NCBI GenBank assembly: GCA_963708075.1
Contig: OY970194.1
Location: 5,792,001 to 5,856,000 of the forward strand
Source: Sedimentisphaerales bacterium
GTDB taxonomy: Bacteria; Planctomycetota; Phycisphaerae; Sedimentisphaerales; Anaerobacaceae
Direction of reading: 5' to 3'
Length of the DNA: 64,000 nucleotides
Under the pieces are notes generated by a model. It was not told the origin of the DNA. It saw only the letters and a list, made by a program, of their open reading frames with translations, and did no database searches. Both the position numbers and the translations under genes were made by a program. Shown here in pieces: positions 1-64,000 of this stretch. The first letter of the stretch is position 1. Each line of letters starts with the position of its first letter.

Positions 1-130
1 GTTCTCCTCGGCCTCACTCAACGATTGTCCACTTATGACTCTACCGATTGGCATAGCACCAGATTATCCATTTCCCGCAAAACTGCAAGGCGAACCTACG
101 ACGGGCCACTTGCGCGTACAATGTAGTGCT

Positions 131-222
131 GGGTGGCAGCGTCAAGCGCAGCTTGGCGATGGCGTTAGTCGTACACGGAGAAACCAATCGCCAAGGCCTT
201 CAGCCTTGACAATGCCACCCGG
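131..222. repeat. ~90-bp palindromic REP/MITE-like element, GGGTGGCAGC...TGCCACCC family (copy A)
   Basis: GGGTGGCAGCGTCAAGCGCAGCTTGGCGATGG ... ATCGCCAAGGCCTTCAGCCTTGACAATGCCACCC, with inverted arms; near-identical copies at 2773 and 50483. Confidence 0.85.
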
Positions 223-253
223 CAAGTTCCATGATTACTGTACGACGGGCCTG

Positions 254-2603
254 CTACTGCGGGTTCGCGGTGTAACGCTCGTATTCGGCGCGGGTATCCA
301 CCAGTTCGAGGTCGCCGCCGCCCCAGGGGTTCTCGCCGGTGAAGTTGGTCGTGTTGTACGCGGGGCTGTCGATCCTGCCCTCGGTGCCCTGAATTCCCCA
401 GGAATCCGTCTGGTAGACTCGCGCCCCTTCGTTTTCCGCGACCCAGGTGCCCTGGCCGAGCGTGGTCTGGCTCCACATCTGGCTGGTGTAGTCACGGCTG
501 CGGCTGGCGTTCTGCAGGCTGTCCATGTAGCCGTCGAACGCCTGATTCGACTCGGAAATCGATCTCTGCAGATTGCGGTTCGCTTGTTGCTGGCGGACTG
601 CACGACCCTGCATTTCCTGGCCCATCCATTGCTGGTTGATTTGCAGCGCCTTTTCGAGCCGCACATACAGGGGCAGCCACTCATCATACTCGTTCTCGGG
701 CGCCCAACTGCCGGCTACGGAGACCGACCAGACCGGACTCATGGATATGCTTGTGCACTGGACGGAGAACAACCCGCGCAGCGTCGTTCCCGTGGGGACG
801 TTCTTGAACTTGGCGTGGATCAGGCGTGTATCGACCTGACAGCCCTGGGCGCGCATTTGCTGGGCTGCCTGCGCGAGCTCCGGTGACATCTGCTCCGCCG
901 GACACTCGCTGAGAACCTGCACCTCCCGGCTGGTTTGACCGGACTCCAGCACGAGACTCAGCGCCCTCGCCGGCGGCTGGTAGGGCGCATTGATGGCGCC
1001 CGGAACCGCAAACTGCGTCGGGATGATTGTATGCATCACGAAGGCCATGCCGTGCGTGCGGGTCTGGGGATTGTCAACGCAGATGAATTGCGTCTTCTGA
1101 CCCTCGATATTCCACCCCTGCGGGATTTGCAGGGTCAGGGATTGGTCTGCCAGCGCGGCCGGCTGGAGCGGAACCTGCCTGCCGGGCCGCTGGGCGGCCT
1201 GCTGGATCATGGCCGCCGGTGAGAGAGTCGATCCACCGGCGACGGGCGTCTGGTTCGCAAGCTGACGGCTTTGCTGAATCACGTTCACCGCTCCTTGCGG
1301 CGCGTACGCCAGATTCGCCGCAATCGCTGTCAGCGTGGGACGAAGCTCGTTCCACATCTGGGCCTTGGCCAGCAGAAGGTAGATAGTCCCCATGTTCTGC
1401 GTGTAGAAGAAGTAGCTGCGCCCGATGCCCACCTCTCCATCTGCCATCAGTGTCACGTCCGCAATCGTGCGTCCCCGGTCGGGCGTCGAATTCACATTGG
1501 TCGCCTGCAGAGTCGGGAACTCTTCCTGCAAGGCCGCAAGGCACTTGGCTGCCAACACGACGGAGTCTTTGATCTCTTCGCTCACCTGAAGCGTCATGAA
1601 CAGGGCGACGGCGTTCTCCTGCGGCTCCGTCACGACGACCGCGTAGGTGCCCTGGCCGAACATGCTGCCCTCGGTCACTTTCCAGTCTTTCGGCCTGAAG
1701 AGCAGTACCTTGCCGTCCGGAGACTGGTATTTCTCCAGGGCCGGCTGATCGGCGGCAACGGGTGCCACTGGTGGATTCTGTTCGGCCGCCGCAGGCGCTG
1801 CGATCTTCTCGCCGCACGCGGGACAGAATTTGGCGCCCGCCGGGAGTTTGGTGTTGCACTTGGGACAATTCGTCGGTGCTGTCAGTTCGGGGAGCTTGGC
1901 GCCGCATTGCGGGCAGAACTTCGCGCCTGCATCTGCCGGCGCGCCGCACTGGGGACAGCGGATCTTCCCGGCGGCGTTCGGTCCTGACGTAAGCGCCGGC
2001 TCCTGCGCCGGCGACCTCTGTGCAGGTCTGACATTCGTCGAGGCAAGTGTGGCGGTCAACTCCTGCCCACCCGCCTGCATTTGCTGACGCACCGGCCCGA
2101 TTCCCTCCGCATAGCAGGTGATCGAGACCATCGGTGGTTGGCCGGGCATGGTGGTCGCCGTCGAACGGACCTTGATACAATCGAACGTGCCCGCGGGCGT
2201 CTCGATCCGTTCCTTGCCGGCCGACTCGAAGTTCGTGGTCACGGACATGCCGAACTGGTCCACCGTGGAGGTCCACGTGTCGCCCTCCCGGTAGGGCAGC
2301 TTGACGCGCATCACCGGCGGGTCGTAGCGGAATTCCTGCCCCTGCGCCTGGCCCATGTAGGTCTTGAGCCCTTGGGCATCGGCGGCAAGATACTCCCGGC
2401 TGATTTGTCCGCCCATGTTCGTCTCGGCAATCGCACAGCGGACCGCCCCGACGTCGGCGAACCCGGAGATCGTCGTGGTGATCTGCGCCATTGGACATGG
2501 TGTAGGTCCACTGATTCCCTTCCTGGAGCGGAAGCAAGTCCGCTGCCGCGGCCATCGAAATGGAGAGAATCGACAAAGCTGCCCCAATTCCCATCGTGCT
2601 CAT
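254..2603 (-). CDS. Secreted protein with double zinc-ribbon domain (apparent frameshift at ~2485)
   Basis: 777-aa ORF with four CxxC pairs (CPQC...CPQC...CPKC...CPAC). The signal-peptide-like N-terminus (MSTMGIGAALSILSISMAAAADLLPLQEGNQWTY, GGAGGG RBS, ATG 2603) lies in another frame and joins at GGCGCAG. Confidence 0.7.
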
Positions 2604-2733
2604 GCTGCCCTCCAGATAAACCATGATAAGAGACGTCCGTTTGCCGAATTGTGTCACACTGCCACACGCATGATAGAAGGCGGGCGAATACCCGTCAAGA
2701 CCAAACCACATCACATCTGGCCGCTGGCCGGGG

Positions 2734-2863
2734 TGTACGACAAGATTGTGGCAGAGCGAGGATGAGACTCTTGGGTGGCAGCGTCAAGCGCAGCTTGGCG
2801 ATGGCCTGCCTCGGACGCAGCATAACCATCGCCAAGGCCTTCGGCCTTGACGCTGCCACCCGG
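2734..2863. repeat. GGGTGGCA-family palindromic repeat with conserved upstream leader (copy B)
   Basis: TGTACGACAAGATTGTGGCA leader, then the ~90-bp inverted-arm core; the same leader and core occur at 50446-50571 and 51598-51700. Confidence 0.8.
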
Positions 2864-2968
2864 ATCGAGTGCCACTTTCTTGTCGTGCACCCTCTGGCCG
2901 AGGGCTCAGGGCAGGCAAAGTGCGGCTGCGGAAAGGTGCTCGCGGCACAGAGTGAAAAGTGTGGGAAT

Positions 2969-3598
2969 TCAGGCTTCGACGCCTTGCTTGAGACGATAGA
3001 CAAGCGGGACGAGGGCTTCGGCGGTCTGGACATCCGGGTGTTTGCGCTCGGCCAGCTCGATCAGCTCCATCGCCTCGTTGCGTTTCTCGCCCCAGGCGAC
3101 GAGGATCTCCAGCGCCTCGGCCTGGTACGGTTTGAATCGCGTCTGAGCAGCCCGGGCCGGCTCGGCCCCGATGGCGAATCCCTGGAGCTTGCCCTTGAGC
3201 TCGGCGACGACCTGCTGAGCCATCCGCCGCCCGATGGACGGCAGCGTCATCAGCATTTTTTCGTCGCCCGCTTCCACGGCGGCGGCAATGTCCGCAATCG
3301 GGATACTCAACGCGCGCAAGCCCTTGCGGACGCCAAGGCCCTTGACACTGATGAACGTGGTGAAGAACTCCCGCTCGGCCGGACTGAGAAAGCCGACCAT
3401 GCGAGGGACGAGGTTCCCTCCGCCCAGGCTGCCCTCGTAATACTCCATCGTGCACAGCGCGATATCCGAGCCGATCAGGCCCGACAAGGCACTGACGCAA
3501 TAGCCGGGCAGCATGACTTCATAGGTGATTGCCCCGACTTGGATCAGGGCGGTTTCCGTATCTAGCTTAACGAGTTTTCCTTCGATTCCTGCAATCAT
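2969..3598 (-). CDS. ruvA: Holliday junction branch migration protein RuvA
   Basis: MIAGIEGKL..GAITYEV; FLSPAEREFFTTFISVKGLGVRKGL and LPSIGRRMAQQVVAELKGK HhH motifs; C-terminal EALEILVAWG; close to ruvC. Confidence 0.93.
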   Translation of the reverse strand: MIAGIEGKLVKLDTETALIQVGAITYEVMLPGYCVSALSGLIGSDIALCTMEYYEGSLGGGNLVPRMVGFLSPAEREFFTTFISVKGLGVRKGLRALSIPIADIAAAVEAGDEKMLMTLPSIGRRMAQQVVAELKGKLQGFAIGAEPARAAQTRFKPYQAEALEILVAWGEKRNEAMELIELAERKHPDVQTAEALVPLVYRLKQGVEA

Positions 3599-3655
3599 CA
3601 GGCGTATCTCACCTTCTGGGTACTCCAGCATGTCCGGGAACGTTCGCCGTCGGGA

Positions 3656-3853
3656 TCAGGTCGCTGCCAACTGGTAGGTGAATTCTGTGACGTTCATCTG
3701 CTCTTTGGCATGCTCGATCGTCATACTTACCAATCGGCCCTGTGCATCCAGCTCCACCAAGATGTTCTCGGTCAAGTCCCGCGTCTCGACGATCTTTCGG
3801 TCGCTGAAACTCACCAGAAGGGTATCGGTGTCCGGAAAGTACTTAATGTTCAT
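3656..3853 (-). CDS. DUF2283-family protein (putative antitoxin)
   Basis: MNIKYFPDTDTLLVSFSDRKIVETRDLTENILVELDAQGRLVSMTIEHA matches the DUF2283 pattern; overlaps the upstream small gene. Confidence 0.85.
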   Translation of the reverse strand: MNIKYFPDTDTLLVSFSDRKIVETRDLTENILVELDAQGRLVSMTIEHAKEQMNVTEFTYQLAAT

Positions 3854-4100
3854 CGTTCACCTCATGGAATGACCGGTCAAAGAATGCGTTATGAACGGTC
3901 TGGCCGTCTTCCAACAGTACGACGCGTAACACTCTGCCGCCCGCCTCAGGAATCCTGGCCCATCGCCGGATTCTCCCATCGGCTTGTACATACTCCTTGA
4001 TCGGTCTGGCTACGGCGCACTCGATCCAATCCAATTGAATACCCTTGCGATCCTCGCGGCTGCGAACGTGCAGAAAATATTGTGTGAACTTCAGCGACAT
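3843..4100 (-). CDS. Small RelE/BrnT-fold (DUF4258-like) putative toxin
   Basis: 85 aa with QADGRIRRW...GRVLRVVLLEDGQTVHNAFFDRSF, typical of DUF2283 partners; overlaps the DUF2283 gene. Confidence 0.75.
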   Translation of the reverse strand: MSLKFTQYFLHVRSREDRKGIQLDWIECAVARPIKEYVQADGRIRRWARIPEAGGRVLRVVLLEDGQTVHNAFFDRSFHEVNDEH

Positions 4101-4104
4101 ACGG

Positions 4105-4593
4105 TTACGTCGGCACAGCTCTCTGCATGGAATTCGCACAGCAAAGGGCGACGGCCATGGCGTCGGCCACGTCGGGCGGCTTGGGCAACTCGCTCATGCC
4201 GAGAAAGGTCTGCATGGTCCTTTGCATCTGTTCCTTCGAGGCCCTGCCGCTGCCCGTGATCGACTTCTTGATCCGGGTGGCGGCAAAGCTCTTCACTTCG
4301 ACCCGCGCCCGGGCACACTTCTGAAGTATAACGCCGCGGGCGTGGCCCATCAAGATCGCCGTGCGCGGATGCGCGTAATGCGAGTACAACTCCTCGACCG
4401 CCACGACATCCGGGGAGAACCGGTCGAGGATCGTCTCAATGTCCTCGGCGATCTGGTTCAGCCGGGCTTCAAGGGGCAGGTCCTCCGTCGTCTTGAAGAC
4501 GCCGGCTTCCACGATAACCTCCCGGTTGCCGTCGGTCTCCAAACAGGCATAGCCGCAGACTTGCAGACCCGGGTCAATACCGAGAACTCGCAT
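4105..4593 (-). CDS. ruvC: Crossover junction endodeoxyribonuclease RuvC
   Basis: MRVLGIDPGL, VAVEELY, MGHARGVI, IKKSITGSGRASKEQM and DVADAMAVALC motifs. Confidence 0.96.
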   Translation of the reverse strand: MRVLGIDPGLQVCGYACLETDGNREVIVEAGVFKTTEDLPLEARLNQIAEDIETILDRFSPDVVAVEELYSHYAHPRTAILMGHARGVILQKCARARVEVKSFAATRIKKSITGSGRASKEQMQRTMQTFLGMSELPKPPDVADAMAVALCCANSMQRAVPT

Positions 4594-4607
4594 GGAATTT
4601 GCGACGG

Positions 4608-4690
4608 ACGATTTACGATTTACTGCTGAATCGGCCATCAACCGGCGACTCTCCCAAAATCATAAATCGTAAATCGCAAATCGTAGATGT
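4608..4690. repeat. Inverted heptamer tandem arrays (ACGATTT / AAATCGT)
   Basis: GACGATTTACGATTTAC ... AAATCATAAATCGTAAATCGCAAATCGTAGAT in the cysS-ruvC intergenic region. Confidence 0.75.
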
Positions 4691-4693
4691 CAA

Positions 4694-6187
4694 TCACTTC
4701 CACCTCCATTTCGTGCCCTCGGGTGTGTCTTCGAGCACGATCCCGGCTTCCTCCAGCTTTGCCCGGACGGCGTCGGCCCTGGCGAAATCCTTGGCCTTTC
4801 GAGCCTCCGCCCGCTGGGCGATCAGGATGCCGACCAGCTTGTCGATCGCCGCCTCATCCACGCCGGCGGCTCTCGTATCCTCCTCGACCACGACGCCCAG
4901 GACCTCGCCGCCGAGCTGGGTGAACATCTGGTTGACGGCGGCAAGCGTCTCCCTCGCCGCTTTCCTGTTTTCGAGCAGACTGTTCGCCAGTCGCACCAGG
5001 TCAAACAGCACGGATAGAGCAATCGAGGTGTTCAGATCGTCGTTCATGGCCTGTTCGAATTTGGCCTTGGCCTGATCGAGCTGCGCGAGGACACCCTTGT
5101 CTGCATCGCCTTGCGGCGCTGAGTCGATCTGCTTTCGCAAGGCCCGGACGGCCTCGCTGATCTTCTGATGGCCGCTGTGGGCGGCGAACAGGGCGGCGTC
5201 GGAGAAGTCCAGCGGGCTGCGATAGTGGCTGTTCAGGACGAGCTGCCGGACCGCCAGCGGCTCGTATGCCCGCGTCAGTCGCTCGTGATCTCCCACGAAA
5301 ACCTGCTTGAGCGTGATGAAGTTGCCCAGGCTCTTGCCCATCTTCTGGCCGTCCACGGTGACCATATTGTTGTGCACCCAGTAGCGGACGAATGACACGC
5401 CGTGGGCGGCCTCGGACTGGGCGATCTCGCACTCGTGGTGCGGGAATTTGTTCTCCATGCCGCCGCCGTGAATGTCGAAAGGCTGGCCCAGATACTTCGT
5501 GCTCATGGCCGAGCATTCGAGGTGCCAGCCGGGATAGCCCATCCCCCAGGGGCTGGGCCATTGCATGATGTGGTTTGGCTCGGCCTTCTTCCACAGCGCG
5601 AAATCGACAGGATTCCTCTTCTCCTGCGAGACCTCGACGCGAGCGCCGGCCATCATCTCCTCGGTGTTGCGGCCGGAGAGCTTGCCGTACCCGGGGAACT
5701 TCGAGACATCGAAGTACACGGAGCCGTTCACCTCGTAGGCGAAGCCCTTGGCCAGCAGGGTCTTGACCAGCTCGATCTGCTCGATGATGTGGCCGCTGGC
5801 CCGCGGGCTGATGTCCGGCCGGACGCAATTGAGCTTGTCCATGTCCTCGAAGTAGCTGCGCGTGTAGTACTCCGCCAGGGCCATCGGGTGCTTTCGCTCC
5901 TTCACGGCCGCCTTGGCGATCTTGTCCTCGCCCGCATCGGCGTCGTCGGTCAGGTGCCCCACGTCCGTGATATTCTGCACGTACGTGACGCTGTAGCCGA
6001 GGTACCGCAGATATCGCACGAGCACATCGAAGCTGACGTAGCTCTTGGCATGGCCCAGGTGCGCGTGCCCATACACCGTCGGTCCGCAGACATAGACCCC
6101 GATCCGCTTCTCCGCCAGCGGCACAAACTCCTCCGTCCGCCTGGTCAGACTATTATAAAGTTGTAGCCCCATATGGTCCTTTGACAC
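4694..6187 (-). CDS. cysS: Cysteine--tRNA ligase
   Basis: YVCGPTVYGHAHLGH (HIGH), DFALWK, GYPGWHLECSAM, DIHGGG, FPHHECE and KMGKS (KMSKS) motifs. Confidence 0.98.
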   Translation of the reverse strand: MSKDHMGLQLYNSLTRRTEEFVPLAEKRIGVYVCGPTVYGHAHLGHAKSYVSFDVLVRYLRYLGYSVTYVQNITDVGHLTDDADAGEDKIAKAAVKERKHPMALAEYYTRSYFEDMDKLNCVRPDISPRASGHIIEQIELVKTLLAKGFAYEVNGSVYFDVSKFPGYGKLSGRNTEEMMAGARVEVSQEKRNPVDFALWKKAEPNHIMQWPSPWGMGYPGWHLECSAMSTKYLGQPFDIHGGGMENKFPHHECEIAQSEAAHGVSFVRYWVHNNMVTVDGQKMGKSLGNFITLKQVFVGDHERLTRAYEPLAVRQLVLNSHYRSPLDFSDAALFAAHSGHQKISEAVRALRKQIDSAPQGDADKGVLAQLDQAKAKFEQAMNDDLNTSIALSVLFDLVRLANSLLENRKAARETLAAVNQMFTQLGGEVLGVVVEEDTRAAGVDEAAIDKLVGILIAQRAEARKAKDFARADAVRAKLEEAGIVLEDTPEGTKWRWK

Positions 6188-6211
6188 ATATCAATTGATC
6201 AGACACGGAAA

Positions 6212-6616
6212 TCACTGGTTACTTTCACCGGCCAGGCTATGTCCTATCTGGTCATAAATACTCCTGGCAACTTCGAAGAACTCCCGTACATCCGCAAGCG
6301 TTGGTTTGCCGGCGGGAAGCAGACCCAATTCGCCGGGGTACCTGGCCTCGATGTAGAGATCATCCAGATCAGTCAGAACACTTATATCTACGGTCACTGA
6401 AGTCAACTCTTTGACCAAGCCGTACAGCCTTAGCGTCGAGTGGTCCTTCGGCACCTTCTTCAAATGTTCTTCGAGGACGGCCTTGAAACATTTCTCGACG
6501 CATTGTTGAGCGTGAAAGGCAGCGACGGGGGTCAGATGCTCCAGATCGATGATTTGGGCGATGTTGTCAAGGTCCATTTCCGCGGATTTCAGCCACTCAG
6601 CAGTTGCCTTCTTCAT
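6212..6616 (-). CDS. HEPN domain protein (HEPN/MNT pair)
   Basis: WLKSAEMDL, AFHAQQCVEKCFKAVL, PKDH and YIEARYP, typical of HEPN; 4-bp overlap with the MNT gene. Confidence 0.88.
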   Translation of the reverse strand: MKKATAEWLKSAEMDLDNIAQIIDLEHLTPVAAFHAQQCVEKCFKAVLEEHLKKVPKDHSTLRLYGLVKELTSVTVDISVLTDLDDLYIEARYPGELGLLPAGKPTLADVREFFEVARSIYDQIGHSLAGESNQ

Positions 6617-6960
6617 AGTAGTCGTGTCCCCTCGCTCATGATTTGGCGGGCAAAGCTGCTGCCTCTCTTGATGAACTCGCGGTGCATGGGACGGGTGTGC
6701 ACCAGCAGATCGATAGGGAAGCGCATCCGCAGGTCAAGGATTCGATCAGAGACGTTCCGGACGATGTCGCGTTTCTGCCGCCACGTGGAGGGCACAAAAT
6801 CGTCCTGCGTTACGACATAGAGATCGATATCACTGTCTTCCCCCGGATGCCCCCACGCATAGCTACCGAAGAGAATCACCGTTTCAGGGTGCAACGGCTT
6901 CAGCGCCTCGCTGATCTGAATTCGCAGTTCATCCGAGAGTTTTGTGGCGTCTCTGATCAT
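6613..6960 (-). CDS. Minimal nucleotidyltransferase (MNT)
   Basis: VILFGSYAWGHPGEDSDIDLYVV (GS...DxD) motif; 115 aa; directly upstream of the HEPN gene. Confidence 0.9.
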   Translation of the reverse strand: MIRDATKLSDELRIQISEALKPLHPETVILFGSYAWGHPGEDSDIDLYVVTQDDFVPSTWRQKRDIVRNVSDRILDLRMRFPIDLLVHTRPMHREFIKRGSSFARQIMSEGTRLL

Positions 6961-7036
6961 GGATGTATCTTACCGATGAAATCGCGGTCGGTCAACCACC
7001 GTGCGGGCTGCGTCGGGTTCTCCGCCGGCGTGTGGA

Positions 7037-7552
7037 CTATAACGTCCGGCGGGGCTTCTTGCGGAGCAGGGCGATGGCGGTGGCGGCCATGGCGTCGCCG
7101 GCGCCGATCTCGCCGAGACCCTCGTTGGTCTTGGCCTTGACATTGACCGCCTGAAAGTCCATGCCCAGCAGCCCCGCAATGCACCGGCGGATCTGGCCCT
7201 TCAGCGGGCCCAGCTTCGGGGCCTCCGCGTGGATCGTCAGGTCCACGTTCACCACCTCCCATTGCTTCTTGTCGAGTTGCTCCTTGACCGTGTACAGGAA
7301 GATCTTGCTGTCGGCGTCCTTCCACTGCACGTCGGTGTCGGGGAACAGGGTCCCAATATCGCCCATGCCCGCGGCCCCGAGCAGGGCATCGACGATGGCG
7401 TGGAGGGCCACGTCGCCGTCGCTGTGGCCGAGCAAGCCCGCCGGATACGGGATGTGGACGCCGCCCAGCATGAGCTTTCGGCCTTCGACCATCCGGTGGA
7501 TGTCGTTGCCGATGCCGACCCGGTATTCCGCTGGCTTGAATTCCTCGATCAC
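7037..7552 (-). CDS. ispF: 2-C-methyl-D-erythritol 2,4-cyclodiphosphate synthase
   Basis: RVGIGNDIH, LGGVHI, GHSDGDVALHAIVDALLGA, GDIG and VNVKAKTNEGLG; GTG start overlaps the hisB stop (GTGA). Confidence 0.96.
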   Translation of the reverse strand: MIEEFKPAEYRVGIGNDIHRMVEGRKLMLGGVHIPYPAGLLGHSDGDVALHAIVDALLGAAGMGDIGTLFPDTDVQWKDADSKIFLYTVKEQLDKKQWEVVNVDLTIHAEAPKLGPLKGQIRRCIAGLLGMDFQAVNVKAKTNEGLGEIGAGDAMAATAIALLRKKPRRTL

Positions 7553-8139
7553 AACTGCCCCTTTGTGCTGGGGATCTCCGTTCCGACGATTCGCACGGCC
7601 GCCGCCATCGCTTGGCCGAGGGCCTTGAAAATCGCCTCGGCGATGTGATGGTTGTTCGTGCCGTATGGGACGTTCACGTGCAGGTTGAACTTGCCGCTGT
7701 TCGAGAACGCCCGCAGGAATTCCTCGATGCACTCGACATCGAAATCGCCGATCTTGCCCGAGCGGTACTCGACGTTATAAACGCACACCGGCCGGCCGGA
7801 CAAATCCAGCGAGATATTGGCCAATGCGTCCTCCATCGGCACGGAGCTGTGACCGTAGCGGGCGATGCCCTTCTTATCGCCGACCGCCTCGACCAGGCAG
7901 TCGCCCAGGCAGATGCCGATGTCCTCGGTCGTGTGGTGCGCGTCGATGTGCAGGTCGCCTTTGGCCTTGACCACCAGGTCGATCTTGCCGTGCTTGCTCA
8001 GATGGGTGAGCATGTGGTCGAGGAACCCGACGCCGGTATCGATCTCGTACGTGCCCACGCCGTCGAGGTTGAGCTCGCAGCGAATGTCGGTTTCTTTCGT
8101 CTGCCTGTGCATTTCCGCTGTGCGATTTTCCATTTTCAT
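7549..8139 (-). CDS. hisB: Imidazoleglycerol-phosphate dehydratase
   Basis: RQTKETDI, TGVGFLDHML, GDLHIDAHHTTED, NNHHIAEAIFKA and IPSTKG. Confidence 0.97.
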   Translation of the reverse strand: MKMENRTAEMHRQTKETDIRCELNLDGVGTYEIDTGVGFLDHMLTHLSKHGKIDLVVKAKGDLHIDAHHTTEDIGICLGDCLVEAVGDKKGIARYGHSSVPMEDALANISLDLSGRPVCVYNVEYRSGKIGDFDVECIEEFLRAFSNSGKFNLHVNVPYGTNNHHIAEAIFKALGQAMAAAVRIVGTEIPSTKGQL

Positions 8140-8185
8140 GCGTCCAAGCCGTAGACTCTTTACTTTTCAGATCATCGATATCCAT

Positions 8186-8223
8186 CCGGGTGGCAGCGTC
8201 AAGGCCGCAGGCCTTGGCGATGG
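8186..8223. repeat. Half copy of the GGGTGGCA-family repeat
   Basis: CCGGGTGGCAGCGTCAAGGCCGCAGGCCTTGGCGATGG is the reverse complement of the right arm of copy E and differs by one base from that of copy B. Confidence 0.8.
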
Positions 8224-8249
8224 GTCCGCCGCGAGTGCCTTCACTCTAC

Positions 8250-9326
8250 TCATGATTTCTCCCCGCCACTCGACAGGATTTCCTTCAGGGCCTCGATCAA
8301 CTTCTCATTCTGCTCTTTCGTGCCGACGCTGATTCGCAGCTTATCGCTGATCCCCGGGGCGTTCCAGTACCGGACAAAGATACTGCGCTGAGCCAGTAAT
8401 TCCTGGATGCGTGCCGCCTGTACGGGCGAAACATCTTTCGTCCGCACCTGGGCAAAGACGAAGTTGGATTGGCTGTCGCCGACGACAAAGCCAAGCGCTC
8501 GCAGCCGTTCTGTGAGCACTCGGCGCTCCTGCTTGATCTTCTCCACGTTCTCGCGGAAATACGCCTGGTCCTTGATCGCGGCCGTGGCCAGGGCAATCGC
8601 GACGGCATCGACGTTGTACGAGTCCTTCACCTTGACGAGGCCGTCAATCAGGTCCTTGTGCGCGATTGCATAGCCGAACCGCAGCCCGGCCAGCGAATAG
8701 CCCTTGCTCAGCGACCGCAACACGATCACGTTATCAAAGTTCCGCGTGAGCGACACGCAATTGAACTCCGCGAAATCAGCATACGCCTCGTCGATGAGCA
8801 AGACCCCGCGAAGCTCCGCGGCCAGCGACGCCAGTTCCGCGGCAGGCACGCACGTCCCGGTCGGTGCGTTCGGATTGCACACGATGGTCAGCGCCGCCCC
8901 CGTCTGGGTGAGCGACGCCGGCAGATTGAACTCCTCGTCGAATTCGACCTCGATGGCATCGCAGTTCTCCAGCTTCGCCAGCACCGGATACAGCGAATAC
9001 GTCGGCACAGGGTACGCCAGCGGCCGTTTCTCGTCGCAGAAGGCCCGCACGGCGATGGACAGCAGGTCGTCGCCGCCGTTGCAGCACATGATATTGTCCG
9101 GCGTCACGTCGTGCAGGTCGGCCGCCGCCTCGCGAAAGGAAGTCCCCAGCGGGTCCGGATACCGCCGAAGCTGTTCCGGCCGAATTGCGGCCAGCGCCTC
9201 CATCACCCGCGGCGACGGTGGATACGGGTTCTCATTCGTATTGAGCTTGACCACCTCCGCCGCCTTCGGCTGAAACCCCGGCGTATACCCCGCCGCCCGC
9301 TCCACATTGTCACGAAAATAACTCAC
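8250..9326 (-). CDS. hisC: Histidinol-phosphate aminotransferase
   Basis: KLNTNENPY, RYPDP, NGGDD, CNPNAPTG, IDEAY and RSLSKGYSLAGLRFGY; GTG start with GGAG RBS; upstream of hisB. Confidence 0.96.
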   Translation of the reverse strand: MSYFRDNVERAAGYTPGFQPKAAEVVKLNTNENPYPPSPRVMEALAAIRPEQLRRYPDPLGTSFREAAADLHDVTPDNIMCCNGGDDLLSIAVRAFCDEKRPLAYPVPTYSLYPVLAKLENCDAIEVEFDEEFNLPASLTQTGAALTIVCNPNAPTGTCVPAAELASLAAELRGVLLIDEAYADFAEFNCVSLTRNFDNVIVLRSLSKGYSLAGLRFGYAIAHKDLIDGLVKVKDSYNVDAVAIALATAAIKDQAYFRENVEKIKQERRVLTERLRALGFVVGDSQSNFVFAQVRTKDVSPVQAARIQELLAQRSIFVRYWNAPGISDKLRISVGTKEQNEKLIEALKEILSSGGEKS

Positions 9327-9466
9327 GGATTTCTCCAACAAACCTGTTCGTGCGGTGATTATACGGGCAACCGGACGCAAATCAAAGCAGTATCGCCTTC
9401 GGCATGCCTTCCGGGTGGCGAGCCGGAACGATTGCCGACTGGATTGCCCACGCGTGGGCAACGTAG

Positions 9467-9472
9467 TATAAT
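9467..9472 (+). promoter_or_regulatory. Putative sigma70 -10 box of hicB-hicA
   Basis: Consensus TATAAT 18 nt before the hicB ATG; no clear -35 identified. Confidence 0.45.
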
Positions 9473-9490
9473 AGGGTTAAAGGGTAGCCT

Positions 9491-9691
9491 ATGAAAATTG
9501 AGATCGAACGAGAAGACGATGGCCGGTGGATAGCCGAGGTGCCGGACCTGCCCGGCGTCTTGGTTTACGGCAAGAGCAAAGAGGAAGCGATTTCCAGAGT
9601 CAAGGCGCTGGCCTTGCGTGTCCTGGCGGACCGCCTTGACAATGGTGAGGAAATCCCGGAGCTCCGTGCCGTCTTCGCGATATCCGCATGA
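9491..9691 (+). CDS. hicB: HicB-family antitoxin
   Basis: IEIEREDDGRWIAEVPDLPGVLVYGKSKEEA partial RNase H-fold motif. Confidence 0.9.
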   Translation: MKIEIEREDDGRWIAEVPDLPGVLVYGKSKEEAISRVKALALRVLADRLDNGEEIPELRAVFAISA

Positions 9692-9903
9692 GTCAGTGGC
9701 CATCAACGAGAGCACGCTTGGTGCTTGCCGCCCTTCTGCACATCGGGTGGGTCGTCAAACGCCAGTCGGGTACGTCGCACCGAGTGCTTAGCCGCCCGGG
9801 CTGGCCTGACGTTGTTTTTGCATTTCATGATCGTGACGAGATCGGTCCACAGATGCTGTCACGAATAGCCAAACACACGGGTCTGAAGCCCGACGACCTG
9901 TGA
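9688..9903 (+). CDS. hicA: HicA-family toxin
   Basis: LLHIGWVVKRQSGTSHRVL...FAFHDRDEIGPQMLSRIAKHTGL; ATGA overlap with hicB. Confidence 0.88.
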   Translation: MSQWPSTRARLVLAALLHIGWVVKRQSGTSHRVLSRPGWPDVVFAFHDRDEIGPQMLSRIAKHTGLKPDDL

Positions 9904-10034
9904 TAGCAGAGCCAGAGGCAGGACCTGACCTCAGCGTCTGTGAAAGCAGTGACATCTATGAACGCTACACTCAATTCCTGACCGAATAAGTAAGGCGTCC
10001 CGGAATTCCCCAGTTCCGCCCCCGGGACTCCCCG

Positions 10035-10623
10035 TTACCATGGCGGTACGACACCATAGGTAGCATTCAAGTGCAATTTGAGACCCATATCTGTCGTCTT
10101 GACCAAGTGATTGAAGAACGCTCGCATCCACGTCAAGGTTTCCGCCGTGAGGCGGGTCTCCCCAGACGGCGCTTGCGTCCAGGAGTACCCCGGCATGGTA
10201 TAGCCGTGCGCAAGGCTGTGGCGGACCTTAAGGATTTCGTTGAGCCGTGTCCTAACGGTCAAGGCGTTCATGCCACGCGCGCGCCACTGCCAGTCTGTCC
10301 ACGGATCATAGCCGGTGCAGGAGACAATCAAGGTCCGGGTGTTTTCCGCATTGGGTGTGTTGAAACGACCAAGGCAAGAGTTCGCCGCGGTGCTCGCCAG
10401 CGTGTGCATCGCATGAAAGGTCGGGACACGCGGATTGGCGACTTCCTGAAAGAAGCAGTCTATCAACCCTGCTATGTAGGCGTTCCATGCAGCAACCTGA
10501 GCCACGAAAGCAGCACCATAGACCACCTGCACTTCCTTGCGCAAGCGAGTTTCGATCGGTCTTGAGGATCACCGAGGCGTTTGCGGCCAGTGACTTGTAT
10601 TTGATTGCAGCCGCCGATGGCAT
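10035..10623 (-). CDS. HEPN-superfamily putative RNase (RiboL-PSP/MAE_28990-like), apparent frameshift at ~10540
   Basis: AFVAQVAAWNAYI helix, FNTPNAEN and the RLNEILKVRHSLAHG Rx4H motif. The N-terminus MPSAAAIKYKSL is in another frame and joins at CTTGCGCAAG. Confidence 0.65.
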
Positions 10624-10632
10624 GGGGAGCAC

Positions 10633-11673
10633 TCACATTAGTCGGTCCACAACCTCAGTCAGCTTCTTGCGGTAGTCATCGAGAGGTATTTGGTTGATCT
10701 GGACGCGTTCGCCACCAAAGTCCTTTGGCCCAGCGGTCAGCTTGTGTAGAGGTGTCCCGGTGCTGGCCGCTATGATGGAAGCACTGTGGTAGTCAGGAAC
10801 AAACAGAAATGTCTCGCTCGGCTTCAAGGATGGCGAACTGAAAATCTCCCGATGCTTCTTGTGGATCTCATCAATCGTGATCTTCATTGACTTGATCATA
10901 GCGTTGAACGCTTTGCTCGGCTGACCTTCATATTTGGTGACGCGATTACTGACGAATGTGTGGAGCCGGGGAACCACAACGCCATCTTCTTTGGCCTTCT
11001 TGGCAAAGCTGATCTTGGTATATGGTGCGACGTCGACCGCTTCGGTAAAACCATACAGCAGTGTTACGACATTCTCAACCGCTCGCCGTGAACTATCGTC
11101 TGCCGTGAATGGCACAACCACATGGTCTGCCGCAACCAAGGCGAGCTGAGTGAAAATGGCGAAACTTGGATTGCAGTCAATGATGAAGACCGAGGGACGA
11201 TCACTACTTCGGGCGGTGAGCGCGGTCGTCAAGTCGCGAATCCACAACAGCACCTGCTTCCAAGAGTCATAGGGTACAGCCAACTGAGAGGTCTGACGGA
11301 TTGCTTCAGACTGGACCTCGAGGAGATTATCCCCACATATGAGGGAGAGATTCTTTGGGATAGCCTTGTTGTGTCTACTCGGCCGACAGACGTACGGGTC
11401 AACATCGTCGAGCGGCCTAAACGGTGAATTGAGGCGAGCATCCAGATAGCCAGCAATGGTAGCACGAGGCCTCTTTCCAAGCAGGGCAGTCATGACCTTT
11501 GAACCTTTGGGGAAGCCCCCAAGCAGCGTCTCAGAGACATTCGCCTGTGGGCACAGATCGAGAACGTAGACATCGCTACCGGGAAACTTATGGGCGTACT
11601 CACACGCCGCAATGAAGCAGAGAAAGCTCTTTCCGACACCGCCCTTGTTATTCCAGAAGGCATAGGAAGTCAT
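10633..11673 (-). CDS. ParA/Soj-family ATPase (long orphan type)
   Basis: AFWNNKGGVGKS deviant Walker A, LDLCPQAN and IIDCNPS Walker B; 346 aa; no parB neighbour. Confidence 0.9.
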   Translation of the reverse strand: MTSYAFWNNKGGVGKSFLCFIAACEYAHKFPGSDVYVLDLCPQANVSETLLGGFPKGSKVMTALLGKRPRATIAGYLDARLNSPFRPLDDVDPYVCRPSRHNKAIPKNLSLICGDNLLEVQSEAIRQTSQLAVPYDSWKQVLLWIRDLTTALTARSSDRPSVFIIDCNPSFAIFTQLALVAADHVVVPFTADDSSRRAVENVVTLLYGFTEAVDVAPYTKISFAKKAKEDGVVVPRLHTFVSNRVTKYEGQPSKAFNAMIKSMKITIDEIHKKHREIFSSPSLKPSETFLFVPDYHSASIIAASTGTPLHKLTAGPKDFGGERVQINQIPLDDYRKKLTEVVDRLM

Positions 11674-12144
11674 GGTGCAAAAGTCCTTTCTGGGCTATGA
11701 TTCGCCAAAGGAGTACGGATGTGCGCGGTGGATCTCGGGAAAACGTGGGACGCACCCTATCGTCCATGCTCGCTCTCCTGTTGCTTCCCCTCGGCTCATT
11801 CGAAATTCGCCGGCCATCCAACCCATTTCTGCCTCACCACATTTGTCCGCCCCACATAGGGCTCCAACTCATTCGTCGCAGTCTCATCCAGGGTGTCAAT
11901 CTGGGGAGTATTATGGCGCGTGCACGCGGAGAAGGCAAGGGAAAAGCCGCAGTCGGCGGACTGATAGGGGGCGCAGTACACGTTTCACATTTTCTCCCAA
12001 CACTTCCAGTCTTCGGACCGGAGGTTCTTTTGCATCTGACAGGGCCGCTTCATTCCGAAATCACGGCCTCATTGTAGAGCCACGGCGACAAAGATACAAA
12101 AAAGAACCCGGGAAACGGCGAATCACACCAAACACCCAGCGCGG

Positions 12145-12568
12145 CCCATTCGACTTCACTCAGGGCAGGCTCTTCGGCCGCGATCAGGATCATTTCACGC
12201 GGAGACGCGGAGGCGCAGAGAAAAACCCGACAAAGACATATTCTGAACTCTGCGTCTCTGCGTGAGACATAATTCTTTGGGTTTCAGCAAGGAGTCCGCA
12301 TGGGCTAAAGCCCATCCTACAAATTCCTTTGTGTTCTCGGTGGCTGAAAGAGCCTGGATTCCCGCCTCCGCGGGAATGACATTGTCGGAATCCGTGTTCA
12401 TCCGTGTCGTAAGAAGAAGGATCGGTGGGCGAAGCCCACCCTACCGGCCGGCTTGTGGCCCTTTCATTTTTGTTCGGGGTCTCTGTGTCCTCCGGGTTCT
12501 CGGTGGCGACTTACTCGTCTTGCGTCGTGCGGGATGGGGGGTGCGGGCGAATGATGATTCGCCCCTAC
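12145..12568. repeat. Mosaic cluster of several different REP-like palindromic units
   Basis: CCCATTCGACTTCACTCAGGGCAGG; CACGCGGAGACGCGGAGGCGCAGAG...CTCTGCGTCTCTGCGTGAGA; TGGGCTAAAGCCCATCCTAC; CTGGATTCCCGCCTCCGCGGGAATGAC; ATCCGTGTTCATCCGTG; GGTGGGCGAAGCCCACCCTAC; GGGCGAATGATGATTCGCCCCTAC. Confidence 0.8.
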
Positions 12569-13361
12569 GGGGGGCGTGTCTTGCCTTGGTCTTGTGCGTG
12601 TCCTTCTTACGTTCTTTCGTTCTGATCGTCCTAGCCTTGCGCGCGTTCCTCCGGGCTTCTTTCTTCAGGGCGGCCTGGTAGTCGGCGTGCACCTGGCGTC
12701 GGCGTTCCGGGGGCCATTCCCGGGGAAAGTTCACGCCGGCGAACTCGCCGCATTCTTGGACGGCTGCATAGTCGTAGGCGCGGGCCGCGGAAACCTCGTC
12801 AGGGAAATAGCCGAGCCAGCGTTGTCGGCCCTCGAAGCGGAGTTGTGAAAAGATTCTGCCCTCTCTGTAATAGACGCCCTTGAATCCAGATCGTGTGCCA
12901 CGTTGTTTGCGGCTGTTACGCCGATTCTCCTTCTGCGTGCATGTGCGGAGATTGGATCGGCAGTTGTTGGCCTTGTTGCCGTCGTGGTGGTCCACGACCT
13001 TGCCTTTGGGCGGCTGCATGATCTCGCGGTGCATGAGGATCTTCCTGCCCTTTTCCGTCCGTGCAGGGTATCCGCCGCTGGTGATGTGCCAGTTCCATTT
13101 GCTGAGCCACTCGTAGTCAGCCGCGTCCACGTAGGCGTACAGGCCGTCAGTCAGTGGAATCAGGCGGACATCGCCCTGGGGGACCGCAGGTTTGCGCCGG
13201 TAGTTTTTGCAGGGCACCCCGGGCACGTCGTGCAACTGCGCGGGCCACTGGGGGTGGTTGGCGCATCGCGGCAGGATCAGTTCGCCCGCCCACATCAGCC
13301 GCAGCCACAACTCCGGGTCGCAGACGGAATAGATGCAATTGTGGCAATTCGGTCCGGACAT
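12441..13361 (-). CDS. HNH endonuclease with AP2 DNA-binding domain and Cys/His-rich N-terminus
   Basis: IPLTDGLYAYVDAADYEWL, MHREIM, VDHHDGNKANNCRSNLR (HNH_3), SGFKGVY and RWLGYFPDEVSAARAYD (AP2); N-terminal CHNC...CANH...CKNY. Confidence 0.88.
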   Translation of the reverse strand: MSGPNCHNCIYSVCDPELWLRLMWAGELILPRCANHPQWPAQLHDVPGVPCKNYRRKPAVPQGDVRLIPLTDGLYAYVDAADYEWLSKWNWHITSGGYPARTEKGRKILMHREIMQPPKGKVVDHHDGNKANNCRSNLRTCTQKENRRNSRKQRGTRSGFKGVYYREGRIFSQLRFEGRQRWLGYFPDEVSAARAYDYAAVQECGEFAGVNFPREWPPERRRQVHADYQAALKKEARRNARKARTIRTKERKKDTHKTKARHAPRRGESSFARTPHPARRKTSKSPPRTRRTQRPRTKMKGPQAGR

Positions 13362-13560
13362 GCTTTCTCCCTTCCATTCTCCTCAGGGGCCGGGACAACG
13401 TCCCGACCGATCACAGGTCGCTCTATGTGACATATGGTACATTGTACATGGTCACATGTTAGCTGTAAACAAAAATCCTGACTATTTTCGCAGGTCAAGG
13501 CGCAAGTCCTTGCCGGCAAACGGGTAAGAACCTCGGTTTTTTCTCGTCCGCAGCGAGGGC

Positions 13561-13658
13561 GGTGGGCACAGCCCACCCTGCAAGACTGGCTCAGGAATCA
13601 CCCCCGGGGGCGGGGGTGCCACACAAGAAGCATGTAGCCCAGCCGCCCTCGGCTGGGT
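13561..13658. repeat. REP-like palindromes upstream of the HNH-AP2 gene
   Basis: GGTGGGCACAGCCCACCCTGC (variant of the 12424 unit) and GTAGCCCAGCCGCCCTCGGCTGGG. Confidence 0.7.
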
Positions 13659-13729
13659 ATTCCCGGAGCAGGTCCGGCTTGTCAAATGAATTCGGCAGAC
13701 CTGCTTAGAGGGGCGGCGACGGGGGGCGG

Positions 13730-14581
13730 CTATTTGTGGCAGTAGTCGATGATTCGGGCGATTTCGCTTCGGAGGTCTTTGCGGTGGACGATCATGTCGA
13801 TGAAACCGTGCTCGAGCATGAACTCGGCGGTCTGGAAGCCATCGGGCAGCTCGACCTTGATCGTCTCGGCGATGGTGCGCGGACCGGCGAAGCCGACCAG
13901 GGCCCCCGGCTCGGCCATGATCACGTCGCCGAGCATGGCGAAGCTGGCGGTGACGCCGCCAGTGGTGGGGTCGGCCAGGACGGAGATGAACAGGCCGTTG
14001 GCCTCGTCGAAGCGGGCCAGAGCGGCGGAAGTCTTGGCCATCTGACCGAGCGAGACGACCCCCTCGTGCATGCGGGCCCCGCCGGAGCAGCTCACGACGA
14101 CCAGCGGCAGGGATTCCTCCATGGCCTTCTCCACGGCGACGCAGAACTTCTCGCCCACGACGGCCCCCATGGAGCCCATGAGGAAGTTCGGCTCCATGAC
14201 GGCGAGGATGACGCCGCGGCCCTTGATGAAGGCCTTACCGATCAGGATCGCCTCCTTGGACCCGGATTTCTTCTCGTCGTCCTTGACCCGCTGCTTGTAG
14301 GTGGTCCCCCGGAACTTGAAGTCCAGCGGGTCGTCGGTGGTGAGGTCCTCCAGGACCTGCTGGAAGGAGTCCTCGTCCACGAGGTGGCCGATGCGGGTGA
14401 CGGCCCCGAGGCGGAAATGATGGTCGCACTCGGGACAGACGTTGAGGTTCTTCTCCACGGCACTGCGATAGAGCATCTGCTCGCAGCCGGGACACTTCGT
14501 CCACAGACCCTCGGGCATCTCCTTGCGGGGCTTCAGGGAGAACCCGTTCCACGTTGTCTTTGACTTCTTCGTCATTGCCAT
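13730..14581 (-). CDS. accD: Acetyl-CoA carboxylase carboxyltransferase beta subunit
   Basis: EGLWTKCPGC...VCPECDHH zinc finger; FLMGSMG, SGGARMHEG, PTTGGVTASFA, GFAGPR and FQTAEF. Confidence 0.97.
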   Translation of the reverse strand: MAMTKKSKTTWNGFSLKPRKEMPEGLWTKCPGCEQMLYRSAVEKNLNVCPECDHHFRLGAVTRIGHLVDEDSFQQVLEDLTTDDPLDFKFRGTTYKQRVKDDEKKSGSKEAILIGKAFIKGRGVILAVMEPNFLMGSMGAVVGEKFCVAVEKAMEESLPLVVVSCSGGARMHEGVVSLGQMAKTSAALARFDEANGLFISVLADPTTGGVTASFAMLGDVIMAEPGALVGFAGPRTIAETIKVELPDGFQTAEFMLEHGFIDMIVHRKDLRSEIARIIDYCHK

Positions 14582-14665
14582 AGTTCACGTCCCATCGTTG
14601 GCTTTACAGTCCTTGCACCTTCTATCGGACGGACTGCACAGGATTGGCCAAAAATGGGTTGACAT

Positions 14666-14674
14666 AGTATAGCA
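14666..14674 (-). promoter_or_regulatory. Putative extended -10 promoter of accD
   Basis: TGCTATACT (TGn-TAtAcT) on the minus strand, ~85 nt upstream of accD. Confidence 0.4.
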
Positions 14675-14772
14675 GAAAGGAAGGGGGGGTGTCACGATAA
14701 GTTGGGGCCTGGGCAAAAAAAATTGGCAATTGACCCCAGGGTGTTCAAATCGTGGGTTCTCAGGGCCTCGGC

Positions 14773-14863
14773 GGGTGGCACCGCCAACTTGTTTGACGGT
14801 GCTGTCTCGACTTGCCCGGTCCATCCGAGACCCCACGGGCAAACGAGTTTGCCCGTGCCACCC
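14773..14863. repeat. Divergent GGGTGGCA...TGCCACCC palindromic element
   Basis: GGGTGGCACCGCCAACTTGTTTGACGGTG ... CACGGGCAAACGAGTTTGCCCGTGCCACCC. Confidence 0.7.
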
Positions 14864-14912
14864 GGCTTATGCCCAAGGGGGTCACCCCAGGGCGATCAAA
14901 TCGAAGCAGGCC

Positions 14913-15584
14913 TTATTTGCAGGCATCGCGGATGGCGGCTATCGCAGCGAGGCGGTCCGGGCGGCCGAAAATGGCGTTTCCGGCGACCAGGGTGTCGGCG
15001 CCGTAGGAAACCACGATGGGGGTGGTTCGCGGGTCGATGCCGCCATCGACCTCCACGCGGATGTCGGGGCCGACGATCTTGCGGATCGCTATGATCTTGC
15101 GGGCGGCATCGTCCATGAACTTTTGGCCGCCGAAGCCCGGGTGGACCGTCATCACCAGGACCATGTCGCACAAAGGGGCGGCCTTTTCGATCGCCTCTAC
15201 CGGCGTCTCCGGGTTGAGGCTGATTCCGGCGGTGCAGCCGAGGGCATGTATCTGGTCGATGATCTTGTCGGGCTCGTCGGTGACTTCGATGTGGAACGTG
15301 ATGTTGTCCGCGCCGGCTTTGGCGAACGCCTCCGCGTATCGGGCGGGCTCGCTGATCATGAGGTGGGCGTCGAAGGCCAGGCGGCTGTGCTTGCGGAGCT
15401 TGGCAATCACCGGCGGGCCGATGGTGATGTTCGGGACGAAATGCCCATCCATGACGTCGAGGTGCACCATTTGCACGCCGGCCGATTCCACGATGGCGAT
15501 CTCATCCGCCAGTTTGGCGAAATCCGCGCTGAGGATCGATGGGACAATCTCGACCGTTCCGGGCTTAGGCAGTACCCTTTTCAT
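14913..15584 (-). CDS. rpe: Ribulose-phosphate 3-epimerase
   Basis: PSILSADF, HLDVMDGHFVPNITIG, DAHLMI, VMTVHPGFGGQKF and EVDGGI. Confidence 0.97.
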   Translation of the reverse strand: MKRVLPKPGTVEIVPSILSADFAKLADEIAIVESAGVQMVHLDVMDGHFVPNITIGPPVIAKLRKHSRLAFDAHLMISEPARYAEAFAKAGADNITFHIEVTDEPDKIIDQIHALGCTAGISLNPETPVEAIEKAAPLCDMVLVMTVHPGFGGQKFMDDAARKIIAIRKIVGPDIRVEVDGGIDPRTTPIVVSYGADTLVAGNAIFGRPDRLAAIAAIRDACK

Positions 15585-15617
15585 GGGAGACTCCCCCGCG
15601 AACGAAGTGTGATGGTC

Positions 15618-15667
15618 GATTTGTGATTTTTGATTTGTGAATCAACCATCAACCATCAACCATCACA
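15618..15667. repeat. Heptamer tandem arrays (GATTTGT / ATCAACC)
   Basis: GATTTGTGATTTTTGATTTGTG followed by AATCAACCATCAACCATCAACCATCAC between pgk and rpe. Confidence 0.7.
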
Positions 15668-15678
15668 CTTCAGACTTC

Positions 15679-16917
<1,239 letters not shown>

Positions 16918-16928
16918 AAAGCGTCCTT

Positions 16929-17006
16929 ATTGATTAAGGATTATTGATAATTGATTATTTGTCTGACTGCAGCAGTGCTGCGAATCATCCATCATCAATC
17001 ATCAAT
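16929..17006. repeat. Inverted degenerate heptamer arrays (ATTGATT/A and AATCATC)
   Basis: TTGATTAAGGATTATTGATAATTGATTATTTG ... AATCATCCATCATCAATCATCAAT between gap and pgk. Confidence 0.65.
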
Positions 17007-17008
17007 GC

Positions 17009-18028
17009 CTACAGCTTCGCGATTCTCTCGATCAGGTCCACGCTGCGGCAGGAGTACCCCCACTCGTTATCGTACCACATGGTGACTTTCACCATATCGC
17101 CGTCGAGGACGATCGTGTTGTTGGAATCGAAGATCGAGCTGGCCGGATTGCCGATGACGTCCGAGGACACGATGGGATCGGTCACGTACTCGATGATGCC
17201 CTTCATGGGGCCTTCGGCGGCGGCCTTCATGGCGCCATTGATCTCCTCGACGCTCGTCTTGCGGGCGGCCATGAACGTCAGGTCGGTAATCGAACCATCA
17301 GGCACCGGGACTCGCAGGGCATAGCCGTGCAGCTTGCCCTTGAGGGCCGGAATGACCTCGCCCAGGGCTTTGGCGGCGCCGGTGGTCGAGGGCACGGTGT
17401 TCAGTGCCGCCGCGCGGCCGCGACGCTTGTCCTTGTACGGCATGTCCAGAATCGCCTGGTCGTTCGTATAGGCGTGCACCGTCGTCATCAGGCCCTTGAC
17501 GATCCCGATCTTCTCGTGCAGGACCTTGCAGGCCGGGGCCAGCGAGTTCGTCGTGCACGAGGCATTGGAAATGCACTTCATCGACGCGTTCAGCTCGCTG
17601 TCATTGACGCCCAGAACGATGGTGGCATCGGGCTTGTCCTTGGCCGGGGCCGACAGAAGCACGCGCTTGGCGCCTGCCGCCAGATGCGTATCGAAACCTG
17701 CCTTGCCCTCGACAGCCCGGGAGGTGAACCTGCCGGTGGATTCCAGCACGACGTCCACGCCCATCTTGCCCCAGGGCAGCTTGGCCGGGTCTTTCTCATT
17801 GAGGATCGGGATCTCCTTGCCGTTGATCACGATCGAGGTCCCTTTGACCTCCACCTTGCCGGGGAACTTGCCCTGGGTGGAGTCATATTTGAACATGTAG
17901 GCCAGCATGTCGGCGTCGAACAGATCGTTGATCGCCACCACCTGCATCGTTTTGAACTTGTCGGCCATTGCACGGACTACAAGCCGGCCGATGCGGCCGA
18001 AACCATTTACGCCAACCTTAATTGCCAT
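17009..18028 (-). CDS. gap: Glyceraldehyde-3-phosphate dehydrogenase (type I)
   Basis: [38 protein letters not shown] and WYDNEWGYS. The true start is 18028; the longer ORF is read-through from upstream non-GAPDH sequence. Confidence 0.98.
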
Positions 18029-18109
18029 GTACCTTTCTCCTTTACCTGCATTGTATTTGCTGCGATCAGACACCTCGCTCTGCGGAGAGCGTGTGAAAAC
18101 GAAGTGGAC

Positions 18110-18138
18110 ACTGTAGCGGCCGGGGCCCCCTCTGTCAA
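18110..18138 (-). promoter_or_regulatory. Sigma70-type promoter of the gap-pgk-rpe operon
   Basis: TTGACA (18138-18133), 17-nt spacer, TACAGT (18115-18110). Confidence 0.65.
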
Positions 18139-18439
18139 GCAATATTCTCCCTACTGACAGGGGGGGTATGGTCGGCGTTCGGTGGTGGATTCGGGGCGGC
18201 GCGTAGGACAAGCGTCCTCGCTCGTCCCTCTTCGGCCGTCGCCTTGCACAATATACGCCCGCTGCAAGGGCCCGAACTGGTCGTGCGGAGACGCCCGACC
18301 CCCGATCCGGTCGGGGGCAGGCTCTGCGAAGAGGCTCGCCGATTGCCACCGTACTGCGACCACGCCTCATGCCGGGTGTTGGATTGGAATGACGTAAGTA
18401 TGTGAGCAGCAGGCAGTTAGCCGCATTGGTCGTGCTGAG

Positions 18440-19475
18440 CAAGACACCGGCACAATCGTCACCAGATTGCCCTTGTGGCAGGTCATGGCGAAGCCCTTGA
18501 ACTTCAGCACCGATTCGAGCAGCGGGTACAGGTCCTTGACCCGAACTTCCCCCTGGAGCTTGCCATGGAGCCGAAGCGAGAACCAACTGGCCCTTGATCT
18601 TCTCGGGCTCATACATGTAGTCCAGCCGCAGGTACTCGGCCACGAGATCCAGCAACTGGATCATCTCCAGCCGGTCCGGCAGGTCCAACTGCAGCACATC
18701 CTCCGCATTACTCGGCAGCACCGGCTCCAGCGAGCGGATCACTTTTGCCGGTTTCGTAGACTTGCCGGCAGGCTCAACGGCAATCGTGCCCCTCGTCTCC
18801 AACGGCTCCTCAGGCGGTCTGACAGCCGGTCCAGGGCGCGGGTTCCCTCCGGCGACAGTCTCAGGCTTCGTAGCAGTGCCGAGGGCTGCATCCTGCGGCG
18901 TTGAAGTCAAAATCGCGGGCGTTACCTCAACGGCAGTCGGTTTTGGCTGATCGGGCGTAATCGGGGTTGATATTGCCTCTGATGGCGAGTCATTCGGCTT
19001 TGGCACTTGAGGGTCTGCCTGAGCCTGGGCAACAGGAGTCTCTATGTGTCGGTCACCCACCGCTGCTCCCCCTCGCCGGAGCCGACCTCCGAGATCAACG
19101 CCATCGACCTTTTCGGCTCATTCGGATAATAGCTCGTCGCGCACAACCTGAACCGCGCCGAAGGAGCCGCAGGCCGGACAACCGGGACCACTGATGCAGG
19201 ACTCGCCGTCGAAGCCGTCAATGTTGGTTTCTCAGGACTCTTCGGCGGGTCCAGTCCCAAGGCCAGCAGCTTCGCCTGTACCACCAGCGGCGAATCCCCA
19301 ATGGAGCGTACTCTCGATTCGCCGCCCCGTGCACTAAACCGTTGGACAGCACCGGGCCGATTGAGAAACTCCGCAACCTCCCGGTCAACCCTGCCTCGCT
19401 CGGACCACCATCGCCCAAGCACGCCGCCAGCCGTCAGCATCGCGCAAGCGCCAAGATGTAGAATGCTCTCACCAT
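18440..19475 (-). pseudogene. Fragmented type II secretion-like gene (GspC-like region plus secretin N0-like domain)
   Basis: TM helix and [29 protein letters not shown], then a Pro-rich linker and [36 protein letters not shown] / [31 protein letters not shown]. Spread over several frames and ends abruptly. Confidence 0.6.
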
Positions 19476-19567
19476 GAGGCATCGTCAAAAGGACATCTAC
19501 GAACGCTGCGCTTGGCTGGCAGGTGGAACATCTAACGCATTCCTGGCGTTTCACGGATTCGATACGC

Positions 19568-20870
19568 CTACTTCTGAGGCAGACTCCGCGAGGGCTCAAT
19601 CGATAACTTCTTTTCGATGGCTCGCATGGCCTGGGTTGCAGCTTCTCGAACAGGAAACCACCGTCTCGCCATCTTCCAGGACGGGTCGGATTCAGGCCGG
19701 ATCGGAGCCATACGCGGACCTGTGTTCACGTACTGGCCATCGACCATTTCGAAGATCGGGCCATGGAAATCGACTATCTCAAGGGGATCGTCCCTGACAA
19801 GCTGTTCAAGGAATGGTATATCCTCCTTTGTCCCGATGATTCCCAGGGCCCTTGCCGCCTGGCAACGCATGTTGGTCATGACCACCATGTTCGGGTCCAG
19901 CAGTACATCGCGTAACTCATCCTTCACGGCAGACTCTCCCTTGAGTGCAAGGGCTATGACAACAGCAGCTTGTGGCCTCCCGCTCAGACCGTCCTTAGCA
20001 TCGCGTAGGGATGATATAGTGCCGCCGAGCTTCGTCAACGCGTCGATGAGATAGTAGTACATCATGTCAGCAAGGGTCCCGGCGACATCTGATTGCAGCC
20101 TCTCGTTGCGTGTCGGCATATTCTCCACGCTGCGGATGGATTCGACGATGGCGGCAACTTTCTCACCAGCGATCGCCGAACCGCTGTCATTGGCAAGGAC
20201 CGATGCCGCGTGCATACGTATGCCGAAGTTCGTAATAGGGTGATGTACTGTGCTCTGCAAGTGACTCCTTAGAGAGACAAGAAGGCCTCTATCAACAGCC
20301 ACACCGGACAGATGTTGAAGGGCAATGGAAATCACGTCCGGATCGTCCGATTTGAGCAACGGAAGGATGGCCTCTTTGTTCGGTGCAATCTTCACAAAGT
20401 TCCTGGCAGCCCAGGAAGAATAAGAAGTCTGGTTAGGGTTGTACTTGGTTATGGCTATGTCGAGCAATGCGTCTCTGGCTCTGGGTGTGCCGATCTTGGC
20501 CAGCACAACGATGATCTTGTGTCGAGGGACTCCCACACGGGCACGATACTTGCGCGAGCAGATCCACAACATCGTCTCCCATCGCAGCGATCTCGTCAAT
20601 AGCCGCATTGATTCTGGCCTCGTGTTCTTCGAATTGGAGCTTTCTTTTCGCCAGGTATTCGTCGCGCACCCTTCTGTCCTTGGATTTCTGGATCTCCGGC
20701 GGGACCGGGATCGAAGGCTCCCTCTCACCGATCACTTCCAGAAGATGCTTCAATCGTTGCTCGTCCAACTTCGCGTTTGTCTGTGATGATGCCCTATTCG
20801 ACCACACAAGCAATAACACCGCTGCCAGTCCTATGCCGATGACGAGCATGTTGTTCTTATTCAAGTTCAT
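19568..20870 (-). CDS. Secreted HEAT-repeat protein (apparent frameshift at ~20553)
   Basis: Signal/TM segment MNLNKNNMLVIGIGLAAVLLLVW. HEAT-like segments LAKIGTPRARDALL, LLKSDDPDVISIALQHL, RCQAARALGIIG..DIPFLEQL and FPVREAATQA lie in a second frame. Confidence 0.65.
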
Positions 20871-20891
20871 CGCATTTCCTTTCCGAGTATG

Positions 20892-20925
20892 GGGCATTCG
20901 GGGGTCAGCCCTCAAATTAACAATT
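20892..20925. repeat. Third, divergent GGCATT-GGGGGTCA element end
   Basis: GGGCATTCGGGGGTCAGCCCTCAAATTAACAATT shares GGCATT(C)GGGGGTCA with the left ends at 21019 and 23405. Confidence 0.6.
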
Positions 20926-20949
20926 AGCGACCAGCGGTCTTCAATTCTG

Positions 20950-21024
20950 GGTAGGCATTGGTAGGCATTGGTAGGCATTGGTAGGCATTGGTAGGCATTG
21001 GTAGGCATTGGTAGGGTAGGCATT
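20950..21024. repeat. 10-bp tandem repeat (GGTAGGCATT) x6 plus partial copies
   Basis: Six consecutive GTAGGCATTG units, then GTAGGGTAGGCATTG running directly into the 264-bp element. Confidence 0.95.
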
Positions 21025-21287
21025 GGGGGTCACACCTACACATTTCACTTTCCTCATAGTTCCTTCCCTGTCTGCCCAGGGGCCAGCAGGTCGCTTACGT
21101 CACGCCGATAGAGTACCACTGGTGCCCTGAAACCGCAAGGGGACTTTCATTCTCTCCCGTCTCCCGAACATCACGCATGACCCCCAGTTTAGGCAGGGGC
21201 ATTTTCTTTTGCCGCACGATCAGAAAGCCACTTGCCCCGGGAGCGCGCCTCCGATGCACAATGTGAAATGTGTAGGTGTGACCCCCA
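21024..21287. mobile_element. 264-bp non-autonomous element (MITE-like), copy 1, with 25-bp perfect terminal inverted repeats
   Basis: TGGGGGTCACACCTACACATTTCAC (21024-21048) and GTGAAATGTGTAGGTGTGACCCCCA (21263-21287); direct-repeat copy at 23410; no internal transposase. Confidence 0.85.
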
Positions 21288-22235
21288 GTTGTTCTGTAAG
21301 GGATGACCCTCGAAGGCCCCCTCATTGCCCCCCCCTTTCGTTTCCCCTTTTGTCTCTTCCGCCTTACGCACACAACGAAAACCAGTAGCTCCACTTAATG
21401 AATACTTCCCCAAAGGATAGTTTGCACCACGATCACCACATATGAGGAACACATCTCGGTACGATCCGCCCCGAACCACTTTCATGCCGCCCACCTCTGG
21501 ACCATATGGGTTGTTGAGTGGACTGTTTTTATAATAGTCCCTGTCATACCAATCGCTACACCACTCCGCCGCATTTCCTAACATATCATAGAGTCCCCAC
21601 GGATTGGGCTTCTTCTGTCCGACAGGCAAGAGCTTGGGTAGTGGCCTATTCCACTTTCCAGTCTCTGCCATCGCTTCATTATACTCACCTCCATCTGACC
21701 AGTAATTGGCGTAGTCTATGGGGTCGTTGACATCATTTCCAAAGAAGTACTTGGTGCTGGTTCCCGCCCGGCAGGCATACTCCCATTCCGCCTCTGTAGG
21801 AAGTCGATATCCATTCTTGCTGAAATCACACTCCCAAGTGCTCACGTCATAACATGGCTGCAAACCCTCTGCCGCGGACCTGACATTGCAGTATCGCACG
21901 GCATCGAACCAGGAGACTCTGGTCACAGGATAGTCCTTGCCAATCGAAGAACTGTCAATCTCTGGAGGTTCTTCACGTAATCCTCTCTTGGTATCAGAGG
22001 GATTTTCCCGCATCAGGGCGATATACACCCCTTGGGTGACTTCATACTTATCGATGAAGAAGGCATCGACATGGACCTTATGTACAGGCTCAGAATCCTT
22101 CACCCACTCTGACACATGTCCCATCATAAAGGAGCCCGCAGAGACACGAACCATATCATCCCTACTGGCAGCATGGCTCACTGATGCCACGTGCATTGAC
22201 ACAAGAAGGCACAAAAGACAACATCGACCACGCAT
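21189..22235 (-). CDS. Formylglycine-generating enzyme (SUMF1/FGE-sulfatase) family secreted protein, paralog 1
   Basis: GSFMMG, FFIDKYEVT, PVTRVSWFDAVRYCN, YRLPTEAEWEYACRAG, PNPWGLYDMLGN, RGGSY and GFRCVR. The natural stop is probably TGA at 21322-21324 if the G8 run is really G9. Confidence 0.88.
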   Translation of the reverse strand: MRGRCCLLCLLVSMHVASVSHAASRDDMVRVSAGSFMMGHVSEWVKDSEPVHKVHVDAFFIDKYEVTQGVYIALMRENPSDTKRGLREEPPEIDSSSIGKDYPVTRVSWFDAVRYCNVRSAAEGLQPCYDVSTWECDFSKNGYRLPTEAEWEYACRAGTSTKYFFGNDVNDPIDYANYWSDGGEYNEAMAETGKWNRPLPKLLPVGQKKPNPWGLYDMLGNAAEWCSDWYDRDYYKNSPLNNPYGPEVGGMKVVRGGSYRDVFLICGDRGANYPLGKYSLSGATGFRCVRKAEETKGETKGGGNEGAFEGHPLQNNWGSHLHISHCASEARSRGKWLSDRAAKENAPA

Positions 22236-23155
22236 TATCTCCCTTTCATCTCCCGCTCTGTTTCCTCTTTTGTCTCTTCCGCCTTGCGAACACAACGAAA
22301 CCCAATAGTCCCGCTTACTGACTTCCTACCCAAAGGGTATCCTGCATTCCGAATAGCACACGCTACCAGACCGCCTTCATCTCTATAGCTTCCCCCTCTG
22401 ACAACTTTCATTACGCCGTGCTCCGGGCCCTTTGGATTGTCTTCAGGACTGCGCCCATAGTAGTTCTCGTCATACCAATCATTGCACCACTCTTCCGCAT
22501 TCCCCAACATATCATGAAGTCCCCATGGGTTCGGTTTCTTCTGCCCTACAGGAACCAGCCGCGGAAGCGGTTCATCCCACTTTTGCCCCTCAGCCATCAC
22601 TTCATAGTAGGTCTCGCCCCCTTTCCAATAATTGGCATACAGGATGAGTGCGTTCGCATCCTCGCCGTGGAAATATTCCGTAGTGGTTCCGGCCCGGCAG
22701 GCATACTCCCATTCCGCCTCCGTAGGAAGTCGATATCCATTCTTGCTGAAATCACACTCCCACGTACTCGCGTCGTAACACACCTCCAACCCCTCTGCCG
22801 CGGACCTGGCATTGCAGTATCGCACGGCATCAAACCAGGAGACTCTGGTCACAGGATAGTCCTTGCCAATCGAAGAACTGTCAATCATTGGAGGTTCTTC
22901 ACGTAATCCTCTCTTGATATCCGAGGGGTTCTCCCGCATCAGGGCGCTGTAAGCCCCTTGGGTGACTTCGTATTTATCGATGAAGAAGGCATCAACATGT
23001 ACCTTATGTTCAGGACGTTCTGGAATGCCTTGGGTACACCCCATGATGAAGGAGCCTGGGGAGACGTGAACCATCTCCGGCTGATTCGCGGCATGGCTAC
23101 ATAGAACAAATGCGAGTATCACCACTATACTGTATCTGTAATCCTGGCTTACCAT
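22235..23155 (-). CDS. FGE-sulfatase family secreted protein, paralog 2
   Basis: Same motifs as paralog 1; signal peptide; TAATG overlap with paralog 1. Confidence 0.9.
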   Translation of the reverse strand: MVSQDYRYSIVVILAFVLCSHAANQPEMVHVSPGSFIMGCTQGIPERPEHKVHVDAFFIDKYEVTQGAYSALMRENPSDIKRGLREEPPMIDSSSIGKDYPVTRVSWFDAVRYCNARSAAEGLEVCYDASTWECDFSKNGYRLPTEAEWEYACRAGTTTEYFHGEDANALILYANYWKGGETYYEVMAEGQKWDEPLPRLVPVGQKKPNPWGLHDMLGNAEEWCNDWYDENYYGRSPEDNPKGPEHGVMKVVRGGSYRDEGGLVACAIRNAGYPLGRKSVSGTIGFRCVRKAEETKEETEREMKGR

Positions 23156-23169
23156 AACCACCCCTTTCA

Positions 23170-23405
23170 CTAGTTTGGGTCATAAACGGTTACCCAACGC
23201 CGACTTGTTATATTAAGGTCATTGGCATTGTAATATGCCTCAGCTGTTTCATGACGAAATTTCCCACTAACTGTATCCCCAGCGTAGGTCTGTGCTGTTG
23301 CGCCAGTTCCTGCGTTTTTGACCGTTTGCCAGTGCTTAAACACAGCACTTTCTTTTGTTACGCCATACTGCAATTCCAGTATCCAACCGCGACTGAGGTT
23401 ACAGG
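23170..23405 (-). pseudogene. 3' fragment of an unknown gene truncated by element copy 2
   Basis: ~78 codons open from the element boundary to TAG 23170, immediately upstream of FGE paralog 2. The only ATG lies inside the element flank. Confidence 0.55.
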
Positions 23406-23409
23406 GCAT

Positions 23410-23672
23410 TGGGGGTCACACCTACACATTTCACTTTCCTCATAGTTCCTTCCCTGTCTGCCCAGGGGCCAGCAGGTCGCTTACGTCACGCCGATAGAGT
23501 ACCACCGGTGCCCTGAAACCGCAAGGGGACTTTCATTCTCTCCCGTCTCGCGAACATCACGCATGACCCCCAGTTTAGGCAGGGGCATTTTCTTTTGCCG
23601 CACGATCAGAAAGCCACTTGCCCCGGGAGCGCACCTCCGATGCACAATGTGAAATGTGTAGGTGTGACCCCA
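23410..23672. mobile_element. 264-bp MITE-like element, copy 2
   Basis: Direct repeat of 21024-21287 with about three internal substitutions and a small change at the right end; same TIRs. Confidence 0.85.
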
Positions 23673-23827
23673 CGTTGTTCCGGCTTGTCTATCGTCCGGA
23701 GCACCCCTGTCCAAGTGAGAGACATGGGGGGGCAGCGGCCAGCAGAGCCATTCATGGGTCTTCGGCGCACCCGAATGAGGATGAAAATGCCATGCTCTTC
23801 GTGGGTCGTGCGTCCTCGCACGACCTT

Positions 23828-23958
23828 GGGCGAGCGGGGACGCTCGCCCTACGCGGAGATCTGTCCGGCGTATTTTCAGAGGAGTCTTCGGCGCTTGCCG
23901 ATGGCGTTGACGCACATCCCACGAGCCATCGGCAAGCTGCGCTTGCCGCTGCCACCCA
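23828..23958. repeat. CCTAC-ended REP and partial GGGTGGCA-family repeat
   Basis: GGGCGAGCGGGGACGCTCGCCCTAC and GCTTGCCGATGG...CCATCGGCAAGCTGCGCTTGCCGCTGCCACCC. Confidence 0.65.
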
Positions 23959-24017
23959 TCATGACCATTGAATCCGAAACAGCTTACACTCAGCTTGGCA
24001 CGCGTGGTCGTTTGGAG

Positions 24018-26936
24018 CTATTTCCCTTCGGTTGCGATGGGCAAGCGGAGGCGGACGCTGTAGAGCGAGGACCTGGCGGTGATGAACAGGGTCTTGCGGT
24101 CTTGGCCGCCGAAGACCAGGCAGGTGGGACGCTGGGGGACTTCGATGGTGTCGATCGGTTTGCCGGAGGGGTCGAAGACAAGAATCTGGCCGGCGGCGAT
24201 GTAGACGTTGCCATGATTGTCGGTCGTGACATTTTCCCCGCCCTCGGTGGCGAACAGCCTCGGGTCGGAGAGTGTGCTGTCCTCGCCTGCCTTGAAAGAC
24301 CACGTTTTCAGCTCTGCTTCGTTGGTCACGTAGAAGGGCCGTCCTGCGACGGCGGGGGCCAGTCTGAAGGCGCGCAGCACGTCGGCCATCTTGGTGCCCC
24401 ACATCATGGCCCCGGAGGTAAAGTCCTTGCCGGCGGGAATGAACGTGGTGCCGTCAGGCGAGAGGTAGTGGAACGGCTTGGGCGTGGTCGAGTCCCGCAG
24501 GAACTCGTCATCGCCCATCCACCGATTCACCGGCAGGACCGCCGTCATCCCGGGGCGCGGTGCGGCAGGCTGAGGCGTCAGAGTCACGATCTCGCTGTCG
24601 TTGACATCCGGGCGGAAGGCAAGCACCGTCCCATTGCCGGCGTAGCAGACGACCAGCAGGTTGCCCGCCTTGTCAAACGCCAGTTGGGTGGGCTGCTGCG
24701 GGATCTCACGGACCCGCTCCGTGCGGCGGTTCTCCGGCGACCAGCGGTAAATGCGGTTCTCACGAGCGTCGGCGAAGTAGACGTTGCCCTTGGCATCCAC
24801 GGCGGCTCCGGCGATGTTCAAGAACCCATCGGCGAGCTTCTCGACCTTCGCTCCGTCAGCGAGGACGGTTGAACTTGATTGCGGCTTTGCGGGGAGCGGA
24901 TCGCCGGAGATATCCAGCAGGGCGAACTCGGAGTCACGGACCTCGACATTGGCCGTCGCATCGAAGATCGTGCTGTCGAAGGAGACTTTGCTGTTGCTGT
25001 AGCAGTGGACGTTTCGGAAGCGGATGTCACGGGACTCGCTGACCTTCGTCGCATACGGGAACGGCACGAAGCAACTGATCACACGGTAGAAGAAGGTGTT
25101 GGCGAACTGAATGTCGCTGCAGCGGTCGATCTCCAGGGGCAGGGCCTTCGGACCTTCTTCCCGCTCTTCCTCGAATTGCACTGCGTAGAATCGCCAGTGG
25201 GAAGCGTTGCGAAGGATCATCTCGTTGGTGACGTGGTGCTCCAGGGACATCGCGTACACTCGGCCGCTGGTGGACGTGTCCGAAACGAGCATCCCGGCCT
25301 GTGCGTAGGGGCTGGGCGTCCAGATGTCCTTGAAGGTCCCGCCGCCGCCATCGGTAACCCAGAGGCTGGCGTACTGGCTGTTCCATGCCTCGCGATTGCC
25401 GAGCCTGCCGAAGCCGCCGCGTTCGCCGGGAACCCTTGTGCCGTGCCCGCCATGCAGGCGGACGTCGTTCATCATGGAATTCGCCCCGGCCATCCATTTC
25501 ACACCGACGGCCCGGGAATTGACCGCGCCGGTATAGACCCCGATGCCCGTGACGATATTGGTGCCACCTTTTGGGGCCTCGATGACCGGCTTGGGTTCGC
25601 CGGGCCCTTGGAACGCAGGCGTCTTGTCCGGCAGGTTGATCACCGTGGCCGACGGGTGAAGACCGATCAGCACGGTGTCCGGCCGGAGCGTCAGCGTGTC
25701 ACTGACACAGTACCATCCCATCGGCAGATAGAGCGTTCGGTGCTTGGCAATGGCTTCTTTGAGAGCCGCCGTATCGTCGGTTTTGCCGTCGCCGGTCACA
25801 CCCAGCGTTCGGACGTTGATCCATGTCGCCGGGTCGGGCAGGATGGGGATATCCGACTCTATCAGCGCAGCCAGGGCGGGTGCCTCGTGGGCCGCCAGGG
25901 TGGTCTTGATCTGCCGGGCAGCACCCATACCGGCGAGGTGCAGCCCGTGGGTGAACTGCTCGACCACATAGACAGGCCCGACCCCTGCGACTGTCTTGCC
26001 GCTCTCGCGGAAGCCGGCGAGGACCGGCACTCCCTTGCACGCGACGTTTTGCAGGTTGATCTGGGTCCGGGCGCTTCTCTCGTCGCTGATGATCAGGGCC
26101 GGTCCGGTGATGTTCTCCAGGCGCGCGTCGCTGATCCAGAGTTCGTCGGGGTGGCCCGGGACGAGGGAGACTGCCGTGGGGATGTTCCTGAATTGCGGGC
26201 GCACGACGGTCAATCCGGCCTGTTGATCGCTGATGGCCGCGACAGTCTGGTCTTCGAACGTGCAGTCGATCACGAGAATGGGCCAGCCGGGGGCGGAGCG
26301 TTTCGTGATGATGCCGTACTGGCCGCCGTGGAAGTGGAGGTCTTCAACCTCGTTACCGATGTCTTCGAGTCCCGCCCGGGCCGAGCCGAGCCGGAAATCC
26401 ATGTGAGCGAGGTAGCAGTGCTGGGCCACGTGGAAGCGGACGCCGACGGCCGCGGGATTGCCCGGCCCGATCTCGATGTCGATGTTGCTCATGGCGCTAT
26501 AGAACGTGCCGGCGCCGCCGTCCTGAGGAGGGCCGTCATTCCTGCCCCGCCCGCCGGAAAAGAAGAGCATGTACTTGCCTGTCCCATCATGGAAACCGGG
26601 AGTATTCTCGGCGAGGGTCAGGACCGGCCGGGTGTCGCCGTAGCCGATCAGGCGGATGCCGGGCCAGACGTAGACGGTCTTCGTGAGGCGATAGGTCCCC
26701 TTCGGGATGAACAGGACGCCGGCCCCGGTGCCGGAGGCGACCTTGTCGATCGCTTGCTGCAGGGCCGTGGAATCGTCCCCGACTCCATCGCCATGTACGG
26801 GGAAATCCTTTTGAGTCAGGTAGACCGCCGCCGGGTCGTCCAGGCGTTCGGGATAGAACGAGGCCCCGTTGAGAAGTCCGGGTAACAACACGATAGATGC
26901 GAAGAAGAACCACGCCAGGATAGATCTGTGAGCCAT
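24018..26936 (-). CDS. Secreted beta-helix glycoside hydrolase-like protein (two pectate_lyase_3/GH55-type modules) fused to an SMP-30/gluconolactonase beta-propeller
   Basis: Two GDGxxDDxxALxxAI...GxY motifs; C-terminal GENVTTDNHGNVYIA...PTCLVFGGQDRKTLFITARSSLY; signal peptide. Confidence 0.8.
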   Translation of the reverse strand: MAHRSILAWFFFASIVLLPGLLNGASFYPERLDDPAAVYLTQKDFPVHGDGVGDDSTALQQAIDKVASGTGAGVLFIPKGTYRLTKTVYVWPGIRLIGYGDTRPVLTLAENTPGFHDGTGKYMLFFSGGRGRNDGPPQDGGAGTFYSAMSNIDIEIGPGNPAAVGVRFHVAQHCYLAHMDFRLGSARAGLEDIGNEVEDLHFHGGQYGIITKRSAPGWPILVIDCTFEDQTVAAISDQQAGLTVVRPQFRNIPTAVSLVPGHPDELWISDARLENITGPALIISDERSARTQINLQNVACKGVPVLAGFRESGKTVAGVGPVYVVEQFTHGLHLAGMGAARQIKTTLAAHEAPALAALIESDIPILPDPATWINVRTLGVTGDGKTDDTAALKEAIAKHRTLYLPMGWYCVSDTLTLRPDTVLIGLHPSATVINLPDKTPAFQGPGEPKPVIEAPKGGTNIVTGIGVYTGAVNSRAVGVKWMAGANSMMNDVRLHGGHGTRVPGERGGFGRLGNREAWNSQYASLWVTDGGGGTFKDIWTPSPYAQAGMLVSDTSTSGRVYAMSLEHHVTNEMILRNASHWRFYAVQFEEEREEGPKALPLEIDRCSDIQFANTFFYRVISCFVPFPYATKVSESRDIRFRNVHCYSNSKVSFDSTIFDATANVEVRDSEFALLDISGDPLPAKPQSSSTVLADGAKVEKLADGFLNIAGAAVDAKGNVYFADARENRIYRWSPENRRTERVREIPQQPTQLAFDKAGNLLVVCYAGNGTVLAFRPDVNDSEIVTLTPQPAAPRPGMTAVLPVNRWMGDDEFLRDSTTPKPFHYLSPDGTTFIPAGKDFTSGAMMWGTKMADVLRAFRLAPAVAGRPFYVTNEAELKTWSFKAGEDSTLSDPRLFATEGGENVTTDNHGNVYIAAGQILVFDPSGKPIDTIEVPQRPTCLVFGGQDRKTLFITARSSLYSVRLRLPIATEGK

Positions 26937-27020
26937 GCCATGTCCCCTCAACAGAGTGTTGACAGAATTTCCGTGACTGGAGGGATTATGGCGCTTTGGC
27001 TCGCGCAATTCAATGGCCTA

Positions 27021-27070
27021 TTGGTCCATTGGACTCGGTGGACTTAGTGGACGCATAGGACCTATGGGAC
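27021..27070. repeat. Degenerate 9-bp GGAC-periodic repeat
   Basis: TTGGACTCGGTGGACTTAGTGGACGCATAGGACCTATGGGAC; a similar tract lies at 53223-53260. Confidence 0.55.
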
Positions 27071-27083
27071 GCACTGCGATCGC

Positions 27084-28325
27084 CTACTTGGCGGCTTTGG
27101 CTTTGCGGATGGGCCTTTGCTGGATGTATCGGCTGATGTTGCGGACGGCCTGGCGCAGGCGATGCTCGTTCTCCACCAGCGCGATGCGCACGTAGCCCTC
27201 GCCGTTCTCGCCGAAGGCCGCGCCGGGGGCGACGGCAACTTCCGCGTGCTCGATGAGATCCAGTGCGTAATCGATCGTGCCTTTGCCGTTGAGGTGCTCG
27301 TCGGGAATGCGTGCCCAGACGAACATGCCTGCCCGCGGCTTCTCGACCTGCCAGCCGATCCGCTGCAGGCCGTCGCAGAGGACGTCCCGCCGCTTCTGGT
27401 ACTTGAGGTTCTGGGCGACGACGTCTTTGTCGCAGTGTCTCAACGCGATGATGCCGGCGATCTGGATCGCCTGGAACATGCCGTAATCGTAGTAGCCCTT
27501 GATCGTCGCCAGGTAGTCGATCATCTGCTTGTTGCCGGCGACGAAACCAACGCGGAAACCGGCCATATTATAGGGCTTGCTCATTGTGGTGAACTCGACG
27601 CCGACGTCCTTGGCCCCTTTGGCGGAGAGGAAACTGGGGGCTTTGTAGCCGTCGAAGAGCGTCTCGCCGTAGGCGAAGTCGTGGATGACCTGGAACTTGA
27701 AGTGTCGGGCCAGATCGACGACCGGCTCGAAGAAGCCCGGATCGACCGTCATGGAGGTCGGATTGTGCGGGTAGTTCAGGATCAGCAGCTTCGGCTTGGG
27801 GAACAGATGCTCGCACACCATCGCGATGGTGTCGAGGAACTTCTGATCGTTGCCGAGCGGGACGGTGATGACATTCGCCCCCGCCAGGACGACGCCGTAG
27901 CAGTGGATCGGGAAGGCCGGATCGGGCACGACCGCCGTGTCGCCGGGACCCAGCATCGCCAGGCACAGGTGGCTGAAGCCTTCCTTCGAGCCGATGCAGG
28001 CGAGCACTTCCTTCTCCGGATCGAGCTCGACGTCCCATTTCTGGGCATACTTCTTGGCCATTTCCTTGCGGAGATTCGTGATGCCCTTGGAGGCGCTGTA
28101 GCGATGGTTGCGAGGCTGTCTGGCGGCCTCGCAGAGCTTCTCGACCACGAGCGGCGGAGCGCCGTCCGTAGGGTTGCCCATCCCCAGGTCGATGAGGTCG
28201 GCCCCTTGCTGCCTCTTGGCGTGCTTGAGCGCATTGATCCGTCCAAACAGGTACGGCGGCAGGCGGGTGATCCGCTGCGCCGGTTCAATCCGATACTCGT
28301 CGTTGTTCTTACCGCTCTTCACCAT
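27084..28325 (-). CDS. Class I/II PLP-dependent aminotransferase (AlaC / LL-DAP-like)
   Basis: RLPPYLF, DLGMGNP, GSKEG, LNYPHNPT, HDFAY and TMSKPYNMAGFRVG (PLP Lys), GEGYVRIALV. Confidence 0.9.
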   Translation of the reverse strand: MVKSGKNNDEYRIEPAQRITRLPPYLFGRINALKHAKRQQGADLIDLGMGNPTDGAPPLVVEKLCEAARQPRNHRYSASKGITNLRKEMAKKYAQKWDVELDPEKEVLACIGSKEGFSHLCLAMLGPGDTAVVPDPAFPIHCYGVVLAGANVITVPLGNDQKFLDTIAMVCEHLFPKPKLLILNYPHNPTSMTVDPGFFEPVVDLARHFKFQVIHDFAYGETLFDGYKAPSFLSAKGAKDVGVEFTTMSKPYNMAGFRVGFVAGNKQMIDYLATIKGYYDYGMFQAIQIAGIIALRHCDKDVVAQNLKYQKRRDVLCDGLQRIGWQVEKPRAGMFVWARIPDEHLNGKGTIDYALDLIEHAEVAVAPGAAFGENGEGYVRIALVENEHRLRQAVRNISRYIQQRPIRKAKAAK

Positions 28326-29049
28326 ATCCGAATCCAACACCTGTAAAGCGGCCGGCGGGTGACCGGCCTCATTCATATCCCGATTCATGGACCTCACGGT
28401 GGCAGCATGTCCATACTTACCTGAGCCGGCCGGGCTCACCTCTGTACAGATCGGGCACACTGCCTGCCCCACGGCAACCCGGTATTTTACCATGTCACTG
28501 ATCAATTGCAAAGGTTCACTCACCGGGCTTCCAGGGCTTACGCATCTAAATTGGAATCGGGCTTCTTGCCCGCGAAAACGCCTATCGGACGCTCACAAGT
28601 TCGGTGGCCCGGCCGATCCGTGATCCGAGCTTTCCGCGTTTCCGCGCCAATAGTCAGCGTCGAACAATTTAGATGCGATAGCCCTGACCGGGCTTCTACC
28701 ATTTCCCCTAAACTCGCGAACCATGTGCCCGCGCGAATAGCCGTTATTACCTTCGGCCGTGGTCATTTGAATGCTATAGCCATTTTGGGGGAAAGGGCTG
28801 TACGCCGTGAACAAAAGATAATCTGCCGACGCATAGAAGTATCGAAACCACGTAAGACTGAGCGGGACCTTGCGGTGGCACGTCTTGTGCGGTACATTGG
28901 TCGTCTATGACTCAAGGAGTTGGGTGGATGCCTGCAGAATGCCGGCCGGCGGCCGGAGGGGTCCCTCGGAGGCTTTTGGCACAGGAGATGGCTTGGCTAT
29001 GGATGTTGCTGCGAATCGATCGCAACCGGAAAAGCCCAGATTGGAGACC

Positions 29050-32000
29050 ATGAAGGATAATTCGCGTCTGTTCGCGGTGGGTCTGCCATTGAGCCTGGAG
29101 GAGGCGGCGCTGCTGCTGTACGCCCTGTCTTTCGGGCCGCTGCCCAAGAACGACCTGACGCGTGCGTTGAAGCAGGCAGGCCTGACCATGCCGGACGGCT
29201 CTACGGTCACCCCTGAGAGGGTGGCGCCATGCATCCAGCGCCTCAGGGCGAAAGGCCGGATCAAGTCCGTGGGGTCAAGCTCGGCATGTCCGCCCGAGAC
29301 GCGCATGACGTATATTGCCGCGGCTCGCGAGACAGGTTGGTTCAGTCGCCTGGCGCAGGATCTGCAGAAGGCTGTGCCGGGGCAGGTAAATCCCGGTGAC
29401 TGGGCCTACAAGTGGGGCGGGCGGCGATTCGCGTCTTTCTCCCATGCCTGCCGGGATGTGTTCCTGGCCCTGGAGAGGGATGATCAGGATGAGCTCAAAC
29501 GCCTCGCCGGGTTGTGCAGCCTGGATGTGCAGGTGGGCTCGCTGGTCAATGTGCTGCTGGAAATCTGTATGGAGCCGTTCCAGCCGGCCTATCTGGAACG
29601 CCTGCCTCGCCAGTATCGGGACCTGCTGCTCTATGCCGCCCTGAATCTCCAGACCTGCGCCCTGGCCCTGGATCACCCTGTCTTCGCGTACGCGCGGGCC
29701 TGGATTCTGGCCAACCGGCAAGACCTCGAAAAATCCCTCCTGGAGAAGTGCGTCAACCACCTGGTTGAGCGGGACATCCTGGCAGGCGATTTCAACGGGG
29801 CCAAAGCCCTTTTGGATACGTTCACCGACCTGGACACCTATGTAGTTCGAGGCATGCTGGAACTGCTGTCGGGCCGAGTCCCGGAGGCCCATCAGGCGTA
29901 TGACTTGGCCCTGCAAGAAGCGGGCAAAGCCAAGAAGGCCCAACTGGAGTACCTCGGGTCGTTTCCCGCGATGCTGCACGCCTTGCTCCTGGTCCAGTCC
30001 GAGCAGCCGCAGGATCGCCAGCGGGCCCGGACATGGCTGGATTGGCTCTCCAAAGACAGGGACTATGCGGCTTATCATGAGGCCTATTGTTTCCTGGAAG
30101 CGCTGCTTGCATGGCATGAGGGCTGTGATGCCGACGATGGGGCAAACCCCGTATTGCGGCCCTTTTATGGCGGGAGCAGCCCTCTGGGCCAGGTTGCCGT
30201 CTACCTGATGCAGTTGTTGTACTGGATCTATGCCTCGCATACCAAGGCCCTGAAGACTCACAAGCAGATGATGGTTCCGGAGATCGCAAAGCTGCTTGGG
30301 CATTGTGAGAAGCACGGCGCCCGGTGGCCGGTAATGCAGATTTCCCATCTGGCGGGCAGGCTCGGCGTGGCCTTGCCGGCTTACGCCCCGCAAGTGGATG
30401 CCTTTTTTCAGGAGACTGGGACGGTGGACCTTGCCGGACTTTGGACCGTCAAGGAGGTTTGGGAGAGCCGCCTGGGGGCTCTGGAGCAACTGATCCAGGA
30501 GGCCGAGCATACGGCCCATCAGGCGTCGGGACCTTCCCGCCGGCTGGTGTGGAAGCTGCGGGAATGGGACTCCGGCCAGATCGGGGTCGTGCCGATCGAG
30601 CAGAAGCGGACGAAGGCGGGGGGGTGGACGAAAGGCCGCGAGATTACCTCCTATCAAATGTCGGATTACCCGGAGGAGGCCATGGACTTCATGACCGATC
30701 AGGACCGGGCGGCACTGGCCGGCGTTCTGATGAGGCGGGATTACTATTACGGCGAAGGGTACCGAACGGACCCCGGCCTGATCCTGCGAGCCCTGGTGGG
30801 GCATCCCCACGTCTTCTGGGAAGACCGTCCTCATGTGCCGGTGGAAATCGTCGAAGGCAGGCCGGAGGTGCATATCGTGCCCAAAGCAGGGCAACTGCAC
30901 ATCTGCATGGACCCGTACCCGGATTACGATCCGGACGATGATCTGAATCCAAGCTGCATCATCAAGGAGTCGCAGGCCCGCGTGCGGGTGATCATATTCG
31001 AGCCGATGCACCTGAAGATGGCCGAGGTCCTGGGGCCCGACGGCGTGATGATCCCAAAGGGCCGCTCGGAGGATGCCCTCAAGCGGCTGCAGGGATTGTC
31101 CAGACACGTCGCCATCCAGTCGGACGTGGCGCTGGCGGCTGCGGAGGCCGAGACCGTCGAGTCGAATTGCCATCCTCACCTGCGGCTGCAGCGCCTCGAA
31201 CAGGGTCTGAACGCGGAGATGGTCATCGTGCCGCTGGGCGGGCAGACGCAGCGGGCGTTTGCGCCGGGGATCGGCAATGCGCATCTCGTCGAGACGATAG
31301 AGGGCAAGACGATCCAGACCCGCCGCAAGCTCGAAGAGGAGACCGCCCGGGCGGAGCAGGCCCTGGAGGCCGTCTCGATGTTGCGCGCGAATGCCAACGG
31401 GGACTACGTCTGGGTCGTGGATGATCCCATGGATGCCCTGGAGCTGCTGGAGCAGTTGCAGGCGGTCCCGCCGGAGGTCTTGACCGTGGAATGGCCCAAG
31501 GGCGACCCGATCACCGTGCGCTCCCTCTCGCCGCAGCAGTTCCACCTCTCGATCCACTCGGCCCAGGACTGGTTCGAGGTCGAGGGCGAGGTCCAGGTGG
31601 ATCAGGACCTCATGGTCAAAATGCGGACCCTCCTGGACCAGATTGAGAGCAGCGACAACCGGTTCATCGCGCTCGGCAAGGACCAGTACGTAGCCTTGAC
31701 TCGCCAACTGCGAAAGCAATTGCAGTGGCTCGCTGCGGGCGGCCAGTACGTCGGCAAGGGGGACACCCTGCGCGTGCATCCGCTGGCGGCCATCGGCCTG
31801 GAGCAATGGAAAGAGGAAGTAGGGAAATTCAAGGCGGATGCGGTCTTCAATACGCACATCGAGCGGCTTCGCAAGGCGGAGTCCTATCAGCCGGCGATCC
31901 CGTCGACCCTTCAGGCGACCCTGCGCCCGTACCAGGAGGACGGCTTCGTGTGGCTGGCCCGCCTGGCCGAGTGGGGCGTGGGAGCATGCCTGGCCGACGA

Positions 32001-33303
32001 CATGGGATTGGGCAAGACCGTGGAGGCGCTGGCGCTGATCCTGCACCGCGCGTCACAGGGACCGACCCTCGTGGCGGCGCCGACCAGCGTCTGTGCCAAC
32101 TGGGTTTCCGAGTCGCAGCACTTCGCCCCGACCCTGCGGCCGATCCGCTTCGGCATCGGCGATCTCGGCCGGCGCGACGATGTCCTCAAGGCTCTCGGGC
32201 CGTTCGATCTCCTGATTTGCTCGTACACGCTGCTTCAGCAGGAGGGCGATGCGATCAAGGACGTGCATTTTGCCACGATCGTCCTCGACGAGGCCCAAAT
32301 GATCAAGAACGCCGCCACGAAGCGGTCCTCGGCCGCCATGAATCTCACGGGCGGGTTCCGCATGATCTGCACGGGCACGCCCATCGAGAACCGGCTCGCC
32401 GAGCTGTGGAATCTGTTTCGCTTCATCAATCCCGGCCTGCTCGGCTCCGAGGAGCGCTTCCGCGAGCGGTTCGTGCGCCCCATCGAGGGCGGCCGCGATC
32501 CGCACGCCAGCCACATCCTAAAGAGTCTGGTCCAGCCGTTCATCCTGCGGCGGACCAAGGCGCAGGTCCTCGAAGACCTGCCGTCTCGCACGGAGCTGAT
32601 GCGTCTTGTTGAGCTCAGCGATGAAGAGCGCGCCCTGCACGAGTCCCTGCGTCAACGTGCCCTGGAGCGTCTCGAAGGCATGCGCGATGCACCCGCCGGA
32701 CAGGCCCATATCCAGGTCCTGGCGGAGCTGATGAAGCTGCGGCGCTGCTGCTGCAACCCGCGGCTCGTCATGCCCGACTGCGGCCTGACCGGCTCCAAGC
32801 TCGAGGCCTTCGCCGAGTTAGTAGATGAATTGCTCGATAACCAGCACAAGGCCCTGGTCTTCTCCCAGTTCGTCGATCATCTGACCCTGCTCCGCGAGCA
32901 TCTGGACAAGCGGAAGATCCGCTACCAGTACCTGGACGGCCGGACGCTGCCCAAGACCCGCCAAAAGCGGATCGATGCATTCCAGAATGGCGACGGCGAC
33001 CTGTTCCTGATCTCGCTCAAGGCCGGCGGCCTCGGCCTGAACCTCACCGCCGCCGACTACGTGATCCACATGGATCCCTGGTGGAACCCGGCCGTCGAAG
33101 ACCAGGCCTCCGACCGCGCCCACCGCATCGGCCAGACCCGCCCGGTCACCATCTACCGCCTCGTCGCCGCCGACACCATCGAAGAGAAAATCGTCCAGCT
33201 CCACCACGCCAAGCGCGACCTCGCCGACTCGCTCCTCGAAGGCACCGACACCGCGCACACCCTCACCGCCGACGAGCTGATCGACCTGCTGCGGAACCGC
33301 TGA
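29050..33303 (+). CDS. SNF2-family DEAD/DEAH helicase with long N-terminal extension
   Basis: LRPYQEDG, CLADDMGLGKT, LDEAQMIKN, TGTPIENR, LVFSQF, LISLKAGGLGLNL and DPWWNPAVEDQASDRAHRIGQ. Start uncertain (28999 or 29050). Confidence 0.93.
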   Translation: MKDNSRLFAVGLPLSLEEAALLLYALSFGPLPKNDLTRALKQAGLTMPDGSTVTPERVAPCIQRLRAKGRIKSVGSSSACPPETRMTYIAAARETGWFSRLAQDLQKAVPGQVNPGDWAYKWGGRRFASFSHACRDVFLALERDDQDELKRLAGLCSLDVQVGSLVNVLLEICMEPFQPAYLERLPRQYRDLLLYAALNLQTCALALDHPVFAYARAWILANRQDLEKSLLEKCVNHLVERDILAGDFNGAKALLDTFTDLDTYVVRGMLELLSGRVPEAHQAYDLALQEAGKAKKAQLEYLGSFPAMLHALLLVQSEQPQDRQRARTWLDWLSKDRDYAAYHEAYCFLEALLAWHEGCDADDGANPVLRPFYGGSSPLGQVAVYLMQLLYWIYASHTKALKTHKQMMVPEIAKLLGHCEKHGARWPVMQISHLAGRLGVALPAYAPQVDAFFQETGTVDLAGLWTVKEVWESRLGALEQLIQEAEHTAHQASGPSRRLVWKLREWDSGQIGVVPIEQKRTKAGGWTKGREITSYQMSDYPEEAMDFMTDQDRAALAGVLMRRDYYYGEGYRTDPGLILRALVGHPHVFWEDRPHVPVEIVEGRPEVHIVPKAGQLHICMDPYPDYDPDDDLNPSCIIKESQARVRVIIFEPMHLKMAEVLGPDGVMIPKGRSEDALKRLQGLSRHVAIQSDVALAAAEAETVESNCHPHLRLQRLEQGLNAEMVIVPLGGQTQRAFAPGIGNAHLVETIEGKTIQTRRKLEEETARAEQALEAVSMLRANANGDYVWVVDDPMDALELLEQLQAVPPEVLTVEWPKGDPITVRSLSPQQFHLSIHSAQDWFEVEGEVQVDQDLMVKMRTLLDQIESSDNRFIALGKDQYVALTRQLRKQLQWLAAGGQYVGKGDTLRVHPLAAIGLEQWKEEVGKFKADAVFNTHIERLRKAESYQPAIPSTLQATLRPYQEDGFVWLARLAEWGVGACLADDMGLGKTVEALALILHRASQGPTLVAAPTSVCANWVSESQHFAPTLRPIRFGIGDLGRRDDVLKALGPFDLLICSYTLLQQEGDAIKDVHFATIVLDEAQMIKNAATKRSSAAMNLTGGFRMICTGTPIENRLAELWNLFRFINPGLLGSEERFRERFVRPIEGGRDPHASHILKSLVQPFILRRTKAQVLEDLPSRTELMRLVELSDEERALHESLRQRALERLEGMRDAPAGQAHIQVLAELMKLRRCCCNPRLVMPDCGLTGSKLEAFAELVDELLDNQHKALVFSQFVDHLTLLREHLDKRKIRYQYLDGRTLPKTRQKRIDAFQNGDGDLFLISLKAGGLGLNLTAADYVIHMDPWWNPAVEDQASDRAHRIGQTRPVTIYRLVAADTIEEKIVQLHHAKRDLADSLLEGTDTAHTLTADELIDLLRNR

Positions 33304-33405
33304 GAAGGCCGACGGTCCCTGCTCACTCGCAAAAGCTATGCGCGCACGCACAGTCTACAAGGAAAGGTACAGAAGGTGTGAGTAGGAACGTCCACCGCAG
33401 ATTGA

Positions 33406-33723
33406 TCAGCGCCGGCCGCTCCTTTGTGTCGCATGTCGGCCGAATCTGCCTGCCGCCTGCGCCGACTGTACAGATCGAAGGGGGTACTTCTCCGGGTGCT
33501 CGAGATTGTCGATCTCCAGGTCCGCGTCCAACTGGGGCCAGTACAGATGATAGCCGTGAAGCAACTGAACATCTTGTATAGCGCTTAGCGTCTGGTCTTT
33601 GAAGTAGGGGTACTCCTCATAGCTGAGGAAATACTCCTTTCCCTCAACAAACAGCCAGATGCCGAAGGGAGTGATGTTCTCAACGCTTGTGGAAATGGCT
33701 TTGCCACGCTTGGGCGATCTCAT
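33406..33723 (-). CDS. DUF2442-family protein (putative TA component)
   Basis: VENITPFGIWL..EYFLSYEEYPYF..LYWPQLDADLEI pattern; overlaps the DUF4160 gene. Confidence 0.82.
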   Translation of the reverse strand: MRSPKRGKAISTSVENITPFGIWLFVEGKEYFLSYEEYPYFKDQTLSAIQDVQLLHGYHLYWPQLDADLEIDNLEHPEKYPLRSVQSAQAAGRFGRHATQRSGRR

Positions 33724-33922
33724 GTCTGTGCGCCTCAACGATTCGCTGAATTTCAGTCAGTCTTCTTGCATTCAGTCCATGGGACACGGCCAGTGAAACG
33801 ATCGGCTCCAGCCAGAACTTGGCCTCGCCGTCTTCGCTGGTCACATGAATGTGAATCCTCACCTCTTCATTCGAGAGGAAGTAGAACCTGTATCCCTTTT
33901 CCCTGAATATCGAAGGACTCAT
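33680..33922 (-). CDS. DUF4160-family protein (putative TA component)
   Basis: MSPSIFREKGYRFYFLSNEE..HIHV..GEAKFWLEP pattern. Confidence 0.87.
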   Translation of the reverse strand: MSPSIFREKGYRFYFLSNEEVRIHIHVTSEDGEAKFWLEPIVSLAVSHGLNARRLTEIQRIVEAHRHEIAQAWQSHFHKR

Positions 33923-33998
33923 GTGATCAGCTTACCAATTTGACTCGGAAAAAGCAACGGCATCATCGGATCAATCTCTCTCAATGCCGACTGGGTCC

Positions 33999-34778
33999 TC
34001 AATCGGTCGTATCGAATCCCGGGCGGAGGAAGGCTCGGGCATTCGGAAAGGTGGATTCGACTTGGTGCAGTAAACGTCTGAGGGTGCTCGATGCGAAGAT
34101 GATGTCCTCGTGGTCGGGGAAGTGGCGCAGCAGGGTTGCCCAGGCGCCGATGGATCGCTCGATGCCAATGATGGCGACCTTCGCCGAGCCATCGGCGTCC
34201 TCTTGAAGGCATTCGAGGTCTTCGATCTCAGCGCGGATTGTCCCGCTGGCGGCTCGGCAGAGCTTGACATAAATCTGACGCTGGTACCAGCGGATAACTT
34301 CGAGACAGTCGCGAATGCCCGCCGCGTCGACGCTGGGGGTGTTGGCCTGGGCGGGCGACTCCAATTCATCGTCCTTGTCATCGGGAAGTCCCTCGTTCGA
34401 TTTGAACCAGCCATCGACGATTTCGATGTACTTCATGGCGATCCGGCTGTAGGGCTGGGACTGGGCCGCATCGCGCACCTCCTCGTGTTCGCGGATGCTC
34501 TCCTGGAGTTCCTCCTCGTCCATGTCGAAGTCCATTTCCTCCGCCTCGTCGTCGATCATTTCCATCGTGCTCTCGAAAGTCTCGTGCAGCTTGTCCCAGA
34601 ACGCCTCGTTCTCGGCGTTTCGCAATTGGAGGTTGCTGGATTCCATCTCTTGGCCCATCGCGTAGTTCATGCACCGCGACGTGAACGCGCATCGTTCACA
34701 CCATCGATCGCAGTAATTGTAAATGCCCGGGATGAACCTTGGGTCTCCACCAGGCTCGTCCATTCGTCTCTTGTCCAT
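33999..34778 (-). CDS. Conserved hypothetical protein with N-terminal Cys cluster
   Basis: FIPGIYNYCDRWCERCAFTSRC; DADGSAKVAIIGIERSIGAW; FPNARAFLRPGFD. Confidence 0.75.
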   Translation of the reverse strand: MDKRRMDEPGGDPRFIPGIYNYCDRWCERCAFTSRCMNYAMGQEMESSNLQLRNAENEAFWDKLHETFESTMEMIDDEAEEMDFDMDEEELQESIREHEEVRDAAQSQPYSRIAMKYIEIVDGWFKSNEGLPDDKDDELESPAQANTPSVDAAGIRDCLEVIRWYQRQIYVKLCRAASGTIRAEIEDLECLQEDADGSAKVAIIGIERSIGAWATLLRHFPDHEDIIFASSTLRRLLHQVESTFPNARAFLRPGFDTTD

Positions 34779-34922
34779 GCCTTGCAGCTCCTCGCAGTCG
34801 CCGCGTTCTTGAATCCACTGCGGCAATTCTGCGCACAAGCATATCATCGGCATGGACGGACCGCCAGCCACTTTTGAAGTCAGTCACACCTGAAGTGCGA
34901 GGCACCCTTGCCCAAGAGCGGC

Positions 34923-35738
34923 TCAGAACCGCACGAGCAGATTCAGACCGAGCTGGAGGCTCCAGTTGCGGGGCTCTACCCATTCGTAGCCGGGATCTGA
35001 CGGCACGGGCTCCGACTCCTCGACCCACCAGTACTGGATGAATGGCGCCACCGCAATGTCCAGGGAATCGGTCTTATGCCGCAATTCCACAGAGCCGCGG
35101 ATCCCGACCCCCGGCCATTGCCAGTTCTCCACGTTCGACGGGTCGGTTGAACTACGGGGGATTTCAGATATCTGCAGACCGACAATGAGCAGATCAAGCT
35201 CTGCCCCAAACTCGGCGTACCAGTTGCCGCCCAGCGGCCGATCCATCTTGAGGCCTAACGGCAGATAGAGGTAGTTCGAATGTCTCTTGTAGCCCAGCAG
35301 GTCCTGTGTAGAGTCGTCCTGGAGATATCGGTACCCAAGCCCGTAATGAAAATAATTCGCCCACGTGTCCGTATGCCACAGAGGGCCCCATAACACGCGT
35401 GCATTGATCAGCATGTCATCGTTGCCCTCCATGGTGTAGGGTGTCCCGTCCTGAAGGCCGCCATCGTAATCCACTTCGCCGACGGCGACTCCACCCTCCA
35501 GTTTAAGGATTCTGTCCGCCATGGGCCTCTGATAGTAGCGCGTGTAAGAGACGGATACGCCGTACAGCGTACCTTCCTCTTCCATAAGGCCGGGTTCCTC
35601 GTAGTGAAACCAGGAAACCTCCGGCGCTATGGCCCAGTGGGGGGCAGACAGCATTTCGCCGAGTTTCTGATTTGCCTGTGGATCGTCTGTAGTTGTTCCA
35701 GACAGGGCACACACCATCAACATGGAAAGCACGCTCAT
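34923..35738 (-). CDS. Outer-membrane beta-barrel protein
   Basis: Signal peptide, alternating amphipathic strands and C-terminal LQLGLNLLVRF ending in Phe. Confidence 0.75.
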   Translation of the reverse strand: MSVLSMLMVCALSGTTTDDPQANQKLGEMLSAPHWAIAPEVSWFHYEEPGLMEEEGTLYGVSVSYTRYYQRPMADRILKLEGGVAVGEVDYDGGLQDGTPYTMEGNDDMLINARVLWGPLWHTDTWANYFHYGLGYRYLQDDSTQDLLGYKRHSNYLYLPLGLKMDRPLGGNWYAEFGAELDLLIVGLQISEIPRSSTDPSNVENWQWPGVGIRGSVELRHKTDSLDIAVAPFIQYWWVEESEPVPSDPGYEWVEPRNWSLQLGLNLLVRF

Positions 35739-36126
35739 ACTATACCTCCGCTTTCATTGCATAAGACCGCATTCGTCAGTCCGCCTCTGTTCGCCCAATC
35801 GTACACCTGGACCAGGCGCAGGCGAATCCGGAGAGACAAATCTCCGCCACGTACTCGTTCATCGGCAGGCGACATGTGTGTGTTTAGGCGAAAACGAATG
35901 CGAATCCCAAAAAAAACTCGATTCAGATTCCGCCCCCTGCGGGCTCTTCCATTCGTCTTTTGTCCATTATGGATATCCACCGTTTTAGCTCAGAATATCC
36001 CTTACGCCCGTTCGCATCCGAAACCAGTAGTGTGAGTAGTTGCCAATGGGTGCGGGTTCGAGCAGGGCGCTCGTTGGCGTGGCAATACCGAGGGATACCG
36101 ATCCATCTGCCAGGGAGGGTGAGTAT

Positions 36127-37980
36127 ATGCTCCTCGTTCGCATCGCTGTTCTCCTGATGGTTGTTGGGATGGTGAGCGCAGGCCGGACGTGGGGGCGCAT
36201 CTACTACGCTGCTCCGGAATCTCAGGCGCAAAGCACGGTTCCGGGGCGTCCGAATGACGGCCTCGATCCGTCCAGGCCGTTTCTCATTGCGGACTTCTGC
36301 CGGGTCGCCCAAGCCGGAGATACACTGCTTCTGCTCGATGGCCGGTACACCGGACCATTATCCATGATCTACATAGATACCGGCAGGCCCGCGAATGGAA
36401 CGGCGAGCCAGCCGATCACCATTCGTGCGATGAATGACGGAAACGTGCTGATCGACGGCGAAGGACAATCTCTCCCGCTCTGGATTGCAGGCGCAAAAGG
36501 GTCGCCGAAGCGACGCTTTATCATCGAGGGCATCAACGTGTGCAACAGCGCGTATCACGTCGTATCGCTGAGCCGGTGCGAGGACTGCGTGGTCAGGCGG
36601 GTATGTGCCTGGGGCGCGAATCCGGATGGCAACGCGCACGTGTACACGCTGGACCGCACGTTTCGTTGCCTGGTGGAGGACTGTGCGGCGTGGGGACTCG
36701 GCCGCAAGCAACTGCTGATTTACGGCGGCTCTGAAAACCAGGACGAGCTGTACGGCGCCGACAACATCGCGCGCCGGTTCTGGTGCCGCTGGGAGGGAAC
36801 GCGGGGCGAGTACCACTCGGAGAATATCTCCTTTCAGTACCGGGCCACCGGCAGCCTGCTGGAGAATGTGATTTGCACCTATGACGCCTGCGAGAGCATC
36901 GACTATCCATCGGACTGGACGTTTTCCGGCTTCTTCTACACGGACGGTCCGGCGGAACACATCGTCAATACGAGGCTGCTGGGATGCATCGGATACGCGC
37001 CACGTGAGAGCAACCTGCTGTCGCCCTACATATTCCTGATCACGGGCACGGACGTGCTCGATGTGACGCTGCGCGACTGCCTCAGTTATGTTGCTCCGCT
37101 GCGCAGCCGGGGCTTGACGGAAAATGAGGTGAGCGGCCTTGTGACCTACCCGCGCTACTACGATAGCGTGCAGGCTGAACATCTGACGGTTGTGGGCGGC
37201 GTCGGTATTCGGCTCGGCGCTCGCGATGGCCGGGTCGAGCCGGCCGGACCCGTAGTGCGGAACGCCCTGATCATGAAGACAGTCGATCCGATGCAGGCCA
37301 TACACGGCGCTATTGTGGGGAACCGGTATGTGGACACGGTCTACTTCTTCAACAACGCGAAGAACTTCGAGTACAGTCTCTCGCTTGCGGACGTGCCGAG
37401 CCACATCCTGAGCCCGCCGGGTTTTGAGGGCGCCCATGCGTCTCTATCGGCTGTCAATCAGTCCTGGCGAACGGCCGAGGGCATTGACCCGCAGCTTGAC
37501 ATATGTGGTCGGAGCCTGCTGCGACCATACACATCGCCGGCGCTGCGACACGCGGCGCCGGATGGCAGCGATGTGGGGGCACGGCTGTGGTTTCGCTACA
37601 CCAACGGTGTGCTCAAGGACGGTAAGACCGGCGGTGAGGTCCAATACCTCTGGCCCTGGCCCATGGAAGACCGCATCTGGCGAGCGACTCAGGAGTACCA
37701 TCGGCTGGACCCCGCGAACCATCCCCCTGCGGTGAACGTCACCAGAGAAGTCTTGACACTGGACGGCGGATCGCTTCCCGGCGACTTCGATGCCGACGGC
37801 GATATCGACGCTACCGACCGCGCCGCCTTCGAACGCTATCGCGCAAAATCAGCGACCCGGATTGCCGATGCGGAAGGCTACTGCTTTGATTTCGACGAAG
37901 ACGGCGACATCGACAGCAACGACAAGCGCGTGTTCGACACATGGTACGGCTATAAGGGGGCGGACTCCGTTCACCAATAG
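36127..37980 (+). CDS. Secreted right-handed beta-helix protein with C-terminal dockerin/EF-hand-like repeats
   Basis: Signal peptide; AQAGDTLLLLDGRY and GTASQPITIRA; C-terminal GDFDADGDIDATD and FDFDEDGDIDSND; GGAGG RBS. Confidence 0.75.
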   Translation: MLLVRIAVLLMVVGMVSAGRTWGRIYYAAPESQAQSTVPGRPNDGLDPSRPFLIADFCRVAQAGDTLLLLDGRYTGPLSMIYIDTGRPANGTASQPITIRAMNDGNVLIDGEGQSLPLWIAGAKGSPKRRFIIEGINVCNSAYHVVSLSRCEDCVVRRVCAWGANPDGNAHVYTLDRTFRCLVEDCAAWGLGRKQLLIYGGSENQDELYGADNIARRFWCRWEGTRGEYHSENISFQYRATGSLLENVICTYDACESIDYPSDWTFSGFFYTDGPAEHIVNTRLLGCIGYAPRESNLLSPYIFLITGTDVLDVTLRDCLSYVAPLRSRGLTENEVSGLVTYPRYYDSVQAEHLTVVGGVGIRLGARDGRVEPAGPVVRNALIMKTVDPMQAIHGAIVGNRYVDTVYFFNNAKNFEYSLSLADVPSHILSPPGFEGAHASLSAVNQSWRTAEGIDPQLDICGRSLLRPYTSPALRHAAPDGSDVGARLWFRYTNGVLKDGKTGGEVQYLWPWPMEDRIWRATQEYHRLDPANHPPAVNVTREVLTLDGGSLPGDFDADGDIDATDRAAFERYRAKSATRIADAEGYCFDFDEDGDIDSNDKRVFDTWYGYKGADSVHQ

Positions 37981-38046
37981 CGATGCCTCCTCAGTCACCG
38001 CGCTATCTGTATGCATTCTCAGAAATTCTTGTGCGACGTGGACTCT

Positions 38047-38228
38047 GTCATCCTGAGGCGATGCCGAAGGATCTGGGCTGAGGCGGGAACAAGCATCGCT
38101 CATATCCACTACTCAGATTCTTCGCTCCTCTGAAAAAAACGCGGCGTTGACGTGTAGGGTGGGTTCTCAACCCACGCGTCCAGGAATGCGTAGCTCGAAA
38201 AACCGCGTGGGTCAAGGACCCACCCTAC
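38047..38228. repeat. REP cluster between convergent genes
   Basis: GTCATCCTGAG...GAAGGATCT...AGATTCTTCGCT and the inverted pair GTAGGGTGGGTTCTCAACCCACGCG...CGCGTGGGTCAAGGACCCACCCTAC. Confidence 0.75.
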
Positions 38229-38339
38229 GAGCGGTCCGAGGCCATTTTCATCTTCGTGTGGTGAGCCGAAGGTCCACGATGGGCTTCGTTCAGCATGACA
38301 GATGGGGGCTGGGGCGTCGCGGGATGTAGTCGCACACAG

Positions 38340-39884
38340 TCACCACCACTTGGGGTTGTTTTCCAGGAACTCGATGACGGCCTGGTACTTGGGGGCCTCG
38401 GCGGGGGGCTGGCCGTGGTGTTCCATCAGGCCCCAGGAACCCCATTTGGACCAGGTGCCCGTGGAGGAGAAAATCACGGCAAGCGTGCCGCCATTGGCCT
38501 TCCAGCCGGCGAGGTAATCGAGGTAGAGGTCTTTCATTCGCGGGTGGCGATTGGCGGCGTGGAAGAGGTCCTCCATGGGCTTGTTGTTCTCGGCCCCGCC
38601 GTGACCGACGAGATGCTGGCCCGCTTCGTAGGCGACCAGGCGTAAGCCCCTCTGTTTGGCGATGCGCGCCTGCTCGGCGATGGTCTTGTTGCCTTCCTCG
38701 ATGTACTCGGCGCACTTGTCGAGAACCTGATCGACGGTCATCTGGGCGGTCTCATTTTGCCTCGCCGGATCGCCGAGGGCGTTGCCGAAGTAGGGGGCGA
38801 TGCCGAGCACATCCGCGTGCTTGTACGCCTCCTCAAAGTCAATCACCTGCCCGCTGGTCCAGGGGTTTGCGCTCTGAGCGGCCAGGACGCGGACAAGGCG
38901 GTCCGTGCCGCCGAAGACCTCTTGCCAAATCTTGAAGATTTCAACGGATCGTTTGGAGTAGTAGCGCAGTTGCGCCTGAAAATCGTTGTCGCTGAGGCCG
39001 AGCGCCTTGCCTTTGTCCCGACAGTAGCCGGCCTGGGCGAAGATGCCGTTCCAGCATTCGTTGGAATACTCGATGTAGACTTTCAGGTTGGGGTCGAGCT
39101 GGGCTTTGACCATCTGAGCGAAGCTGCGAATGTAGTCGTCCGTCGCTATGTGCGGCATGCAGAACCACGGGTCGGCGTCGAGCGTGTCCGCTATTTGGAT
39201 GAGGTACTCGAGAGCGACGCCGGCCTCGCCGCCCTGCGTCTGTATGTCCCGCGTCGGGCGGTCGGACCAGTTCGTCTGCTCGGAGTTGTTGGTCCGCTGC
39301 ATGTCCATGAAGCGCAGGACCTTGAACTTCTCCCATCGCTTGAGGAACTCCGGGTGGAAAGGCTGGTCCTTGTACGTGTCTTCGAATCCCGGCAGGACCA
39401 TGCGGATGTTCCTGATCGGGTCGGCGGGATTTGTCTCCGTGATGCGCAGGGTCAGCAGATCCTGTTCGGCATTAACCTGGACCCGGATGCGCCCCGGCTG
39501 CTCCTCGACAACCTTGGTTCGATAGGCGAACTGGATCTTGCCCTGTCCCTCATAGACGCAGGTGTACACGCCGGCGGGGTAGCCGAGCGGCGGCCGGCTG
39601 AGGACGATCGAATCGGCGAAGTGGCCATCGCCGCGGAGCGAGCGGACCCAGCCGGTCTCCGTCAGGTCCAGCGGGCCGCCCTGGTCATAACCCTTGCCCG
39701 GGGCCTGGCTCTTCCATGTCTGCGAATGTCTGAACAAATCGACAAACACGATCTCCGAGGACCAGTATGTCACCCCGGCGATGTTGATGCCCAAGGCCGA
39801 ATTGTCATTCTCAGCCGCACGCACCCGGACTGTACCGAGTACAAGCAGAGCCAGTAATCCGAGGCAGGCGATACGCGTCTTCAT
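38340..39884 (-). CDS. Secreted putative glycoside hydrolase / 'cellulose-binding' TIM-barrel protein
   Basis: Signal peptide; FHPEFL, LRFMDM, DPWFCMPH, VYIEYSNECWN, LVAYEAGQHL and WGSWGL. Confidence 0.72.
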   Translation of the reverse strand: MKTRIACLGLLALLVLGTVRVRAAENDNSALGINIAGVTYWSSEIVFVDLFRHSQTWKSQAPGKGYDQGGPLDLTETGWVRSLRGDGHFADSIVLSRPPLGYPAGVYTCVYEGQGKIQFAYRTKVVEEQPGRIRVQVNAEQDLLTLRITETNPADPIRNIRMVLPGFEDTYKDQPFHPEFLKRWEKFKVLRFMDMQRTNNSEQTNWSDRPTRDIQTQGGEAGVALEYLIQIADTLDADPWFCMPHIATDDYIRSFAQMVKAQLDPNLKVYIEYSNECWNGIFAQAGYCRDKGKALGLSDNDFQAQLRYYSKRSVEIFKIWQEVFGGTDRLVRVLAAQSANPWTSGQVIDFEEAYKHADVLGIAPYFGNALGDPARQNETAQMTVDQVLDKCAEYIEEGNKTIAEQARIAKQRGLRLVAYEAGQHLVGHGGAENNKPMEDLFHAANRHPRMKDLYLDYLAGWKANGGTLAVIFSSTGTWSKWGSWGLMEHHGQPPAEAPKYQAVIEFLENNPKWW

Positions 39885-39894
39885 TTCGTCTCCT

Positions 39895-42609
39895 TCAGCG
39901 AGGCAGTTGTGAGATGAACTCGTACGTCCCCGATTCGACCTCGAAGACGACGTAGTTGTCCTCCAGACGGAGGAAGCGAGTATGGTCGGCCGTGTGGATG
40001 TAGTCTGGACCTTCCTTGACCGCCTTCTCGTGATCACTCGGAATGTACACGGTCGCAGTGGAGTTCACGGGCACGGCAACCTTCAGAACGAACTTCTCGC
40101 CCTTGATTTCCCACTCGCTTCTGATCGTGCCGTACATGGACTCATGCTCAGCGCGGACCCACTTCACATCGCCCAGCCGTTGTGGCTTGATCGAGAAATG
40201 CTTGAAGCCGACCGCCTCAGGATCAGCCACGATGCCGGCCAGAGCCTCGTAGAACCAGGCGCTGATGTGTCCGTACATGATGTGATTGCGCGAGGCATTG
40301 CCGTCCCATTGTTCCCAGAGCGTGGTCGCGCCTTCGCTGAGCCAGCGAACCCAGCTCGGATAATCGGTCTTGGTGGCCATCGTGCAGACGACATCGGCCC
40401 GGCCGCCGGCAGTCAGGCAATCGATCAGGTACTTGGTGCCCAGGATGCCGGCGTCGAGATGACCGTCGGCCTTCTCGATCGAGGCCACGAGGTTACCCAG
40501 GACGCGCTCCTGCTCCGCCGGCGGAACAAGTCCGTGATACAGGGCACAGCTCATCGCCGTCTGCGTGCCGCCGGCGTAGAGGCCGGTCTTGGAATCGTAG
40601 AACTCTTTGTTGAATGCATCGCGGATCGCCAGGGCCAGGTCACCGTACTTTTGCGCATCCTCCGCGTTTCCGAGCAGCCCGGCGGCCTTCGAGACGATCA
40701 GTGCATCGCGGTAGTAGTAGCCGGTGGAGGTGACCCTCTCCGGCGTGGTGGTCTTGGCGGGGGCCCAGTCGCCCAGGCCGATGGCGACGATATGGTCTTT
40801 GGCCTTGCTCGTGAGATAATCCACGTATCGCTTGAGCCTGTCATAGTGTTCGGCCAGGGTGCGCGTGTCGCCCTCGTACTGGTACAGGTACCAGGGGATC
40901 AGGACGTAGGCGCTGTCCCAGGCGGGCCCGTTGCCCCATTGGTAGCCCCAGCCGGCGGTCGGCACGATGCCCGGCAGCTCGCCGCTGGGCCGCTGCTCAT
41001 CCTTCAGATCGTTGAGCCACTTGGCGTAGGCCGGGGCGGCGTGGAAGTTGTACAGCCCGGTCTCGGCCGCCAGGTGCGCGTCGCCCGTCCAGCCGTTCTT
41101 CTCGCGATGCGGACAGTCCGTCGGATAGCCGACGAAGTTGCTGATGTACGACCATAACGTGTTCTGCTGGATGCGGTTGAACAGGTCGTTCGAGCACTCG
41201 AAGGAGCCGGCCCGCTCGAACGCGGTATTGACGACCCTCGCCTCGAGCGTGTTGAGGTCGGGCTTGCCCGGCAGGCCGGTCACTTCGACGTACTGGAACC
41301 CGTGGTACATGAATCGCGGCTCCCACACCTCTGTGCCCTGGCCCTTGAGGATGTACGTGTCCGTTTGCGCCTTGCCGGTCTTGATGTGCTGAGCGATCTC
41401 CTTCTGATCGAGCGTGCCGTCCTCATTGAGCCGCTCGCCATATTTGAGAACCACCTCGGTCCCCGCCCGCCCGGATACTCTCAGACGCGTCCACCCCGCC
41501 ATGTTCTGGCCTGTGTCGAGAACGTACACGCCGGGCGTGGGCTCCGTGATCTTAGCCGGCCTGAAGCTTTTCGTAACCTTGATGGCCGGCAGCATCTGGG
41601 CCCGCAACTCGCCCTTGGGGCCGGAGTCGATCTCGGCCAGCGGCCAATTGCTGTCGTCGTAGTCACCCGCGTCCCAGCCGGGCTTTTCCAGACGCGCGTC
41701 GTATGTCTCTCCATTGCGGATGCCATCGAAGACGATCGGCCCGGTGGTCACCCGCCACGTCGCATCGCTGGCGATAGTTCTCGTGGAGCCGTCCTCAAAC
41801 GTGACTTCAAGCTGGCAGCGCAGGACAGGCCTGTCCCGCCACGGGGCCTTGTCGAAATCCCACACGCAGTGCGTGTGTACGTTGTACCACCCGTTGCCGA
41901 GGATCACGCCGAGCGCGTTGGCTCCCTTCTTCAACTGGTCCGTGACGTCATAGGTGACGTAGAGCGCTCGTCGGTCGTACCGAGTGAAAGCCGGATCGAG
42001 CACGTGGTCGCCGACCTTGGCGCCGTTGAGACGCAACTCGTAGTAGCCCAAGCCGCAGATGTATACACGCGCGCTGACTGGCTGCTGCGAGAGGATGAAT
42101 CCCTTTCGAAACAGCGGCGCAGGTTGTGCACTCTTGTCCTCATCCTTGCCGGGGACACTGATCCACTTACCCTTCCAGTCCTCCGGCGTGAGCAGGCCCA
42201 TCTCCCAGACCGCCGGGTCGCTGAACGCGGTGGTCTTGCCGTCCTTGTCCCAGATGCGCACCTTCCAGTAGCATCGCGTGCGCGACGAGATCGGCCGGCC
42301 GGCATAAGCGACGTGGATGGACTGGTCGGACGTGACTTTGCCCGTGTCCCACAGGTCGGCCCGGTCGTCCCGGAGCATCCGCCCGTCCGTCGCCACGAGG
42401 ACCTGATATGCCGTCTGCTTCTGCCCGCGCCACGCCGACTGCAGCTTCCAGCTCAGCCGCGGCTGTGCCACGTCGATTCCCACCGGGTCCGCCATGTACT
42501 CGCACTGCAGGTCCGTCACCTGCACATCGCTCACCAACTGCGGCAGCCCCGCCGCAAACGCCGAGACCGTCATCACCTGAGCCAGAACAATCGCCGCAAA
42601 CCGAACCAT
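39895..42609 (-). CDS. Alpha-L-rhamnosidase (GH78)
   Basis: PRLSW, ICGLGYYEL, DTGQNMAGW, FMYHGFQYV, PTDCPHREKNGWTGD, GATTLWEQW and SRNHIMYG. Confidence 0.93.
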   Translation of the reverse strand: MVRFAAIVLAQVMTVSAFAAGLPQLVSDVQVTDLQCEYMADPVGIDVAQPRLSWKLQSAWRGQKQTAYQVLVATDGRMLRDDRADLWDTGKVTSDQSIHVAYAGRPISSRTRCYWKVRIWDKDGKTTAFSDPAVWEMGLLTPEDWKGKWISVPGKDEDKSAQPAPLFRKGFILSQQPVSARVYICGLGYYELRLNGAKVGDHVLDPAFTRYDRRALYVTYDVTDQLKKGANALGVILGNGWYNVHTHCVWDFDKAPWRDRPVLRCQLEVTFEDGSTRTIASDATWRVTTGPIVFDGIRNGETYDARLEKPGWDAGDYDDSNWPLAEIDSGPKGELRAQMLPAIKVTKSFRPAKITEPTPGVYVLDTGQNMAGWTRLRVSGRAGTEVVLKYGERLNEDGTLDQKEIAQHIKTGKAQTDTYILKGQGTEVWEPRFMYHGFQYVEVTGLPGKPDLNTLEARVVNTAFERAGSFECSNDLFNRIQQNTLWSYISNFVGYPTDCPHREKNGWTGDAHLAAETGLYNFHAAPAYAKWLNDLKDEQRPSGELPGIVPTAGWGYQWGNGPAWDSAYVLIPWYLYQYEGDTRTLAEHYDRLKRYVDYLTSKAKDHIVAIGLGDWAPAKTTTPERVTSTGYYYRDALIVSKAAGLLGNAEDAQKYGDLALAIRDAFNKEFYDSKTGLYAGGTQTAMSCALYHGLVPPAEQERVLGNLVASIEKADGHLDAGILGTKYLIDCLTAGGRADVVCTMATKTDYPSWVRWLSEGATTLWEQWDGNASRNHIMYGHISAWFYEALAGIVADPEAVGFKHFSIKPQRLGDVKWVRAEHESMYGTIRSEWEIKGEKFVLKVAVPVNSTATVYIPSDHEKAVKEGPDYIHTADHTRFLRLEDNYVVFEVESGTYEFISQLPR

Positions 42610-42758
42610 TTCACATACCTCCAACGTTGCGTTCTGAAATGCTCCTCATCGCAGGCATTGTCCCGCAGGACCCGATGGAAATCAAGGACTCGTTCTGCAA
42701 TACGGGTGGGTCATGGGCGTCTATTGACGGGTTCTTGCTTCGTAAGTAGGTTGATGAC

Positions 42759-44192
42759 ATGGCTTGGCTGGCACGCGGTGGCTTGGCCAGGTCAATTGGT
42801 GGCGGAAGAGACATGGATAGCCTGACAAGGGTGTGTTCACAGATGGTTACCGGATTTCCCGTGATCGGCATGAGGTCGGAGGAGATCGGTCCGTATTGCC
42901 CCTGGATAGGCGGGGTGCTGGCGTTGCTGTGCCTGTGGGCGGCGCTGCGAGCGAATCATCGCAGACGCGTCATTGACGACACGCCTACCTCTAAGACGAC
43001 CGGTGTGTTCATCGGCACGGTTGAGGTCAAGGGCACGGCTGAAGCCCTGCGACCCCTGGTGAGCCACCTGGCGGAGCAGCCGTGTGTCTACTATTCATGG
43101 TCCGTGGCGGAACACTGGTCGCGTACTGTGACGGAGACGTACAGAGATAGCGACGGCAAGACCAAAACGCGCACGCGCCACGAGAGCGGCTGGACGACAG
43201 TGGCCGACGGCGGCGAGCAGAGTGCGTTCTACCTGAAAGACGACGCGGGGATTGTTCAGGTCCAGCCGGAGGGGGCCAAGATCGAGCCGGTGACGATCTT
43301 CAGCGAGTCTTGCCGCCGGGGAGACCCGCTCTATTATGCGAAAGGGCCCGCCGGTGCGGTGGCTCATTCGGATTACCGCAGGCAGTTTACGGAGACAGCC
43401 ATTCCGATCCATACGCCGCTGTACGTGATGGGCCAGGCGCGGGAGCGCAAGGACGTCGTCGCCCCGGAGATCGCCTGGGATCCCGACTGTCCCATGTTTC
43501 TAATCTCTTGCAGGGGCGAGCAGGAGATCAGCCTTGGCTTCGCGGCCGGATACTGGGTCTGGGGGATCGCGGGGCTGGTGTTGGCGGTTGGTGGGGTGGT
43601 CGTCGGCAGAGCCGCTGTGGATGAAGTCTCACGTGGCGACATCACGTTCTTTCTCGTGGCCGCCTTCGCGTATGGATTGCTCTGGGCTCTGGGGTGGGTC
43701 TGGCTCGTCTTCAACAGTCTCATCGGCCTGCGAAACCGCGTGGGTCAGGCGTGGTCCCTGGTGGACGTGCAACTGAAACGCCGGCATGACCTGATTCCCA
43801 ACCTCGTGACGGTGGTCAAGGGACTGAGCGACCATGAGCGCCGCGTGCAAACCGAGATGGCCGCGCTGCGGACGCAGATGGAGGCCACACCGCCGGGCGT
43901 GACCGGGCCGGACTATCGCGCCTGCGCCAAACTGCTCCTCGCGGTGCAGGAGAAGTACCCGCAACTGCGAGCTCAGGACGCGTTTCTGAGTCTCCACAGG
44001 AATCTGACGGAAACCGAGCAGCGCATCGCCCTGGCCCGCGGCTACTTCAACGACATCGCCACCTATTACAACACGCGCCTCGAGAGAGTCCCCGACCGAT
44101 TCGTCAGGGGCCTGGCCGCCCTCGAGCCACGAGTCCTCATGGCCGCCAACGACTTCGAGCGGGCCGAAGTGTCTGTCAATCTGGCCCGGTAG
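42759..44192 (+). CDS. GIDE(BAM)-domain / LemA fusion membrane protein
   Basis: TM helix, then DTPTSKT..VEVKG..CVYY..FYLKDDAG (GIDE-like), two TM helices, and FNSLIGLRN..AWSLVDVQLKRRHDLIPNLV..YPQLRA..RIALARGYFN (LemA). Start probably 42813-42870. Confidence 0.82.
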   Translation: MAWLARGGLARSIGGGRDMDSLTRVCSQMVTGFPVIGMRSEEIGPYCPWIGGVLALLCLWAALRANHRRRVIDDTPTSKTTGVFIGTVEVKGTAEALRPLVSHLAEQPCVYYSWSVAEHWSRTVTETYRDSDGKTKTRTRHESGWTTVADGGEQSAFYLKDDAGIVQVQPEGAKIEPVTIFSESCRRGDPLYYAKGPAGAVAHSDYRRQFTETAIPIHTPLYVMGQARERKDVVAPEIAWDPDCPMFLISCRGEQEISLGFAAGYWVWGIAGLVLAVGGVVVGRAAVDEVSRGDITFFLVAAFAYGLLWALGWVWLVFNSLIGLRNRVGQAWSLVDVQLKRRHDLIPNLVTVVKGLSDHERRVQTEMAALRTQMEATPPGVTGPDYRACAKLLLAVQEKYPQLRAQDAFLSLHRNLTETEQRIALARGYFNDIATYYNTRLERVPDRFVRGLAALEPRVLMAANDFERAEVSVNLAR

Positions 44193-44442
44193 ACTTTCTC
44201 AGTCCCGCGTCAATAGCTAACCTGGCCTCTCTGCTCGGCGGTCGCTTCGTTCCCCGGGACAGTAGCCCGGGAATGAAGAAGCCGAATGCTGCCCCCAGCC
44301 AAAAGCTCCAAATTATGGGAGTCAGGATCGTCTCACTGTCGCCCCTGAGCCCAATAACCGCCAGGAAGACGAACCCTACGATCGCTCCGATAAATGCAAA
44401 GAACACCGTTGACAGCAAACGAATCAGAATCTTTTTGAGCAT
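44176..44442 (-). CDS. Small two-TM membrane protein
   Basis: GGAGG RBS; two hydrophobic segments; 88 aa; 3' end overlaps the LemA-fusion gene. Confidence 0.6.
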   Translation of the reverse strand: MLKKILIRLLSTVFFAFIGAIVGFVFLAVIGLRGDSETILTPIIWSFWLGAAFGFFIPGLLSRGTKRPPSREARLAIDAGLRKSTGPD

Positions 44443-44679
44443 GACCCATTCACCTCCGCTGGAAGTCTTTGCAGTCCCGTTGTCACTCGATGCCATCCTT
44501 AGGGCAGCCGTTGCGTATGGACAGAGCGAAACGCCCAGTCACTTGCTCTGCCCCTATCCGCTACCCTTATATCGACCGATTGACCCCCGTCCTTGATCAG
44601 GCCCCGGTCAACAGACAGCGAGAGGTATGGGTTGGCACTGGTGGAGGATGCAAAGGGCCACCCCCGGTTCAGTTGCTCT

Positions 44680-45633
44680 CTATAGATACTTCTCCAGCAG
44701 GGCCTTCGTTTTGCGGATACCTTCCTCCTCGCTCTGGGTATTGCCCTCGAACTCGATGCCAATGTAGCCCTTGTACCCGGAGGCCTTCACGAGGCCGATC
44801 AGTTTCTTGTAGTCCATGAGCGGCTGCTCGCCGTTGGCGTCGAAGTCATAGGACTTGGCGCTGACGCCCTTGGCAAAGGGCAGCAGCTCCTCCACGCCTT
44901 TGTAGCGGTCATACATATCCTCGCACCCGTCCTGCGTGGTGCCCCAGGGCTGCGAGATGCAGAAGTTCCCAAAGTCCGGCAGCGTCCCCACGTTGGGACG
45001 CGACACATGTTTCACCACGCCGGCCAGCCACGCGGCGTTAGATGTCACGCCGCCATGGTTTTCCACAACGATATTGATCTTCATCGTCTCTGCATACTCG
45101 CCCAGCCGCCCAAGCGAATCCACCGAAGCGGTTCTTTTCTCCTCGGCCGACCCCTCGCCATGCAGATTGACGCGAATGGTCTTGCACCCCAGGACCTTCG
45201 CCGCCTCCACCCACTTCTTATGATTCTCCACCGCCGACAACCGCGCCTTCTCATCCGCCGTAGCGAGCTGCCCTTCGTCATCCACCATAAGCAGATGATT
45301 CACGACTCCCGCGTCCTTGCTCCTGGTCAGCAACTCCTTCAGATAAGCAGCATTCTTCCCGGCCTCCGTAAACTTCATCTTCCCGCCGCCAAAGAACCCA
45401 TTGACATACTCCACCGCCGAAATCCCAAAGTCCCTCTTGGCTTTCTCTGGAAAACCCAAATGATCCAGCTTCCCCCCATAAATCGCCCGATGCAACGACC
45501 ACTCCGCCAGAGAAATCTCAATGCGTGACTCCGATGCACCAAGCCCTTTCAGCGAAGGCCCAACCATCAATGCCCCCGCCCCCAGCAAGGATTGCCTGAC
45601 GAACGCCCTGCGTGTTGTACCTGCCATTTTCAT
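44680..45633 (-). CDS. Tat-exported sugar phosphate isomerase/epimerase (xylose isomerase-like TIM barrel)
   Basis: TRRAF Tat motif; SLAEWSLHR, VENHGG, LPDFGNF, SAKSYDF and GIEFEG. Confidence 0.87.
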   Translation of the reverse strand: MKMAGTTRRAFVRQSLLGAGALMVGPSLKGLGASESRIEISLAEWSLHRAIYGGKLDHLGFPEKAKRDFGISAVEYVNGFFGGGKMKFTEAGKNAAYLKELLTRSKDAGVVNHLLMVDDEGQLATADEKARLSAVENHKKWVEAAKVLGCKTIRVNLHGEGSAEEKRTASVDSLGRLGEYAETMKINIVVENHGGVTSNAAWLAGVVKHVSRPNVGTLPDFGNFCISQPWGTTQDGCEDMYDRYKGVEELLPFAKGVSAKSYDFDANGEQPLMDYKKLIGLVKASGYKGYIGIEFEGNTQSEEEGIRKTKALLEKYL

Positions 45634-45657
45634 TACCGCTTCTCACTTAGTTGTCGG

Positions 45658-48180
45658 CTAACGCCATATTCTTTTTATCGTCTCCTCCTGGGAATACCCT
45701 ATGGGGCAAGCTGAGCTTTTGGTGTTGGCCCGGTAGCTGCCGAGCGTCTCGTTGGGGCAGGTGATCATGCGGCTCACCGGCATTTGAAGATGGCCGTTGG
45801 GATCTGTCTCTCTGATCCAGTTGTAAGCGTACACAAGCCACCGGTCTCTGTAGCCCTCGCTCTGGAGCGAGAACCACGATATCTCATCCCACCCCCAGAC
45901 GAATATGGACGTCGTATCGGCGACATTGGGGGACCTGCTGCGCCCGAAGTTGTCGAATTCGACGAGGTATGGCAGGCTTTTGCAGCTCCAGCCGCTGGGC
46001 GAGATGCAGCCCTTGCTCTTTCCGTACATGGCGTCGAGGTGGTTCACCTCCAGCACCGCCTCATAGGGCTTCTCGGGCACTGCCTTGATGCGCATCGGAA
46101 AGGAGTTGAAATCCAGGAGACTGACGCCGTCCACGATCATGCCCCAGGTCGGAACGTGCGCATCCAGCAGGACCAGGTGACGGCGTGCATGCGTCTTCGC
46201 ATACGAGCGGATCTTCGCCAGGAGGCGCGACCATTCCTTCAGGCCCGGATCGGCCATGCCGATGAGGGCGACCTGCCCCAAGTGAAGGGCCTCGCAGCCG
46301 AGGTCGATGTAGGAACCCGCCAGATAGTAGAACCATAGCTGTGTTTCGAGCCTGGTGACATCGGGAACGCTGCTTCGGCCCCAGTGTTTGACCAGCTTGC
46401 CGTCCTTGTTGAGCATCGCCTCATAGGAGAATGTCCTGTCCTCGACGGCCACACCGAAATCCGTGAACACCCAGGAGGGGATCTTCACGCGGTTGACGTC
46501 CGGGCTGATCGTCTCAAACAGACATCCCTGGAAGACGACGTCCGGGTCGAAGGCATGGACCTTGTCGATCAACGCTATTGCGTCCTTCCAGAAGTTGGGA
46601 TCATTCAGCCGGCTCTCTCCGTTCCAGCGGTAGATGGCCCGGCCGATGAACTTGGCGCCGATGTTCTCGATCAGACGTACATCGTCGTCTCTGTAGAGAT
46701 ACTCGCGGTTGCCCTCGGGCTTTCCCGTGACCAGAAAATAGGCCATGGTCACGGAGCGGTCCAAGTAGTTCTCCAGCACCTCCCGCGAGATGGTTCCATC
46801 GAAATGATAGTCGCGGGGGTGCCACTCATAGGCGCCGAGGTCGATGGCTTTGCCCTGGGGGCGGGGGATGCGGTCGCGGTCGAGTTTGGGGGCGTTGACA
46901 CTGCTGCCGGCGTCGATGGCCGCTGTACCGGGCAACAGGTGCAGGTCGAAGCGGGCCGCATCGACGAAGAGGGCGGCCGGGTCCTGGATTGTCAGGTTGT
47001 TCTCTTCCAGCACGCCCGCGGCACTGGTGAAAGCGGTGGCCAGGTTGTTGCGCACGACACAGTTGACCGGGGCCGTTCCGTTCTTATGTTTGTCGATACA
47101 TATCCAGGGCGGGCCGGGGCGGGTGTTGTTCTGGTCCAGGACGGTGTTGTTGATCACCAGGCAATTGCGTGCCCCCAGCAGGGTAATGCCGTGCCAGTGA
47201 TCGGTGATGATCACGTTGTTCTCAATGACCCAGTCCACAAAGGTGCCGTCGAAGCAGCCGATGCCCTGCAGAGTCCCGCGATAGGGCTGGTTCGGATCGA
47301 CGTAGTTGATGATCGTGTTGCCCCGCAGGACCACGCCTATGACCTCGCCGCTGCCTACACCGTTTGGGCCTGTGGACCAGGACTGAAAGCCGTCGTCGTG
47401 ATTCGCGTTGACCTTGTAGCAGTTCTTCACGGTGTTGTACTCGAAGGTGCAGTGATTGCCGAGCCCGCGCAAGCCGTCGCCCGCGAAGTTCTCCACGAGA
47501 TTGCCGGTGATGAGGGAGTCGCCGGCCCCCACGGAAATCCCGAAGTTGACGTTAAGCAGGCGGTTGTCGCGGATCGTCATGCGCGTGCCGTCCACCTGGA
47601 TTCCGTTGCAGGACAATCGGTCCCAGTCCTCGGCGGTCCAGGCGGAGGCGTCCGCCACGGAGAAAACCGTGCAATGCTCCACCGCGATGTCATGGACGGG
47701 GCCGCCCCAATTGTGGCTTTCGAGGTGAACCAGGGTGTGTCGCTTGTAGGTCTCGCTGAACTCAGCACTGATGCTCAGCCCGCGGATCGTCCAGTGTGAG
47801 GCGGAGCGGATGTGCAGGGAGGACAGACGCGGCGTATGACCTTCATCGGCCGCGATGGTGATGTTGCCGAGGTTGTAATACTTGTCGATCAGCAGGTCGC
47901 CATGAAACCCCGACCGGAGCCAAATCTTGTCACCCGCTCGCACCGGGGCGCCGGCATTCTTAGCCACGAGTTTGCTCTGGGGCGTGTACGGCAGTTTGTC
48001 CCACTGCTGTGATTCCACCAGCCCGGCGTTGAAGACCTCCTGGATCGTCCGCCAGGGACGGCTCGCGCTGCCGTCGCCCGTGGGACTGCCGTTCACCGGG
48101 TCCACGTAAAACTCAGATGCGTGCGTCTGCAAGGGGACAAGACAGAATCCAATGCACAATAACAAGGTCCGTGCCATCAC
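45658..48180 (-). CDS. Secreted right-handed beta-helix protein fused to an unknown C-terminal domain
   Basis: FYVDP..GDGSASRPWRTI, NHDDGFQ, Asn-ladder repeats and DLHL..AIDAG..DLGAYE, followed by a second ~380-aa domain. Confidence 0.78.
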   Translation of the reverse strand: MMARTLLLCIGFCLVPLQTHASEFYVDPVNGSPTGDGSASRPWRTIQEVFNAGLVESQQWDKLPYTPQSKLVAKNAGAPVRAGDKIWLRSGFHGDLLIDKYYNLGNITIAADEGHTPRLSSLHIRSASHWTIRGLSISAEFSETYKRHTLVHLESHNWGGPVHDIAVEHCTVFSVADASAWTAEDWDRLSCNGIQVDGTRMTIRDNRLLNVNFGISVGAGDSLITGNLVENFAGDGLRGLGNHCTFEYNTVKNCYKVNANHDDGFQSWSTGPNGVGSGEVIGVVLRGNTIINYVDPNQPYRGTLQGIGCFDGTFVDWVIENNVIITDHWHGITLLGARNCLVINNTVLDQNNTRPGPPWICIDKHKNGTAPVNCVVRNNLATAFTSAAGVLEENNLTIQDPAALFVDAARFDLHLLPGTAAIDAGSSVNAPKLDRDRIPRPQGKAIDLGAYEWHPRDYHFDGTISREVLENYLDRSVTMAYFLVTGKPEGNREYLYRDDDVRLIENIGAKFIGRAIYRWNGESRLNDPNFWKDAIALIDKVHAFDPDVVFQGCLFETISPDVNRVKIPSWVFTDFGVAVEDRTFSYEAMLNKDGKLVKHWGRSSVPDVTRLETQLWFYYLAGSYIDLGCEALHLGQVALIGMADPGLKEWSRLLAKIRSYAKTHARRHLVLLDAHVPTWGMIVDGVSLLDFNSFPMRIKAVPEKPYEAVLEVNHLDAMYGKSKGCISPSGWSCKSLPYLVEFDNFGRSRSPNVADTTSIFVWGWDEISWFSLQSEGYRDRWLVYAYNWIRETDPNGHLQMPVSRMITCPNETLGSYRANTKSSACPIGYSQEETIKRIWR

Positions 48181-48292
48181 TGTTCCTCTACGATTCTCTT
48201 ATTCCGGGGAAAGCAAAGCGGTCAAGCCGCCAAAGGTGTCATGCTCAACCTTGACAGTAGTTATACCCTCTCCTCGCCGTCTATGGAATTGC

Positions 48293-49243
48293 TCACGTGT
48301 CCCTCTTCTCGCCGAACTGCCTCACGAGTGCGGCGTTCTCGGAGATCTGGTCGTGGTGGCGCGGGTACATGCCGACGATCACTCCGTCGATGGACTTGAG
48401 GCGGTCGAAGGCGAACTTGAACGCCTCCTGCACCGCCTGCGCGCTATCGCACTTTCGACCGGCGCCGAGGATTTTGAAGCCCAGGCACGGCTGCTTGACC
48501 TGCCGGGCCACTGCCGTCATCGCCGCTGGATCGGAGGCAAAGAACCCATGGCCCTTCGGCATTGCGTCAGAGGCCGGCATCTTGGCCGTTTCCTCGCTGG
48601 ACCTCGTCAGGTTGTGGAAGCAGGTCATGAAGAAATCGACCTCCCAGCCCTCGTCGGCGATCCGCTTGATGCAGTCGGGATTGTGGGCCGAGACCCCTGC
48701 GAGAATGCCCGCATCGTGAACGCGTTTCACGAAATCATGGACCTGCCGGCTCTGTCCCTGCCGGAACAGCGAGTCGGTGACCCCGCCGTGATGGACCATC
48801 GCGATGGGCCCCGTGTCTCGGACCACCTGCTCGATTCCGCCGCCGGAGTGCAGGCAGATGAACTGCATCTTCGATCCCCGTTCCCGCAGGGTCCGAATGA
48901 TGCCGGTCATCAGCCCCGGATCATGGAACTGATGCGTGTTGACGCCGACACGCTCGCAATTGGACAGGAGCTCGACGACTCGCTCGCGGGTGAAGTACTC
49001 CCGCATCTCTCGATCCATGGCCGAGCCCAGGTAGGAGATCCCGCCGATGGGGTTGGCGCCCACGACCAGCCGGCTCATCTGGTGCTTGCCCAGCCGGATC
49101 ATCGGCAACGACCCGGGCGAATCAGAGCTTGCCGGCGCAGTCTCCTTCCCCTGTGACGTTCTACCGCCGGCCAAAGCTGATCCGGCGACGCCCAGTGAAA
49201 GCCGCCGGAGGAATTCTCTACGCGAAGTCCCATTCGAGTGCAT
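48293..49243 (-). CDS. Tat-signal aldo/keto-reductase-like hypothetical protein
   Basis: SRREFL Tat motif; LPMIRLG..SRLVVGANP, GVSAHNP, FKILGAGR and VIVGMYP; AGGAGG RBS. Confidence 0.72.
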   Translation of the reverse strand: MHSNGTSRREFLRRLSLGVAGSALAGGRTSQGKETAPASSDSPGSLPMIRLGKHQMSRLVVGANPIGGISYLGSAMDREMREYFTRERVVELLSNCERVGVNTHQFHDPGLMTGIIRTLRERGSKMQFICLHSGGGIEQVVRDTGPIAMVHHGGVTDSLFRQGQSRQVHDFVKRVHDAGILAGVSAHNPDCIKRIADEGWEVDFFMTCFHNLTRSSEETAKMPASDAMPKGHGFFASDPAAMTAVARQVKQPCLGFKILGAGRKCDSAQAVQEAFKFAFDRLKSIDGVIVGMYPRHHDQISENAALVRQFGEKRDT

Positions 49244-49421
49244 ACCAGCCTCCTGAGAAGAATTGGAGTTTTCAGGTACATTCTTCGAGGTCATCTCTCA
49301 ACCTCCCAAAGTCGTCACGCTCAACTTTTCCCGCCCTATTGTAGCCGGGCCTTTGGGCTCGGGCCAAGGGAAAAGCGGCCGAGGAAAACGCGGGTGTTTA
49401 TCCAGTTTCACGGGCGCTGTG

Positions 49422-49517
49422 CCGGGTGGCAGCGGCAATCGCCAGCTTGCCGATGGCCCCTCCGATGCGCAGCACCATCGGCAAGCTTCGCTGCTCTTCG
49501 CTTGCCGCTGCCACCCG
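49422..49517. repeat. GGGTGGCA-family palindromic repeat (copy D)
   Basis: CCGGGTGGCAGCGGCAAT...GCTTGCCGATGG...CCATCGGCAAGC...TTGCCGCTGCCACCC. Confidence 0.8.
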
Positions 49518-49580
49518 ACTACCAGGTTTGTCTTCACAGATACAAACGACGTGTGTGACTACACTTTGTGGCGGGAACCG

Positions 49581-50378
49581 TCAGAATTCCCGGGCCAGGC
49601 TGATGCCTATCGCCGGGGTCTCGTAGTTGCCGTAGTAGGGCAGCACTTCGAATCCCGCGATTTCAAGGTTGGCGTGGCGACGGGCGACCGTGTGGCCGAC
49701 GACCCAGCCGAGCGTCGCGCCGAAGAGCACATCGCTGGCCCAGTGATCGCCGTCATCCATCATGCGCCAGGCGACGAGGCCGGCGACGGCATAGGCCGGC
49801 AGGCCCACCTTCAGGCCGTAGAATTCGTGCAGTACGGAGGCGACGGCGACCGAGCTGGAGGTGTGGCCGCTGGGCCAGGCCCAGGACTGGCCGTCAGGCT
49901 GATCGTTATGCCGGATCGCCTTGAGTCCGCCCGTGACGGCCCCGGTGATCGTCAACGCGGAGAGCATCGTCACCGCCTGCTGCCGGCCCGCGTCGTCCTG
50001 GCCCTCGGCGTCCAGGACGTACCAGAGGGCCGTACCGGCGAAGTGCGTTACCGGCGAGCCGATGACAAAGAGGGCTTCATCGCTGAAGCCGCCAAACGTG
50101 TCGTGTCTGTCGAAGTAGTCGGCGATCTCGTCATCCGCGCTGCCGTTATTCATCGCAGCGCTCGCCACTCCGGCCCAGGCCAGGGCGGCCAGGTTGTCAC
50201 CGTTGAAGAACGTGGCCTTTGCATCCGCTTTCAGGCGGCTGCCAAAGACGTCGAGGTCGGCCTTGGCGGCGTCGAACCAGCCGGTGTGCGCGGTCGTTGA
50301 CTCCTGTTCTGCCGCCATGGCGGGAAACGACAGGACCACCACACAAAGCCAAAGTAGTTTGTCAGGCCATCGTGACAT
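49581..50378 (-). CDS. PAP2-family phosphatase
   Basis: LK...QPDG, WPSGHTS and RMMDDGDHWASDVLFGA PAP2 motifs; signal peptide. Confidence 0.85.
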   Translation of the reverse strand: MSRWPDKLLWLCVVVLSFPAMAAEQESTTAHTGWFDAAKADLDVFGSRLKADAKATFFNGDNLAALAWAGVASAAMNNGSADDEIADYFDRHDTFGGFSDEALFVIGSPVTHFAGTALWYVLDAEGQDDAGRQQAVTMLSALTITGAVTGGLKAIRHNDQPDGQSWAWPSGHTSSSVAVASVLHEFYGLKVGLPAYAVAGLVAWRMMDDGDHWASDVLFGATLGWVVGHTVARRHANLEIAGFEVLPYYGNYETPAIGISLAREF

Positions 50379-50445
50379 CACGCCACATGATAGCGTCATC
50401 CCGCAAGACCGCCAGAGAATAACGCCCGTCTGAACATCCTGGGGT

Positions 50446-50571
50446 GCACGACAGGATTTTGGCAGAGCAAGCATGAGGTTGTGGGTGGCAGCGTCAAGCG
50501 CAGCTTGGCGATGGCATTCCTGGAATGCGGTGCAACCATCGCCAAGGCCTGCGGCCTTGACGCTGCCACCC
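50446..50571. repeat. GGGTGGCA-family repeat with leader (copy E)
   Basis: Close match to 2734-2863 over both leader and arms. Confidence 0.85.
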
Positions 50572-50665
50572 CGGCCCAACTGCCGCTTTTTTGTCGTACC
50601 CCCGCTTCCTGCCCGAAAGCCCGGGGGCAAAGGGACGGTAGTCGGCAGGCGGATGTCCCTGGTGT

Positions 50666-51478
50666 TTATTCCTTCTCGCAGTCGATCCACACGGCATCGT
50701 TCATGTAGGCGCGGGCGTACTCGTACGTCATCCAGCCGTCGCGGCCGTTGTTGTTGGAGTTGCGGAAGAGGAACATGCCCCCGCCGGGCTGTTGCGAATC
50801 GTCCCGGTACCCTACGAGCAGGACACTGTGTCCATCGAAGACGCCTTCCGGCGGCGCCATTTCAAGAACGTCGTCCTTCCACTTCACTTGCTTGGGCCAG
50901 CGAAATCCCCCGCAGACGGGCCACTGCCGGTTGAGGACTCGCTTGATCGCACCGAGCTGCGCGTCGGTGAGTCCCGTGTTGGGGTCCCACCGCTTGATCC
51001 AATGCAATTGGAGACCAGCCTCGTGCATCTGCTTGGCGTGATCCTTTGCCTCCTCGCTGGGCGCACGGTTGGGATCGAACTTGTCCTGATAGGGCATGTC
51101 CTGCTCGGGACACGCGCCGTAGAGGGTGAACCCCCGCCATAGATCCGAGAAGAAGCTGCCGTCATGCTTGTCACGCGTGGCCCGATTCGACGCCCAATTC
51201 AGGAACTCGACACTGAATCGCGTCGTGCGATTGGTCTTGCTCGCCACCGCATACTCCAAGGCTCCCGCCACGGTAAAGACCGAGCAGGTGTTCCGCCTGC
51301 CCTGCACCCGCGGCGTCAGGCCCCACTTCTTAAAGGCCGGCCGAAGGTCAGCGCTGCCACCCGGAGTGCTGCCGGCAGACGGTCCGGCCAGACCAGTCCC
51401 CGGGAGCATCAAAGATGCCGCCAGAGCCACGCCGACGAATACCTGACGAATGGTCGAGGGACGACACATGTGCCGCAT
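50666..51478 (-). CDS. Papain-like cysteine peptidase (C1 family)
   Basis: QGRRNTCSVF (oxyanion Q and catalytic C), GHSVLLVGY (H) and FRNS (N). Confidence 0.87.
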   Translation of the reverse strand: MRHMCRPSTIRQVFVGVALAASLMLPGTGLAGPSAGSTPGGSADLRPAFKKWGLTPRVQGRRNTCSVFTVAGALEYAVASKTNRTTRFSVEFLNWASNRATRDKHDGSFFSDLWRGFTLYGACPEQDMPYQDKFDPNRAPSEEAKDHAKQMHEAGLQLHWIKRWDPNTGLTDAQLGAIKRVLNRQWPVCGGFRWPKQVKWKDDVLEMAPPEGVFDGHSVLLVGYRDDSQQPGGGMFLFRNSNNNGRDGWMTYEYARAYMNDAVWIDCEKE

Positions 51479-51597
51479 GAGAGATTCCTCACTTTCGCCC
51501 ACTTGCAGGGAGCGATCGACGCCTTGAGATTGTCCAACAATGTCCCGGCCATTCTGCCTTGCGGGACGGAGGTTTGCAACTCATTCTTGCTGAGGCA

Positions 51598-51700
51598 TGT
51601 ACGACAAGATTGTGGCACGACAAGCGTCAAGTTCGTGGGTGGCAGCGGCAAGGCCGAAGGCTTTGCCGATGGCGAATGGGCAAACCATCGGCAAGCTCCC
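51598..51700. repeat. GGGTGGCA-family repeat with leader (copy F, degenerate)
   Basis: TGTACGACAAGATTGTGGCA ... GGGTGGCAGCGGCAAGGCCGAAGGCTTTGCCGATGG ... CCATCGGCAAGC. Confidence 0.75.
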
Positions 51701-51873
51701 AGGCTGCTCGAACTGCCGACGCAACCGGTCCCGCAGGTCCTCATTGAAATAGCGAACGATCTTGCGACCGTTGCGCCCGCGGGCGGGCACCGGCACCTTT
51801 GCGGCTGCGCCCGTCATCTTCTCCGGTTCCCTGCCGCCCATCCGACCCCTGTGGAACTCTCAGCAGCAGGGTA

Positions 51874-53013
51874 CTACAGAATGCGTCGGGCCAAAGGTAG
51901 TTGCCTCAGGACGTTGGCGAGCGCGAAGCTGAGTGGGATTGTGACAAGGACGGCGACAGCGAACTTCAGCAGTGGGTACAGGTGCAGGCTTCTGATGGCC
52001 AGGGCAAACAGAATGACGATCGGGGCGTGGATGATGTAGACGGTATAGCTGCTCGAAGCCGCGGCTTGTGCGAGCCGGCCCTGTCGGTTGAATCGCTCTC
52101 GAAAGAGAACGATCAGCGCGACCATGATTACCACCGCAAACAACTGCTCCCACATGGCGTAGGCGAAGGCCTGCCAGTGCGGCCCGCCGAGATACCGCCA
52201 GGTTTGCCCATTCGCAGCACCACCCAGGACAAAGAGAAGCGGCAGAGCGACTACAACAAGCAGACCCGCCAGCAAGAAGCACGGCAGGGCCACCGTAACA
52301 GGCAGCCGCTGCAGCCAGTCCCGCCGGTAGGCGACCACGCCGATAATGAACATGGCAATGTACTGGACAAAAAAGGCAAGCTGCAGGTTGAGCGGCCCGA
52401 ACGCCCAATTGACAGGGAACCAAAGTCTTGCCATGAAGCTCAGGATGCCCAGTAATGCCGCGAAGGCCAGGAAAGCATTCAGGCCGGGAAGACGGCCCGG
52501 GTTGTCGCCCATGCCGAGGACGGGTTTATGAAGTCGTCGCCACGCCACGTAGAGCACGCTGAAGATCAGCAGCGCCTCGACGAACCACAGGGGGCCGCTG
52601 CCGAGGTGAAATCTTGTGTAATAGGAGGTGAGCCAGCCGACAAAGGGTCTTCGCAGGTCGATGATACCGCTCCGGACGAGTACGTAGATCATGAACGGCT
52701 GGATCAGAAACTCAAAGATGAGCAGGGGAATGCCGAGACGCAGGAAGCGGTCCCGCAGGAACGGGCCGGGGCCTTTGCGGTCATAAGAGGCCGCCGTGAA
52801 GTAGGCCGAGAGCAAAAAGAGCAGGCCCATGAAGAACGACTGGCTGATCGCGTTGTGGATGGTCAGCACGATGGCCGTTGGCGTGTCGGCACGGCCCTCT
52901 CTGTAGTACCAGGAGCCTTCTCCGCCGTAGGTGACGCTCAGATGCACGAGGATCACCATGATGATCATCATGGTGCGGAGGTTGTCGACATAGAACAGGC
53001 GGGGTTTCCCCAT
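51874..53013 (-). CDS. Acyltransferase family 3 (OpgC-like) membrane protein
   Basis: RLFYVDNLR..VILVH, FFMGLLFLLSAYF, RFLRLGIP, GPLWFV and SYTVYIIH; many TM segments. Confidence 0.87.
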   Translation of the reverse strand: MGKPRLFYVDNLRTMMIIMVILVHLSVTYGGEGSWYYREGRADTPTAIVLTIHNAISQSFFMGLLFLLSAYFTAASYDRKGPGPFLRDRFLRLGIPLLIFEFLIQPFMIYVLVRSGIIDLRRPFVGWLTSYYTRFHLGSGPLWFVEALLIFSVLYVAWRRLHKPVLGMGDNPGRLPGLNAFLAFAALLGILSFMARLWFPVNWAFGPLNLQLAFFVQYIAMFIIGVVAYRRDWLQRLPVTVALPCFLLAGLLVVVALPLLFVLGGAANGQTWRYLGGPHWQAFAYAMWEQLFAVVIMVALIVLFRERFNRQGRLAQAAASSSYTVYIIHAPIVILFALAIRSLHLYPLLKFAVAVLVTIPLSFALANVLRQLPLARRIL

Positions 53014-53015
53014 GG

Positions 53016-53190
53016 TCAGTTCTTCGGCCTTTTGATGGGCCAGGACAAGACGCCGCAACGCTTGGTCCAACTCTCGTACAGGGCCTTCAGCTCGTTCACC
53101 TTTTCCGGACGCCTGGCGGCGATATTGTTCAGCTCGGTCCGGTCGGCGTCCAAGTCGTATAGCTCCCACGGCCCGCCGTCGGCGGCTGCA
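53016..53190 (-). pseudogene. C-terminal remnant of an arylsulfatase
   Basis: GPWELYDLDADRTELNNIAARRPEKVNELKALYESW is a sulfatase C-terminal motif; no upstream body of the gene is present. Confidence 0.72.
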
Positions 53191-53222
53191 CCATGTGTCC
53201 GCAGGAATTCTCTGCGTGTACA

Positions 53223-53260
53223 AATGGGACTCATGGGACCTGTAGGACCCATGGGACTTA
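53223..53260. repeat. 9-bp GGGAC-periodic repeat
   Basis: ATGGGACTC ATGGGACCT GTAGGACCC ATGGGACTT. Confidence 0.65.
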
Positions 53261-54385
53261 TCCTTTGTACATCTCGTCGAAATACTTCTGGGCGGCGACG
53301 ACGGCGGCGCGCATCATGTCTTCGGCGGTGGCGGTGTCACGCTGGGCCAGGGCTTTCAGAAGGTCGCGGGCCTTCAATTCCTTGGCCGCCCGCTCGCAGG
53401 CTTCCCAGCTCAGGACACTGCGAATCACGCGATTGATCGCCTGCTCGGCATTGTCGTAGGCTCGGGGCTGCATGTCGTGACCCTTCCAGCGGTCGTACCC
53501 AGCCTGCTGGATCAGGCCGGCGATGGCGATGTTCATGCCGTTGACGCGGGCGCCGTGGTCGATGTCGTACTTGCCGGGGCCACCGAGGATGATGCCGTCG
53601 TTGTAGCCCTGGCTATTGAGGTGCATGTGGACCATCATGCCGTTATCGAGCTCTTCGACGCTGTCATAGACGGCGTCGAGGCCGATCATCTCGGAGTGGC
53701 CGAACTCCTTGTTGACGCCTTTGTTGGCTATGGAGACGCCGAACTCCTCCGCGACTTTCCGCCAGAATACGATGGCACTGGCGACGGTCGGGATGAGCAT
53801 GGCCGGATGTCCCTCGTTCGGCTTGGGCTCGAACGCGATGCGAAGCTGGCCGCCTTTGCCCGCCTCGTACTTGCACAGGCCGGCGACGCTCTCCTTGAGG
53901 TTCTGATACATCTGCCGGATGCCGATAGTCGCGACATCGTAGCCGAAGGAGCCGTTCCAGATGACGAAGGCGGGGGGCTTGTCCGGGTGCCAGGCCTTGC
54001 GCAGCGTGCCGTACGCGAGGTCGACCGTGCGTGTCCCCAGCTCTTCGGCGGCCTTGCGTTCGTTCTTGTCGAGCGAGCTGATGCCGCCGTAGCCGAAATG
54101 AGTGTGCGCGCCGGGCGTGATCATCGCCAAAGAGAGCTTGTTGCTCACGAGGGCATCCGCCACGGCCGCTGCGTTGTTGTCATCAACCTCCGCGTCATAG
54201 TGCAACTCGATGCCGAGCTCGACATTCCTGGGCAGTCGGGGCCGAATGTTTTTGGCCACCAGCTCGATCATCTCCGGCGTGCCGAACCTGCCGCCGGCCC
54301 ATTCCGGCCGGATGTCCGCCGGCACAAATCCGCCCTTACCCGCATTGAACGTCCACCGGCATATGCTATGTAGGGATTTCGCCAT
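53258..54385 (-). CDS. xylA: Xylose isomerase (divergent, class I-like)
   Basis: ICRWTF, VIWNG, FEPKPNEG, EFGHSEM, HMHLNSQ, KYDID and GHDMQP metal-binding pattern; clustered with xylulokinase. Confidence 0.75.
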   Translation of the reverse strand: MAKSLHSICRWTFNAGKGGFVPADIRPEWAGGRFGTPEMIELVAKNIRPRLPRNVELGIELHYDAEVDDNNAAAVADALVSNKLSLAMITPGAHTHFGYGGISSLDKNERKAAEELGTRTVDLAYGTLRKAWHPDKPPAFVIWNGSFGYDVATIGIRQMYQNLKESVAGLCKYEAGKGGQLRIAFEPKPNEGHPAMLIPTVASAIVFWRKVAEEFGVSIANKGVNKEFGHSEMIGLDAVYDSVEELDNGMMVHMHLNSQGYNDGIILGGPGKYDIDHGARVNGMNIAIAGLIQQAGYDRWKGHDMQPRAYDNAEQAINRVIRSVLSWEACERAAKELKARDLLKALAQRDTATAEDMMRAAVVAAQKYFDEMYKG

Positions 54386-54625
54386 CTTGTAACTCCTTAT
54401 CTCTGCTCAATTTGTGACTCTTCCGCGATGCTCAGCAGGCTATTTGCAGCCGGCACGACGCGCACCTATACTAGGCAAGAGTCGATTGAGAGTAAATACC
54501 CGACTTGCCAAGAAACACCCTTGAGGGGCAACTATGTTTTGCGGCAGAACGTGCTCTCACCTTCATCCCGAGCGTAGCCCACTGGTGTGGCGTCGCCGTT
54601 CCTCGGAGTGCCCAAATAACCGCGG

Positions 54626-55711
54626 CTATTGTCCCACCAGAACCTTGATGAATTCCTGGTCGGGCTGGTTGCCTCGGGTGACGATGCCGAAGCCGCCTTT
54701 GTAGTCCCAGTTGGCCCAGGCGATGTTGTGTTTTTCCAGGTTGGCCCGCATGTCGCGATACCACTGCATCCTCGCCTCTCGCGGCGTGGTGGGCAGGGCG
54801 CCCCACTCGCCGCAATACAGCGGCAGGTCGAGCTTCTTCGACAGGGCCAGGGGCTTGGCCAGGAGGCTTTCGAGCTTCTCGCGGTTGAAGAAGCCGTTGT
54901 TGTTCCTGGCAAGCCGGGCCATATCCTCGCTGAGGTCTTTGATTTCGTTCGGGTCCACGATCCAGCCGGGGTAATGGACCGGCCCGGTGTACTTGCCTAT
55001 GTCCGTCCAGCCGGCCTTGTAGTGCGTGATCAGCATGGGGGTGTAGAAGTGGAAGCTCAGGATGATGTCCCTGTCGCCGGGGGGGATGCGGAGCTGATCG
55101 AACGTGTCCACGGTTTGCCATTTGTTCGAGCCGATCACAATCTTTCGGTGCGGCTCGTCCCGGCGGATCTGGCGCACCAGGGTCTCGACCAGCTTGTTCC
55201 ACTGCTCCGCGTCATCGGCGACCGGCTCGTTCATCAGCTCGTACGCCACGAGGGAGACCGGGTACTTCTTCAACTCGGCCGAAAGGTCCCGCCACAACGA
55301 GAAGAACTTCTCCTGTGCCTTTGGATCGGTCCACAGGGGCTTGACCGCCTCATTGAAATGGTGCGAGCGGAGGATGTGCAGATCGACGATCACCCGCAGG
55401 TTCTTCTTTTGGCACCATTCGATGGCGCTATGGAGCAGTTTGAACGCCTCCGGCTCCTTGTTGCCGGCCTCGTCCCAGAGCTGTTCTTCGTCAACGGGCA
55501 GCCGGATATGGTCGAAACCCAGCGATGCAATGAACTCGACATCCTTCTCCGCGAAGAATCGTGCTCTCTCCTCGCCGCGTCTGTCGCTCTGCGAGAGCCA
55601 GTGACTGATATTGGTCCCCCGGCGAATCGCAAACACCCCATCCTTCTCCACCGCCCCGGCAGACAAGGCAAGTGATAGTACGACAACGATCATCACCACA
55701 TACTTCGGCAT
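54626..55711 (-). CDS. Glycoside hydrolase family 5 (cellulase-like)
   Basis: RGTNISHWL, GFDHIRLP, IVDLH, YELMNEP (acid/base), SFHFY and YCGEWG (nucleophile). Confidence 0.92.
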   Translation of the reverse strand: MPKYVVMIVVVLSLALSAGAVEKDGVFAIRRGTNISHWLSQSDRRGEERARFFAEKDVEFIASLGFDHIRLPVDEEQLWDEAGNKEPEAFKLLHSAIEWCQKKNLRVIVDLHILRSHHFNEAVKPLWTDPKAQEKFFSLWRDLSAELKKYPVSLVAYELMNEPVADDAEQWNKLVETLVRQIRRDEPHRKIVIGSNKWQTVDTFDQLRIPPGDRDIILSFHFYTPMLITHYKAGWTDIGKYTGPVHYPGWIVDPNEIKDLSEDMARLARNNNGFFNREKLESLLAKPLALSKKLDLPLYCGEWGALPTTPREARMQWYRDMRANLEKHNIAWANWDYKGGFGIVTRGNQPDQEFIKVLVGQ

Positions 55712-55725
55712 GCTATGCTCCTCGC

Positions 55726-57213
55726 TCAAAGCTGCTTGTTCAGCACGGCTTCCCAGGTCTCATAGGCGGCCTGGTAGGCCTTTTTCAGTTGTTTATTAGG
55801 TTCGACGGTTCTCACAGGCTCGAGGCCGATGAAGGCGTCTTCGGGGCTCTTGTAGATGCCGGCGCCGATGCCGGCGCCTCGGGCGGCGCCTTGCGAGCCG
55901 TCGGTGTTATACAGCTCGACGGTTGCGCCGCTGATCGTGGCGAAGGCCTCGGCGAACAGCGGACTGAGGAACATGTTGGCGTTGCCGGCCTTGACGGTCT
56001 TGAGTCTCGTGCCCATGTCGCGCATGATCTGCAGGCCGTAGTTGAGGGCGAAGACGATCCCCTCCTGGGCCGCCCGCAGGAAGTGGGCCTTCTTGTGGAT
56101 ATTGAAGTTCCAGCCGTGGACGGAGGCGCCGATGTTACGATTCTCCAGCGTGCGCTCCGCGCCGTTGCCGTAGGGCAGGATGAGGAGTCCCTCGGAGCCG
56201 ACGGGCACCTGGGCAGCCAGATCATTCATCTGCGGATAGTCGAGCCCGTCGCCGGCGAAGTTGTGTTTGAGCCAGCTATTGAGGATGCCGGTGCCGTTGA
56301 GGCACAGGAGCACGCCGTAACGGGGCTTGCTCACGGAGTGATTCACGTGGACGAAGATGTTGACGCGGGATTTCGGGTCGTAGTTCTTCTTGTCGGTGAC
56401 GCCATAGACGACACCGGAGGTGCCCGCGGTGACGGCGATCTCGCCCGGCTTGAGCACGCTCAGCGACAGCGCATTGTTCGGCTGGTCGCCGCCACGATAG
56501 CTGACCGGCGTGCCCGCTTTGAGCCCGAGCTCGCCCGCGGCCTCGCTCGTCAGCTCGCCCTGCACGGAGAACGTCGGGACCGCCTCGGCGACAAGATTCG
56601 TCGAAATGCCGTAATGGTCGAGGACGAAATCGGCGAGCCGGTCGTTCTCGAAGTCCCACATGATGCCCTCGGACAGGCCCGAGGGGGTCGTCTTGATCTG
56701 GCCCGTCATCTTCATCGCGATGAAATCGCCGGGCAGCATCATCTTATGGATCTTGGAGTAGGTCTTCGGCTCGTTGTCCTTGACCCACTTGAGCTTGGAG
56801 GCGGTGAAGTTGCCGGGCAGGTTGAGCAGGCGCTTGAGGCATTTCGGGACGCCAATCTCTTTGGCCGCCTGCTGGCCGATCTGCACGGCCCGGCTGTCGC
56901 ACCAAATGATCGCGGGACGCAGCACCTCTTTGTTCTTATCGACCACGACCAGCCCGTGCATCTGATAGGAGATGCCGACGGCCTTGACGTCGCCGGGGTC
57001 GAACCGGACCTTGTCCCTGATCTTCTGCGTCGCGAGCAGAACGTGCTCCCACCACGTGGCGGGATGCTGCTCCGCCCAGCCGGGTTTCCTCGCGATCATC
57101 TCCAGTTCTTTATCCGGCGAGGTCGCCGCGGCCAATGCCTTGCCTGTCCCGGCGTCCATCAGCGTGGCCTTGATCGATGAACTCCCGACGTCGTATCCCA
57201 GCAGTAGCGTCAT
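55726..57213 (-). CDS. xylB: Xylulokinase (FGGY family)
   Basis: LGYDVGSSSIK, GWAEQHP, SYQMHG, IIWCDSR, GGDQP, AGTSG and LPYGNGAER. Confidence 0.9.
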   Translation of the reverse strand: MTLLLGYDVGSSSIKATLMDAGTGKALAAATSPDKELEMIARKPGWAEQHPATWWEHVLLATQKIRDKVRFDPGDVKAVGISYQMHGLVVVDKNKEVLRPAIIWCDSRAVQIGQQAAKEIGVPKCLKRLLNLPGNFTASKLKWVKDNEPKTYSKIHKMMLPGDFIAMKMTGQIKTTPSGLSEGIMWDFENDRLADFVLDHYGISTNLVAEAVPTFSVQGELTSEAAGELGLKAGTPVSYRGGDQPNNALSLSVLKPGEIAVTAGTSGVVYGVTDKKNYDPKSRVNIFVHVNHSVSKPRYGVLLCLNGTGILNSWLKHNFAGDGLDYPQMNDLAAQVPVGSEGLLILPYGNGAERTLENRNIGASVHGWNFNIHKKAHFLRAAQEGIVFALNYGLQIMRDMGTRLKTVKAGNANMFLSPLFAEAFATISGATVELYNTDGSQGAARGAGIGAGIYKSPEDAFIGLEPVRTVEPNKQLKKAYQAAYETWEAVLNKQL

Positions 57214-57262
57214 TTCGTGCACCCCTTCACCTTCGCAGGTTACATGTGTCTTCCGGTCAGCC

Positions 57263-57289
57263 GTAGGGTGGGTTAAGAACCCACCCTAC
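57263..57289. repeat. GTAG-type REP palindrome
   Basis: GTAGGGTGGGTTAAGAACCCACCCTAC, related to the 38154-38228 pair. Confidence 0.75.
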
Positions 57290-57337
57290 ATGCGGAGTAT
57301 CAGCCTCTGGACGATCTCTGTCAAGTTTGCGGTAAGC

Positions 57338-58789
57338 TCACTCGCGGTCCCATTTGAGGATCCACGGGTCTTTCGTCTGCTTCTGGAAGGCCTTGAGCTT
57401 GGCTTGCAGTCGTTCGAGCTCGCCTTTGTACTGCGGATCATCCGCAAGGTTCTTCACCTCGTGCGGGTCGATCTGCAGGTCGTACAACTCGAACCTCGGC
57501 CGGTGCAGATAGGCCTCGACCGTACGTTTGCCGTAGCGCTCGGCCTTATGGCGGATGGTCGCCTGCCAGGTGGCGGATTCCCACAGGTCGCTGGCGAACG
57601 GGTACTCCAGGCCGTGCGCGATGTTCCAGATCAGCTTGAATCGCCGCTCGCGCACCACGCGCATCGGGTAGTACATCGTGACTTCGTGGAATGTGTGCGA
57701 GGCGTAGACCGTGTCCCAATCCTCCACATGCTCGCGTTCGAGCAGCGATCTGAACGAGCGGCCGTGGAATTCATAGTTGCGCGGCACCGCGCCGGCGAAG
57801 TCGAGAATCGTTGGCGTCAGGTCGGCCCAGTTCACCATCGCGTCGCACGTGATGCCCTTCTTGCTCTGCCAGGGCGTGCGAACGATGCACGGCAGGTTGA
57901 TGCCGGGCTCGTATGTGGTCGTCTTGGCGCCGGGGAATGGGATGCCGTTATCGGAGATGTAGATGACGACGGTATTGTCGTACTTGCCGGCCTTTATCAG
58001 GTGCTCGATCAGCCGGCCCACCCCCTGGTCCACGCGCGAGACGGCCTGATAGTACTGGGCCAGCTCGGCCCGGCACTCAGGAGTATCCGGCAGGAAATCC
58101 GGCACGACAACATTCTTCGGGTCGTACGTGACTTCCTCGACCCCAGGATAGGGCTTTTCGCGATTGCCGAATCGGTCCGGCTGATGGGGTAGATCGGTCG
58201 CCTTGCCTCCGCCGCGATGCGGGTCGGTCGTGCAGAAGTATAGAAAGAACGGGCGATTATCCTCGGTCGCGATGAACTGCCGGCAGTTGTCGGCCATCAG
58301 CACACCATTGCGCTCATTGCCGGGGAGCTGAACGTCGAACTTGTAGGCCGCCTCCGGGGCGACGTGGTATTTGCCGATCCTTGCAGTCCGGTACCCGCCC
58401 TGGCTCAGCAGCACGGGCAGGCCCCGGATGTTGTCGAAGCTGGCGAAGTGATGAGAGGCGTGCTGAAGCCCGTACATGCCGTTGGCATGATTGTAGAGCC
58501 CGCTGAGGATCACGGACCGACTCGGGCTGCAACTGGCCGTCGTGCAGAATGCGTTCGTGAACCGCGTGCCCTCCGCTGCCAGCTTGTCGATGTTCGGTGT
58601 CTTGATGACAGCGTGACCGTAGCATCCCAGGTCACCTCGCCCATGATCGTCCCCGACAATGAGCACGATGTTCGGCCGTCTCTTCTCCGCCGCTACGCTT
58701 TCGCCTGCCACCGCAGAGGCAGCAAACGCTGAAGCACCCACGGCGACGCTTCTTACGAATTCTCTTCGAGTCATGCTCGGATTCGTCAT
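57338..58789 (-). CDS. Tat-exported Cys-type sulfatase (N-sulfoglucosamine sulfohydrolase-like)
   Basis: TRREF Tat motif; PNIVLIVGDD, CSPSR (CxPxR), GKYHV, DPHR, SDNG and ELYDL. Confidence 0.9.
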   Translation of the reverse strand: MTNPSMTRREFVRSVAVGASAFAASAVAGESVAAEKRRPNIVLIVGDDHGRGDLGCYGHAVIKTPNIDKLAAEGTRFTNAFCTTASCSPSRSVILSGLYNHANGMYGLQHASHHFASFDNIRGLPVLLSQGGYRTARIGKYHVAPEAAYKFDVQLPGNERNGVLMADNCRQFIATEDNRPFFLYFCTTDPHRGGGKATDLPHQPDRFGNREKPYPGVEEVTYDPKNVVVPDFLPDTPECRAELAQYYQAVSRVDQGVGRLIEHLIKAGKYDNTVVIYISDNGIPFPGAKTTTYEPGINLPCIVRTPWQSKKGITCDAMVNWADLTPTILDFAGAVPRNYEFHGRSFRSLLEREHVEDWDTVYASHTFHEVTMYYPMRVVRERRFKLIWNIAHGLEYPFASDLWESATWQATIRHKAERYGKRTVEAYLHRPRFELYDLQIDPHEVKNLADDPQYKGELERLQAKLKAFQKQTKDPWILKWDRE

Positions 58790-58816
58790 ATTATGCCTCC
58801 AGTTTCTCTTTCCCTG

Positions 58817-59764
58817 TCATGGATAGGCGACTTCGGGTCTCAGTATATCCGGGAAGATGAGTAGATTTGCCAGTGATTTGGCAAAGCCATCCAAGCCGGG
58901 AAACAGTGTTGCCCTGGTTATGTTCATCCTGTGGAGGTGCCGAAGGACTGTCCTCCGCTCTCGTGCCGTAAGCCCTATCTTCAGCTTAACGAACTTGTCG
59001 GGATTAGAACGGCCTCTCAAAAGGGAATGCAAGTTGTCCATAAACGGTACTGAGATATCTCCGGGGCACAAGAATACCCCCTGTTGGATGATGAGCCGCT
59101 GATTGAGCCTGTAGGCATTTATGACCTCGACCCTCGGCATCGCCAGTTCCCAAAAGAAACGCTCGAAGAACTCCTCCTGTCCTGCCCTTGTTGTCGCCTT
59201 AGTAAGGTGGTCATAGTCCTTTCCTGTTATGGCATCAAACAGACTGCCATTCATGTTGCTCAGCCAACGGCTATCGATGGCCCACAGCGCACATTCCCGG
59301 TCAGCATCCTCAATGGCAAAATAAAGCGCTACGAAGAACGAGTATGTGAAATCGAGAAGGCGTGTCGGCGCTCCGTGATGCTGCATTAGGGTAAGCCATT
59401 CAAGCGTGTTCCCGTCGGGTGGAACGTCCTGCAAATGATGATGGCACTTGCGTTTGAAGTCCCTGAGAAGGCCCTTCTCTATCTCACTGAGCGCTCGCTT
59501 CTCATCATCCCCCACTTTCTCCTCGGAGATCTTGCGATATTGCTCGGTGAGTTTTTCTTCTTTCTCCTCCCCTGTGGCATCGATGGTTTCCCCGAAATAG
59601 CGTATGAAGGCGCGCTCCAGAGTTGTCCGCAGATGCCAATTCGTATCCGCATGACCTTTGAATATCCACTGCTTATGGCCTTCAGAAAACCGGTCCGCGT
59701 AATACCTATAAAGGTCGTCCCATGTGGCGAAATCCTTTGTCCCATAGAGCGGTTCTACTGCCAT
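58817..59764 (-). CDS. FRG domain protein
   Basis: WIFKGHAD..W.L.TTLER, LMQHHGAPTRLLDFT..VALYFA, RLIIQQGVF and NITRATLFPGLDG; AT-richer than its neighbours. Confidence 0.88.
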   Translation of the reverse strand: MAVEPLYGTKDFATWDDLYRYYADRFSEGHKQWIFKGHADTNWHLRTTLERAFIRYFGETIDATGEEKEEKLTEQYRKISEEKVGDDEKRALSEIEKGLLRDFKRKCHHHLQDVPPDGNTLEWLTLMQHHGAPTRLLDFTYSFFVALYFAIEDADRECALWAIDSRWLSNMNGSLFDAITGKDYDHLTKATTRAGQEEFFERFFWELAMPRVEVINAYRLNQRLIIQQGVFLCPGDISVPFMDNLHSLLRGRSNPDKFVKLKIGLTARERRTVLRHLHRMNITRATLFPGLDGFAKSLANLLIFPDILRPEVAYP

Positions 59765-59800
59765 GAGTTCACTCCCGCAGAAATGGCTTTGTGTTCAATG

Positions 59801-62800
59801 CTATCTCTGCTCGCGTACTTCGACCAGGCCCACGTCGATGTACTGGCCGCCGCCGGTCTGGCGGCAGTGGACGGCGATTAGGTTCTTGCCCGGCTTGAGG
59901 GCGGCTTTGGCGGCTCCGTTCACGGGCAAAGGCTCGTAACCTGTCGTGTAGCCGTTTGCAGTCGCGGCCTGCACGCCGTTGATGTAGATTTCCACGTCCT
60001 CGTCGTGATGCACGTTCAGGCCGATGTTGTCCCACTTGCCCTCGGGCAGCGTGAACTCGCGCCGCAGCCAGATACTCCGCGTGTTCCACACGGTGTTCAC
60101 GATCGCGCCGGGCGTGCCTTCCGTGCCGAAGCCGTTCTTGCCTTCCTTCCACGCGCCGGCGTCGAACTCGGGCTTGAACCAGCCGTCGCCAGGCCTTTGC
60201 GTGGTGTACCGCCATGTGACGGGCTCATCCTGGGCTGTGGGCGCGACCGTCACGAGGACGGGGGGTTTGGGCATGGGGGCCCAGTTGGCAGCCTTCGTCT
60301 TATCGCGGCCGGCGTACTTCTTCCAGACGGCCTTGTCGTAGAGCATCTGGAGGAACACGCCGCCGACGACCGGCCGGGCGGTGAAGCCCCGCTTGCGGGC
60401 GTTGTTCGTGAAGTACCAGTCCGTCATCGGCGAGCGGTCGGGCGTCTCATTCAGGAACAGGTACACCGGATCGACGATCGCCTCGAAGTCCGCCCGATTC
60501 TGCGTCAGTGTCGCGGTCCAGAGAATCCAGTCGAGCTTGGTGTACAGCGAGCGATTGTCCAGCGGCAGGCCGTACTTATTCTGGGTCCTGCGGTAGAAAT
60601 CCATCTCCTTGCGGGCGACCTCGGGCGGAAAGAGGTTCAGGCCGAGAATCCGGTCCCAGACCAGGTTATATTTCTGGCTCCAGGTGCCGGATTTGTCGAA
60701 CGCCAGGCGGAAGTGGTCGGCGTCATCGGCCTCCTTGACCCAGCGAGCCGCGAACTCCTTCGCGATTTTGGAATACTCCGCGGCCTTGGCTTTGTCGCCT
60801 CGCATGTCACAGAGCTTGGCAAATGCGCCGAGGCCGCAGATCGCTTTGACGCTGAGGTTCACGTTGTGCGCGAGGTGGCCCGCGAAATCATCGGTGCAAA
60901 GCTGGTTCTCCGGATCGAAGCCCTTGGCCTTGAGGTACTCGGCCCACTGCTCCAGCCGCGGCCAGTACAGGCCTGCGAAATCAGCATTGCCTTCCATCTG
61001 CGCGACAGCGGCCATGAGGATCAGCAGATTGCCCGACTCCTCGACGGGCATCTGGTTTTCCTCCGTTCGCTCGCCGCCGCCGTAGCGCTGGCCGTTGGCG
61101 TGCGGGTACTGGCCGAGGTCATGCGGGGCGAAGGGGAACTTCCATCGCTCGGACACGGCATAGTTCATGAACGGCACCAGGAATGACTTGGCCACCGACG
61201 GGCCGAACAGCAGGAACTGTGGAGCCATCGGGTAGAACACATCGGAGGTCCCGATGCAGCCATTGGAGTGGTTCTCCTTGCAGAACGAGATCGGCTGCCC
61301 GTTGCCGTCGGCGACGAACTTACCCGCCGCGAAGCACTGCCGGTACGCCAAGGCCGACAGCTTTGCATACTTCTCTCCGCCCGCCTTCGTGAGATCCGCC
61401 ATCAACTCCTGATCGAATGCCGCACATCGCTTCTTCAGTGACTTGTAGTCTTTGGCAGCCGCCTTGAGCAGGTCGGCGGCTTCCCAGCCGTTGCGCCGCC
61501 AGTACGGCCGCAGGTTCTTCTGCATGTACTGAATCGAGTAGAGATCGTCATAGGCGAGCATCAGCCAGCGGGTCACGGGCTTTTTCGATACCTTATCAAC
61601 CTGCAAAGCGACTGCGGCACAGAGCCCATCGGCGGTCGTCGGGGCTTCGAGGGAGCCCGTGACAGATCGCAGCCCATTCGTAGCGAATCCATCTTGAACC
61701 ATTCCCCGGCCCGCGAAGAAGCGGGACGATACAGCGGACGTCGGAGCGGCGATGTAGAGATAGCCCCAGTCGATCCGGATGTCGTCGCCCCGCTTGGCGA
61801 GGATCGGCTGGTCCTTCGAGCCGATCTTGCTGGCCACCAGATCGTCCATCCCTTCGGTGGACCACGTTACCTCCTGATTTCCCGTATTGACGGCGATCTC
61901 GCCCGAGGCGTCGAGATAGACTTGGACCTCGTGCGTCTTGCCATCCGTAGAGCGGGACTCGTAGGTGAGGTAGGTCACGGGCCGGGATAGCACGTCGATG
62001 TCGTCCGGCAGGGCGGGGGTCATGAAGGTCAGCGTCAGGGTGATGCCAGCGCCCTCGAAGGTGTAGATCGTCCGGGTCGGCAGGACGGTGAGGCTGGTTT
62101 GCTTCATGGGCGGGACATTGCCTGGGTTGGCCCCCATGACGCGGTAGGGCTTGCCGTCGATGCGGACCATGCTGGTCAGGCGGTGGGGTTTGCCGGTCCA
62201 ATGGACGGTGTCCTCGTCGGCCAGCTTGTCCGCCGGGGACCAGATGCTGAAGTAGGGATCGACCGCGACCAGCGGCGTGGCGGGGGGGATGAGTCTGTCA
62301 CCTTCGGCCCGGCGGGGCTGCGGCGGTGTATAGAGGCCCTTGTTCGCGGCGGCCACGCGCTCGGCGTCCATTTTAATGATCGCCCGGTCGTAGGTCATCA
62401 AGCCGTTGACTTCGACCTCCACGTCGGTCGTCTGCGTGTACACGGCGGCGCTGAGGCCCGGCTGACCGGTCATCGGAAGGAGTCTGCGGATCAGGGTCAG
62501 GTAGGCGTCGGTCAGCTCTTCGGCGGTCTTGTAGCTTCGATAGCCCCAGTTCTTCTCGGCCTGCCAGGTGTGCCCGGGCAGCGGCAGGCCCAGGCCGCCG
62601 AACTCGCCGAGGACGACCGCACGTTTCTCCTCGATGCGGGGCACCGCCGGGCCTGGGTACTGATGAATATCCATCACGTCGCCGACGCCGCGGTCGGTCC
62701 AGCCGCTGGCGTTGTTCACCAGGCGGGTCGGGTCGAGCTTGCGGATCATGTCCACGACTCGCGGCGTGTCGAACTGGCCCCAGCCCTCATTGAACGGGAC

Positions 62801-64000
62801 CCACATTACGATGGAGGGATGGTTGCCGAACGCCTGGATGATCCGGGTCAGCTCCGTGTCGAACTGCTTTGCGGATTCCTCGGTGCGCACGATGTCGGGG
62901 TCCTTGGTGCCGATGTAGCGGTCGCCGCTGGGCATGTCCTGCCAGACGAGCAGGCCGAGCTTGTCGCACCAGTAATACCATCGGTCCGGCTCGACCTTCA
63001 CGTGCTTGCGGGCCATGTTCATGCCGAGCTTCTTCGTCACTTCGATATCATATTTCAGTGCCTCATCCGTCGGGGCGGTATACAGCCCATCCGGCCACCA
63101 CCCCTGATCCAGCGGCCCATACTGAAACAGCGGCTTGTTGTTCAGGAACAGCCGCAGGGTCCCATCCTCATCCTTCCCCAGCGCAATCTTCCGCATGGCG
63201 AAGTAGCTCTTCACTTCATCCACCACTTTGCCGTCTCGTTTGAGCGCGACCTTGAGATCGTAGAGGAACGGGGAGTCAGGAGACCAGAGTCTCGGGTTCG
63301 GAACAGAGAGGTCGCATTTGCCATCGCGCGAACCGGTGGCCGAGGCGATTTGGCGGCGCTCCACGAAGGCTGTAGCTTCCACAGTGAATTCGCCCTCGTC
63401 CTTATCGCTGCCGACCTCGACGTGCAGCACGCCGGCGTCGATGTCCGGCGTCAATCGGAGTTGAACAATCCCCGCGGAGACCGGTTCGAGCCAGACGGTT
63501 TGCCAGATGCCGGTGACGGCGGTGTACCAGATGCCGCCGGGCTTGCGGACCTGCTTGCCGCGAGGCTGGGTGCCCGCGTCGGTCGGGTCCCACACCGAGA
63601 GGACGATTTCCTGGTCGCCGTCCGATTTCAGCGCGTCGGTGATATCGAATGTGAATGGGTCGTATCCGCCTTTATGATTGCCGACCTCCTTGCCGTTGAC
63701 CCAGACGGTGGCGTCCCAATCCACGGCCCCGAAGTGCAGCAGGAGGCGTTTCTTGTCGGCCGTCCACTTTTCGGGAACAGTGAAGGTTCGGCGGTACCAG
63801 AGGCGGTTGTCGGGTCCGACGGGCTTCATCACGCCGGAAAGGGCCGACTCCACCGGGAAGGGGACAAGGATCCGGCCATCGAAGCTGTCCGGCCGGGACG
63901 CGTCCTTCGGCTTGATCGCGTAGTCCCACAGGCCATTGAGGTTGAGCCAGTTCTCGCGGACCATCTGCGGCCGGGGGTACTCCGGATGCACCTTCTCCGG
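59801..64000 (-). CDS. GH2 glycosidase fused to a DUF5127/DUF4965-type ('glutaminase A') domain and a C-terminal beta-sandwich; 5' end lies outside the window
   Basis: PEYPRPQ..WLNLNGLWDY, LHFGAVD, GPLDQGWWPDG, RKHVKVE and FNEGWG; then PPATPLVAVDPYFSIW, KENHSNG, MPVEESGN, QLCTDDFAG and WSQKYNL. Confidence 0.88.
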   Translation of the reverse strand, partial: PEKVHPEYPRPQMVRENWLNLNGLWDYAIKPKDASRPDSFDGRILVPFPVESALSGVMKPVGPDNRLWYRRTFTVPEKWTADKKRLLLHFGAVDWDATVWVNGKEVGNHKGGYDPFTFDITDALKSDGDQEIVLSVWDPTDAGTQPRGKQVRKPGGIWYTAVTGIWQTVWLEPVSAGIVQLRLTPDIDAGVLHVEVGSDKDEGEFTVEATAFVERRQIASATGSRDGKCDLSVPNPRLWSPDSPFLYDLKVALKRDGKVVDEVKSYFAMRKIALGKDEDGTLRLFLNNKPLFQYGPLDQGWWPDGLYTAPTDEALKYDIEVTKKLGMNMARKHVKVEPDRWYYWCDKLGLLVWQDMPSGDRYIGTKDPDIVRTEESAKQFDTELTRIIQAFGNHPSIVMWVPFNEGWGQFDTPRVVDMIRKLDPTRLVNNASGWTDRGVGDVMDIHQYPGPAVPRIEEKRAVVLGEFGGLGLPLPGHTWQAEKNWGYRSYKTAEELTDAYLTLIRRLLPMTGQPGLSAAVYTQTTDVEVEVNGLMTYDRAIIKMDAERVAAANKGLYTPPQPRRAEGDRLIPPATPLVAVDPYFSIWSPADKLADEDTVHWTGKPHRLTSMVRIDGKPYRVMGANPGNVPPMKQTSLTVLPTRTIYTFEGAGITLTLTFMTPALPDDIDVLSRPVTYLTYESRSTDGKTHEVQVYLDASGEIAVNTGNQEVTWSTEGMDDLVASKIGSKDQPILAKRGDDIRIDWGYLYIAAPTSAVSSRFFAGRGMVQDGFATNGLRSVTGSLEAPTTADGLCAAVALQVDKVSKKPVTRWLMLAYDDLYSIQYMQKNLRPYWRRNGWEAADLLKAAAKDYKSLKKRCAAFDQELMADLTKAGGEKYAKLSALAYRQCFAAGKFVADGNGQPISFCKENHSNGCIGTSDVFYPMAPQFLLFGPSVAKSFLVPFMNYAVSERWKFPFAPHDLGQYPHANGQRYGGGERTEENQMPVEESGNLLILMAAVAQMEGNADFAGLYWPRLEQWAEYLKAKGFDPENQLCTDDFAGHLAHNVNLSVKAICGLGAFAKLCDMRGDKAKAAEYSKIAKEFAARWVKEADDADHFRLAFDKSGTWSQKYNLVWDRILGLNLFPPEVARKEMDFYRRTQNKYGLPLDNRSLYTKLDWILWTATLTQNRADFEAIVDPVYLFLNETPDRSPMTDWYFTNNARKRGFTARPVVGGVFLQMLYDKAVWKKYAGRDKTKAANWAPMPKPPVLVTVAPTAQDEPVTWRYTTQRPGDGWFKPEFDAGAWKEGKNGFGTEGTPGAIVNTVWNTRSIWLRREFTLPEGKWDNIGLNVHHDEDVEIYINGVQAATANGYTTGYEPLPVNGAAKAALKPGKNLIAVHCRQTGGGQYIDVGLVEVREQR

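Follow-up and report, generated by a model that had tools for sequence, protein, structure and literature searches.

A foreign DNA slice with a truncated gene and two FGE-like genes lies between two gene-less TIRtron copies in a Sedimentisphaerales bacterium

The locus lies in a window of 64,000 nt, the whole stretch of DNA that was analyzed, from a Sedimentisphaerales bacterium (assembly GCA_963708075.1, contig OY970194.1, positions 5,792,001 to 5,856,000). Two direct repeats on the plus strand, copy 1 at 21019-21294 and copy 2 at 23405-23680, each 276 nt long and 98% identical with 5 differences, enclose a 2.1 kb slice with a GC content of 50.7% compared with 60.4% for the genome; direct repeats around AT-richer DNA had been described here in an earlier note on this DNA. 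Each copy is a non-autonomous TIRtron derivative, a gene-less dimer of one TIRtron TIR (in copy 1 at 21026-21051 and 21260-21285; the inner TIRs are 26-28 nt), and copy 2 is in direct orientation relative to copy 1. The motif GGGGTCAC, which fits GGGGWSAS, was present at all four TIRs of the window. The two TIRs pair along a single long stem (z -4.2; none of 200 shuffles equally stable) which arises solely by pairing between them, and the unit differs in this from the GTAG/CGTC REP sequences associated with RAYT in that it is not self-palindromic. The 276-bp unit occurs only twice in the whole genome, relatives of its interior were found in 3 of 23 genomes of the genus, and an Rfam scan of 18000-24500 returned no matches. 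Copy 1 has 7 nt of outer flank on the left and 9 nt on the right in common with copy 2. No target-site duplication was found at the pair or at either single copy, the flanks beyond the shared nucleotides being different. The earlier claims of shared outer flanks, of a missing target-site duplication and of something other than a simple composite transposon were upheld. No near-identical donor for the slice was found in this genome or in the genome contig collection searched. The enclosed slice is foreign DNA bounded by two gene-less TIRtron copies.

On the minus strand the slice begins inside a gene, as previously proposed, with a 3' stump of about 75 codons (23170-23404) of a secreted protein. 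Its product aligns with the C terminus (~75 residues) of a protein family in which other members are 270-740 aa long, with Ig/PKD-like domains and, at the C terminus, a predicted NlpC/P60/CHAP-fold domain, and 19 relatives were obtained at E<=0.001. In the family alignment Cys257 and His317 are invariant and Asp336 is near-invariant; the stump retains the His and Asp residues and is without the invariant Cys. A fold search with the model of family member P0003 gave top matches which were nearly all of NlpC/P60/CHAP fold, the best having a Z of 9.4, only modestly higher than unrelated models commonly reach, with an rmsd of 3.7 over 123 aligned residues. The stump is probably the remnant of a cell-wall toxin gene. 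The remainder of this gene did not turn up elsewhere in the genome, and neither outer flank of the repeat pair continues it. An alternative start for the stump at MPC was rejected, the ATG being located in the element's own flank. A word index search returned no short relatives of the stump. Two short relatives, P0007 and P0009, available as protein sequence only, start with a peptide that a TIRtron end yields on translation in this genome, and for a third, P0011, no DNA was found among 522 candidates. Repeated capture of the tip of the same toxin family is the probable explanation.

The stump is followed on the same strand by two FGE-sulfatase-like genes, and the identification of two such paralogs was borne out by Pfam PF03781. 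FGE1 (22235-23155, E 2e-54) is complete, and FGE2 (21339-22235, E 1e-52), 71% identical to FGE1, has a signal-peptide-like start and, as assembled, no stop ahead of the element. A CxxxxC following RGGS, which we take to be the FGE catalytic motif, is not present in FGE2. The third FGE-like gene suggested earlier would need a one-base change in a G8 run to obtain its MRG start, and three residues match the start of FGE2; the gene is thus unproven, and of the mid-gene cuts proposed for both ends of the slice, the one at the stump end alone is established. The donor sought for the slice did not emerge: the best FGE relatives are 47-53% identical. FGE1 is 47-52% identical to genes located directly behind intact toxin-like relatives in L140, L141 (twice) and L142, and FGE2 is 55% identical to a gene behind an intact relative, so that an intact pair of an NlpC-like gene and then an FGE-like gene was present at four places in three loci. 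This gene order suggests that the NlpC/P60-fold protein and the FGE-like gene may be arranged as toxin and immunity, and that FGE1 and FGE2 are probably immunity genes. Members of the same FGE subfamily also occur without a toxin-like gene (in L004, behind a beta-galactosidase, and in L001), and three further toxin-like relatives from two genomes, two of them matches without the C-terminal end, had no FGE gene within 1.5 kb past the match. No description of an NlpC/P60-like toxin family paired with FGE-like proteins was found in our literature search, which points to a putative family, predicted from sequence, that is undescribed. The cargo genes are low in GC and all co-directional, and none of the 8 ORFs of the region that were scanned encodes a recombinase.

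To the left of copy 1, a solitary TIR on the plus strand (20901-20927) has its interior truncated after about 50 nt. The earlier note had reported a third related end ahead of the HEAT gene; an end is indeed located at 20901, 30 nt ahead of the HEAT-gene ATG at 20870, and has 6 nt of flank in common with the repeat pair, but the TIR there is the 3' type of a second TIRtron subfamily, not that of the repeat pair. It has one close sister in the genome (C1:6485594). In L183 a complete Y1 element has this sequence as its 3' TIR, and L176 and L177 have similar ones. Between this end and copy 1 there is a 10-nt tandem on the plus strand (20951-21025, seven copies plus one 5-nt part) whose unit is the sequence from -10 to -1 outside the left G-run of the element, and which is probably the footprint of repeated joining. 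The HEAT-repeat gene (19568-20870, minus strand, Pfam HEAT_2 1e-14) encodes an N-terminal hydrophobic segment, has 54% GC and lies in two frames with a frameshift near 20560-20575; it lies as cargo beyond the third end, on its outer side. Single-base indels between a read run and the assembly were observed nearby, at 18581 and 19450, and therefore the frameshift may be an assembly error. No relative of the HEAT gene was confirmed among 48 candidates from the genome contig collection. To the right of copy 2, positions 23727-24006 are a host intergenic region with dispersed REP-like repeats which have many matches genome-wide, and are not cargo. The gap-to-aminotransferase interval was different in every relative examined, the two genes being neighbors in L124 only, and no clean empty allele was found among these intervals.

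A HUH/Y1 enzyme encoded elsewhere had been put forward as a speculative candidate, and this guess was borne out: two complete elements were identified, at C1:478624-479773 and 6908893-6910042, each of 1,150 bp and 99.6% identical, which carry a transposase gene (Pfam Y1_Tnp 1e-10; in the first element at C1:478732-479742) between ends that are the same TIR as in the window. These two elements have 6 nt of outer flank in common, not 9. The protein has a ~170-aa C-terminal extension of which the last 100 aa gave no HTH match; among its relatives HTH_28 (E 0.001) was detected in a paralogue and Bac_DnaA_C (6.5e-9) in the tail of a relative. TnpA-Y1 subclass 2.1 is described in the available text of PMC6006769 as having a C-terminal HTH (Bac_DnaA_C, HTH_23, HTH_28). 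Close orthologues of the Y1 gene were present in 4 of 23 genomes of the genus, with a patchy distribution, and the TIR pattern in 8 of these 23 and in none of 37 other genomes. At 69-79% identity, three of five orthologue loci had the same TIR type upstream, at -94 to -101, and at 36-43% identity none of 13 did, the distant Y1 genes having other TIRs; TIR type co-varies with transposase subfamily in these relatives.

Counting copies, as had been proposed, confirmed a transposase between TIRs in the two complete elements and gave a TIR found at about 30 sites. These ~30 ends are distributed over 21 loci, 17 of them solitary; neither this distribution nor the identity of the 10-nt tandem as the element's own flank had been recognized before. 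The outer flanks of 55 distinct family ends are variable, with a purine-rich consensus only. Separate REP-like families are also present in the genome. A second layout of direct copies around a low-GC slice was found at C1:477893-479773. Two Rhs core/tip boundary motifs, and no others, were found in this genome, and each lies directly against a TIR end. Cargo located by TIR ends includes an Rhs tip plus small genes, a Fic toxin (mobile mystery protein B), and DUF4238, PIN, DUF5131, nucleoside-deoxyribosyltransferase-like and DUF2971 genes, and 17 of 30 cargo proteins tested had no Pfam family. In G022 one TIR is located, without cargo, within a ~70-bp insertion between host genes.

The base composition around these ends is polar in this genome. 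Solitary TIRs had the lower-GC DNA on the outer, G-run side in 16 of 17 cases, and the 700 nt outside the TIR were below 55% GC at 21 of 30 ends, compared with 5 of 30 inside and a background of 5.3%. REP sequences used as a control gave 4/296, and flanks of two DDE-type IS controls were below 55% GC in 5/30 and 1/26 (6/56 together). Polarity was weak in draft relatives, where GC was lower outside at 14/25 ends (G019, 11/19; G022, 3/6) in 500-nt windows, some of which were shortened by the end of a contig. For TIR family C, GC was low outside at 20 of 38 ends and inside at 10 of 38 (p 0.08), and low GC on both sides would be expected of mere island residents. The mostly one-sided joining to foreign DNA across this genome suggests that the enzyme itself splices foreign DNA in.

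Short junction duplications were observed at 13 of 93 TIR ends compared with 31 of 3000 random positions, and at positions displaced by +/-150 nt from the ends the counts were 1/93 and 0/93. Among 236 ends the left edge of the duplication was at -8 to -10 in 8 of 10 spanning cases and the right edge at +6 to +14, in a test with built-in limits on the possible edge positions. An alternative junction was present in a contig of another sample (run X2) in which 21292-22097 is skipped, the right end of the element being joined straight to position 22097 inside FGE2, 804 bp deeper into the slice. This junction is carried by one contig of depth 3.9, matched at 90% likeness, with 44 letters on the short side and 320 difference-free letters on the slice side, and the deletion ends <=2 nt from the outer boundary of the element. 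The right junction of copy 2 (23656-23791) was also present in a run X2 contig. Run X1 gave depth in 30 of 30 bins and long substitution-free pieces; runs X3 and X4 were left out as too little of the stretch was covered. None of the listed contig joints leads back, as a circle would. Taken with the GC polarity and its controls, the junction duplications and the alternative junction support the earlier claim that this end is where foreign DNA becomes attached.

The reading we favor, at somewhat better than even confidence, is that gene-less TIRtron units are served in trans by a Y1/HUH transposase that joins foreign DNA at the TIR. The cognate enzyme would act on the 276-bp unit in trans, breaking and rejoining DNA 6-10 nt (mostly 9) outside the TIR G-run, a distance taken from the junction footprints, and the partner end would be almost free. 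In HUH chemistry, as in IS200/IS605 and RAYT, a 5' end is held on the tyrosine and passed to a 3'-OH. By analogy, TIRYT would hold the TIR-bearing 5' end on its tyrosine and pass it to an available 3'-OH. Joining to a nearby end of the same molecule would then leave either a short duplication in tandem or a deletion next to the end, and joining to foreign DNA would give a junction without target duplication whose position in that DNA is arbitrary. Part of a toxin-immunity locus may have become bounded in this way by two direct copies, as in a pseudo-compound transposon of IS26, and would have landed in, or been trimmed within, the variable gap-to-aminotransferase interval; arrival as a circle and trimming in place are both possible. 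The two immunity-like genes and the non-catalytic stump were probably kept because antidote genes are useful. The wider proposition that TIR-associated Y1 transposases are one-ended capture enzymes, cutting ~9 nt outside the G-run, for which every TIR would be an attachment site open to ligation of arbitrary foreign DNA, and with which bacteria stockpile orphan immunity and defense genes and toxin-locus tips, is a tentative one that we hold to be doubtful.

Several known systems resemble parts of this arrangement. In Rhs/CDI orphan toxin-tip/immunity modules a 3' toxin fragment followed by immunity genes normally trails a full toxin gene; the order here is the same with immunity-type genes, but there is no full toxin gene. 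ISCR elements achieve one-ended capture by a Y2 rolling-circle HUH enzyme acting at ori and ter ends, without target duplication; the missing target duplication is shared, as would be the uptake of neighboring DNA through a HUH enzyme, and the symmetric TIRs and Y1 enzyme differ. IS26 is a DDE transposase element. In its pseudo-compound transposon, directly oriented copies bound a slice without target duplication, and adjacent deletion plus a one-copy circle can build such a structure (PMC8722046, available text); here the copies are gene-less units of 276 bp with a cognate Y1/HUH enzyme. The rAID-1 clusters of Bacteroidales share low-GC, co-directional probable immunity genes by repeated intergenic motifs, and differ in having a XerD-family recombinase alongside and as many as 31 genes (bioRxiv 10.1101/471110, sections available), compared with two immunity-like genes, predicted by sequence, plus a toxin stump and a HUH enzyme in trans here. 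TnpA-REP 2.1 genes beside prochlorosin genes belong to the same subclass, with full and truncated copies by variable genes, and differ in cargo and host, and junction anatomy does not appear in the available text of that preprint, which proposes diversifying recombination and bears an authors' note that causality is unsupported either way (bioRxiv 10.1101/2020.03.09.984088).

The locus is a further variant of the TIRtron class already named, with TIRYT, in 2013 (Di Nocera, De Gregorio and Rocco, PMC3733652), which on the available text of the papers is equivalent to TnpA-Y1 subclass 2.1 (Quentin et al. 2018, PMC6006769) and RAYT group 1 (Bertels et al. 2017, PMC5581495). A Y1/HUH gene between TIRs fitting GGGGWSAS (PMC3733652), and TIR families that occur as singles, dimers and clusters with some gene duplication, are common to both. 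Cleavage site, cargo and polarity are absent from the available portions of the published descriptions, whereas at this locus two directly oriented copies of a TIR dimer flank foreign genes, and the putative break lies 6-10 nt outside the TIR.

Other readings of the locus were weighed against the joining of foreign DNA by the transposase. The toxin-immunity island might have arrived otherwise, TIRtron derivatives then inserting through a preference for islands and for the vicinity of one another, and flanks being lost by host recombination or slippage, with a transposase that moves only itself. Such passive accumulation would suit the clustering of the elements, with 11 of 21 family loci <=3 kb from another TIR family (random mean 0.8) and a TIR in 30 of 120 low-GC tracts (random 3.6), as well as the variability of the gap-to-aminotransferase interval and the weak polarity in draft relatives, but it leaves unexplained the one-sided polarity of the solitary ends, the fixed left edge of the duplications and a deletion ending at the outer boundary of the element, and the cut gene is continued in neither outer flank; we consider it unlikely. 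Capture might instead be a domesticated, host-serving function in which TIRYT and dispersed TIRs collect orphan immunity and defense genes as a HUH counterpart of rAID clusters and integrons. The toxin- and immunity-type cargo by the ends and the probable repeated capture of one toxin family's tip agree with this, as does the link of the subclass to diversifying lanthipeptide genes, for which the causal claim was withdrawn by the authors in a note to the preprint (bioRxiv 10.1101/2020.03.09.984088, available text). Against it, the complete element is duplicated and patchy like a selfish element, no ordered array, promoter or regulation is evident, and most of the tested cargo proteins, whose immunity role is putative, are without a Pfam family; we hold this reading to be quite improbable.

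The earlier note had itself favored an array of cassettes or very large spacers joined at a conserved junction, and the flanks common to the two repeats and in part to the third end, with co-directional cargo genes, speak for an integron-like arrangement. The attC consensus is RYYYAAC..GTTRRRY, and a search with this simple pattern, not a covariance model, on both strands of 18000-24500 found no match. The slice opens inside a gene, ~75 codons before its end, unlike the whole-gene cassettes of integrons and CALINs, and slices are not gene-sized. With the unit present only twice, most ends solitary, the flanks variable and the third end from another family, a cassette array with an invariant junction is largely refuted and hardly credible. 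An assembly artefact is likewise very improbable: probable single-base indel errors occur nearby and none of the listed contigs spans the whole structure, but 5 positions and the flanks distinguish the two copies, run X1 covers every bin, and run X2 links the element end to the slice and contains the right junction of copy 2.

TIRYT or subclass 2.1 transposases are widespread, and the names TIRYT and TIRtron are rare in the literature searched; among the matches listed (titles and abstract openings) for polymorphic toxins with RAYT, and for TnpAREP in gene capture or defense, nothing on the topic was found. The available literature on TIRYT proposes biochemical tests and does not report them. 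With this locus, a short substrate, its cognate enzyme, a prediction of where the cut falls and a naturally occurring variant of the junction are all available, and the role of these enzymes therefore becomes directly testable. Should TIRYT enzymes attach foreign DNA to their ends, defense and immunity islands would have a builder that has gone unrecognized, and if one-ended capture is true, a HUH-based gene-capture system would stand beside integrons, rAID and CRISPR adaptation.

Two 276-nt direct repeats, at 21019-21294 and 23405-23680, differ at 5 positions and enclose a slice of 2,110 nt with 50.7% GC in the window at C1:5792001-5856000, part of a single 7.5-Mb contig with 60.4% GC, as the earlier note had claimed for near-identical repeats around AT-richer DNA. 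Its claim that distinct target-site duplications are absent also held, since flank comparison found none at the outer ends of the pair or around either copy. The 26-28-nt inverted ends of each repeat paired as one stem on folding (z -4.2). The whole 276-bp unit occurred twice in the genome and its end at about 30 sites. As its interior has relatives in 3 of the 23 genus genomes, the unit is, judged by sequence, an established gene-less subfamily.

In two places this terminal inverted repeat (TIR) forms an inverted pair around the gene of a 336-aa Y1/HUH transposase; the two elements, each of 1,150 bp, were 99.6% identical to each other and bear out the guess that a HUH/Y1 enzyme was encoded elsewhere. 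On TIR and gene content, both the unit and these elements are assigned to the TIRtron/TIRYT class, which is already known; its TIRs are described as fitting GGGGWSAS and as scattered singles, dimers or clusters (PMC3733652), and it has been equated with subclass 2.1 (PMC6006769). The exact TIR pattern was present in 8/23 genus genomes and 0/37 others. Transposase orthologues at 69-79% identity had a TIR of this type some 100 nt upstream in 3/5 loci, those at 36-43% in 0/13, most of these having other GGGGTC-type ends. The solitary end at 20901 is one of the latter, and its match to the TIR of other Y1 loci places it by sequence in a second TIRtron subfamily; the third related end proposed earlier thus exists, without being the TIR of the 276-bp unit. 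The outer side of a sister of this end (C1:6485594) adjoins an MmeI-type restriction-modification gene. Another Y1 gene with a TIR at its head has the 520 nt of its 5' end duplicated in tandem (C1:5283887-5284901).

The 700 nt outside the G-run of the TIR fell below 55% GC at 21/30 ends in this genome vs 5/30 inside (background 5.3%; REP control 4/296), and 16/17 solitary ends had lower GC outside. Flanks of two ordinary IS families were low in GC at 5/30 and 1/26. Polarity was weak in two draft relatives (lower outside at 11/19 ends in G019 and 3/6 in G022), where every pattern match was taken and several lay near contig breaks, and TIR family C was low in GC on both sides. REP-like repeats of two abundant families, with about 296 and 125 matches across the genome, have no relation to the TIRs; in the window they lie at 130-219, 2772-2861, 8181-8233, 23925-23961, 38153-38228 and 50482-50571.

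Short tandem duplications touched the outer junction at 13/93 ends from four TIR families, with controls of 1/93 and 0/93 at 150 nt distance and 31/3000 at random positions. Among 236 ends, 10 duplications spanned the junction; 8 of these started at -8 to -10, with the opposite edge at +6 to +14. The window's sevenfold 10-mer occupies -10 to -1, and the right flank common to both copies stops at -9. On the opposing side, the two complete elements have a common flank of 6 nt rather than 9. Run X2 has a single contig, of depth 3.9, in which the element's right end (21292) was joined to 22097 within an FGE-sulfatase-like gene (FGE2), skipping 804 nt. Polarity, footprints, variation and recurrence all favour TIR ends as active joints, which we regard as supported.

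The minus strand of the slice bears an ORF of 79 codons as well as two genes with an FGE-sulfatase domain, FGE1 (22235-23155) and FGE2 (21339-22235). The third gene claimed at the slice end was unproven: assembled FGE2 runs into the element, and the proposed start matches FGE2's at three residues. The ORF aligned with the last ~75 residues of a protein family in which the longer members have 270-740 aa (19 matches, best 45-55% identity). It lacks the family's invariant cysteine, and the upstream part of this truncated toxin-like gene was not found in the genome. In four places, in three loci of other bacteria (L140, L141, L142), an intact gene or long fragment has directly behind it an FGE-like gene with 47-52% identity to FGE1; in L141 the long gene and an FGE gene are succeeded by a shorter C-terminal copy, a second FGE gene and a Y1 gene. 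These loci and proteins P0001-P0012 represent an unnamed, secreted, Ig/PKD-rich family with an NlpC/P60-like C-terminal domain, covered by no Pfam family, and FGE-like genes behind. One relative was modelled at a mean pLDDT of 67, mostly >80 in the C-terminal domain, and the model resembled NlpC/P60/CHAP cell-wall hydrolases (best Z 9.4 in a fold search). Toxin-immunity loci have this layout, a secreted wall hydrolase and behind it a protein with a signal peptide, the tips being repeated, and the donor locus would thus comprise a putative toxin and its putative immunity gene. Occurrence of the same FGE subfamily without a toxin-like gene in two loci (L001, L004) counts against both roles.

A further 50%-GC slice (C1:477893-479773) is bounded by one truncated and one complete direct copy. 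The genome search gave two Rhs boundary motifs, and both adjoin TIR ends. At C1:6906496-6911499, with four TIR-type ends within 5 kb, a TIR of one family truncates an Rhs core fragment at the boundary between core and tip. An Rhs tip is joined at the same boundary to the complete Y1 element, behind which come a small gene and a further Y1 gene. In two short database proteins (P0007, P0009) the toxin-like tip is preceded by a peptide with three occurrences in this genome, two of them being the TIRs of one Y1 element in translation; judged by protein sequence, both resemble a fusion of a translated TIRtron end to the tip. In P0009, 5 residues at the joint are tandemly duplicated.

All three copies of a 1.84-kb element (C1:3515783-3517622, 6209023-6210851, 6494473-6496312) sit directly behind a GGGTCA-type end, and in run X2 its end was joined to 23656, inside copy 2's right TIR. 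Its 578-aa transposase-like ORF is presumably IS1182-like, and the element may be an IS targeting TIRtron ends. A result against active joining is the lone TIR in a cargo-free ~70-bp insertion between two host genes of G022 (C9, about 2667-2738); the matching junction was empty at C1:6394084.

Ends of different families cluster (11/21 loci within 3 kb), and the gap-to-aminotransferase interval (18045-27049) differed in every relative fetched, often with TIR-type ends or a Y1 gene, so hotspot residence accounts for part of the picture. Upstream of gap lies a secretin (GspD N0)-like gene fragment (18367-19060), whose frameshift at 18581 may be an assembly error, as run X1 differs there. This clustering and the weak polarity in the draft relatives would suit passive wreckage; lower GC outside 16/17 solitary ends and the narrow start of the junction-spanning duplications speak against it, and we hold it rather unlikely. 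An integron-like cassette array, as first proposed, is highly improbable, the whole unit occurring only twice and the third end coming from another subfamily; equally little weight is given to an assembly artefact. A domesticated capture system seems improbable.

The TIR and its cognate enzyme gene, the direct copies, the cargo cut short, this genome's polarity and the junction footprints were all observed, and from them we somewhat favour cutting and transfer by the enzyme outside the TIR, leaving between direct copies a slice whose putative antidote genes selection would keep. The enzyme would cut 6-10 nt outside the G-run and hand the end bearing the TIR to whatever 3'-OH is available; duplications, deletions next to the end, or capture would result. 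The slice with one copy could then re-enter beside another copy, as described for IS26 (PMC8722046), or be trimmed in place; either would give the present two-copy layout. No empty site was found among the relatives' intervals fetched, no circle among the contig joints of the runs compared, and no close donor in this genome or other genomes' contigs.

The functionally closest system, rAID-1, has a recombinase described as XerD-like (bioRxiv 10.1101/471110), unlike the Y1/HUH enzyme here, and a preprint, in whose account causation is unsupported, ties subclass 2.1 to peptide genes that diversify (bioRxiv 10.1101/2020.03.09.984088). The inferred cut position, controlled polarity, natural variant junction and toxin-tip/immunity-like cargo are new here, no earlier account of them appearing in the open-access literature searched. 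True capture of foreign DNA, whether by a domesticated system or within the favoured reading, is doubtful overall.
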